Below are positions 1 through 27,623 of a stretch of DNA of 27,623 bases, piece after piece (position 1 is the first letter of the stretch; each line of letters opens with the position of its first letter). The notes under the pieces are model-generated. The model was not told the DNA's origin and did not search any database. It saw nothing but the letters and a program-made list of their open reading frames with translations. The stretch lies in assembly GCA_000438415.1 (NCBI GenBank), contig FR902236.1, forward strand, positions 4,378 through 32,000. The letters are read 5' to 3'. The position numbers were made by a program, and so were the translations under genes. This DNA comes from Clostridium sp. CAG:628. GTDB lineage: Bacteria > Bacillota_I > Bacilli_A > RF39 > UBA660.

Positions 1-273
1 AAATATATAGAAAGTTTTGATTTAAATGTTAATAATAAAAGTGGAATATATAGTTTAAGTGATGGTGTAAATTTTTTAGGCTATAATTTTAGGGTTTTTA
101 ATAATAAACTTATTATTAGATATAGAAGTGATACTATTAAAAGAGTTTACAAAAGACTTAAGAATTTAAAGGTATATGATAATGAAATGTATTTGAAGAG
201 TGTTGCAAGTTATAAAGGCTATTTTCTTTTATGCAATACTATAGTTAGAGATAAGTATTTAAGTGAAATTTAG
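1..273 (+). CDS. Reverse transcriptase (RNA-directed DNA polymerase), C-terminal fragment; the 5' part lies outside the window
   Basis: Frame 1 is open from base 1 to TAG at 271-273. It is not in the ORF track because it has no start in the window. The translation KYIESFDLNVNNKSGIYSLSDGVNFLGYNFRVFNNKLIIRYRSDTIKRVYKRLKNLKVYDNEMYLKSVASYKGYFLLCNT... shows the post-YxDD pattern hNxxK ... FLGY. It also has a short basic thumb-like tail ending in a G-Y-aromatic patch, as in group-II-intron-like and defence-type RTs. Confidence 0.55.
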   Translation, partial: KYIESFDLNVNNKSGIYSLSDGVNFLGYNFRVFNNKLIIRYRSDTIKRVYKRLKNLKVYDNEMYLKSVASYKGYFLLCNTIVRDKYLSEI

Positions 274-287
274 TTTATCACTTTTGG

Positions 288-326
288 CAATTACAATAAA
301 AAAAAGATACAATTTCAGTGTAATTG
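288..326 (+). other. Hairpin between the RT stop and the next ORF (8-10 bp stem, 23-nt A-rich loop); no T-run, so not a canonical terminator
   Basis: caattaca (288-295) is the exact reverse complement of tgtaattg (319-326). The flanking g/c bases extend the stem with one G-U pair. Confidence 0.35.
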
Positions 327-348
327 TCAAGAAAGGAGATAAGTCAAC

Positions 349-579
349 ATGAGAAAAAAAGATGTAATTAGTTACAAAATTGATACAAGCGTTCTTAAAA
401 ATTATGTAGAATCTATTAATTCGATAACAGAACCAATGATTCAAATTAAGGCTCAACTTAATCAACTAACAAAGCCAATGCAAAAAGAACTAAAAAGCAT
501 TAATAATATGTCTAATGTAATTAAGAAACTTTTAATTAAATATCCAAACGACAAGCAAAAATATTTACAGATACTATAA
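349..579 (+). CDS. Hypothetical small protein (76 aa), predicted helical, no recognisable domain
   Basis: ORF track. A strong SD (AAAGGAGA) lies 8 nt upstream of the ATG at 349. The gene is same-strand and 75 nt downstream of the RT fragment. Confidence 0.5.
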   Translation: MRKKDVISYKIDTSVLKNYVESINSITEPMIQIKAQLNQLTKPMQKELKSINNMSNVIKKLLIKYPNDKQKYLQIL

Positions 580-648
580 AGCAAATAATGGATATAAATA
601 ACGGAATACTTTCTACAAGAATGATAGACCCACTATTTTTCACATATG

Positions 649-902
649 AATGCTCTATATTTCTATGGAATGACAGAAGAATTTCCATATAATTATACAG
701 TGACCGTACCTCAAAGTTATCATGCAAATACTGTAAATCAAAAATGTAATGTATTTTATGTTTCAGATGATGTATCTGTGATATTATAAGATCAAAAGAA
801 AGAATGAATTTAGAACAAGTTAAAAAAGCAATAAAACAATATATGCAAAGCCACGATAAAGATATAGCAAAACTATCTGAATATTCAAAAAAATGGGAAT
901 AA
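649..902 (+). pseudogene. Decayed AbiEi-family (type IV TA antitoxin) gene: two fragments interrupted by a stop or frameshift, N-terminal HTH region missing
   Basis: The frame starting at 649 reads NALYFYGMTEEFPYNYTVTVPQSYHANTVNQKCNVFYVSDDVSVIL and stops at 787-789. This matches the conserved AbiEi core (..ALY.HGLTD..P....VTVP.GY......). The frame 804-902 reads MNLEQVKKAIKQYMQSHDKDIAKLSEYSKKWE, which resembles the AbiEi C-terminus. Recognised from memory of the family, not searched. Confidence 0.5.
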
Positions 903-935
903 ATAAAAAGGTTATGAAAATGATAGGTTAATATT

Positions 936-1052
936 ATGAGTAATTCTGCCCAGTCAGTTAAAGATAAACTAAAGAATATTTCTAGAGAAAAGAATGCGGC
1001 TTTTAACTCTGTTATGAGATTCTATATGTATGATATATTATTTTACATGTAA
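936..1052 (+). pseudogene. Truncated AbiEii/AbiGii-family nucleotidyltransferase toxin gene (only the first ~35 codons remain)
   Basis: ATG at 936 gives MSNSAQSVKDKLKNISREKNAAFNSVMRFYMYDILFYM, then a stop at 1050-1052. The pattern S(V/I)xxxLxNxSxExxxxFxxxxxRYxxE is the characteristic N-terminus of AbiEii toxins, which are normally ~250-300 aa. The fragment lies directly after the AbiEi remnants, as in intact abiEi-abiEii operons. Confidence 0.55.
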
Positions 1053-1218
1053 TATAAATATCAAAATTCACTATTTTAATAATAATTAAAGTAGTGTTTT
1101 ATATTTCTGAAAATACAATTTTTTTTCATCCAAATTTGGTAGTGAGAATAGCATGAAAAATATAAAAAATCTATATAAATAGTTTAAAATGTGTTATACT
1201 TTTGTAAGAGGTATAAAA

Positions 1219-1845
1219 ATGAAAATAAGTGAACCAAAAATTAAAAATTGTGAAGTATCTTCCTTTAATGAGTGTGTTAAAAATGAAGAATTTAATAAAG
1301 TAAAAATTAGGGAAAATAGTAGTATATCACTTGATTTAACAGATTATACATTTGACGAATGCGTTTTTGAAAATATAGATTTTTCTAATATAGAAATAAG
1401 TGATATATCTTTGATGGATGTTAAGTTTATCAACTGTGATTTATCTAATAAAAGATTTAATGATACGTTTTTAACAAGAGTTATATTTGAAAATTGTAAA
1501 TTAACAGGTCTTACTTTTATGGACTCACATTTAAAAGATATCAAAGTCACTTCTTCGGTTGGTTTATATTTGAATGTTGCATCAACAAATATAAATAATA
1601 TTGAAATAGAAGACAGTGACTTAACTGAGGCTACTTTTAATATGAGTACTTTAAATAATGTTGTTTTAAATAATGTTAATTTAACTAAATCTATATTTTT
1701 AGGATGTAATTTAAAAGATGTAGACTTTAGCACGTCTATAATTAACGGAATTAGTTTTGATATTAAGAGTTTAAATGGAATAATAATAAACAGAATGGAT
1801 GCTGGAAATATTGTGTCAATGTTTAATGTGAGAGTGAGGGACTAA
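1219..1845 (+). CDS. Pentapeptide-repeat protein, Qnr/MfpA-like (Gram-positive Qnr-like size and architecture)
   Basis: The track ORF is 1189-1845. I prefer the ATG at 1219 because AAGAGG lies 7 nt upstream. There are continuous A(D/N)LxX-type pentapeptide repeats (NCDLSNKRFNDTFLTRVIFENCKLTGLTFMDSHLKDIKV...). At ~208 aa, with a C-terminal dimerisation-like tail, it is comparable to EfsQnr-type proteins. Confidence 0.85.
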   Translation: MKISEPKIKNCEVSSFNECVKNEEFNKVKIRENSSISLDLTDYTFDECVFENIDFSNIEISDISLMDVKFINCDLSNKRFNDTFLTRVIFENCKLTGLTFMDSHLKDIKVTSSVGLYLNVASTNINNIEIEDSDLTEATFNMSTLNNVVLNNVNLTKSIFLGCNLKDVDFSTSIINGISFDIKSLNGIIINRMDAGNIVSMFNVRVRD

Positions 1846-1846
1846 A

Positions 1847-2335
1847 GTGACTAAGGAAGAAGTGTATGATTTTATAAAACACAAGAATATATGGTATGAA
1901 ATTACTGAACATAAAAGAGTGTTTACTATGGATGAGTTAGACAATATTGTTTTGCCGTATCCAGAAGCTGATGCGAAAAACTTATTTATCAGAGATGACA
2001 AGAAAAGAAACTACTACTTAATTACAGTAAGTGGTAAAAAGAAAGTTGATTTAAGTGTTTTTAGAGAAAAATATAATACTAGAAGACTTAGTTTTGCAAG
2101 TGAAAAAGATTTAATGAAAATTTTAAAATTAACCCCTGGAAGTGTAACTCCACTTGGTTTATTAAATGATAAAGAAAATTTAGTTAAATATTATTTAGAT
2201 AGTTATTTTATAAATAAGTGTGATATAATCGGAATGCACCCATGTGATAACTCTGAAACTTTATGGCTTAAGACTACAGATTTGATAAATATTTTAAAAG
2301 AAAATGGAACTATAGTAAATATAGTAGACTTGTAA
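1847..2335 (+). CDS. YbaK/ProX-type aminoacyl-tRNA trans-editing (prolyl-tRNA synthetase-associated) domain protein
   Basis: The GTG start is 1 nt after the upstream stop, so the two genes are coupled. Conserved stretches are NLFIRDDKKRNYYLITVSGKKKVDL and LKLTPGSVTPLGLLND, typical of the YbaK/EbsC/ProX family. Confidence 0.75.
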   Translation: MTKEEVYDFIKHKNIWYEITEHKRVFTMDELDNIVLPYPEADAKNLFIRDDKKRNYYLITVSGKKKVDLSVFREKYNTRRLSFASEKDLMKILKLTPGSVTPLGLLNDKENLVKYYLDSYFINKCDIIGMHPCDNSETLWLKTTDLINILKENGTIVNIVDL

Positions 2336-2423
2336 CTCAACTTAAAGTTTAGAAAACTAAACTAATGCTTTATAGAAATTTTTATAAAAATATATTATCA
2401 TTAAATTGTAAGGAGGAAAAATT

Positions 2424-3110
2424 ATGAAAAAGAAAGTATGTTATGTATTATGTTCATTAATTTGTCTATTAGTAGGAGGTATATCTAGTTATTTTATATT
2501 TAATAGTAGTAAAAACACATTAAAAGAGTTACCACTTCCAGAAGTTACTGGTGGAGAAAGAGGGACTCTCGGAATAGACAAAAACATTAATGAGGAAACA
2601 TTAGACGAATACTTAGGTAGAGAAGATGTGGTATATAGAGACATGAGAATGCTTAAAGACCCAGGAAATTATGAAGCAATTGGAGGAGACTCATATATTT
2701 CAGGTTTTGTTAAAGGTTTTGAAGTAGTACCTTATCCATATTTAACTGAAGTAAAGGGTTTACCTGAAATAGTAGGAGACACTTATACTGGGAAAACATT
2801 ATTTAAAGAAGTAGATGGAAAGTATGTTGCTAACTATGAAGAGTCAATGGAATACTTAGAATATTATTTTCCAAAAGATAAAGTAATCTTCTTAATGTGT
2901 GGAGGAGGCGGTTATGCTGGCATGACTAAAAATCTTCTAGTAAGTTTAGGTTGGGATGAAAACAAAATTTATGATGTAGGTGGTTACTGGTTCTATAATG
3001 GTAAAAATAATGTACAAGTTAAAACTACTAAAGATGGTAAGACTACATATGACTTTTGGAAAGTTACTTATCATGATATAGATTTTAAATCATTAACTGA
3101 GGTAAAATAA
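2424..3110 (+). CDS. Membrane-anchored, extracytoplasmic rhodanese-like domain protein
   Basis: Strong SD (AAGGAGG). There is one N-terminal TM helix. The C-terminal part has a rhodanese-like layout (VVYRDMR..., then KDKVIFLMCGGGGYAGMTKNLLVSLGW...VGGYW) with a Cys at the active-site-loop position. Confidence 0.5.
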   Translation: MKKKVCYVLCSLICLLVGGISSYFIFNSSKNTLKELPLPEVTGGERGTLGIDKNINEETLDEYLGREDVVYRDMRMLKDPGNYEAIGGDSYISGFVKGFEVVPYPYLTEVKGLPEIVGDTYTGKTLFKEVDGKYVANYEESMEYLEYYFPKDKVIFLMCGGGGYAGMTKNLLVSLGWDENKIYDVGGYWFYNGKNNVQVKTTKDGKTTYDFWKVTYHDIDFKSLTEVK

Positions 3111-3571
3111 TGAAAAAGATAGTAGTAATAGTGTTAAGCGTATTCTTATTAACAGGTTGCTTTAGTAATAAGACTAATCAAGAAGATGGTACAAAACGAA
3201 TATATTTAACTAGTAGTTATTATAATAAAGGTGAGTTTATAAAAGTAGACGATTTAACTACTTTAGAAAGTGATACTTATATATTATTTACTTACAACAA
3301 CTTTTGTAATTTAGCAGTTTCATGCGATAAAATTTTTGAAAGTTTTATGAAAAAATATAGTATTGATTTTGTTTCAATTCCATTTGATAAATTTAAAGGT
3401 ACTTATTTATATGAAACAGTAAAGTATGCACCTTCTGTAATTATTATAAAAGATAAAGAAGTAGTTAGTTATTTAGATGCTAATTCGGATGAAGATTTAG
3501 ATAAGTATCAAGATGAGGAAGCTTTTGAAAGCTATCTTAATAAGTATATTTACTTTAATGATAAAGATTAA
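3110..3571 (+). CDS. Lipoprotein, possibly thioredoxin-fold-like with a CX5C pair
   Basis: The ATG overlaps the upstream stop (ATAATG), indicating translational coupling. The signal peptide has a lipobox (LLTGC). The stretch ILFTYNNFCNLAVSCDK...APSVIIIKDKEVV resembles a thioredoxin-like beta-alpha-beta arrangement but has no CxxC. Confidence 0.45.
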   Translation: MKKIVVIVLSVFLLTGCFSNKTNQEDGTKRIYLTSSYYNKGEFIKVDDLTTLESDTYILFTYNNFCNLAVSCDKIFESFMKKYSIDFVSIPFDKFKGTYLYETVKYAPSVIIIKDKEVVSYLDANSDEDLDKYQDEEAFESYLNKYIYFNDKD

Positions 3572-3631
3572 CGAATGTTGGTCTTTATTTATTTTTAAAA
3601 GTATGATAAACTAGTACTGTGAGGTGGATTC

Positions 3632-4153
3632 ATGAACTTAAAGATGATTTTGACTAGTGAAAATGTAAGTAATGAAATATTAAATAACTTAGATTATTTG
3701 TTAACAATTATTCCTGAAATAAAGCCTATGATAGGATTCAATCAAAAACACCCACATCATAATTTAGATGTATTTATGCATACATTAGAAGCCTTGAAGA
3801 ATTCTAAAAATGATTATATTATTAGACTCGCTTTGTTATTCCATGATATTGGAAAACCACTTTCCTGTGTAGAAGATGGAGAAGTTAGACATTTCCCACA
3901 TCATCCAGTAATTAGTGAAATGATTACTAGAAAAGTTTTAACTAGACTAAATTATGAAAAAAATATTATAAATGAAGTGTGTTATTTAGTAAAATATCAT
4001 GATACACCTATAACTAAGGAAGACGTGGAAAAGAATTATAATTTACAACTTAAAAGATATGAAGTACAAAGATGCGATACGCTCGCACATAATCCACTTA
4101 TGAATTCTAAAAGAATTTCTTATTTAATAAAAACGAAAAAGTTGTTTAAATAA
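3632..4153 (+). CDS. HD-domain phosphohydrolase-family protein
   Basis: SD GAGGTGG. The motif HPHHNLDVFMHTLEAL...LLFHDIGKP is the H...HD...D metal-binding signature, similar to the HD module of CCA-adding enzymes. Confidence 0.75.
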   Translation: MNLKMILTSENVSNEILNNLDYLLTIIPEIKPMIGFNQKHPHHNLDVFMHTLEALKNSKNDYIIRLALLFHDIGKPLSCVEDGEVRHFPHHPVISEMITRKVLTRLNYEKNIINEVCYLVKYHDTPITKEDVEKNYNLQLKRYEVQRCDTLAHNPLMNSKRISYLIKTKKLFK

Positions 4154-4195
4154 AAAAATATAACAAAATTGTATATCTTTCTTGTTATATTTTTT
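4153..4195. terminator. Bidirectional intrinsic terminator between the convergent HD-domain and KilA-N genes
   Basis: The arms aaaaaatataacaa and ttgttatatttttt form a ~13-bp stem with a 15-nt loop, with A-runs and T-runs on either side. The stem overlaps both stop codons. Confidence 0.6.
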
Positions 4196-5060
4196 ATTTA
4201 TTTTCAATTTTCATAAATTCAGTTGTTTTAAGTTTGGTAAGATTTTCGTCATTTTCTAATATTTTCAATTGGTCTATGGCTATTTTATTTAGTTTTTCTA
4301 ACCTAGCGGATTGCGTAATTTTATCATTAATCATTGTAGCATTTATGGTTTCTAAATTACATAAAACTAAAAGTTGTCTGATATCAGCGTAGTCTCTTTG
4401 GTTTCCTTTTAATCCTTGATTTTTATCTTTCCATTCTTTTGCTGTCATACCAAATAAGGCAACATTTAGTAAATCTGCTTCAGTAGAATATGCGTGTTTT
4501 TTCTGAATATCTGTAATTAAATTAGGAACTATTGAGTTTTTTATTGCATCGGTATGTATTTTATAATTTGCTTTAGATAATACTCTACTTGCATTCCAGT
4601 CAATTTTTTCTTGATATGCTTCATTTCTTTTTAATCTTTCAAATTCTTTGATTAAGTATAACTTGAATTCTGGACTTAACCAACTTGCAAATTCTAATGC
4701 AATGTCAGAATGAGCAAATGTACCACCATTATTTCCAGATTTTGATATAATACCAATTGCATTGGTTTCTTTAATCCATTTTTGTGGTGAAATTTTAAAT
4801 TTATTACTACCTGCTTCATTTTTAAACGTGTCGAATTCGACACCTTTGAAATTTTCATTATTTAGTTTTTCCCATAACCCTAGAAATGAAATAACATCTT
4901 TATTTCTCATCCAGTTTTGTATTGGATATCTTGGTTCATCTTCATCAGCATACCTTGCTAAATCGGTTAATGATATATATTCTTCCGTGCCAATTCTAAT
5001 TACACTTACCTTGTTGTTATTAACGTTCAGTTCGCTTTTAATTAAATTATTTTTCATCAA
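4194..5060 (-). CDS. KilA-N domain-containing protein
   Basis: ORF track. The N-terminal region ISLTDLARYADEDEPRYPIQNWMRNKDVISFLGLWE...GGTFAHSDIALEFASWLSPEFKLYLIKEFERLK is the KilA-N DNA-binding domain signature, and the C-terminal half is helical. The start is TTG or ATG, with AAAGGAGG upstream. Confidence 0.8.
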   Translation of the reverse strand: MMKNNLIKSELNVNNNKVSVIRIGTEEYISLTDLARYADEDEPRYPIQNWMRNKDVISFLGLWEKLNNENFKGVEFDTFKNEAGSNKFKISPQKWIKETNAIGIISKSGNNGGTFAHSDIALEFASWLSPEFKLYLIKEFERLKRNEAYQEKIDWNASRVLSKANYKIHTDAIKNSIVPNLITDIQKKHAYSTEADLLNVALFGMTAKEWKDKNQGLKGNQRDYADIRQLLVLCNLETINATMINDKITQSARLEKLNKIAIDQLKILENDENLTKLKTTEFMKIENK

Positions 5061-5109
5061 TGCCTCCTTTTCTTTATAATAAACTTATAGAAAAGTTAAA
5101 TTTCAATTT

Positions 5110-5184
5110 TGGTTACCCCAGCAAGATTCGAACTTGCGAATGATGGAGTCAGAATCCATTGCCTTACCACTTGGCTATGGGGCA
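5110..5184 (-). tRNA. tRNA-Gln (anticodon CUG), CCA encoded
   Basis: The reverse complement is TGCCCCATAGCCAAGTGGTAAGGCAATGGATTCTGACTCCATCATTCGCAAGTTCGAATCTTGCTGGGGTAACCA. It has a 7-bp acceptor stem and an anticodon stem ATGGA/TCCAT with loop TTCTGAC. The T arm is GCAAG-TTCGAAT-CTTGC, the discriminator is A, and CCA follows. Coordinates could be off by 1. Confidence 0.9.
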
Positions 5185-5196
5185 GTCACACTACTA

Positions 5197-5225
5197 ATTA
5201 TACTTTTTAAAACTAAGTTTGTAAA
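5197..5225 (-). promoter_or_regulatory. Sigma-A-type promoter for tRNA-Gln
   Basis: On the minus strand: TTTACA (5220-5225), 17 nt, TATAAT (5197-5202), about 12 nt upstream of the tRNA 5' end. Confidence 0.5.
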
Positions 5226-5242
5226 TACTTTTCTAACAAATT

Positions 5243-5262
5243 AAAAACCTAGCAATGCTAGG
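5243..5262 (-). terminator. Possible intrinsic terminator of the ger operon
   Basis: cctagc-aat-gctagg forms a 6-bp stem with a triloop. On the minus strand it is followed by TTTTT. The stem is short, so confidence is low. Confidence 0.35.
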
Positions 5263-5359
5263 CTTTGTGTTGTTGAACACATTTGTGAATATTTATCCCT
5301 CTCGGGACAACAATAATATACCAAATTATTTAAAAAAAGTAAAGTAATTTTAATAAAAT

Positions 5360-6472
5360 TTATACTTTTTTACTCTTTATTTTAATTTTTCCACAAATAA
5401 ATACAAAACTTACTATGATAACTGAAAGAACAAGTAGTATGAAAGGCGAGTAAGCATAAATATTTTTATACCTATTTATATAATTTTCATATGGTATTAA
5501 ATAGATTATAACACCAATTAATAAAGAAATAATTATACCCATAACAATATATTGCTTTTTCTTAGTTTTAACATTAAATACTTCATAAAGCCCAGTTTTA
5601 ATCGTCTGTAAATTATATTGTAAACTAAGTGTCATAAATAACACCCATATTAGAATATTAATGTTTTCTATATTATCAAGAAAACTAAACATATTAATAG
5701 TTTTTAATACTTCATAACTTGGAAAAGTAAATAATATACTTACATCAATTCCAAGAACACCAATTGTACAAAGAAAAATTATTGATACACAAATGGTGTT
5801 AATGATGTATCCAATTAATATGCTTTTTTTAACATTTTCTTTATCAACTATATTATTTTTTGGAATAACAAGAAGACTTAAAATTGGTACAACACATAAC
5901 ATTGAAAACATTACAGAACTTTTTGATAGATGTGAAAAATCTTTATTCAATAGTGGTAATAAATTACTAAAATCAACTTGTCCCAAAAGAGATAGCACAT
6001 TATTAAAAAATAGAAAAGCACCAATAAATAAGCAGAATGTACTAATTCTTGCAAGAGTATCAATATCATACATTGTTGAATAGATAACTGGTAAAATTAA
6101 AATTAATGTAATTAAACTGTTTGGTGTCTCATCAAGAAATTCTAAAGATATAAATGTAGAGTATCTCCAAAAAACAAATACTGCAAAGATAAACATAAAT
6201 AAGAGAATGATAGAAACTATAATTTTACTTACGAACTTTGGAAATACATAATCTATTTTTTTAAATAAACTATATTCAGGAAGAAAATCAAATATTTTAA
6301 AGAATAGAAAGATTATTAAAAATCCAAGAAGAAAACCTATAAATATACTTATAAATACACTTGTTTTAGCAGTAACTAACATATATGGAATTAAAGTACC
6401 TGGTAGCATTGCATTAATAATGCATATAAATATAAAAGTAAAACTTAAACTACTTAATTTGTAATTTGTCAT
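5360..6472 (-). CDS. Spore germination protein, GerAB/GerKB-type integral membrane (APC-like) subunit
   Basis: ORF track. It has ~10 TM helices, and its 4-nt overlap with the upstream gerC-type gene places it as the third gene of the A-C-B germinant receptor operon. Confidence 0.8.
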   Translation of the reverse strand: MTNYKLSSLSFTFIFICIINAMLPGTLIPYMLVTAKTSVFISIFIGFLLGFLIIFLFFKIFDFLPEYSLFKKIDYVFPKFVSKIIVSIILLFMFIFAVFVFWRYSTFISLEFLDETPNSLITLILILPVIYSTMYDIDTLARISTFCLFIGAFLFFNNVLSLLGQVDFSNLLPLLNKDFSHLSKSSVMFSMLCVVPILSLLVIPKNNIVDKENVKKSILIGYIINTICVSIIFLCTIGVLGIDVSILFTFPSYEVLKTINMFSFLDNIENINILIWVLFMTLSLQYNLQTIKTGLYEVFNVKTKKKQYIVMGIIISLLIGVIIYLIPYENYINRYKNIYAYSPFILLVLSVIIVSFVFICGKIKIKSKKV

Positions 6473-7617
6473 AAGTCACCTCTTAAATTTCCTTGTTTAT
6501 ATAGTGATACATCTATGTTATATTTTAAATTTAATTTATTTAACCCATCTTTGTTCCAGTCTTTATTTTCAAAATCAAAATATTTATAGTTATTTTTATA
6601 TATGTAGTTACCAAGTCCTAGAAAATCATAATTATATTTTTTGCTTTTATTAAATGCCTTAGTAATATAACTTTCAACCTCTTTTTCTGCTTTTTTACTG
6701 ATACTTTTTAATACATCAGCGTTATCTAAATTATCTTTACAACCATAATAAACAATTTCAGCACCAACATTCCCCTTAACATTAAGTTGGTCTATATTTA
6801 ACTTACTTTTTAGTTTCATTTTACTTTCTAGAGTTTCAATAGTGAAGTACCCACCATCACATTCAATTGTTAATGTTGCGTTTTTAATTTTATTTCTTAA
6901 AAAGTTCACTCCTTTTGTTTCTTCATCAGTTAATTCAATTGCTTCCTTATCTTTAAAAAATACCATGTTTTTAACTTCAACGTAACTTTCGCTTTTTGAG
7001 TCTTCAAGACTATCATTCTCACTACTTTTACTAGTATCTTTTATATAAACGTTTGGAAATAATGTATATTTTCCTTTTGCATAGTAATTATTTATTAATT
7101 CTCTTACATGCAAACTATTAATTCCACCATATCTGGTTTCACTGTTCATTATAGCATCATATAAATTATTTGCAGAGTTTGTATCAAAGTGACTTATGCT
7201 AGACAAGATATCAAGACTTTTATTCTCAGTAGAAGTAACAACTAGAAAATTCAAAGAAAGTCTAGTATCTCTAATAAGAAAATCTATTATCTCATCAAGT
7301 CCATCATTTAAAACACTTTGATCTAAAAACACATAATCAACATCAGCCAGAAAGAAAACTTTACTTGTTTTTTTATTCATACTTCTTGCTGCTTCAAATA
7401 TGGTTTCACCTTGTCCACTTATAACTGTAATCGGACTTTTATTAAGACCACTTTTTTCACTATCTAAAACATTCAATAATTGAATGTCTAAGTTATATAA
7501 GTCACCATCTTTGCTAATCCCCATAGCGCTTACGATGCCGAGCTCGTTAAGTTCTTTATAGTTATAACAGCCTGTACAAATGAAAGTCAAAAATATTAAT
7601 AAAATTACTTTTTTCAT
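6469..7617 (-). CDS. Spore germination lipoprotein, Ger(x)C family
   Basis: Lipobox (FICTGC) followed by YNYKELNELGIVSAMGISKDGD, the typical GerAC N-terminus (C..reiedl.iv.a.giD). Its ~380 aa size and its position between the A and B subunits also fit. Confidence 0.85.
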   Translation of the reverse strand: MKKVILLIFLTFICTGCYNYKELNELGIVSAMGISKDGDLYNLDIQLLNVLDSEKSGLNKSPITVISGQGETIFEAARSMNKKTSKVFFLADVDYVFLDQSVLNDGLDEIIDFLIRDTRLSLNFLVVTSTENKSLDILSSISHFDTNSANNLYDAIMNSETRYGGINSLHVRELINNYYAKGKYTLFPNVYIKDTSKSSENDSLEDSKSESYVEVKNMVFFKDKEAIELTDEETKGVNFLRNKIKNATLTIECDGGYFTIETLESKMKLKSKLNIDQLNVKGNVGAEIVYYGCKDNLDNADVLKSISKKAEKEVESYITKAFNKSKKYNYDFLGLGNYIYKNNYKYFDFENKDWNKDGLNKLNLKYNIDVSLYKQGNLRGDL

Positions 7618-7620
7618 AAA

Positions 7621-9087
7621 TTACCCCTTTCTAAAAATATTCTTTTTAGTTACATAACTAGGTCTTTTATTTAATGATTTAATATCTTTTCTTAAAATAG
7701 CATTACCTTGTTGACTAAAAATGAATGGAAAAATTGGAATAGTGTAGGGTTTACCAAATATTTTAATGCTAGATAAATTTATAATGAGAAGAAGTATCCC
7801 CATGATAAAACCAATTACTCCAAATGTTGCAGAAAAAAACATAAGAATATATCTCCAAAATCTAATACTTCCTTGCATATCATAGTAAATAAATATTAAA
7901 CTACTTATTGAACTAACTGCGACTACAATTACCATAATGGGAGAAATTAACCCTGCATTTACTGCTGCATCTCCCAAAACTAAAGCACCTAAAATACTTA
8001 AGGAAGTACCTCGGTTATTTGGCGTTCTTGCGTCTCCTTCATATAATAGTTCAAATGTAAATAAAAGAATAAATGCTTCAATAATAACAGGAAATGGGAC
8101 ATTACTTCTTTGCATAGAAAAGTTTATTAATAAGTTTACTGGAAGAATTTCAGGGTCGTATGATGTTAATGCAATAAAGAAAGCGGGAGTAACAATAGCC
8201 AAAATAAATGCAAGAAGTCTAATAACTCTCATGAATGTTGAAAAGAAAGGTTTATGGTAATAGTCTTCACTATTTTGAAAGAAATCAATAAAGAATGTAG
8301 GACACACTATTACACTTGGAGAGTTTTCCATTGTAACAATAACTCTTCCTTCAAGTAAATATCTTGACGCGTCATCCGGTTTTTCAGTATACAATAAAGT
8401 TGGAAATAACGTTTTATTAGAATTATCTATATAACTTTTTAAATAGTTAACATCCATTACACCATCTACATTAATAATCTTTAATTTTGAATAAACTTCA
8501 TTAATTAACTCATCTTCACAAATATTGTCCATGTATAAAAGTCCTACTTTACTTTTACCTTGAACACCTAGAGTAAGTTCTTTTATTAGTAAGTGTTCAC
8601 TTTTAACTCTTTTCCTAATAAGGCCTAGATTCTTTTGATAGTTTTCAGTAAATGAATCTTTAGGTCCACGAATAACTGGTTCGCTTGTTGGTTCAGTTAC
8701 ACCTCTATCTAATTCGGCTCTTGTTTCGTATGCAATACAGGTATTTTTGTAAATTACTAAAGTAAATCCACTAAAAAGTAGCTCATAAAGTTTTTTTTCA
8801 TCATTAACACTTTTAAAGTTGATGCTCGGTATATGCTCGTTTATGTCTTTTTTTAAGTTTTCAAGCACCTTATTACCAATAATACTTTTGTTACTAAAAT
8901 ATTTTAAAATAAAATCATTTATTCTGTCACCACTACTTACACTTTCATTTGATACCACGTATACATGCTTAAAAAACCCAATGTTAATTTTTTTGATTAT
9001 CAAGTCAGGCATGTTTTCTTTTAATTTATACAAGTTTTTAATTATATCCAATGTATTCATATTTCTATTATTGTCAAACTTTACCAA
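7621..9087 (-). CDS. Spore germination protein, GerAA/GerKA-type subunit
   Basis: ORF track. The soluble N-terminal domain is followed by a C-terminal 4-5 TM region with conserved stretches (EPVIRGPKDSFTE, LLEGRV, PTLLYTEKPD). The track start at 9087 is TTG, and the in-frame ATG at 9060 (MNTLDII...) is an alternative. Neither has a clear SD. Confidence 0.85.
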   Translation of the reverse strand: MVKFDNNRNMNTLDIIKNLYKLKENMPDLIIKKINIGFFKHVYVVSNESVSSGDRINDFILKYFSNKSIIGNKVLENLKKDINEHIPSINFKSVNDEKKLYELLFSGFTLVIYKNTCIAYETRAELDRGVTEPTSEPVIRGPKDSFTENYQKNLGLIRKRVKSEHLLIKELTLGVQGKSKVGLLYMDNICEDELINEVYSKLKIINVDGVMDVNYLKSYIDNSNKTLFPTLLYTEKPDDASRYLLEGRVIVTMENSPSVIVCPTFFIDFFQNSEDYYHKPFFSTFMRVIRLLAFILAIVTPAFFIALTSYDPEILPVNLLINFSMQRSNVPFPVIIEAFILLFTFELLYEGDARTPNNRGTSLSILGALVLGDAAVNAGLISPIMVIVVAVSSISSLIFIYYDMQGSIRFWRYILMFFSATFGVIGFIMGILLLIINLSSIKIFGKPYTIPIFPFIFSQQGNAILRKDIKSLNKRPSYVTKKNIFRKG

Positions 9088-9196
9088 AATATACTTTTTG
9101 AAAACGACATAGTAAAATTTAAATTCATATAGAGGAGACGGAAGTCCTGAAAAGCCTTACGAGATTTATACAGGTAGTGGAGTATGTGAATAAAAT

Positions 9197-9236
9197 AAAA
9201 GAACTAGTTCATTTTATTTTTGAACAAGTTCTTTTT
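9197..9236 (-). terminator. lexA intrinsic terminator (bidirectional hairpin)
   Basis: agaactagttca (9200-9211) pairs with tgaacaagttct (9221-9232): a 12-bp stem with one mismatch and a 9-nt loop. A/T runs on both sides allow termination in either direction. It lies 27 nt past the lexA stop. Confidence 0.6.
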
Positions 9237-9262
9237 TTGTTTCTTCTCTTTCTTCTTTTTAA

Positions 9263-9883
9263 TTAAAATTTTCTATAAAGTCCAATTGCAATTCCTAGTA
9301 TTTCTACTTTGTCAACTATAATTGGGTCCATTGTTTCATTTTCAGGTTGTAATCTAAAATAACCATTTTCTTTATAAAAAGTCTTTAATGTAGTGCACCC
9401 ATTTTCATCAAGTACAACTACATAGTCTCCATTTTTAGCAGTTTTTTGTCTTTTAACTATAACTATATCTCCATCATATATACCCACATTTTTCATACTC
9501 ATTCCTTCAGTTCTAAGAGTGAATACTTCTTCTTTCTTTGGTAATAAGAAAGTAGGTAATGCTATATATTCATCTGGAAATTCAATAGCCTCAATAGGAT
9601 TACCGCAAGTTACTTTTCCTAAAAGTGGAACACTTACGACATCCTCGTTCTTTTCTAAATATTCATTAGGTACTAAAACCTCTAATGTTCTAAATTTGTT
9701 ATCAGTTTGTTTTAAATAACCTTTATTCATTAAGTGCTTCATATGAACGAATACAGTAGCAGTACTACTTAAATTCATAAGGTCACAAACTTCTCTTACA
9801 CTTGGACTATATCCATGTTCTGCTATATACTTTTTAATAACAGTTAAAACTTCTTGTTGCTTTCTAGTTAACTTTTCCATCAT
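9263..9883 (-). CDS. lexA: LexA repressor (SOS regulator, S24 autopeptidase)
   Basis: The N-terminal winged HTH reads LTRKQQEVLTVIKKYIAEHGYSPSVREVCDLMNLSSTATVFVHMKHLMNKGYL. The C-terminal S24 domain has GMSM (catalytic Ser) and DGDIVIVKRQ (catalytic Lys region). The 206-aa length fits, and there is an SD (AAGGAAG). Confidence 0.92.
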   Translation of the reverse strand: MMEKLTRKQQEVLTVIKKYIAEHGYSPSVREVCDLMNLSSTATVFVHMKHLMNKGYLKQTDNKFRTLEVLVPNEYLEKNEDVVSVPLLGKVTCGNPIEAIEFPDEYIALPTFLLPKKEEVFTLRTEGMSMKNVGIYDGDIVIVKRQKTAKNGDYVVVLDENGCTTLKTFYKENGYFRLQPENETMDPIIVDKVEILGIAIGLYRKF

Positions 9884-9905
9884 AACACTTCCTTTCTAAA
9901 TATAT

Positions 9906-9932
9906 ATTATCACACAAAATATTATTTGTCAA
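9906..9932 (-). promoter_or_regulatory. Candidate lexA promoter
   Basis: On the minus strand: TTGACA (9927-9932), 15 nt, TGtGATAAT (extended -10, GATAAT at 9906-9911). Confidence 0.4.
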
Positions 9933-10021
9933 ACAATTTATCGATTTTGATATAAAATATTTCCATAACTGTTCGCTTAACATACAAATGTAAATTCGCC
10001 AAACATTTTATTGTTTTTATA

Positions 10022-10050
10022 TTGACACAAACATCTATGTGTTATAAAAT
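10022..10050 (+). promoter_or_regulatory. Strong sigma-A promoter divergent from lexA, driving the small membrane-peptide gene
   Basis: TTGACA (10022-10027), 17 nt, TAAAAT (10045-10050). The alternative is TGtTATAAA as an extended -10. The SD and ATG follow 20-30 nt downstream. Confidence 0.55.
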
Positions 10051-10076
10051 GGTATCACAAAGAAGGAGAGTGTATT

Positions 10077-10229
10077 ATGGAAAAATTGGAAAAAATATTT
10101 AATAGTAAGTTAGGAATAGTATTATTTTATATAGTAATTGCTATACTAGCACTTATGCTTACAAAGAAAGTAGAAGTTATAAATAATAACTCTCAGTCGG
10201 TTAAAACTGTTGAAAGTTGTTATGCATAA
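10077..10229 (+). CDS. Small single-pass membrane protein (50 aa), not in the ORF track; candidate SOS-linked cell-division inhibitor by position
   Basis: The SD AAGGAGAG lies 7 nt before the ATG at 10077. The product is MEKLEKIFNSKLGIVLFYIVIAILALMLTKKVEVINNNSQSVKTVESCYA: a short N-tail, one ~19-aa hydrophobic helix flanked by Lys residues, and a 20-aa polar C-tail. It is divergent from lexA and has its own consensus promoter. Confidence 0.55.
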   Translation: MEKLEKIFNSKLGIVLFYIVIAILALMLTKKVEVINNNSQSVKTVESCYA

Positions 10230-10290
10230 CTTTTTTCTTTTAAATATTTATATTTGATGATATAATATATCTCACGAATGGGGGATTAAT

Positions 10291-11130
10291 ATGTTTTCTA
10301 AAGAATTGTTTTATTATATTTTAAATGAAATTAATAATAAAGACTTTTTAACAGAAGAATTTTTAGGTCATGTAAAAGAACTAATTATTAAATATAATAG
10401 AGATATGAAGTATGTACTTAATGAAATTATAGTAAATGAAACATCTAATATAGATTCATACTATTTAGAAAACAATATTATTTTAGCAAGTACTTCAATA
10501 GATAGTGATTATAAAGTGTTACTTAGTGAACACGAGGATATAAAAGACACACTTTTTGTATATAATTTAAATATATTAGATACTTTAATTCATGAACTAA
10601 CTCATGCTTATCAGGAATATTTATCTCTTAGTAGAAATACTTTATTCACTAGAATTATGAAAGATGGAGATAATGTACAAAGTGGGAAATTTAAATATAA
10701 AAAAAGTTTATTAAACTATTTACCAAAAGAAGTAAGAGGAAGAGTCTTTTACTGTGAACATCATGACATCATGCCATTTGAATTACACGCTAATAATGTG
10801 GCTAGTATGTATTGTCTAAAGGTGTATCAAGAAATGAAAAACTTAACAGATATTCCATCATATGAAAGTATTGTACTTGATGACTATTTAAAAGAATATA
10901 GTTTTGAAAATGAAATAACAAATCCATTAACTAAATTTTATATATATTCTAATACATTAGATATAATGAATAGTCATAATTTAAAAAATCTTTCTAGTAG
11001 AAATAAATTCTTATTAGGCTATTTGAGAACTGCTTTAGAAATAAATGAAACTTTTAATAAAGTAATGAATACAAAAAACTTGGATTATGTTCGTATTTAT
11101 AAGAATGGAAGTGTTTACAAAAATGAATAA
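10291..11130 (+). CDS. Hypothetical protein with an HExxH zinc-metallopeptidase-like motif
   Basis: ORF track, SD GGGGGA. The only recognisable feature is LDTLIHELTHAYQEY (HExxH with hydrophobic context), plus a later CEHHD...ELH cluster. I cannot assign a family. An extended -10 (TGATATAAT) lies ~35 nt upstream. Confidence 0.5.
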   Translation: MFSKELFYYILNEINNKDFLTEEFLGHVKELIIKYNRDMKYVLNEIIVNETSNIDSYYLENNIILASTSIDSDYKVLLSEHEDIKDTLFVYNLNILDTLIHELTHAYQEYLSLSRNTLFTRIMKDGDNVQSGKFKYKKSLLNYLPKEVRGRVFYCEHHDIMPFELHANNVASMYCLKVYQEMKNLTDIPSYESIVLDDYLKEYSFENEITNPLTKFYIYSNTLDIMNSHNLKNLSSRNKFLLGYLRTALEINETFNKVMNTKNLDYVRIYKNGSVYKNE

Positions 11131-11170
11131 ACTATGTTATAATTAACTTATAATAAAGAGGTGATATAAC

Positions 11171-13084
11171 ATGGATATGAAAATTATTAATTCTCTTAGA
11201 AGTTTAGGAATAGATATGATTAATAGTAGATTAGAAGGAGATGCAGGACTAACAATTAGTTTAGCGCCAACTATATATACATTATTTAGTAAACATTTAA
11301 ATTTTAGTAGTAGTGAACCAACTTGGATAAATAGAGATAGATTTATTTTATCAACTAGTAGTGCTTCACCGCTACTTTATAGTACACTTTTTTATGCAGG
11401 TTATCCTATTAGAGAAGAAGAATTAAAGTGTTTTGGTAGCAGCAAGCTTTCTATATATCCAGAATATAACCCTAAAGTTGGAATAAATTCTTCAACTGGA
11501 ATTTATGCTGAAGGATTAAGTGTGTCTGTAGGAATAGCGCTTGCTGAAAAGTATTTAAGAAGTATTTTAGGAAGAGATTTAATTAATTTTTATACATATG
11601 TAATGGTAAGTGATAACGAGTTTATGTCAGGAGATACATTTGAAAGTTTGGAATTAGCAAGTAATAATGAACTAAGTCACTTAATAATTTTATATAATAG
11701 TTTTGAAACAACTATTAATGGTAAAAAGAGTAATTATTTAAAAGAAAATCATTTAAAAGTATATGAAGACTTGGGTTTTCATATTGAAACTGTTACTAAT
11801 GCAGAAGACTTTCTAAGTATTGATAAAGCTATTACAAGGGCTAAATTATCTAATAAACCTAGTATTATTGAAATAAAAAGTTTAATAGCTTTGGGAACTA
11901 GTTTACAAGGAAGTTATAAAGGCCACAATAGCGTGCTTACTGATGAAGATATAATGCTTGTAAAAGAAAAAATGAATTTAACAAAAGTACCTTTTCATAT
12001 ATCAGCAAATGCTATTACTGAGTTTCAAAGTATGATTAGTACTAGAACAAATCCTGTGTATAACGAATGGGTTAGTAGATATAATAAAGTAATAGAAACA
12101 GATGAAAAAATGAAGGGGATTCTTAGTTTATTAGAAGAAGATAATTTAAGAATAAATATTAAGAATATGAAAGTCAACTTTGATGCATCTATGAAAGAAG
12201 ATATGTTAGAAACTAATAATAATTTGATGAGTGCAATAAGTCAAGTAAATCCATTAATGGTAACTTGTTCACTATTTAATGATAATAAAAACTTTGGTTT
12301 AAAAGGTGATAAAAACTTTGATTTTGGTAATAGAATTTCTTCTTGTTTTAATGTAAGTATTGGTTTTTCCTTAACAGGGTTAAAGCCTATAATATGTACT
12401 AACTTAGTAAGTGTTAGTAAAGTATGTGAACAAATTAAATTAGCTAGTTTAATGAAACTACCTATAACTTATATATTTACTAATGATTCACTACTTAGTT
12501 CAAATAAAAATATGTTATTAATGCCAATAAATGAATTATCAATATTAAGAAGCATTCCTATGCTTTCTGTTATAAAACCTGCTGATGTTAATGAACTAGT
12601 AGGATGTTACGACTTTATTATAAATAAGAAGCTTCCAACAGCATTAGTCTTGCCTTCAGTTAAAAAAGGACTTATTCCAAATACTAATGCTTCAAACACA
12701 TTGAAAGGTGCATACATAATTAGACCTGAGGGAGGAAGACTTTCTGGTATACTTGTTTCTTCTGGTAATGAAGTAGAAACTGCTTTAAGAATAAATGAAG
12801 AATTAATAAATAGAGGAATATTTACTAGGGTAGTATCAGTACCTAGTATAAGTTTATTTGATAAAGAGAGTAAAGAATATAAAGATACATTGTTTCCAAT
12901 AGGTGCTAAAGTTGTAGTAATCGAGCCATCTAATGATGAACATTGGAATAAATTTGTTTATAATGAGAAATATTTAATTAATGTTAAAGACTATGTTATA
13001 AGTGGTAAAAATACAGAGATATTAACTGCTTGTGGATTTGATTTTGATAGTTTATTAGAAAAAATAGAAAAATTATTAAAATAG
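11171..13084 (+). CDS. Transketolase-family protein with degenerate cofactor and catalytic motifs (probable pseudoenzyme)
   Basis: It is collinear with transketolase over its full 637-aa length (WINRDRFILS, LLYSTLFYAGY, VGIALAEKYL, KPSIIEIKSLIALGT, GSYKGHNSVL, PTALVLPS, RVVSVPSISLFD). The canonical SGHPG, GHGS, GDG...N, GGSADL, REH and THDS.G.GEDGPTHQ motifs are all replaced (see findings). TGTTATAAT extended -10 and an SD lie upstream. Confidence 0.8.
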   Translation: MDMKIINSLRSLGIDMINSRLEGDAGLTISLAPTIYTLFSKHLNFSSSEPTWINRDRFILSTSSASPLLYSTLFYAGYPIREEELKCFGSSKLSIYPEYNPKVGINSSTGIYAEGLSVSVGIALAEKYLRSILGRDLINFYTYVMVSDNEFMSGDTFESLELASNNELSHLIILYNSFETTINGKKSNYLKENHLKVYEDLGFHIETVTNAEDFLSIDKAITRAKLSNKPSIIEIKSLIALGTSLQGSYKGHNSVLTDEDIMLVKEKMNLTKVPFHISANAITEFQSMISTRTNPVYNEWVSRYNKVIETDEKMKGILSLLEEDNLRINIKNMKVNFDASMKEDMLETNNNLMSAISQVNPLMVTCSLFNDNKNFGLKGDKNFDFGNRISSCFNVSIGFSLTGLKPIICTNLVSVSKVCEQIKLASLMKLPITYIFTNDSLLSSNKNMLLMPINELSILRSIPMLSVIKPADVNELVGCYDFIINKKLPTALVLPSVKKGLIPNTNASNTLKGAYIIRPEGGRLSGILVSSGNEVETALRINEELINRGIFTRVVSVPSISLFDKESKEYKDTLFPIGAKVVVIEPSNDEHWNKFVYNEKYLINVKDYVISGKNTEILTACGFDFDSLLEKIEKLLK

Positions 13085-13138
13085 AGTGTTATATTTTTGA
13101 AAAATATGATACAATATTTAATGTAGAGGAGTGTATTT

Positions 13139-13657
13139 ATGAAAAAGAAAATTTTAGTTGTTATGTTATCACTTTTATTACTCACTGGATGTGGTACTAC
13201 TAAGGAGGAAAAAGAAACTATGTTTTATGATTCCTTAGAACAAGCATATATTAGTGTTTATTCTACTGATGGAGTAGGTTTACCTGTTTATGAAGCAGAA
13301 AAAATAACATTGGATAACGTTGACTGGTATAAAGTAGCTAGTAGTAAATATGATAACTATGAAAAGATAGAAGATATGATAAGTAATGTATTTGATGAAA
13401 AAATAGGTAGTGAACTAAAGAGTACTTTATCTAAAAAATATAAGGAAGTAGATGCTGTACTTTATACAACTAGTACAGGTGGATGCTTATTAGATTATCA
13501 AATAGATGATACTTTAGTTTCTAATTTAAAGAAAAATGTTAAGATAACTAAAATTAAAGGAAACAAAGTGAAATTTGAATATAAGAAGAAAAAGTATACT
13601 GCTAAAAAAGATGGAAACTTCTATATATTTGATTCAAAAGTATTCGAGTGTCTTTAA
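13139..13657 (+). CDS. Hypothetical lipoprotein
   Basis: ORF track, SD AGAGGAG. Signal peptide with lipobox (LLLTGCG). No recognisable domain. Confidence 0.65.
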   Translation: MKKKILVVMLSLLLLTGCGTTKEEKETMFYDSLEQAYISVYSTDGVGLPVYEAEKITLDNVDWYKVASSKYDNYEKIEDMISNVFDEKIGSELKSTLSKKYKEVDAVLYTTSTGGCLLDYQIDDTLVSNLKKNVKITKIKGNKVKFEYKKKKYTAKKDGNFYIFDSKVFECL

Positions 13658-13669
13658 TGACACTTTTTT
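13647..13669 (+). terminator. Intrinsic terminator after the lipoprotein gene
   Basis: agtgtc-tttaat-gacact hairpin followed by TTTTT. It overlaps the stop codon. Confidence 0.55.
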
Positions 13670-13693
13670 AGTTTGAAAATTTAATAATACTAC

Positions 13694-13722
13694 TAGACAA
13701 CGAATACGTTTTGTGGTATTCT
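13694..13722 (+). promoter_or_regulatory. Candidate promoter of the ileS leader
   Basis: TAGACA (13694-13699), 17 nt, TATTCT (13717-13722) with a TG two bases upstream. Confidence 0.4.
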
Positions 13723-13728
13723 ATTAAT

Positions 13729-13936
13729 TGTAAAACAAGTGAAAGAGACGTTACATATAAGAGTTTCTAGAGAGTTAGTGGTAGGTGAAAACTAATAAAT
13801 GAATATATGTATAAATCACTCTGGATGTGCTTTAAGGATAAGTTAAAGCCGGTTATATAAACCGTTACAATAATTAAGTAAATACTAGGATGGTACCGTC
13901 TAATATAGACTCCTTATGTGCTATCCTTTTTATTTT
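13729..13936 (+). promoter_or_regulatory. T-box riboswitch leader (Ile specifier AUC) controlling ileS
   Basis: The conserved T-box sequence AAUACUAGGAUGGUACCGUC lies at 13881-13900, with a UGGU bulge to pair with the tRNA ACCA end. Stem I elements are present (AGAGAG, GGUGAAA). The specifier-loop candidate is AA-AUC-A at 13815-13817. The terminator arm CTATCCT (13921-13927) pairs with AGGATGG from the T-box and is followed by TTTTTATTTT. Confidence 0.8.
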
Positions 13937-13947
13937 GGAGGGAAATT

Positions 13948-16900
13948 ATGTATAAAGAAATTAAAGAAAGTACTAGTGCTTTGGAAAGTAAGTTAGTGAG
14001 TAAGTGGAAAAGTGAAAACTTATTAGAGAAGACTATTAAAAACAGGGAAGGAAAAGAAGACTTTGTATTCTATGATGGACCAATATATGCAAATGCTAAA
14101 CCAGGCTTACATCACGTATTTGCCAAAACTATAAAAGATGCTTTTTGTAAATATCAAACAATGCAAGGTAAAAGAGTATTAAGAAAGATTGGACTTGATA
14201 CTCACGGGTTACCAATTGAAGTTAATGTTGAAAAGAAGTTAGGCTTTAAAACAAAAGCTGATATTGAAGCGTTTGGAATAGAAAACTTTTGTAAAGAGTG
14301 TAATAGTGAAACTGCTACAAACATAGATGAAGTTAATAAGATGACTGATATGATGGGTCAGTTAATTGATAGTGATAATCCATATATAACTTGTACAAAT
14401 GAGTATATAGAAAGTGAATGGTGGCTAATTAAGAATATCTTTGATAAGGGTTTAATTTATCATGGGAATAAAGTTCTTCCATATTGTTATAGATGTGGAA
14501 CAGAACTATCTAAAAATGAAGTTAGTTTAGGTTATCAAGAAGATACAGTTAATACTGTAATCGTACCATTTAAGTTAGTAAATAAAGATGAGTATATGCT
14601 TGTTTGGACTACAACTCCATGGACTCTTATTGATAACGTTGCAGCTTGTGTTAATCCAGATTTAACTTACTTAAAAGTAGAAAGTATGGGTTATAAATTC
14701 ATTTTGTGTGAAAGTTTGGCTAATAAAGTGTTAGGTGATGAGTACACTGTTTTAGATAAGTTTAAAGGTAGTGATATGGTTGGTTTAAAGTATGAGCAAC
14801 TTCTTCCTTTTGCTAAAGTTAGTGGTAAATCATTTGTAGTACTAGCTGATGATTATGTAACTGATGCTGACGGAACTGGTATAGTACACATCGCCCCAGC
14901 ATATGGTGAAGATGACTCACGTGTTTGCAAGAAAAACGGTATAGCTTTTGTACAAAGTGTAGGAAAAGATGGTACTTATACAACTGGACCATGGACTGGA
15001 AGAATAGTAACTGATCCAGAGTTAGAAATTGAAATAATTAAATACTTAAAAGAAAATGATAAACTATTTAAGAAAATCAAAATGACACATGAGTATCCTC
15101 ACTGCTGGAGATGTAAAAGTCCACTTATTTATTATTCAAAACCAGCTTGGTATATTGAAACAACTAAATATAAAGATAAAATACTTGCAGCTAATAAAAG
15201 TGTTAATTGGTATCCTGAGTTTGTTGGAGAAAAGAGATTTAATAACTGGCTAGAAAATATGATAGACTGGGGTATTTCAAGAAATAGATACTGGGGTTGT
15301 CCAATGCCTTTGTGGACTTGTGAATGTGGACACATCGAGTGTATTGGAAGTAGAAGCGAATTACAAAGTAAGATAGTAGAAAACACTGATGTATTTAAGA
15401 TGGAACTTCATAGACCTTATATAGATAGTTTACACATCAAGTGTCCAGAATGTGGCAAAGTTATGTCAAGAGTAACTGATGTGATGGATGTATGGTTTGA
15501 CTCAGGTGCTATGCCATATGCTCAAATGCATTACCCATTTGAAAATAAAGAATTATTTGAAAGTCAATTTCCTGCAGACTTTATAGCTGAAGGAGTAGAT
15601 CAAACTCGTGGATGGTTTAATTCACTAATTTGTATATCTACTTTAGTAAGTGGAGTAAGTTCATTCAAAAACGTTGTAGTTAACGATATGATGCTTGATG
15701 CTAAAGGTAAAAAAATGAGTAAAAGTACAGGAAATATAATAAATCCTGAAGAAATAATGAAAGAATATGGCGCTGATGCTGTTAGATTTTATATGCTATA
15801 TGCAAGCCCTGTATGGACACCACTTAAGTTTGATATTGAAGGAGTAAAAGAAGTAAATAGTAAATTCTTTAGTACTTTAAAAAATACATATAATTTCTTC
15901 AGTATGTATGCTAATGCAGATAAACTAGAAACTAAAGACTTCATAAATAGTACAAGTTATGAATTAATTGATAAGTGGATGCTTTCTAAATTAAATAGAC
16001 TTGTAAAAGAAGTGACAATTGCTTATAATGAGTACGATTTAAATAGAGTTGTAAAGCCACTTGTAAACTTTGTTAGTGAAGACTTGTCTAACTGGTACAT
16101 AAGAAGAAATAGAAGAAGATTCTGGAAAGGTGAATTAGATGAAAGTAAAAAGTCTGTTTATAAAGTAACTTATGAGGTACTTGTAACATTATCACAACTC
16201 CTAGCACCAGTAAGTCCATTCTTAGCTGAAGAAATATACACTAACTTAACTAAAGAAGAAAGTGTTCATTTGAGTGATTTTCCTAAATGTAATGAAGAAT
16301 TAATTGATTTAGATGTTGAAAAACAAATGGATTTAGTAAGAGACGTAGTAAGTTTAGGTAGAAACGCTAGAGAAGAAGCTAATGTTAAAATAAGACAACC
16401 ACTTTCTAAAGTTTTACTTGATAAGAAAAATGAAAGTGTAATTGGTAACTTGACTGACTTAATTAAGGAAGAGTTGAATGTAAAAGAAGTAATGTATACT
16501 AATGAAACAAGTGATTACTTAACTTATACAGTTAAACCTAACTTTAAAGAAGTTGGTAAGTTGTTTGGTAAAAATATTGGAGAGTTTAGTAAGTTTGTTA
16601 GTGAGTTTACTAGTGAAGACATTAAAAATATTGAAAGTAAAACTGTTACATATGACGGGGTAACTTATAACTTGAATAAGAGTATGTTAGATATAAGAGT
16701 GTCAGCAAAAGAGGGATATGATGTTACGAGTGATGGGGTAAACTTTGTTATACTTGATACTACTATCACACCTGAATTAAAGGATGAAGGAATTTTAAGA
16801 GACTTAATTAGACAATGCCAAGTTTTAAGAAAGAATATTGGTTTAGATATAAGTGATAGAATTAGTATTGAATTTAATACAACTGAAGAGTTAACTAACA

Positions 16901-17031
16901 ATATAATAAATAAGTACAAGAGTGTTATAAGTAGTGAATTACTTGCAACAATTGAAAAAAATAATGGAGAAGTAAGTGAGTACATTGATGAAGAAGGTAA
17001 CAAGTTTGAAGTTAAAATAGAGAAAAAATAA
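13948..17031 (+). CDS. ileS: Isoleucine--tRNA ligase (long, type-2-like form)
   Basis: The track ORF starts at GTG 13918, inside the T-box terminator. The real start is the ATG at 13948, with GGAGGG 5 nt upstream. The KMSKS motif is present (GKKMSKSTGN), as are the editing-domain WTTTPWT motif and Zn-binding CxxC pairs. The HIGH region reads PGLHHV (see findings). Confidence 0.93.
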   Translation: MYKEIKESTSALESKLVSKWKSENLLEKTIKNREGKEDFVFYDGPIYANAKPGLHHVFAKTIKDAFCKYQTMQGKRVLRKIGLDTHGLPIEVNVEKKLGFKTKADIEAFGIENFCKECNSETATNIDEVNKMTDMMGQLIDSDNPYITCTNEYIESEWWLIKNIFDKGLIYHGNKVLPYCYRCGTELSKNEVSLGYQEDTVNTVIVPFKLVNKDEYMLVWTTTPWTLIDNVAACVNPDLTYLKVESMGYKFILCESLANKVLGDEYTVLDKFKGSDMVGLKYEQLLPFAKVSGKSFVVLADDYVTDADGTGIVHIAPAYGEDDSRVCKKNGIAFVQSVGKDGTYTTGPWTGRIVTDPELEIEIIKYLKENDKLFKKIKMTHEYPHCWRCKSPLIYYSKPAWYIETTKYKDKILAANKSVNWYPEFVGEKRFNNWLENMIDWGISRNRYWGCPMPLWTCECGHIECIGSRSELQSKIVENTDVFKMELHRPYIDSLHIKCPECGKVMSRVTDVMDVWFDSGAMPYAQMHYPFENKELFESQFPADFIAEGVDQTRGWFNSLICISTLVSGVSSFKNVVVNDMMLDAKGKKMSKSTGNIINPEEIMKEYGADAVRFYMLYASPVWTPLKFDIEGVKEVNSKFFSTLKNTYNFFSMYANADKLETKDFINSTSYELIDKWMLSKLNRLVKEVTIAYNEYDLNRVVKPLVNFVSEDLSNWYIRRNRRRFWKGELDESKKSVYKVTYEVLVTLSQLLAPVSPFLAEEIYTNLTKEESVHLSDFPKCNEELIDLDVEKQMDLVRDVVSLGRNAREEANVKIRQPLSKVLLDKKNESVIGNLTDLIKEELNVKEVMYTNETSDYLTYTVKPNFKEVGKLFGKNIGEFSKFVSEFTSEDIKNIESKTVTYDGVTYNLNKSMLDIRVSAKEGYDVTSDGVNFVILDTTITPELKDEGILRDLIRQCQVLRKNIGLDISDRISIEFNTTEELTNNIINKYKSVISSELLATIEKNNGEVSEYIDEEGNKFEVKIEKK

Positions 17032-17045
17032 ATTCTCTATTTTTT
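17017..17045 (+). terminator. ileS intrinsic terminator
   Basis: atagagaa (17017-17024) pairs with ttctctat (17033-17040) around an 8-nt loop, followed by TTTTT. Confidence 0.6.
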
Positions 17046-17061
17046 AATACCAAACAAACTA

Positions 17062-17090
17062 TTAACGAACATATATACTTATGATAAAAT
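17062..17090 (+). promoter_or_regulatory. Candidate addBA promoter with an embedded CGAAC (LexA half-box-like) element
   Basis: TTAACG (17062-17067), 17 nt, TAAAAT (17085-17090) preceded by TGa. The spacer begins CGAACATATATACT (17066-17079). Confidence 0.4.
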
Positions 17091-17173
17091 CAAAATGTAC
17101 AAAGGAAAAGAAAGTAAGTGACTTTAAAGAATTTATATAATATAATTGAATTAGTGTAAAAGGAAGTGAAAGA

Positions 17174-19507
17174 ATGGATGCATTAAAAAATAATAGTATA
17201 CTTATAGTAGATGATGCGGTAAAAGAAAGTGTTATTAGTGAGTTTAGAAAAAATAGTAAGTTAGTAGATGTTAAATTTATAAGTTTTAGTGAATTTAAAA
17301 AGTTATATTATTTTGATTATGATAAAAAAACAATATTTTATTTAATTAAGAAATATCACTATAAGTATGAAGTGTGTCTAGTTTATTTAAAGAATTTATA
17401 TTATATAGAAGATAAAGAATATAAAAGTGAGAAATTAAAGTTTTTAAGAGATTTAAAAAGTGAGTTAGATGAGCATGATTTACTTATATATGACGAGTAC
17501 TTTAAAAGTAGTTTAAGTAAAAAAAATATTTATGTTTATAGTAAGAAAAAGATAAGTAAGTTTTATAAGAGTGTATTTGATAAGTTAGATGTAATATATT
17601 TAAATAATGAAATAGTTAATAAAAGAGTATTTAATATATATGAATGTAAGGATATGGAAAGTGAAGTAAACTTTGTATGTAATAAAATAGTTGATTTAAT
17701 TAAAAGTGGAACTGATATAAATAATATTAAACTATTAAATGTAAAAGAAGAATATATGTATTTAATTAGAAAACTGTTTGGTTTTTATAATATTCCATTA
17801 GAAAAAAAGAAGACAACTAGTCTTTATAGTACAAGAATTGGAAAATACTTTTTGAGTGCCTTAGATAGTAGTAAAGAAAGTATAGTAGAAAATTTAACTA
17901 ATGAGTTTAAAAATAACACTGAAGAAGTAAACTTGATTATCAATATAATTAATGATTATACTTGGGTAGAGGATTTAACAAGTGTTAAAGAAATGCTTAT
18001 ACATGACTTAAAAAATACTTATATAAAAGTAGAACAACTAAAAAACAAAGTAAGTTTTATTAACTTAGGAGAAGTAGTAAGTAGTAAAGACTATGTGTTT
18101 TTAATGAGTTTTAATGAAGGTGATATTCCAAAAACTTTTAAAGATGAAGAATATATAAGCGATAACATTAAGAGTGAAGTAAATATTGAGACTACTTTAG
18201 AAAAAAATATAAATAGTAAAAAAGAAGTATTAGACTTTTTAAATAGCATAGATAACTTAATTATATCTTATAAGTTAGAAGAAGGTAGTATTAGTTATAA
18301 TATCTCATCACTTAGTGAAGAAATGAATTATAATGTACTCAAATTTGAAGACGAGTATAATAATTCAAATATATATAATAAAATAAGATTAAGTAACTTA
18401 CTTGACTTATATTCAAAGTATGGAGTAGTTACTAAAGAGACAAGTAAACTACTAAGTAATTACCCAGATATTAATTATCTAAGTTATGATAACAAATTTA
18501 AAGGAATAGATAAAAGTAAACTAGATAAGAATATACTTTTATCTTATTCAACACTTGATAACTACTATAGATGTAGTTTCAGGTACTATATTGATAGTGT
18601 GTTAAAACTTGGTATATTTGAAGAAACATTTATGACATTTATTGGAAGTTTATATCACTACATACTTTCAATTATGGATAAGGAAAATTTTGATTTAGAT
18701 AAAGAATACGATAATTTTATAAAAGAAAGTAATAAAGTTTTTAGTAAAAAAGAAGAGTTCTTTTTAGAAAAATTGAAAAGTGAATTATCTTTCGTTATAA
18801 AAACAATAAAAGAACAATATAAGTACTCTAGTTTAGATAATAAACTTTATGAAGAAAAGATATATATTAATAAGCATGACAATAAAACTTTTATGGGAAT
18901 AGTTGATAAAATCATGTATAAAACTATAAATGATAAAACAGTAGTCTCTATAGTAGATTATAAAACTGGAAACCCAATGATAAGTTTAGATAATGTTACT
19001 TACGGAATAGGAATGCAACTACCCATATACTTATATCTTGTAAGTAAAAGTAACAAATTTAAGAATGTAATAATAGGTGGTTTCTACTTACAAAAGGTAC
19101 TTAATACAGTTGTAAATAAAGACAACTCTAGTAGTTATGAAACACTAAAGAAAAATAACTTGAAATTACAAGGATACTCAACAAGTAATGAAGAAGTACT
19201 TGATTTAGTTGATAAAAGTTATAATGACAGTTTAGTTATTAAAGGACTAAGAACTTCAAGTAAGGGTTTTTATAGTTATAGCAAAGTGATAAATGAAAGT
19301 GAGATTAACAAACTTGTTAGTGAAGTTGATGATAGAATAGAAGAAGCATTTAATGGTGTTAGTGAAGGAAAGTTTGACATTAATCCTAAGAGAATTGGTA
19401 AAATTAACAAGGGTTGTGAGTTCTGTAAATACTATGATATTTGTTATAGAAAAGAAAATGATATAGTTAATTTAAAAGAAGTTAAGTTTGGAGGTGAAGA
19501 AGAGTGA
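17174..19507 (+). CDS. addB: Helicase-exonuclease AddAB/RexAB, subunit B (compact RexB-type, no Walker A)
   Basis: The C-terminal RecB-family nuclease motif is present (GIVDKIMY...VSIVDYKTG). The four Fe-S cluster cysteines are also there (YYRCSFRYY ... GCEFCKYYDIC). The gene is directly upstream of addA and overlaps it. I saw no GxxxxGK(S/T) motif anywhere in the 777 aa. Confidence 0.82.
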   Translation: MDALKNNSILIVDDAVKESVISEFRKNSKLVDVKFISFSEFKKLYYFDYDKKTIFYLIKKYHYKYEVCLVYLKNLYYIEDKEYKSEKLKFLRDLKSELDEHDLLIYDEYFKSSLSKKNIYVYSKKKISKFYKSVFDKLDVIYLNNEIVNKRVFNIYECKDMESEVNFVCNKIVDLIKSGTDINNIKLLNVKEEYMYLIRKLFGFYNIPLEKKKTTSLYSTRIGKYFLSALDSSKESIVENLTNEFKNNTEEVNLIINIINDYTWVEDLTSVKEMLIHDLKNTYIKVEQLKNKVSFINLGEVVSSKDYVFLMSFNEGDIPKTFKDEEYISDNIKSEVNIETTLEKNINSKKEVLDFLNSIDNLIISYKLEEGSISYNISSLSEEMNYNVLKFEDEYNNSNIYNKIRLSNLLDLYSKYGVVTKETSKLLSNYPDINYLSYDNKFKGIDKSKLDKNILLSYSTLDNYYRCSFRYYIDSVLKLGIFEETFMTFIGSLYHYILSIMDKENFDLDKEYDNFIKESNKVFSKKEEFFLEKLKSELSFVIKTIKEQYKYSSLDNKLYEEKIYINKHDNKTFMGIVDKIMYKTINDKTVVSIVDYKTGNPMISLDNVTYGIGMQLPIYLYLVSKSNKFKNVIIGGFYLQKVLNTVVNKDNSSSYETLKKNNLKLQGYSTSNEEVLDLVDKSYNDSLVIKGLRTSSKGFYSYSKVINESEINKLVSEVDDRIEEAFNGVSEGKFDINPKRIGKINKGCEFCKYYDICYRKENDIVNLKEVKFGGEEE

Positions 19508-22500
19508 TACCTATTAAACCAAGTGATGCAATATGGACAGATGAACAATGGAATGCAATTTATGATAAAGGACACAATATAATAGTATCCGCGGGTGCTG
19601 GAAGTGGTAAAACTGCTGTTTTAAGTGAAAGAGTAATAGAAAACTTAAAAAGTGGAATGAGCATAAAAGAAGTATTGTTGCTTACATTTACTAAAGCAGC
19701 AAGTTTAGAAATGAAAACGAGAATTAGAAATAAAATTAAAAAGAACCCTAGTTTATCTAAGGAACTTTCCTTGATAGATGAAGCATATATAACAACATTT
19801 GATAGTTTTGCATTATCTATTGTAAAAAAATATCACTATATACTAAACATAAGTCCAAACGTAAGCATTATAGATGGGTCGTTAATAAGAATAAAAAAGA
19901 AAGAAATATTAACTAATATATTTGATAAATACTATGAAAATAGAAATGAGAAATTTTTAAAACTTATCAGCGACTTTTGTATAAAAGACGATAAAGAAAT
20001 ATTTGAGAGTATCCTGTCTATATATTCAAAAATAGATTTAAAATATAATAAGAATGAATACTTAGATAATTATATAAACGAATACTTTAACATTGATAGA
20101 ATTAATAATGATATAAAAGATTATGAAAAACTTTTAATGAGTAAATTTGAAGAGTTAGATTATCTAATTGAAGATATGTCATACTATACAGATAGTGACT
20201 ACATAACTAACTTAAGGCTAAGTGTTAGTAACTTAATGCATTCTAAAACATATGACGAAATAGTATCAAACTTAAGTGTTGAAATACCTAGACTACCTAA
20301 AGGAAGTACTGACGAAGTAAAAGAAAAGAAAGAACTTATTAATGATGTAATTAAAAATATAAAAAGTTTATGTACATATAAAAATAGAGAAGAAATAATG
20401 AGTACTATTTTGTCTACTAAAGATTATAAAGAAGTAATTATTGATATATTAAAAGATTTTGACAAATATGTAATGTCTTATAAATATGAAAATGATATTT
20501 ATGAGTTTACTGATATTGCTAATCTAGCAATAAAGTTAGTTAAAGAAAACGTAAGTGTTAAAGAAGAATTAAAAAATTCATTTAAAGAAATAATGATAGA
20601 TGAGTATCAAGACACTAATGACTTACAAGAAATACTAATTAATATGATAAGTAATAATAATGTTTATATGGTCGGAGATATAAAACAGTCTATTTATAGA
20701 TTTAGAAATGCAAACCCTGATATATTTAAAGAAAAATATAATAAGTATAGTAACCATATAGGTGGAGAGAAAATAGACTTAAATAAAAACTTCAGGTCAA
20801 GAGAAGAAGTACTTAATAATATTAATTTACTATTTAATAAAGTAATGGACGAAAGTATAGGTGGAGCTGATTATATAAAAAGTCACCAAATGATTTTTGG
20901 TAATAAAAGTTACATTAATAAAGGAAAAACTCTTCAAAACTATGACTTTGAATTATATAGTTATATGTATGATAAAAAGAGCGAATACTCTAAAGAAGAA
21001 ATTGAAGCTTTTATTATTGCAAAAGATATACTTAGTAAAGTAAAAGGTAACTATCAAATATTTGATAAAGATACAAGTGTACTTAGAAACGCAGAATATA
21101 GTGACTTTGTAATATTAATGGATAGAACTACTAACTTTGATTTATACAAAAAGATATTCTTGTATTTAGGTATACCACTAGAACTATATAAAGACGAAAC
21201 AATGAACGAAGACACTGATATAATTGTATTAAATAACTTAATAAAATTTACTATTAAACTTGATACAGGAGTATATGATAAAGAACTTGAGTACTTGTTT
21301 ACAAGTATTATGAGAAGTTTTTTGTGTGAAAGTAGTGATGAAGAAATATTTGATACAATTAAAAATAAGACAATACTAAGTAGTAACTTAGCAAATAAAG
21401 TAAGAAAGATTAAGCTAAATAATAAATCTAGTTATGAAATAATAAATGATTTAATTAATGAATTTGATTTTTATAATAAACTTATTACAATAGGTAATGA
21501 AAGTGCATCAAGTGTTAAACTAAGTAGTATTTTGTCTAATGCAAAAACTACTAGTAATATTGGTTATGATATAAATAGTTTTAGTGAGTACTTAGATAAT
21601 GTTATTAAAGAAAAAATAGACATCAAATACACAATTCATAGTGGAGTAAGTAATTCAGTTAAAATAATGACTATTCATAAATCAAAAGGACTAGAGTTTC
21701 CAATATGTTATTTTTCAGGACTTTATAAGCCATTTAATATAAGTGATATAAAAGAAAAGTTTACTTATAGTAATAAATACGGAATAATAACTCCATATTT
21801 TGATGAAGGTGTAGGAGAAACTATTTATAAACATTTATTAAAAAACGATTACTTAAAAGAAGAAATTAGTGAAAAAATAAGACTATTTTATGTAGCCCTT
21901 ACTAGAGCAAAAGAAAAAATGATATTAGTTATGCCTTATGAAGAAATAGTAAATGGTAAAGAAAGTGATTTAGTAAGTAGTGTAGTAAGAAGTAAATATA
22001 AAAGTCTTTTAGATATAGTGTCTAGTACTTTGGTTAGTTTAACTAAGTATGTTACAGTAATTGATTACAATAAATCTGGTATCACAAAAGACTATAGTTT
22101 ACTTATAAAAAAAGATTTTAAAAGTGGAATAGAAAAAAGTAGTGAAGTATTAAATGTAAAGGAAATTTTAGTTGAAAACGAAAGTGTTATAGATAAGCAT
22201 TACTCAAAAGAAAACAACAAATTAATTACTACTGATATAAAAAGGAATATTGAGTTTGGTAAGTATGTTCATGAAGTACTGGAGTATTTTGATTTAAAAA
22301 CAAAAAATTTCTCTTATATAAAAGACGAGTTTATAAAAAATAAAGTTATGTCTTTTGCTAACTTAAAGATATTTGATAATGTTAAAGATGCTAATATCTT
22401 TCATGAATATGAGTTTGTTTACACTTTAGATAATACCAAATATCACGGAGTAATAGATTTAATGTTAGAATACACTGACCACATAGATATAATCGACTAC

Positions 22501-22635
22501 AAATTAAGTGATATAACAGACGTTAATTATATCTCACAATTAAATGGTTACAAAGATTATATTAGTAGTATTACAAAAAAACCAGTTAATGTTTATTTAT
22601 ATTCAATAATTAATGAAAAAATGAGTAGTTTATAA
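19504..22635 (+). CDS. addA: Helicase-exonuclease AddAB/RexAB, subunit A (UvrD/Rep-type helicase plus nuclease)
   Basis: The GTG start overlaps the addB TGA. Superfamily-1 helicase motifs are present: AGAGSGKT, IDEYQDTN, VGDIKQSIYRFRNA, NFRSR, TIHKSKGLEFP, LFYVALTRAKEKM. The C-terminal nuclease motif is GVIDLMLEY...IDIIDYK. Confidence 0.9.
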   Translation: MIPIKPSDAIWTDEQWNAIYDKGHNIIVSAGAGSGKTAVLSERVIENLKSGMSIKEVLLLTFTKAASLEMKTRIRNKIKKNPSLSKELSLIDEAYITTFDSFALSIVKKYHYILNISPNVSIIDGSLIRIKKKEILTNIFDKYYENRNEKFLKLISDFCIKDDKEIFESILSIYSKIDLKYNKNEYLDNYINEYFNIDRINNDIKDYEKLLMSKFEELDYLIEDMSYYTDSDYITNLRLSVSNLMHSKTYDEIVSNLSVEIPRLPKGSTDEVKEKKELINDVIKNIKSLCTYKNREEIMSTILSTKDYKEVIIDILKDFDKYVMSYKYENDIYEFTDIANLAIKLVKENVSVKEELKNSFKEIMIDEYQDTNDLQEILINMISNNNVYMVGDIKQSIYRFRNANPDIFKEKYNKYSNHIGGEKIDLNKNFRSREEVLNNINLLFNKVMDESIGGADYIKSHQMIFGNKSYINKGKTLQNYDFELYSYMYDKKSEYSKEEIEAFIIAKDILSKVKGNYQIFDKDTSVLRNAEYSDFVILMDRTTNFDLYKKIFLYLGIPLELYKDETMNEDTDIIVLNNLIKFTIKLDTGVYDKELEYLFTSIMRSFLCESSDEEIFDTIKNKTILSSNLANKVRKIKLNNKSSYEIINDLINEFDFYNKLITIGNESASSVKLSSILSNAKTTSNIGYDINSFSEYLDNVIKEKIDIKYTIHSGVSNSVKIMTIHKSKGLEFPICYFSGLYKPFNISDIKEKFTYSNKYGIITPYFDEGVGETIYKHLLKNDYLKEEISEKIRLFYVALTRAKEKMILVMPYEEIVNGKESDLVSSVVRSKYKSLLDIVSSTLVSLTKYVTVIDYNKSGITKDYSLLIKKDFKSGIEKSSEVLNVKEILVENESVIDKHYSKENNKLITTDIKRNIEFGKYVHEVLEYFDLKTKNFSYIKDEFIKNKVMSFANLKIFDNVKDANIFHEYEFVYTLDNTKYHGVIDLMLEYTDHIDIIDYKLSDITDVNYISQLNGYKDYISSITKKPVNVYLYSIINEKMSSL

Positions 22636-22734
22636 TAGACACATAAGAAAAAAAGTAGTATACTAATAATGTAAGGAGTTGATAGTATGAAGTATGATTT
22701 ACTAAATATTGTTAATTCTTTTGTTTGTTTTTTT

Positions 22735-22759
22735 AAAGACGTTTTATGCGTCTTTTTTT
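22735..22759 (+). terminator. addBA intrinsic terminator
   Basis: aaagacg-ttttatg-cgtcttt hairpin followed by TTTT. It lies inside the 5' extension of track ORF 22687-23187, which argues for the later start of that gene. Confidence 0.6.
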
Positions 22760-22785
22760 CGTACTTGGAAGGGAAGTGTAATGGT

Positions 22786-23187
22786 ATGAAAGCAATAACA
22801 AGAGAAATGGTAAAAATGTATAAGATTAATAAGTTGGGCTTTGATTTTGCAGGATACACTTACAACAATAGTAGAGAACTTAGTTTTCATCATTTAGTAA
22901 TAGCAAATAGGGATGGAGGGTTAGTGACAATAGATAATGGTGCTATATTAAAACAGAAAACTAGTCATGATTACATACATGTAATTGAAATGTATGACCC
23001 AGAAATATTTTATCTAATAACAAGTGAAATGATAGATGAAAACATTAAAGGATATTTAGATATTAAAAATTTAAGAAAAATTAGAGAATTATTAGAATAT
23101 TTTGAAAGAGAGTATTGTAGTACTAGAACTAATAACGGAAAACTTTTAATAAAAAGGGAATATTTAACTGATAGAATAAAACTTTAA
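22786..23187 (+). CDS. Small HNH-nuclease-like protein (133 aa)
   Basis: I chose the ATG at 22786 because GGAAGGGAAG lies upstream and it is downstream of the addA terminator. The stretch LSFHHLVIANRDGGLVTIDNGAILKQKTSHDYIH fits the HH...N...H spacing of the HNH beta-beta-alpha-metal fold. The call rests on the motif only. Confidence 0.4.
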   Translation: MKAITREMVKMYKINKLGFDFAGYTYNNSRELSFHHLVIANRDGGLVTIDNGAILKQKTSHDYIHVIEMYDPEIFYLITSEMIDENIKGYLDIKNLRKIRELLEYFEREYCSTRTNNGKLLIKREYLTDRIKL

Positions 23188-23198
23188 ATTATTTTAAG

Positions 23199-23222
23199 AC
23201 ATTTATTTATAAATGTTTTTTT
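23199..23222 (+). terminator. Intrinsic terminator after the HNH-like gene
   Basis: acattta-ttta-taaatgt hairpin followed by a T-run of 7. Confidence 0.5.
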
Positions 23223-23236
23223 GTTTACACATAGAA

Positions 23237-23269
23237 TGTAAAATCTTGTGTAAAATTATATTGTAAATA
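23237..23269 (+). repeat. Three direct repeats, TGTAAAAT / TGTAAAAT / TGTAAATA, at 12-13-nt spacing upstream of the ABC exporter gene
   Basis: The copies are at 23237-23244, 23249-23256 and 23262-23269, 60-95 nt upstream of the ATG at 23331. No good -35 hexamer lies nearby. Confidence 0.35.
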
Positions 23270-23330
23270 AAAATAAAAAAAGTAATTTGTTTTTTTTTTA
23301 CGTATAAGTATGTAGGAGGGCAAAAAGAGT

Positions 23331-25358
23331 ATGACAAAAAAAGTAGTAGTTTTACAAGAAGACAAAAATGATTGTGCTGCAGCATGTGTATCATCATTAA
23401 TAAAATACTATAATGGTTCTTTAGATATGGAGACAATTAGAAACATTATTAATACTACTAAACATGGAACTAATGCTTATGATTTAATTAATGGGTGTAA
23501 AGAAATTGGCTTTGATGGTTTTGGAAAAAAATTATCATTTGAAGAATTGGTTTCGTATTATAAATTTCCTTTAATTGCGCATATTAAGAAGGATAATTAT
23601 TACCATTTTGTTGTTATTTATGATATTAATAAATCTAAAGAAAAAATAACTGTAATGGATCCATCTATAGGTTTAAGAAAAATATCATTTAAAGAATTTG
23701 TTATTAGTTATCAAGGTGTAATAATAAGTTTAGTAAAAGTAAAAGAATTACCAAAAGAATTAGAAACAAATCATTTATTCAATGTTATGATATCTAGCAT
23801 ATTTAAAAATAAAAAGATTTTAATAATTTTGATGATACTTAGTCTTATTTTATTTATATTAAGTTTAACTTCTTCTTTGTTTTATAAAATAATCTTAGAT
23901 GATATGTCTTCCGTAAATAAATACTATCTATCATTTGCAATAATATTACTTATTAAGTTAATATTTGATTACCTAAGAAGTTACTTTGTAATAAAACTAA
24001 ACAAAGAAATAGAGTTAAATATGAATAAAGAAATTACTAAAAGACTTTTGTGCCTTCCATATACATACTACAAGAATAAAACCACGGGAGAAATTACTTC
24101 TAGAATTAATGATTTAGATTTACTAAAAGATTTAATACTCGAAATTCTTTCAAACATTCTTGTGAATATTTTGTTATTATTAGGTAGTTATATTATTATA
24201 TTTTATCTTAATAAAACTCTTGCATTATTTATTTTAATACCACTACTAATATATTTTATAATAACTATATTAGTAAATAATCTATATACATCTAAAATAA
24301 GATACTTGCAAGAACTAAAAGGAATTTATAATAATAAACTTATTGAAACTATAAATGGAATAGAAACTATTAATAACTTAAACATAAAAGATAATCAAGT
24401 AAAAACACTCAACACTTATTTTGAAAAAACAATTAATAGTACAAATAAGTTTAATTTAATTAATACAACTTTAAATATAATTAGTGAATACTTGATAAAT
24501 ATTAGTAGTATATTCGTTCTTTTGTTAGGAATATCACTTGTCAAAAATAATTATATAACAATTGGAGAATTATTTCTAATATATATACTTTTTGGATATT
24601 TTATGAATATAGTTAAAACATTTTTAGAAAAAGTACCTAGTTTAAATTATGCTTACAAGAATATAAACAAAATTAATAGTATTTTAAAATATACAAATGA
24701 AAAAAAGAGTAATGAAAAAACTTCTGGTAAAATTATTTTAAAAGAAGTTCAATATAAAAGAGGTGAATATTTATTTAAAAATTTTAATTACTCAATTGAT
24801 GAAAAAGATAAAATATTATTAAAGGGAACAAGTGGAAGTGGAAAAAGTACATTGTTAAAAATGCTACTTAAGAATATTACAAATTATGAAGGAAATATTT
24901 ATATAGGAGAATCTAATCTTTTAAATATTGATAAATCTATAATAGATAATAGTTTTACTTATGTTGGACAAAATGAATTTATATTTAGTGGTACCATAAA
25001 AGATAATATTATTTTGTCAAGAAATATAACTGATGAAGCATATAATAGTATTTTAAATATTACTAGAGTTAATGAAATTATTAATAAGAAAGAGTTAAAT
25101 GATGCTTCATATATAGAAGAAAATGGTTTTAATTTAAGTGGTGGTGAAAAACAAAGAATAATTCTAGCAAGAGGTTTATTAAAAAATAGTAATTATATTT
25201 TAATAGATGAAGCACTTAGTGAAGTAGATTTAGTTTTAGAAAAAGATATAATTAAAGATATATTAAAATATTTTAAAGATAAAACTATAGTGTATGTTTC
25301 ACATAAAGAAGGATTAGATGAATTATTTAATAAAAAATTAATAATAGGAAAGGAGTAA
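23331..25358 (+). CDS. Peptidase C39 domain-containing bacteriocin ABC exporter (LagD/ComA/SunT type)
   Basis: The N-terminal C39 domain has the catalytic Cys context (QEDKNDCAAACVSSLIKYY) and His (HFVVIYDI). Six TM helices follow. The NBD has Walker A (GTSGSGKST), the signature (LSGGEKQR) and Walker B (ILIDEALS). Confidence 0.9.
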   Translation: MTKKVVVLQEDKNDCAAACVSSLIKYYNGSLDMETIRNIINTTKHGTNAYDLINGCKEIGFDGFGKKLSFEELVSYYKFPLIAHIKKDNYYHFVVIYDINKSKEKITVMDPSIGLRKISFKEFVISYQGVIISLVKVKELPKELETNHLFNVMISSIFKNKKILIILMILSLILFILSLTSSLFYKIILDDMSSVNKYYLSFAIILLIKLIFDYLRSYFVIKLNKEIELNMNKEITKRLLCLPYTYYKNKTTGEITSRINDLDLLKDLILEILSNILVNILLLLGSYIIIFYLNKTLALFILIPLLIYFIITILVNNLYTSKIRYLQELKGIYNNKLIETINGIETINNLNIKDNQVKTLNTYFEKTINSTNKFNLINTTLNIISEYLINISSIFVLLLGISLVKNNYITIGELFLIYILFGYFMNIVKTFLEKVPSLNYAYKNINKINSILKYTNEKKSNEKTSGKIILKEVQYKRGEYLFKNFNYSIDEKDKILLKGTSGSGKSTLLKMLLKNITNYEGNIYIGESNLLNIDKSIIDNSFTYVGQNEFIFSGTIKDNIILSRNITDEAYNSILNITRVNEIINKKELNDASYIEENGFNLSGGEKQRIILARGLLKNSNYILIDEALSEVDLVLEKDIIKDILKYFKDKTIVYVSHKEGLDELFNKKLIIGKE

Positions 25359-25362
25359 TTGT

Positions 25363-25488
25363 ATGACAAAAAATGAATTGTTAAAAATTGAAGGAGGAGT
25401 ATCTTGGGGATTATGGGGAATAGCTGGTACTATAATATCATTTATACTAGGTTTATATGATGGTGTAGTAAATTCAAGATGTAAATAA
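25363..25488 (+). CDS. Double-glycine-leader bacteriocin precursor A (41 aa; predicted mature 29 aa)
   Basis: Not in the ORF track. AGGAG lies 7 nt before the ATG, 4 nt after the exporter stop. The precursor is MTKNELLKIEGG|VSWGLWGIAGTIISFILGLYDGVVNSRCK. The leader has Glu -8, Leu -7, Ile -4 and GG at -2/-1. Confidence 0.75.
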   Translation: MTKNELLKIEGGVSWGLWGIAGTIISFILGLYDGVVNSRCK

Positions 25489-25500
25489 GGAGGTGTAATA

Positions 25501-25656
25501 ATGACTAAAGTAGAATTAATTAATGTGAGTGGTGGAGCTAGTTTAACTGGAGTTGTAGTTAATGCATTTGCAAAAATTATTACAATGTTTTATAACTTTG
25601 GTTATAAGTTTGGTGCAAACCTTTATAGAGGCTACACAAACCATTATTGTAAATAA
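25501..25656 (+). CDS. Double-glycine-leader bacteriocin precursor B (51 aa; predicted mature 39 aa)
   Basis: Not in the ORF track. AAGGAGG lies 7 nt before the ATG, 12 nt after peptide A. The precursor is MTKVELINVSGG|ASLTGVVVNAFAKIITMFYNFGYKFGANLYRGYTNHYCK. The leader has Glu -8, Leu -7, Val -4 and GG. Confidence 0.75.
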   Translation: MTKVELINVSGGASLTGVVVNAFAKIITMFYNFGYKFGANLYRGYTNHYCK

Positions 25657-25662
25657 AAAGTT

Positions 25663-25684
25663 GAAGGGTTTTTTCCCTTCTTTT
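25663..25684 (+). terminator. Intrinsic terminator closing the exporter-peptide operon
   Basis: gaaggg-tttttt-cccttc hairpin followed by TTTT, 7 nt after the peptide B stop. Confidence 0.65.
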
Positions 25685-25698
25685 ATTATGTTTTTTTC

Positions 25699-25727
25699 TT
25701 GTAAAAAGTGTATCTTTAGGTTATAAT
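25699..25727 (+). promoter_or_regulatory. Sigma-A promoter of the FemABX-family gene
   Basis: TTGTAA (25699-25704), 17 nt, TATAAT (25722-25727). An SD (AGAGGG) precedes the ATG at 25754. Confidence 0.5.
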
Positions 25728-25753
25728 AATTAATAGAAAGAGGGTATAAAGTT

Positions 25754-26944
25754 ATGTATAGATTTACAAGTGAATTACCTAAAGAAGAATATGATAATTT
25801 CATTCTAAATTATAGTATGGCTCCACTTACACAAACCTATAACTGGGCTAATATCAAAAGTAATTGGCGTCACTTCCACTGTGGCTTATATAAAGATGAT
25901 ACTTTAGTAGGAGTATGTTTAATTTTAGTAAAAAAGATGATTAAAGGTCTTAATATGTTTTTTGTACCACGTGGCTACTTAATTGATTTTACTAATTATG
26001 AAGACTTAGAAGAAATGACCAAAAATATAAAAGAACTAGCAAAAAAGACACATGCATATGTGGTAAAAATTGATCCTAATTTTTGTAAAAGACAATATAG
26101 TTTTAAAGGGGATGAAATAAACACTAATTATGATAAAGATTATCAAGTAAAACATAATAATTTACTTAAACTAGGTTATAAATCTCTTGGTCCACAAAAA
26201 GAAATGGGAAAAAGCATGGAACCAAACTACAATATGTTAGCACCTATATGTGATAACTCTAATAAAGTGTTAACTTTAGAAGAGCTACTTAGTACTTACA
26301 AAAGTAAATTTAAGTATTATATAGGAAGTTTTCATGAAAAAAGAGGTATAACTTTTGAAATAACTAGTGATATAAGTAAAGTTGGAATATTAGTTTCATT
26401 ACTAAAAGAAACTGAAGAAAAACAAAATATTAGTTTAAGAAATGAAGAATACTTTGTAAATTTAATGAAGAATTATCCAACTGCTAGATTAGTATTTGGT
26501 ACAATAAATTTACCTAAATATTTAAAGTTTCTTGAAGAAAACAATGGTAAAAGTACTGAAATTGAAGAAGTAAAAGAATTATTAAAAACTCATGAAGAAA
26601 ACATGGTATTATCAGCATCAATTATGTTTTTACCTTCCAATAAAAATGGTATTAGAACAAGTGAATACTTATATGCAGGTAATAGTCTTTCGTTAACAAA
26701 AATAAGAGTATCGACTGGAGTAGTATTTGAAATAATAAAATATTCACTAGAAAATAATTGTCATTATTGTAATTTAGGTGGAATAGATGGTAACTTGAAT
26801 GACCACTTAACAAGTTTTAAGGAAAAATTTAATGGAGAAGTACTAGAATTTGCTGGAGAATATGATTTACCAATAAAATGGATATACTATCCAATAAAAG
26901 TAATGTATCCTATATTATTAAAAATATATAAAATTATAAGATAG
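25754..26944 (+). CDS. FemA/FemB/FemX (MurM) family peptidoglycan interpeptide-bridge aminoacyltransferase
   Basis: The typical N-terminus (F.Q...W...K...W) reads here as APLTQTYNWANIKSNWRHFHCGLYKDDTLVGVCLILVKK...FFVPRGYLIDF. A central coiled-coil insertion lies at ~240-290. The C-terminal GNAT-like half has YLYAGNS and CNLGGIDG. The ~396-aa size fits. Confidence 0.82.
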   Translation: MYRFTSELPKEEYDNFILNYSMAPLTQTYNWANIKSNWRHFHCGLYKDDTLVGVCLILVKKMIKGLNMFFVPRGYLIDFTNYEDLEEMTKNIKELAKKTHAYVVKIDPNFCKRQYSFKGDEINTNYDKDYQVKHNNLLKLGYKSLGPQKEMGKSMEPNYNMLAPICDNSNKVLTLEELLSTYKSKFKYYIGSFHEKRGITFEITSDISKVGILVSLLKETEEKQNISLRNEEYFVNLMKNYPTARLVFGTINLPKYLKFLEENNGKSTEIEEVKELLKTHEENMVLSASIMFLPSNKNGIRTSEYLYAGNSLSLTKIRVSTGVVFEIIKYSLENNCHYCNLGGIDGNLNDHLTSFKEKFNGEVLEFAGEYDLPIKWIYYPIKVMYPILLKIYKIIR

Positions 26945-26955
26945 TAGGTTTAGTT

Positions 26956-27623
26956 ATGAATAAAAAAGGTTTAGTTTTAGTGTTATTTATCATATTAATT
27001 GGTTTATTTAATGTAACAATAATATACTTAGAAAAAAATAAATTAGTTAAAGACTTTATAAATATAAAATATAGTAATGATATTAATGAAAATAAAGAAT
27101 ATATTGTTACTGTAGAATATAAAAGTAAAAATAATAAAGATGTAGTATGTAGTCTAGATAATATTAATTATAAAAATATAGATGAATGTACCTTTAATTT
27201 AAAAAAAGGAGAATATAATTTATATTTAAGAAAAAATGATAAAGTAATAAAAGAAAAATTCAAAGTAGAAGAAAAGTTTTTAGGTACTTTTAGTAGTACT
27301 ATTGATGTGCTTGATACATATTATTTAGCAGTTAATGGTAAAAAGAAATTTAATTTTACTTTTGATTATAAAGAAGATTTTGATAAAACTGTTTACTATG
27401 AAATAACAAATACCGATGTCCTTAAAATAGAAAATGACACTATGTATGGACTAAAAACTGGAACTAGTGAAGTGATAGCAACTTTAAAAGATGGAAATAC
27501 TAAAACGTATAATATAGTAGTAACTGACTTAATAACACCACCAACAATAAATAATGATAAATATTATCTTCCATGTAATTATTACTCTTTAGAAGAAAGT
27601 ATATTATTAGATAAAATATTAGA
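26956..27623 (+). CDS. Secreted or membrane-anchored protein with a bacterial Ig-like (Big_2-type) domain; the 3' end lies outside the window
   Basis: The frame is open from the ATG at 26956 to the window edge; the track omits it because there is no stop. It has an N-terminal signal or anchor (MNKKGLVLVLFIILIGLF). The stretch VLKIENDTMYGLKTGTSEVIATLKDGNTKTYNIVV matches the Big_2 pattern. The SD is weak. Confidence 0.55.
   Translation, partial: MNKKGLVLVLFIILIGLFNVTIIYLEKNKLVKDFINIKYSNDINENKEYIVTVEYKSKNNKDVVCSLDNINYKNIDECTFNLKKGEYNLYLRKNDKVIKEKFKVEEKFLGTFSSTIDVLDTYYLAVNGKKKFNFTFDYKEDFDKTVYYEITNTDVLKIENDTMYGLKTGTSEVIATLKDGNTKTYNIVVTDLITPPTINNDKYYLPCNYYSLEESILLDKIL

Follow-up and report, generated by a model that had tools for sequence, protein, structure and literature searches.

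Comparison with related genomes indicates that the ORF at positions 10077-10229 (+), transcribed divergently from lexA, is a real and conserved gene, and its product most likely represents a new and very small form of the division brakes that DNA damage induces in Bacillus and Staphylococcus. The window, i.e., the whole stretch of 27,623 nucleotides that was analysed, had been read before from its letters, and this sequence-only reading proposed the ORF as a positional analog of YneA and SosA. The proposal stands, as a membrane ORF divergent from lexA, an operator-like box and the slot between lexA and the transketolase gene (tkt) are conserved. The best explanation as a whole, given a probability of roughly 0.55, is by analogy a LexA-controlled membrane peptide of 50 residues that would, like YneA and SosA, bring division to a temporary halt.

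The ATG-start ORF encodes the 50-aa product MEKLEKIFNSKLGIVLFYIVIAILALMLTKKVEVINNNSQSVKTVESCYA. Residues 12-29 were the top-scoring 18-residue hydrophobic window of the protein (mean Kyte-Doolittle 2.85), flanked by an N-tail of 11 aa (residues 1-11) and a polar, helical C-tail of 21 aa (residues 30-50, ending in CYA). AlphaFold2 (monomer) predicted a single helix over residues 11-47, with pLDDT of 88-93 across the membrane part. The short N-tail, one TM helix and polar tail of about 20 aa described earlier were thus borne out by both the hydrophobicity window and the model. The net charge across the family is +3 for the N-tail and 0 for the C-tail, which favours an N-in/C-out topology. The product is predicted to be a bitopic protein whose short, basic N-tail would face the cytoplasm and whose outside tail of about 20 residues would prolong the TM helix. 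The most strongly conserved positions of the family are G13, Y18 and R/K31, the last placed at the outer, juxtamembrane end of the TM helix, where it is conserved together with an N-x-R-F-x-x-L motif. The C-terminal YYA (CYA in the window) is kept in the window and in all 12 near relatives aligned.

In domain searches with Pfam, no domain and no LysM were found in the window protein or the family members. The best Pfam match of the 50-aa peptide was MpPF26 with 22.6 bits, under the cut-off of 37.2, NCBIfam gave the peptide and its family only scattered, TM-driven matches, and the PHROGs match was phrog_3751 (E = 0.008); none of these is meaningful. The ORF had been called unannotated, which is correct in that it carries no name or family, but gene callers do call the identical 50-aa product. 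This exact protein is indexed in 3971 blocks of an assembly collection, human-gut contigs among them.

The gene was compared over 44 related loci, whose LexA proteins are 56-92% identical to that of the window. A single-pass membrane ORF of 36-53 aa was found in the lexA-divergent slot in 41 of the 44 genomes. In 77 of 78 pairs pN was lower than pS (mean pN 0.33, mean pS 0.62; omega approximately 0.16-0.7), and by this measure the small gene is under purifying selection. The family comprises 125 clusters at 90% identity and approximately 226 at 50%, almost all members having 44-52 aa; an example from the far group is MLEVLKKYSGIILFYLVIVGMVFLINSRFSELNEGDEVITVALSE. Database entries of 60-85 aa, as far as they were retrieved and read, were ruled out as TM-plus-domain forms and proved to be start-site or frame artefacts. 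A decayed yneA or a spurious ORF was ruled out by the constant length, the purifying selection and the hundreds of clusters. In one clade member (L019), a tRNA-like sequence occupies the slot instead, so the small gene is dispensable there. The alignment of the lexA-divergent regions of relatives, which had been proposed as a check, found both the small TM ORF (41/44) and an operator-like box (42/42 promoters) conserved.

The promoter of the small gene was located at 10022-10050 (+), with the -35 TTGACA at 10022-10027, a 17-nt spacer and the -10 TAAAAT at 10045-10050, and matches 11 of 12 consensus positions. Promoter-like sites in the region as a whole were fewer than in shuffled sequence, i.e., 11 versus 18.1. 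Of the 42 aligned promoters, 36 have exactly TTGACA as the -35, and none departs from its T1, T2 and A4. The Shine-Dalgarno sequence AAGGAGAG lies at 10063-10070 (+), its GGAG end 8 nt before the ATG, and a GGAG-type SD is found at equal distance in relatives. The ORF, promoter, SD and lexA/tkt synteny are all where the sequence-only reading had placed them.

That reading found no canonical Cheo box at this promoter, and indeed GAAC-N4-GTTC, with one mismatch or less, had no match in the intergenic region. However, a degenerate ortholog of a clade-wide LexA-type box, CAAACATCTATGTG, fills the promoter spacer right after the -35, at 10028-10041 (+). This box, operator C, was recognised solely through comparative alignment, not through a canonical-motif search. 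In all 42 aligned promoters, i.e., those of 41 relatives and the window, C(G/A)AAC-N4-(A/G)T(T/A)(C/T)G directly follows the -35. In the left half-site, C1, A3, A4 and C5 are constant in 42/42 and position 2 is G or A, with variable flanks. The right half-site reads (A/G)T(T/A)(C/T)G across the promoters; the window and its near relatives have a weak version of it (ATATG or ATGTG), and the ATGTG of the window has only 2 of 5 positions in common with GTTCG. Near-canonical Cheo-type boxes were found in the distant clade members L041 (CGAACATTTGTTTG) and L040 (CAAACTTTTGTTTG). By the near-relative matrix, operator C scores 11.9 bits; 1.1 sites of such a score are expected per window on both strands, and the chance of one at a given position is approximately 2e-5. 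By the whole-clade matrix it scores 8.1 bits, no more than chance would give across the whole window. A matrix made from the small-gene promoter sites alone also detects sites at the promoter of lexA itself. In 424 kb of clade DNA, 55 matches of at least 13 bits were obtained, every one of them within a lexA intergenic region.

The lexA gene (9263-9883, -) encodes 206 aa with a winged-helix DNA-binding domain (PF01726 LexA_DNA_bind, 5e-21) and an autopeptidase domain (PF00717 Peptidase_S24, 1.5e-28). Its own promoter lies at 9904-9932 (-), with the -35 TTGACA at 9932-9927, a 17-nt spacer and the -10 TAATAT at 9909-9904. It matches 10 of 12 consensus positions, a TG precedes the -10, and relatives share the layout. 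The LexA-box-like site B1, CAAACAATTTATCG (9930-9943, +; 12.1 bits by the clade matrix), overlaps the lexA -35 and is a putative autoregulation site. Its orthologs in relatives read CAAAC-N4-GTTT(A/T) or CAAAC-N4-TTWYG and likewise overlap the lexA -35. A weaker box-like site, A1, CAAAATATTATTTG (9915-9928, +; 7.3 and 9.1 bits), lies in the lexA promoter spacer, and near relatives carry AAAAC-GTAC-ATTTG at its position.

In the window, the segment with the lexA promoter and operator is tandemly duplicated, the first copy at 9907-9948 and the distal copy at 9977-10018 (+). The distal copy holds the box-like sites CAAATGTAAATTCG (9985-9998) and CAAACATTTTATTG (10000-10013), and its -35 has decayed from TGTCAA to CGCCAA. 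The duplication is missing in relatives L001-L014, whose intergenic regions are approximately 70 nt shorter. Both elements that had been named earlier as nearest to a Cheo box are present, but they fared differently. The CGAAC half-site (GTTCG, 9971-9975) has no counterpart in relatives and was rejected as an operator; it lies in the junction of the window-specific duplication and is not conserved. The degenerate element at 9985-9998 does have a counterpart in relatives, i.e., the conserved box-like element of the lexA promoter spacer.

From the box in all 42 promoters, the same motif at the lexA -35 and the confinement of the motif to lexA intergenic regions, we infer, with good support, that LexA represses the small gene. 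The recognition helix of the clade's LexA is unlike that of canonical Bacilli, which makes its binding specificity uncertain. Both operators and the LexA recognition helix of the window's sub-clade may have changed in concert, shifting toward an asymmetric CRAAC-N4-WTWYG site. A different reading takes the gene as real and conserved but free of LexA control, the CRAAC near the -35 being either a feature of the promoter itself (an extended -35 or a UP-like contact, for example) or a site bound by some other regulator. The weak right half-site, the lack of a canonical box in the intergenic region and the diverged recognition helix agree with it. However, C(A/G)AAC-N4-NTTYG also overlaps the lexA -35, where it stands on the other strand and in another register, and a pure promoter-architecture element would leave this unexplained. 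The near-canonical boxes of L041 and L040 and the restriction of the motif to lexA intergenic regions also speak against this reading, and it is considered very improbable. A possible second LexA target upstream of an addB-like gene (17066-17079) was also looked for by metagenome scan. Nearly all matches were of the same species, and the site was absent in the one distant relative (L098, 40% identity).

The leader of the small gene is only about 20 nt long, with a strong, exposed SD. At the gene end, RNA folding gave a hairpin (10212-10234) that is weak, rich in A/U and overlaps the stop codon, with TTCTTTT after it. The stretch 10212-10241 (+) may be a weak intrinsic terminator; the terminator scan reported none after the small gene. 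Clear hairpin and T-run terminators were found at the equivalent place in several relatives (L006, L008, L016, L017, L020, L024 and L038). Mono-cistronic transcription is likely, not firm, given the weak hairpin and the lack of a scan-called terminator.

These features bear on the main rival to division inhibition, a small TisB/DinQ-like membrane toxin induced by the SOS response. Such a peptide would act by depolarisation and lower ATP, leading to dormancy or tolerance after damage, and would leave the divisome alone. LexA-controlled type I toxins, i.e., TisB and DinQ, are established in E. coli, and the family here shares with them the size class (45-51 aa), the one TM helix and the LexA-type box in the promoter; no extracellular domain was recognisable in the peptide with Pfam or NCBIfam. 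On the other side, the mRNAs of type I toxins usually begin with a long, structured leader, and no promoter-like site was found on the minus strand at 10077-10290, a weak test made by consensus scan only. The small gene is also single-copy and fixed in the yneA/sosA slot clade-wide, whereas toxin loci are more commonly mobile and present in several copies, and the conserved polar tail and juxtamembrane motif suggest a specific partner. The toxin is held to be unlikely, and inhibition of division, i.e., a block of FtsW-dependent septal wall synthesis like that by YneA and SosA, is the best reading of the peptide that we infer by analogy.

The slot itself was followed across Firmicutes. The tkt gene (11171-13084, +; Pfam) is its conserved right-hand border, and in relatives the small gene is usually followed directly by tkt. 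Judged from these gene orders, the clade ancestrally had the arrangement lexA <> small gene > tkt. In the window, a 279-aa ORF that contains a HELTH motif and is preceded by a promoter of its own (10239-10266) stands between the small gene and tkt (10291-11130, +). It had no match in Pfam, NCBIfam or PHROG and was set aside as a lineage-specific insertion that probably does not belong to the unit, being absent where tkt directly follows the small gene. The arrangement in B. subtilis is lexA <> yneA-yneB-ynzC > tkt, and cultured Carnobacterium and Alkalibacterium show lexA <> ynzC-like > tkt. In more distant Firmicutes among the fetched loci, the slot is taken by longer ORFs (about 100-165 aa) that include a hydrophobic segment and are read as YneA-like. 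Two of these loci (L076 and L078) show a LysM-like stretch, 'KKGDTVWEIA / KNGQTLWQIV', as judged by eye.

The FemAB and GerA/GerAC/spore permease genes in the window mark the organism as walled, with a classical life cycle, and as a spore-former. The wall and the life cycle are counted in favour of a division inhibitor. A LexA-regulated small membrane protein could have another role in such an organism, e.g., on a membrane protease, a transporter or a sporulation or germination checkpoint, with no direct effect on division. Besides spore formation, this agrees with the lack of homology between the family and any characterised inhibitor (NCBIfam, family HMM searches). Moreover, the slot in Lactobacillales is occupied by a YnzC-like gene whose product is not a membrane protein, so function does not follow from the slot. 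However, the characterised Gram-positive single-pass membrane proteins divergent from lexA, i.e., YneA, SosA, ChiZ and DivS, are all division inhibitors (PMC6851548). No conserved adjoining partner gene was seen, and the downstream genes vary. Another role is regarded as unlikely, and a division inhibitor remains the preferred reading.

In the proposed mechanism, a strong sigma-A promoter would drive the small gene, and a LexA operator in its 17-nt spacer would keep it off in undamaged cells. Upon DNA damage, RecA-stimulated self-cleavage of LexA would turn on the small gene and lexA together. The induced peptide would enter the membrane and block division transiently, as YneA and SosA do. Its TM helix may dock on the septal peptidoglycan synthase (the current model points to TM7 of FtsW), and the juxtamembrane or C-terminal tail may disturb synthesis. 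An extracytoplasmic protease would clear the peptide afterwards, with the conserved C-terminus YYA (CYA in the window) as a candidate degron. The TM helix of YneA has been reported to bind FtsW TM7, and AlphaFold 3 models place SosA, ChiZ and SidA on FtsW as well, with low confidence (PMC13396833). The TM helix of B. subtilis YneA alone localises to the septum without inhibition, for which the LysM domain is needed (PMC13396833). The tail of about 20 residues would have to act differently from YneA.

The Gram-positive SOS-linked division inhibitors are sequence-unrelated solutions to one problem, and each new family tests whether their targets converge; FtsW TM7 is the current proposal for a common target (PMC13396833). 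If the reading is true, the peptide would be the smallest Gram-positive checkpoint effector, and one TM helix with a helical extension of about 20 residues would be enough to stop FtsW-dependent septal synthesis. Peptidoglycan binding would then be unnecessary, the inhibitory determinant being the TM helix and a short juxtamembrane extension. A LysM-less inhibitor of 45-51 residues, about 20 of them outside, would be a minimal natural example, useful for understanding FtsW regulation and for the design of peptide inhibitors. It is possible, as a tentative wider view, that the gene is the founding member of an undescribed group of LysM-less, SOS-induced division inhibitors of 44-52 residues, which would be spread widely through gut Bacilli (approximately 226 clusters at 50% identity) and act as minimal natural FtsW inhibitors. 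That Firmicutes encode a small TM protein divergently from lexA is already textbook knowledge, and a specialist would be interested, not surprised. Nevertheless, a 'hypothetical protein' of a poorly known lineage of uncultured, spore-forming Bacilli is given a name and a testable role.

Among known systems, the E. coli LexA-regulated type I toxins TisB (29 aa) and DinQ (27 aa) resemble the product as membrane peptides well below 60 aa under LexA control, which is predicted here. They differ in their antisense RNA, their structured leader and their action by depolarisation; no antisense promoter or long leader was seen here. The peptide had been expected to be smaller than the known members, which holds against the Gram-positive lexA-linked inhibitors, such as SosA and YneA (about 105 aa), but not against SidA, a LexA-regulated inner-membrane division inhibitor of Caulobacter crescentus with 29 aa. 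SidA is likewise a very small single-TM peptide; its induction is part of the SOS response, and it acts on the divisome at a late stage, on FtsW/FtsN and not FtsZ (PMC13396833). Unlike the small gene, sidA belongs to a Gram-negative and is not adjacent to lexA, and its product has an unrelated sequence and essentially no extracytoplasmic tail.

YneA of Bacillus subtilis and Listeria (NCBIfam NF010723) shares with the small gene the slot between divergent lexA and tkt and the LexA-type box in the promoter. Its single TM helix and outside C-terminus are also alike, as predicted here, and so, likely, is the logic of docking on FtsW (PMC13396833). The small gene differs in lacking the LysM that is essential for YneA activity, in its half length and in having no yneB or ynzC downstream. 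No homology to YneA was found. NF010723 matched only 3 of 37 family members, and these marginally (best E = 0.013, not established as above the curated cut-off and likely TM-driven), and an HMM of 101 family members had no significant non-family match (best E = 0.38) among the six-frame ORFs of 80 fetched Firmicutes loci.

The closest likeness in architecture was drawn with SosA, the SOS-induced division inhibitor of Staphylococcus aureus, which has 77 aa and is divergent from lexA, LexA-controlled and free of LysM, with an N-terminal TM helix and its C-terminus outside (PMC6851548). Its conservation peaks just C-terminal of the TM helix, and its conserved extreme C-terminus is tied to proteolytic turnover (PMC6851548). 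The small gene is likewise divergent from lexA, with one predicted N-terminal TM helix, no LysM, a conserved juxtamembrane segment and a conserved C-terminus that is a candidate for a role in turnover. The SosA tail is predicted as an extension of the TM helix (PMC13396833), and the tail continues the helix in the AlphaFold2 model here as well. The two differ in length (50 versus 77 aa), in the outside tail (about 20 versus about 47 residues) and in their hosts, i.e., uncultured gut Bacilli versus staphylococci. No Pfam or NCBIfam model match suggested a link between SosA and the small-gene family. Set against the Gram-positive lexA-linked inhibitors as a group, i.e., YneA, SosA, ChiZ and DivS, the small gene is adjacent to and divergent from lexA in 41 of 44 clade loci, and a single TM helix with an extracellular C-terminus is predicted for its product in silico.

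The window has a G+C content of 25%. The lexA gene, with LexA_DNA_bind and Peptidase_S24 domains, was located at 9263-9883 (-), and a small gene, i.e., an ATG-started ORF of 50 codons (10077-10229, +) encoding a predicted membrane protein, was located divergently across an intergenic region of 193 nt. The small gene is preceded by the Shine-Dalgarno sequence AAGGAGAG (10063-10070, +) and by a promoter on the same strand with 11 of 12 consensus matches, i.e., TTGACA (10022-10027), a 17-nt spacer and TAAAAT (10045-10050). On its 3' side lie a 279-aa ORF (10291-11130), the transketolase gene tkt (11171-13084) and a lipoprotein-like ORF, and farther away ileS, an addB/addA-like pair, a C39-ABC exporter and a FemAB gene. 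Because of the gene content, i.e., FemAB and a gerA-type germination operon upstream of lexA, and the low G+C, the host is judged to be a walled, spore-forming, low-G+C member of Bacillota. Left of the germination operon, a pentapeptide-repeat protein (1189-1845, +) and a KilA-N domain protein (4194-5060, -), which may mark a mobile-element remnant, were encoded. The left flank of lexA is strain-variable, because four contigs of the same species (L081-L084, 230-300 kb), encoding the identical 50-aa protein, carry an MMPL transporter and unnamed ORFs of 43 aa and 506-547 aa in place of the gerA operon.

Related loci were collected by a LexA-based scan with one genome per species, which gave 80 loci. 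Of these, the first 44 make up one clade of MAGs from uncultured gut 'Bacilli', whose LexA shares 56-92% identity with that of the window; Candidatus Onthocola, recorded under Bacilli incertae sedis, belongs to it. Several record labels among L006, L021, L026, L037 and L040 of this clade read 'Muribaculaceae' or 'Mycoplasma sp.', and these are probably mis-assigned bin taxonomies. An ORF of 36-53 aa with one hydrophobic helix was divergent from lexA in 41 of the 44 loci, and its start lay 110-135 nt away from that of lexA. As for the exceptions, L019 has a tRNA-like sequence beside the lexA operator instead of the small gene, the slot of L037 is truncated by the contig end, and L043, a Lachnospiraceae outlier, has a larger ORF (125-165 aa).

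Identity to the window protein drops to 13-30% in the more distant half of the clade (the far group), with length and architecture unchanged. Among the 13 nearest sequences, pN was lower than pS in 77 of 78 pairs (means 0.33 and 0.62). Profile searching against 5.8 billion proteins yielded 125 family clusters (90% identity), none with a Pfam domain or with a name beyond 'hypothetical', and an exhaustive HMMER run on 1.84 billion representatives yielded 226 clusters (50% identity), nearly all of 43-60 aa. The longer entries (60-85 aa) that were retrieved and read were upstream-start or frame artefacts. The exact window protein appears among the gene calls on contigs as long as about 300 kb, one of the sources being a Hadza gut sample, and was indexed in 3971 blocks of the collection. 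The small gene is almost certainly a real gene.

In most clade members, tkt directly follows the small gene. The 279-aa ORF of the window contains HELTH, an HExxH-like motif, and has a TG-extended promoter of its own (10239-10266). It matched no family in Pfam, NCBIfam or PHROGs, and the sister species lack it; on these comparisons it is a lineage-specific insertion. Unrelated insertions occupy the same place in other relatives, i.e., a signal peptidase and a glycosyltransferase as read by eye. The order lexA <> ynzC-like gene > tkt was found in the fetched Carnobacterium and Alkalibacterium loci, and the B. subtilis order is lexA <> yneA-yneB-ynzC > tkt. In the more distant Firmicutes that were fetched, the slot holds larger ORFs (about 100-165 aa) that have a hydrophobic stretch and by eye were read as YneA-like. 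Because of this lexA/tkt synteny, in the clade and in other Firmicutes, the small gene is placed in the yneA slot. Homology to YneA itself was not detectable: the family HMM gave no significant match outside the family among six-frame ORFs of all fetched loci (best E = 0.38), and NF010723 matched 3 of 37 members, at E = 0.013 or worse. The family is undescribed and, by these comparisons with YneA, has no detectable similarity to that inhibitor.

The small-gene promoters of 41 relatives and the window were aligned. The -35 hexamer is near-invariant and is directly followed by C(G/A)AAC-N4-(A/G)T(T/A)(C/T)G, 3 nt and the -10; on either side of this -35 to -10 stretch, the sequence varies. Far relatives have near-canonical Cheo boxes (CGAAC-N4-GTTCG), i.e., CGAACATTTGTTTG in L041, CAAACTTTTGTTTG in L040 and CGAACGAATATTCG in L023, and the sub-clade of the window (the near group) has C(G/A)AAC-N4-ATATG. 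The window copy, box C, is CAAACATCTATGTG (10028-10041), two substitutions from L007 and two from L010. The sequence-only reading proved correct in all its coordinates and descriptions. It had reported no canonical box, and GAAC-N4-GTTC was indeed not found between lexA and the small gene, but the degenerate box C, found as an ortholog by promoter alignment, had been missed.

A LexA-box matrix was trained solely on the aligned small-gene promoter sites. Over the 424 kb of the clade loci it gave 55 matches of at least 13 bits, every one within a lexA intergenic region and none elsewhere in these loci, and 14 were lexA's own promoter sites, outside the training set. Aligned lexA promoters carry boxes as well, CAAAC-AAAT-GTTT(A/T) for the far group and CAAAC-N4-TT(T/A/G)(C/T)G for the near group, and in each case the box overlaps the lexA -35 on the opposite strand. 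Because these boxes match the small-gene box, the two divergent promoters have one common palindrome-like element, which on sequence grounds is what LexA autoregulation with a co-regulated target classically looks like. A box with a role other than LexA binding is unlikely, because the box also lies at lexA's own -35.

The whole-clade matrix gave box C 8.1 bits. At a threshold of 7 bits, the window had eight sites, equal to shuffles, and four of them cluster within 130 nt of the intergenic region. With the near-group matrix, box C scored 11.9 bits (chance roughly 2e-5 per position), and about 1.1 such sites are expected per window on both strands. The evidence from the window's own box is weaker than the clade-wide evidence. 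The clade LexA (window and L001-L044) has the recognition helix SSTATVFVHM(K/R)HL or NSPATVFVHIKNL and the wing NKFRT(L/I)E, versus SSTSTVHGHLARL and KPRAIE in canonical Bacilli. In the near group, a shifted LexA binding specificity is possible, and the right half-site G is missing from both operators (GTTYG to WTWYG); repressor and operators may have co-drifted. LexA control of the small gene, i.e., repression and damage induction, is quite probable.

The lexA promoter/operator segment is tandemly duplicated in the window (9907-9948 and 9977-10018), and the alignment suggests that the unit extends to the first codons of lexA. The duplication is absent from relatives L001-L014; L081-L084 suggestively carry it too, because their intergenic length is 196 nt. 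The distal copy, nearer to the single copy of L001 than the proximal one, appears closer to the ancestral sequence, but its -35 is lost; the proximal copy holds a functional-looking TTGACA-17-TAATAT. Both elements that had been named as nearest to a box are present. The degenerate CAAATGTAAATTCG (9985-9998) corresponds to a second box-like element, here in its distal copy, that in relatives is located in the lexA promoter spacer, and the exact CGAAC half-site (9971-9975) lies inside the duplication junction and has no counterpart in relatives.

The top match of the clade matrix in the whole window was CGAACATATATACT (17066-17079, 14.7 bits), in the gap between ileS and the addB-like gene (17032-17173). 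The site overlaps the promoter TTAACG-17-TAAAAT, which has TG in front of its -10 and precedes the addB-like (PD-(D/E)XK) and addA-like (UvrD) ORFs. Other strains have TTGACAAACATATATACT there, and the site is missing from the sole distant relative fetched, L098 (40% identity). This site is possibly a second LexA target.

The family proteins have a median length of 46 aa (range 44-52), a TM helix starting at about residue 10, an N-tail of net charge +3 and a C-tail of about 19 residues with net charge 0. This charge pattern favours an N-in/C-out topology. Conservation is highest at G13, Y18 and R/K31 (window numbering), the last at the outer end of the helix. Immediately C-terminal of the helix follow N-x-R-F-x-x-L-N in the far group and T-K-K-I-E-x-I-N in the near group, whose C-terminus is an invariant Y-Y-A (C-Y-A in the window). 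AlphaFold2 with the family alignment gave one continuous helix (residues 11-47); pLDDT was 88-93 across the membrane segment and fell in the tail.

The alignment of lexA-divergent regions, with the small TM ORF in 41 of 44 relatives and an operator-like box in all aligned, supports the proposal that the small gene is a positional analog of YneA/SosA inhibitors. All characterised Gram-positive lexA-divergent single-pass membrane proteins are division inhibitors (PMC6851548), and because of this analogy the small protein may be one too (probability about 0.55). LexA would repress the gene and DNA damage would induce it; the protein would be inserted N-in/C-out and then block division. An SOS-induced membrane toxin, TisB/DinQ-like, would fit in size and regulation, but the small gene has no predicted antisense promoter and no long leader, and a toxin leaves the fixed slot and the conserved polar tail unexplained. 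A different membrane role is possible.

As to how a division inhibitor of this kind would act, the TM helix of YneA docks on FtsW TM7, and AlphaFold 3 models suggest, with low confidence, the same for SosA, ChiZ and SidA (PMC13396833). The YneA helix alone localises to the septum and does not inhibit, so simple transfer of the YneA model is disfavoured; for SosA, it has been proposed that the LysM-less 'extended helix' perturbs the catalytic cavity of FtsW (PMC13396833). In analogy to the turnover of SosA and YneA, the conserved C-terminus may be recognised by extracytoplasmic PDZ-type proteases such as those of the CtpA/YlbL kind. By description, the small protein resembles a shortened SosA-type design: the TM helix has a conserved residue next to the membrane and continues in a helical extension, and the extreme C-terminus is conserved.

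Follow-up and report, generated by a model that had tools for sequence, protein, structure and literature searches.

A conserved exporter and peptide-pair cassette in uncultured gut Bacilli, a candidate for a cysteine-joined two-peptide bacteriocin

Background

What purpose might be served by two very short reading frames that lie directly behind an ABC exporter gene, each coding for a peptide with a lone cysteine close to its end? The question is raised by a 27,623-nt stretch of DNA (the window, by which we mean the whole stretch analysed), from a source genome of about 25% G+C; the producer, one of the Bacilli of the gut, forms spores and is uncultured. A sequence-only reading had proposed that the two frames encode an exported double-glycine (GG) peptide pair of the class IIb bacteriocin type, whose cysteines might join the two chains. 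Two-peptide bacteriocins are thought to act as non-covalent helix pairs. The best explanation, in our view, is an exported GG pair that acts as a class IIb-like bacteriocin with its chains joined through cysteine, and we put the probability of this reading at roughly one half.

Results and discussion

The cassette and its exporter

The genes are arranged on the + strand in the order exporter, A, B, followed by a terminator. Together with the upstream region, the features are:

23237..23269, + strand: three direct repeats, TGTAAAAT (23237-23244), TGTAAAAT (23249-23256) and TGTAAATA (23262-23269), spaced 12-13 nt
23301..23309, + strand: -10-like element CGTATAAGT, with TATAAG at 23303-23308, about 35 nt past the repeats, in a conserved column block of the upstream alignment
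23314-23319, + strand: Shine-Dalgarno (SD) sequence of the exporter gene, AGGAGG, read from the sequence
23331..25358, + strand: peptidase-containing ABC exporter, 675 aa, with C39 peptidase, six-helix ABC membrane domain and ATPase
25363..25488, + strand: ORF of the peptide A precursor (41 aa), which begins 4 nt past the exporter stop and is preceded by the SD AAAGGAG
25363-25398, + strand: peptide A leader, MTKNELLKIEGG, 12 aa, with a double-glycine end
25399-25485, + strand: mature peptide A, VSWGLWGIAGTIISFILGLYDGVVNSRCK, 29 aa, 3125.6 Da, GRAVY 0.88
25501..25656, + strand: ORF of the peptide B precursor (51 aa), which begins 12 nt past the A stop and is preceded by the SD AGGAGGTG
25501-25536, + strand: peptide B leader, MTKVELINVSGG, 12 aa, with a double-glycine end
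25537-25653, + strand: mature peptide B, ASLTGVVVNAFAKIITMFYNFGYKFGANLYRGYTNHYCK, 39 aa, 4444.1 Da, charge about +4
25663..25689, + strand: intrinsic terminator, hairpin GAAGGG-TTTTTT-CCCTTC (25663-25680) and then a T-run, ending the three-gene unit

The sequence-only reading had described these genes in some detail, and on the window sequence the coordinates and sequences of the exporter, A and B all hold, as do the strong SD before each small ORF and its short distance from the preceding stop, the Glu at -8, Leu at -7 and Ile or Val at -4 of both leaders, and the single Cys, penultimate and before Lys, of each mature peptide. ORF reading and a terminator scan place A and B on the same strand with the sole terminator 3' of B, and the view that exporter, A and B form one unit closed by a terminator is borne out by the scan, which scored the hairpin and T-run, and by the fold energy (-9.4 kcal/mol, z = -2.7). 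Three terminator-like sites were counted in the region, where 0.2 would be expected.

Above the Pfam cut-offs the exporter matches Peptidase_C39 (3e-29, residues 4-135), ABC_membrane (1e-32) and ABC_tran (4e-23), and its Gln9, Cys15, His92 and Asp109 are matched by the same amino acids in the peptidase domain of PCAT1. An N-terminal C39 domain with catalytic Cys, His and Asp and an oxyanion Gln, an ABC membrane domain and an ATPase, here with readable Walker A (GTSGSGKST), signature (LSGGE) and Walker B (ILIDE) motifs, are what one looks for in a PCAT, and judging by these residues the protein is a PCAT-type ABC transporter with a C39 peptidase predicted to be catalytically intact. Its best solved relatives, both aligned over the full length, are PCAT1 of Clostridium thermocellum (4RY2, E 4e-84), with which it has the peptidase Gln, Cys, His and Asp in common, and Streptococcus ComA (8HF4, E 2e-70). 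Compared with these two it is somewhat shorter, at 675 aa, and its cargo would be a pair of short peptides. It apparently works without an accessory protein, as PCAT1 presumably does. Its scores are under the NCBIfam cut-offs for TIGR01193 (peptide cleavage/export ABC transporter; 307 bits, cut-off 523.85), TIGR03796 (310 vs 853) and the Mycoplasma family NF045998 (283 vs 500), and nothing functional was found on Mbov_0121/MAG1140. Sequence comparison places it, as a divergent member, among the PCATs in the wider sense.

Conservation of the locus and of the two small genes

The alignments indicate that A and B each belong to a larger, uncharacterised peptide family, with 64 clusters for A and 135 representative clusters at E<=1e-3 for B; our literature search found no paper carrying the A/B family motifs in a peptide context. 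A search for the pair in related genomes had been proposed with the sequence-only reading, and the exporter-A-B order indeed turns up again across many lineages of low-GC, spore-forming gut Bacilli known from metagenomes. It is conserved in loci of the window type (L020, L027, L028), in L001/L025/L038/L039, in L023/L024, in L030, in L032-L036/L040 and in L052, and, with an extra gene for a protein of 140-147 aa, in L041-L044, L047 and L053. Across these loci the exporter diverges considerably, to 53% identity in L001 and much further in L041 and L053. The 140-147 aa protein sits between the exporter and A in the distant loci, and tblastn found no homolog of it in the window or in window-type loci. 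The exporter-first order, which had been called atypical, is the rule in this family rather than a peculiarity of the window locus. Loss of the small ORFs where the exporter is kept had been named as evidence that would count against the pair; the opposite was found, with A and B behind the exporter in all intact loci recovered.

A few loci deserve a separate remark. L019 and L049 are decayed and have lost B, the contig of L051 ends too near to show the partner peptide, and the Tex-exporter fusion of L023 looks like a chimeric or deleted contig, the normal exporter end being seen in L024. A 709-aa match, P0011, was rejected as a tandem-repeat translation artefact. In the plasmid collection the cassette was matched by neither protein nor DNA.

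One may also consider that the small ORFs are simply chance frames in the AT-rich spacer past the exporter gene, being short (41 and 51 codons) and reaching no curated model at cut-off. Nevertheless, both have strong SDs at the right distance, a terminator follows B only, and both are conserved at the protein level in many lineages as parts of large homologous families. In all comparisons dN/dS is below 1 (0.13-0.45 for A and 0.21-0.54 for B), which points to purifying selection, and since the pair is also kept behind homologous exporters in several lineages, the ORFs go beyond what chance would give. The comparative data refute this explanation, which we consider hardly conceivable; on these data A and B are true genes under selection, with what we read as minimal 12-residue double-glycine leaders.

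Resemblance to class IIb bacteriocins

Class IIb peptides have double-glycine leaders of 15-30 residues that are removed by a dedicated ABC transporter, a GxxxG (or AxxxA/SxxxS) helix-helix motif in both peptides, and an immunity gene within the same operon (PMC2850506). The window locus resembles members of this class such as lactococcin G/enterocin 1071 and plantaricin EF and JK (PMC2850506) in having adjacent peptide genes (kept in all intact relatives) in one operon, consensus GG leaders with a dedicated C39 exporter, a GxxxG motif in each peptide, predicted helices, and one hydrophobic and one cationic peptide. It differs from them (PMC2850506) in its 12-residue leaders, in the position of the exporter gene, in having no accessory protein, and in the operon's having no immunity gene, the stretch from the exporter start to the terminator holding no ORF beyond these three. 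The motifs are GLYDG in A (mature G18-G22) and GYKFG in B (mature G22-G26); both glycines are invariant in the A family alignment, and in that of B the first is invariant and the second is present in at least 90% of sequences. AlphaFold2 single-chain models give peptide A a helix at residues 15-37 (pLDDT 76) and peptide B one long helix at residues 14-46 (pLDDT 77), with each Cys outside the helix, in a loose tail just past it. A further difference from class IIb is that the C-terminal Cys, near-invariant in each family, co-varies with that of the partner. Lactococcin G and plantaricins EF and JK we take to be devoid of Cys.

HMM searches were another check proposed at the outset. With Pfam and NCBIfam models the window peptides did give class II bacteriocin matches, albeit all below cut-off, no model reaching it on either peptide. 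For TIGR03949 (lactobin A/cerein 7B; cut-off 21.5 bits) A scored 16.3 and B 19.3, for NF038034 (lactococcin G-beta/enterocin 1071B; cut-off 37 bits) 24.8 and 12.3, and for PF10439 Bacteriocin_IIc (gathering cut-off 27.1 bits) A scored 13.6 and B was unmatched. A weak match of A to XhlA (17.3 vs 34.7 bits) was set aside as reflecting no more than a hydrophobic helix. Unlike window A and B, distant A relatives do pass TIGR03949 (29.1 and 24.2 bits vs 21.5), although the match spans the leader and the glycine-rich start and not the conserved DG-x-x-(R/N)-P-x-x-C tail. NCBI and JGI label some A relatives class IIb bacteriocins (MDD4035894.1, MBQ6284746.1), and the B-family peptides of L001 and L041 have no NCBIfam match at E<=1. 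Support for the class IIb-like reading comes from the GG leaders, the intact C39 exporter, the GxxxG motif of each family, the sub-threshold model matches and the names of some relatives. On this analysis A and B very probably are a cleaved, exported GG peptide pair; that their function is antagonistic, i.e. that of a bacteriocin, is suggested by the sequences with less assurance, but still as the likelier role.

Immunity, neighbours and control

Domain and ORF searches confirmed the earlier observation that the window holds no HlyD-like accessory gene, no small TM immunity gene and no histidine kinase or response regulator gene. No immunity gene was found in or adjoining the operon in any window-type locus, and no small TM ORF near the cassette on either strand, nor was one seen in close relatives. 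An upstream 133-aa ORF (22786-23187) was rejected as an immunity or regulator gene, having no TM segment, no family and no conservation beside the cassette elsewhere. The downstream FemAB gene and a gene for an N-anchored Big_2/hydrolase-like protein were likewise rejected as parts of the system: they adjoin the cassette in close lineages only and are absent beside L041, L052 and L053. Sporulation and germination genes occur nearby, namely a GerA operon in the window, GerM/SpoIIIAH in L025 and L052, and a GerA gene in L053.

In the upstream alignment a threefold YGTAAAA is conserved ahead of the exporter in close lineages. The triple GTAAAA repeat occurs once, at this one position, in the window and in each of 15 fetched loci, and the remainder of these 471 kb is free of it on both strands; it is probably the cassette-specific operator of some regulator. 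The -10-like element is a putative promoter element. A generic sigma-70 scan left it uncalled and gave no site in the exporter's upstream spacer, its sites being no more numerous than in shuffled sequence; the upstream elements were judged by cross-lineage conservation in place of the promoter scan. Exporter, A and B make up a self-contained three-gene cassette that is probably regulated.

Paired cysteines

That both peptides end in Cys-Lys is correct for the window but does not hold as a conserved unit: A relatives end in C-G-K, C-N or a bare C, and B relatives in C plus 0-4 residues. What the alignments show to be conserved is a single Cys close to the C-terminus, the Cys-Lys dipeptide being local to the window. 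Such a C-terminal Cys, followed by 0-4 residues, is present in 115 of 118 short B-family members, a count from a search profile that included the Cys column and slightly favours Cys-bearing matches.

Both peptides carry the Cys in 11 of 13 A/B pairs, neither does in the other two, and none is discordant, the decayed loci L019 and L049 being omitted from the count: the sole two B peptides lacking a C-terminal Cys (P0039, P0058) adjoin the sole two intact Cys-less A peptides (P0186, P0196). Since the nearest relatives of each carry Cys, the two losses are independent. Fisher's exact test gives p = 0.018 for the first 11 pairs and, calculated by hand with the two later pairs added, 1/78, values that reflect two loss events. 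This correlated presence and absence agrees with the earlier suggestion that the two Cys belong together, and it supports an A-B disulfide or a shared Cys-dependent step; the pattern would be just as expected if the two Cys shared some other step, e.g. if they bridged a metal, formed a mixed disulfide with a receptor or received the same modification. A direct A-B Cys-Cys link, as far as the covariation suggests, falls just short of an even chance.

The gut is a largely reducing habitat, in which a disulfide may fail to form or may be lost again. No thiol-disulfide oxidoreductase linked to the cassette was found, the only candidate being a weak thioredoxin-like lipoprotein 20 kb away, and our literature search found no description of an inter-peptide disulfide in class II bacteriocins, class IIb included. 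The architecture proposed here, i.e. two different amphipathic or hydrophobic helices and one inter-chain disulfide, is that of disulfide-linked heterodimeric animal antimicrobial peptides such as frog distinctin and dimeric ant venom peptides, which are eukaryotic and unrelated in sequence and biogenesis and serve as an analogy only.

Proposed mechanism and alternatives

As PCAT and ComA biology would suggest, the C39 domain would bind the leaders, cut past Gly-Gly and export the hydrophobic A and the cationic B. Outside the cell the helices may pack via their single GxxxG motifs, as the invariant motifs and helix predictions suggest, and A and B, in the manner of class IIb two-peptide bacteriocins, would act jointly on a membrane, or a membrane protein, of the target. 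The tail Cys of A would be joined to the tail Cys of B, most simply by an intermolecular disulfide (a step for which covariation is the evidence), and with such a bond the chains would be held parallel in a covalent 1:1 heterodimer of about 7568 Da. The fullest version, in which A and B are widespread unmodified two-peptide bacteriocins that are disulfide-joined after export, have no immunity protein in the operon and are controlled by the triple-repeat operator, we advance tentatively, at somewhat less than even odds.

The GxxxG motifs, leaders and exporter would fit equally well with an ordinary, non-covalent class IIb-like pair in which GxxxG packing is all that joins the peptides and the Cys are free thiols that both peptides use for something else, for instance to bind a metal, to touch the target receptor or to make activity depend on redox state. 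The anaerobic habitat, the lack of a linked oxidoreductase and the silence of the literature on inter-peptide disulfides in class IIb bacteriocins would all favour such a pair. What speaks against it is the joint loss of Cys in two independent lineages with 0 of 13 pairs discordant, simplest if each Cys needs the other, as well as the position of both Cys in modelled flexible tails beyond the helices, where they could meet. On balance we regard it as rather unlikely.

Still less probable, in our estimate, is that these are exported GG peptides with no antibacterial role, signalling or directed at the producer itself, e.g. a cell-cell signal or a sporulation/germination membrane factor. Either role would account for the immunity gene's not being found, the predicted triple-repeat operator, being specific to the cassette, points to regulation of its own, genes for sporulation and germination often lie nearby, and PCATs export signalling peptides too. 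However, no histidine kinase, response regulator or Rgg-type receptor was found in the window or the fetched flanks. Peptide A, a TM-like helix of 29 aa with a GRAVY of 0.88, is unlike the short soluble pheromones that are known. Moreover, two conserved partners, each with GxxxG, are the class IIb signature (PMC2850506), and some members of the A family score above the cut-off for TIGR03949, a class IIb model.

Conclusions

The family is common in human-gut metagenomes, is absent from Pfam and is caught by NCBIfam at its fringe only, so that standard genome mining overlooks the greater part of it, and the B family altogether. With the immunity gene missing, one must ask how the producer is protected from its own peptides, and the probable dedicated operator prompts the question of what turns the cassette on. 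If the cysteine-joined bacteriocin reading is true, uncultured gut Bacilli would possess a covalent heterodimeric class II bacteriocin family, which touches on the class-wide question of how the partners meet at 1:1 stoichiometry. A disulfide-tied pair would be a natural locked dimer with a fixed helix orientation, making the helix-helix model of class IIb directly testable, and it would offer a simple scaffold for engineering narrow-spectrum antimicrobials.

Organization and conservation of the cassette

The layout proposed for this region in the sequence-only reading, an exporter gene followed by two small leader-peptide genes and a terminator, was borne out when the sequence was read again.

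Features of the cassette (window positions)
23237-23269, 5' of the exporter gene: three direct YGTAAAA repeats, 12-13 nt apart, common to the close lineages
23331-25358, + strand: exporter gene, a 675-aa ORF with Pfam Peptidase_C39, ABC_membrane and ABC_tran
25363-25488, + strand: peptide A gene, a 41-codon ORF 4 nt past the exporter ORF, with a strong Shine-Dalgarno
25501-25656, + strand: peptide B gene, a 51-codon ORF 12 nt past A, with a strong Shine-Dalgarno
25663-25689, + strand: terminator closing the unit, a GC-rich hairpin and T-run (-9.4 kcal/mol, z = -2.7)

Both leaders, MTKNELLKIEGG and MTKVELINVSGG, match the double-glycine consensus, and A and B share a frame in the window, with TAA and 12 nt between them. 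In the close lineages CGTATAAGT lies ~35 nt 3' of the repeats and is followed by the Shine-Dalgarno; L052, a relative's locus, retains two repeats. The window and 15 retrieved loci each hold a single triple repeat, at a constant position, and there is no other in the 471 kb scanned; it is probably the binding site of a putative regulator, and the window holds no HK/RR or Rgg-like gene.

The window derives from the chromosome of a spore-former (25% G+C) and includes the gerA operon, lexA, ileS, addBA and femAB. An ORF at 22687-23187 (+), listed as 166 aa, has its probable start at 22786, which gives 133 aa, the length called in the window-type locus L020; a terminator-like hairpin 3' of addA (22735-22755) falls inside its 5' extension. 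The product matches no family, and other loci do not conserve it next to the cassette. KilA-N domain proteins are often phage-derived, and one (4194-5060, -) stands by itself, with an HD-domain gene on one side and the gerA operon on the other. A pentapeptide-repeat protein (1189-1845, +) adjoins a tRNA-editing domain gene.

A and B are real genes. One genome scan turned up a single close relative, the MAG of an uncultured member of the Bacilli from the human gut, in which homologs of A and B can be recognised after an exporter 53% identical to that of the window. The exporter-A-B order also occurs in further lineages, gathered by protein searches, contig look-ups and one metagenome scan (L020/L027/L028, of window type; L025/L038/L039; L023/L024; L026; L030; L032-L036/L040; L052). 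In pairwise comparisons dN/dS lies at 0.13-0.45 for A and at 0.21-0.54 for B.

Both families extend far beyond what the locus would lead one to expect. A B profile searched against 1.84 billion representative proteins gave 135 clusters at E<=1e-3, mostly of 50-57 aa with a GG leader (consensus GG-xxISGTLINAxxKxxxTIYxxGRSxGSAIRRIxxxxxC), and an A profile gave 64 (GG-(G)IS...IGA...F..G(I/V)IDG(Y/I)(V/A)RPx(K/R)C). NCBI and JGI name a few A relatives "class IIb bacteriocin, lactobin A/cerein 7B family"; no source names B. Exporter-first order is kept in the distant loci L041-L044, L047 and L053, and in these, as in L049, an extra N-anchored protein of 140-147 aa lies between exporter and A (L041 7414-7857; L047 676-1098; L049 5571-5999; L053 4564-4998). 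It is absent from window-type loci; the L049 copy is weakly like the Mycoplasma MAG1140 family NF045999 (20.8 bits, cut-off 35), and a related system may exist in Mollicutes.

Some copies are irregular. In L019 (1-1000), B past its first 8 codons is replaced by a metallophosphoesterase fragment running into two tRNA-like stretches on the other strand, and the surviving A peptide has a newly acquired second Cys (..GICEGITNPIKCGK). L049 6130-7074 is a decayed cassette with A truncated after GIIDG and a 257-aa gene in place of the missing B. Three metagenomic gene calls (P0028, P0059, P0063) join A-like and B-like parts in single products of 99-102 aa with no stop between, with a Trp at the junction in P0059; they may reflect true fusion, a different genetic code that permits read-through, or errors of gene calling.

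The exporter and neighbouring genes

Peptidase_C39 covers exporter residues 4-135 (Pfam, 3e-29), and the best solved relatives are PCAT1 (4RY2, E 4e-84) and ComA (8HF4). Gln9, Cys15, His92 and Asp109 align to identical PCAT1 residues, and the ATPase motifs are intact. Since the protein does not reach the curated cut-offs of TIGR01193, TIGR03796 or the Mycoplasma model NF045998, its sequence marks it as a divergent peptidase-containing ABC transporter (PCAT). NF045998 (Mbov_0121 family), its third-best NCBIfam match, is the neighbour model of NF045999.

Neither the cassette nor its flanks encode an immunity protein, an HlyD-like accessory protein or a modification enzyme. In L041 an uncalled 59-aa hydrophobic ORF (8153-8332) overlaps the end of B and is a possible immunity candidate. 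Downstream in the window are a FemAB-family gene (25754-26944, 1e-57) and a gene for an N-anchored protein (26956-27623) running off the window end. Homologs of the latter protein in L001, L030 and L032 (441-455 aa) combine a Big_2/HL_N-beta domain with a C-terminus resembling Cys/His hydrolases, a weak Amidase_5 match. Close lineages always have both of these genes, or the hydrolase gene without its partner, immediately 3' of the cassette. The combination of a FemAB-like protein with an adjacent secreted wall hydrolase is reminiscent of two toxin-immunity pairs, lysostaphin/Lif and zoocin/Zif. Some 20 kb from the cassette, a 153-aa lipoprotein (3110-3571, +; signal ...LLTGC) has only weak matches, to thioredoxins (five PDB entries at E 0.13-1.4; Pfam Thioredoxin, E 0.11), with C-x6-C where thioredoxins have CxxC; it could conceivably be a thiol-disulfide protein acting outside the cytoplasm, which would bear on the proposed disulfide.

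C-terminal cysteines and predicted helices

Each mature window peptide has one Cys, penultimate before Lys. The Cys-Lys ending first remarked on is thus present in both, but it is local to the window, the family-wide unit being a single Cys followed by 0-4 residues. Of 118 B peptides no longer than 70 aa, 115 have such a C-terminal Cys and 100 have a single Cys in all; it is also present in almost every intact A peptide. The exceptions provide the decisive test. Just two B peptides lack it, P0039 (L045) and P0058 (L047), the latter with ..NLGPLE for the usual ..NLCPLE, and their partner A peptides, P0186 and P0196, likewise have none. These paired losses are independent, because each has nearest relatives with the Cys and neither is closely related to the other. 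Thirteen A/B pairs were readable (window, L001, L023, L030, L032, L041, L052, L053, L045, L047 and the run-together P0028, P0059 and P0063): both partners have Cys in 11, neither in 2, and only one in none (Fisher's exact p = 0.018 for the first 11 pairs; 1/78 by hand for all 13). The paired losses, with no discordant pair, support the earlier suggestion that the two Cys function together.

A single GxxxG is conserved in either family: GLYDG in window A, GYKFG in window B. In A neither Gly varies; in B this is true of the first, and at least 90% of sequences keep the second. All characterised class IIb (two-peptide) bacteriocins have GxxxG (PMC2850506). With the family alignments as input, AlphaFold2 models A with a single helix (residues 15-37, pLDDT 76) and mature B with a single long one (residues 14-46, pLDDT 77), the Cys of each being placed in a short non-helical tail. 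The Cys is 6 residues past the second Gly in A and 12 past it in B, and we infer that under parallel GxxxG packing the tails could plausibly meet.

Interpretation

The best explanation as a whole, with a probability of about 0.5, is that the C39 domain would cut both precursors after GG, that the transporter would export them, and that the peptides would then pack as a helix pair through GxxxG, linked by way of the Cys in their tails, a disulfide being the simplest form of such a link, and would act on a target membrane. Export and cleavage are very likely, and an antagonistic function is probable. A rather improbable rival reading is an exported pair that is not antibacterial; this would explain the missing immunity gene. 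That A and B are chance ORFs is scarcely conceivable.

A direct Cys-Cys link falls a little short of even odds. What chiefly counts against a disulfide is that the producer's habitat is reducing, that no thiol-disulfide oxidoreductase is linked to the cassette and that the covariation is carried by two loss events only. A non-covalent, class IIb-like pair, whose thiols would have another shared role, is unlikely, if less so than a pair that is not antibacterial.

By the published definition, class IIb systems have an immunity gene in the operon and leaders of 15-30 residues (PMC2850506). The cassette lacks the former and its leaders are shorter than the range quoted, so that we regard it as working like a class IIb system but do not file it in a named family. 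In the open literature that was searched we found no paper with the A/B family motifs in a peptide context, and no inter-peptide disulfide described in unmodified two-peptide bacteriocins. A GG-leader two-peptide bacteriocin with a PCAT is already known as a kind, but with its paired C-terminal Cys, minimal leader, operon without an immunity gene, exporter-first order and dedicated triple-repeat putative operator, this cassette appears to represent an undescribed variant.
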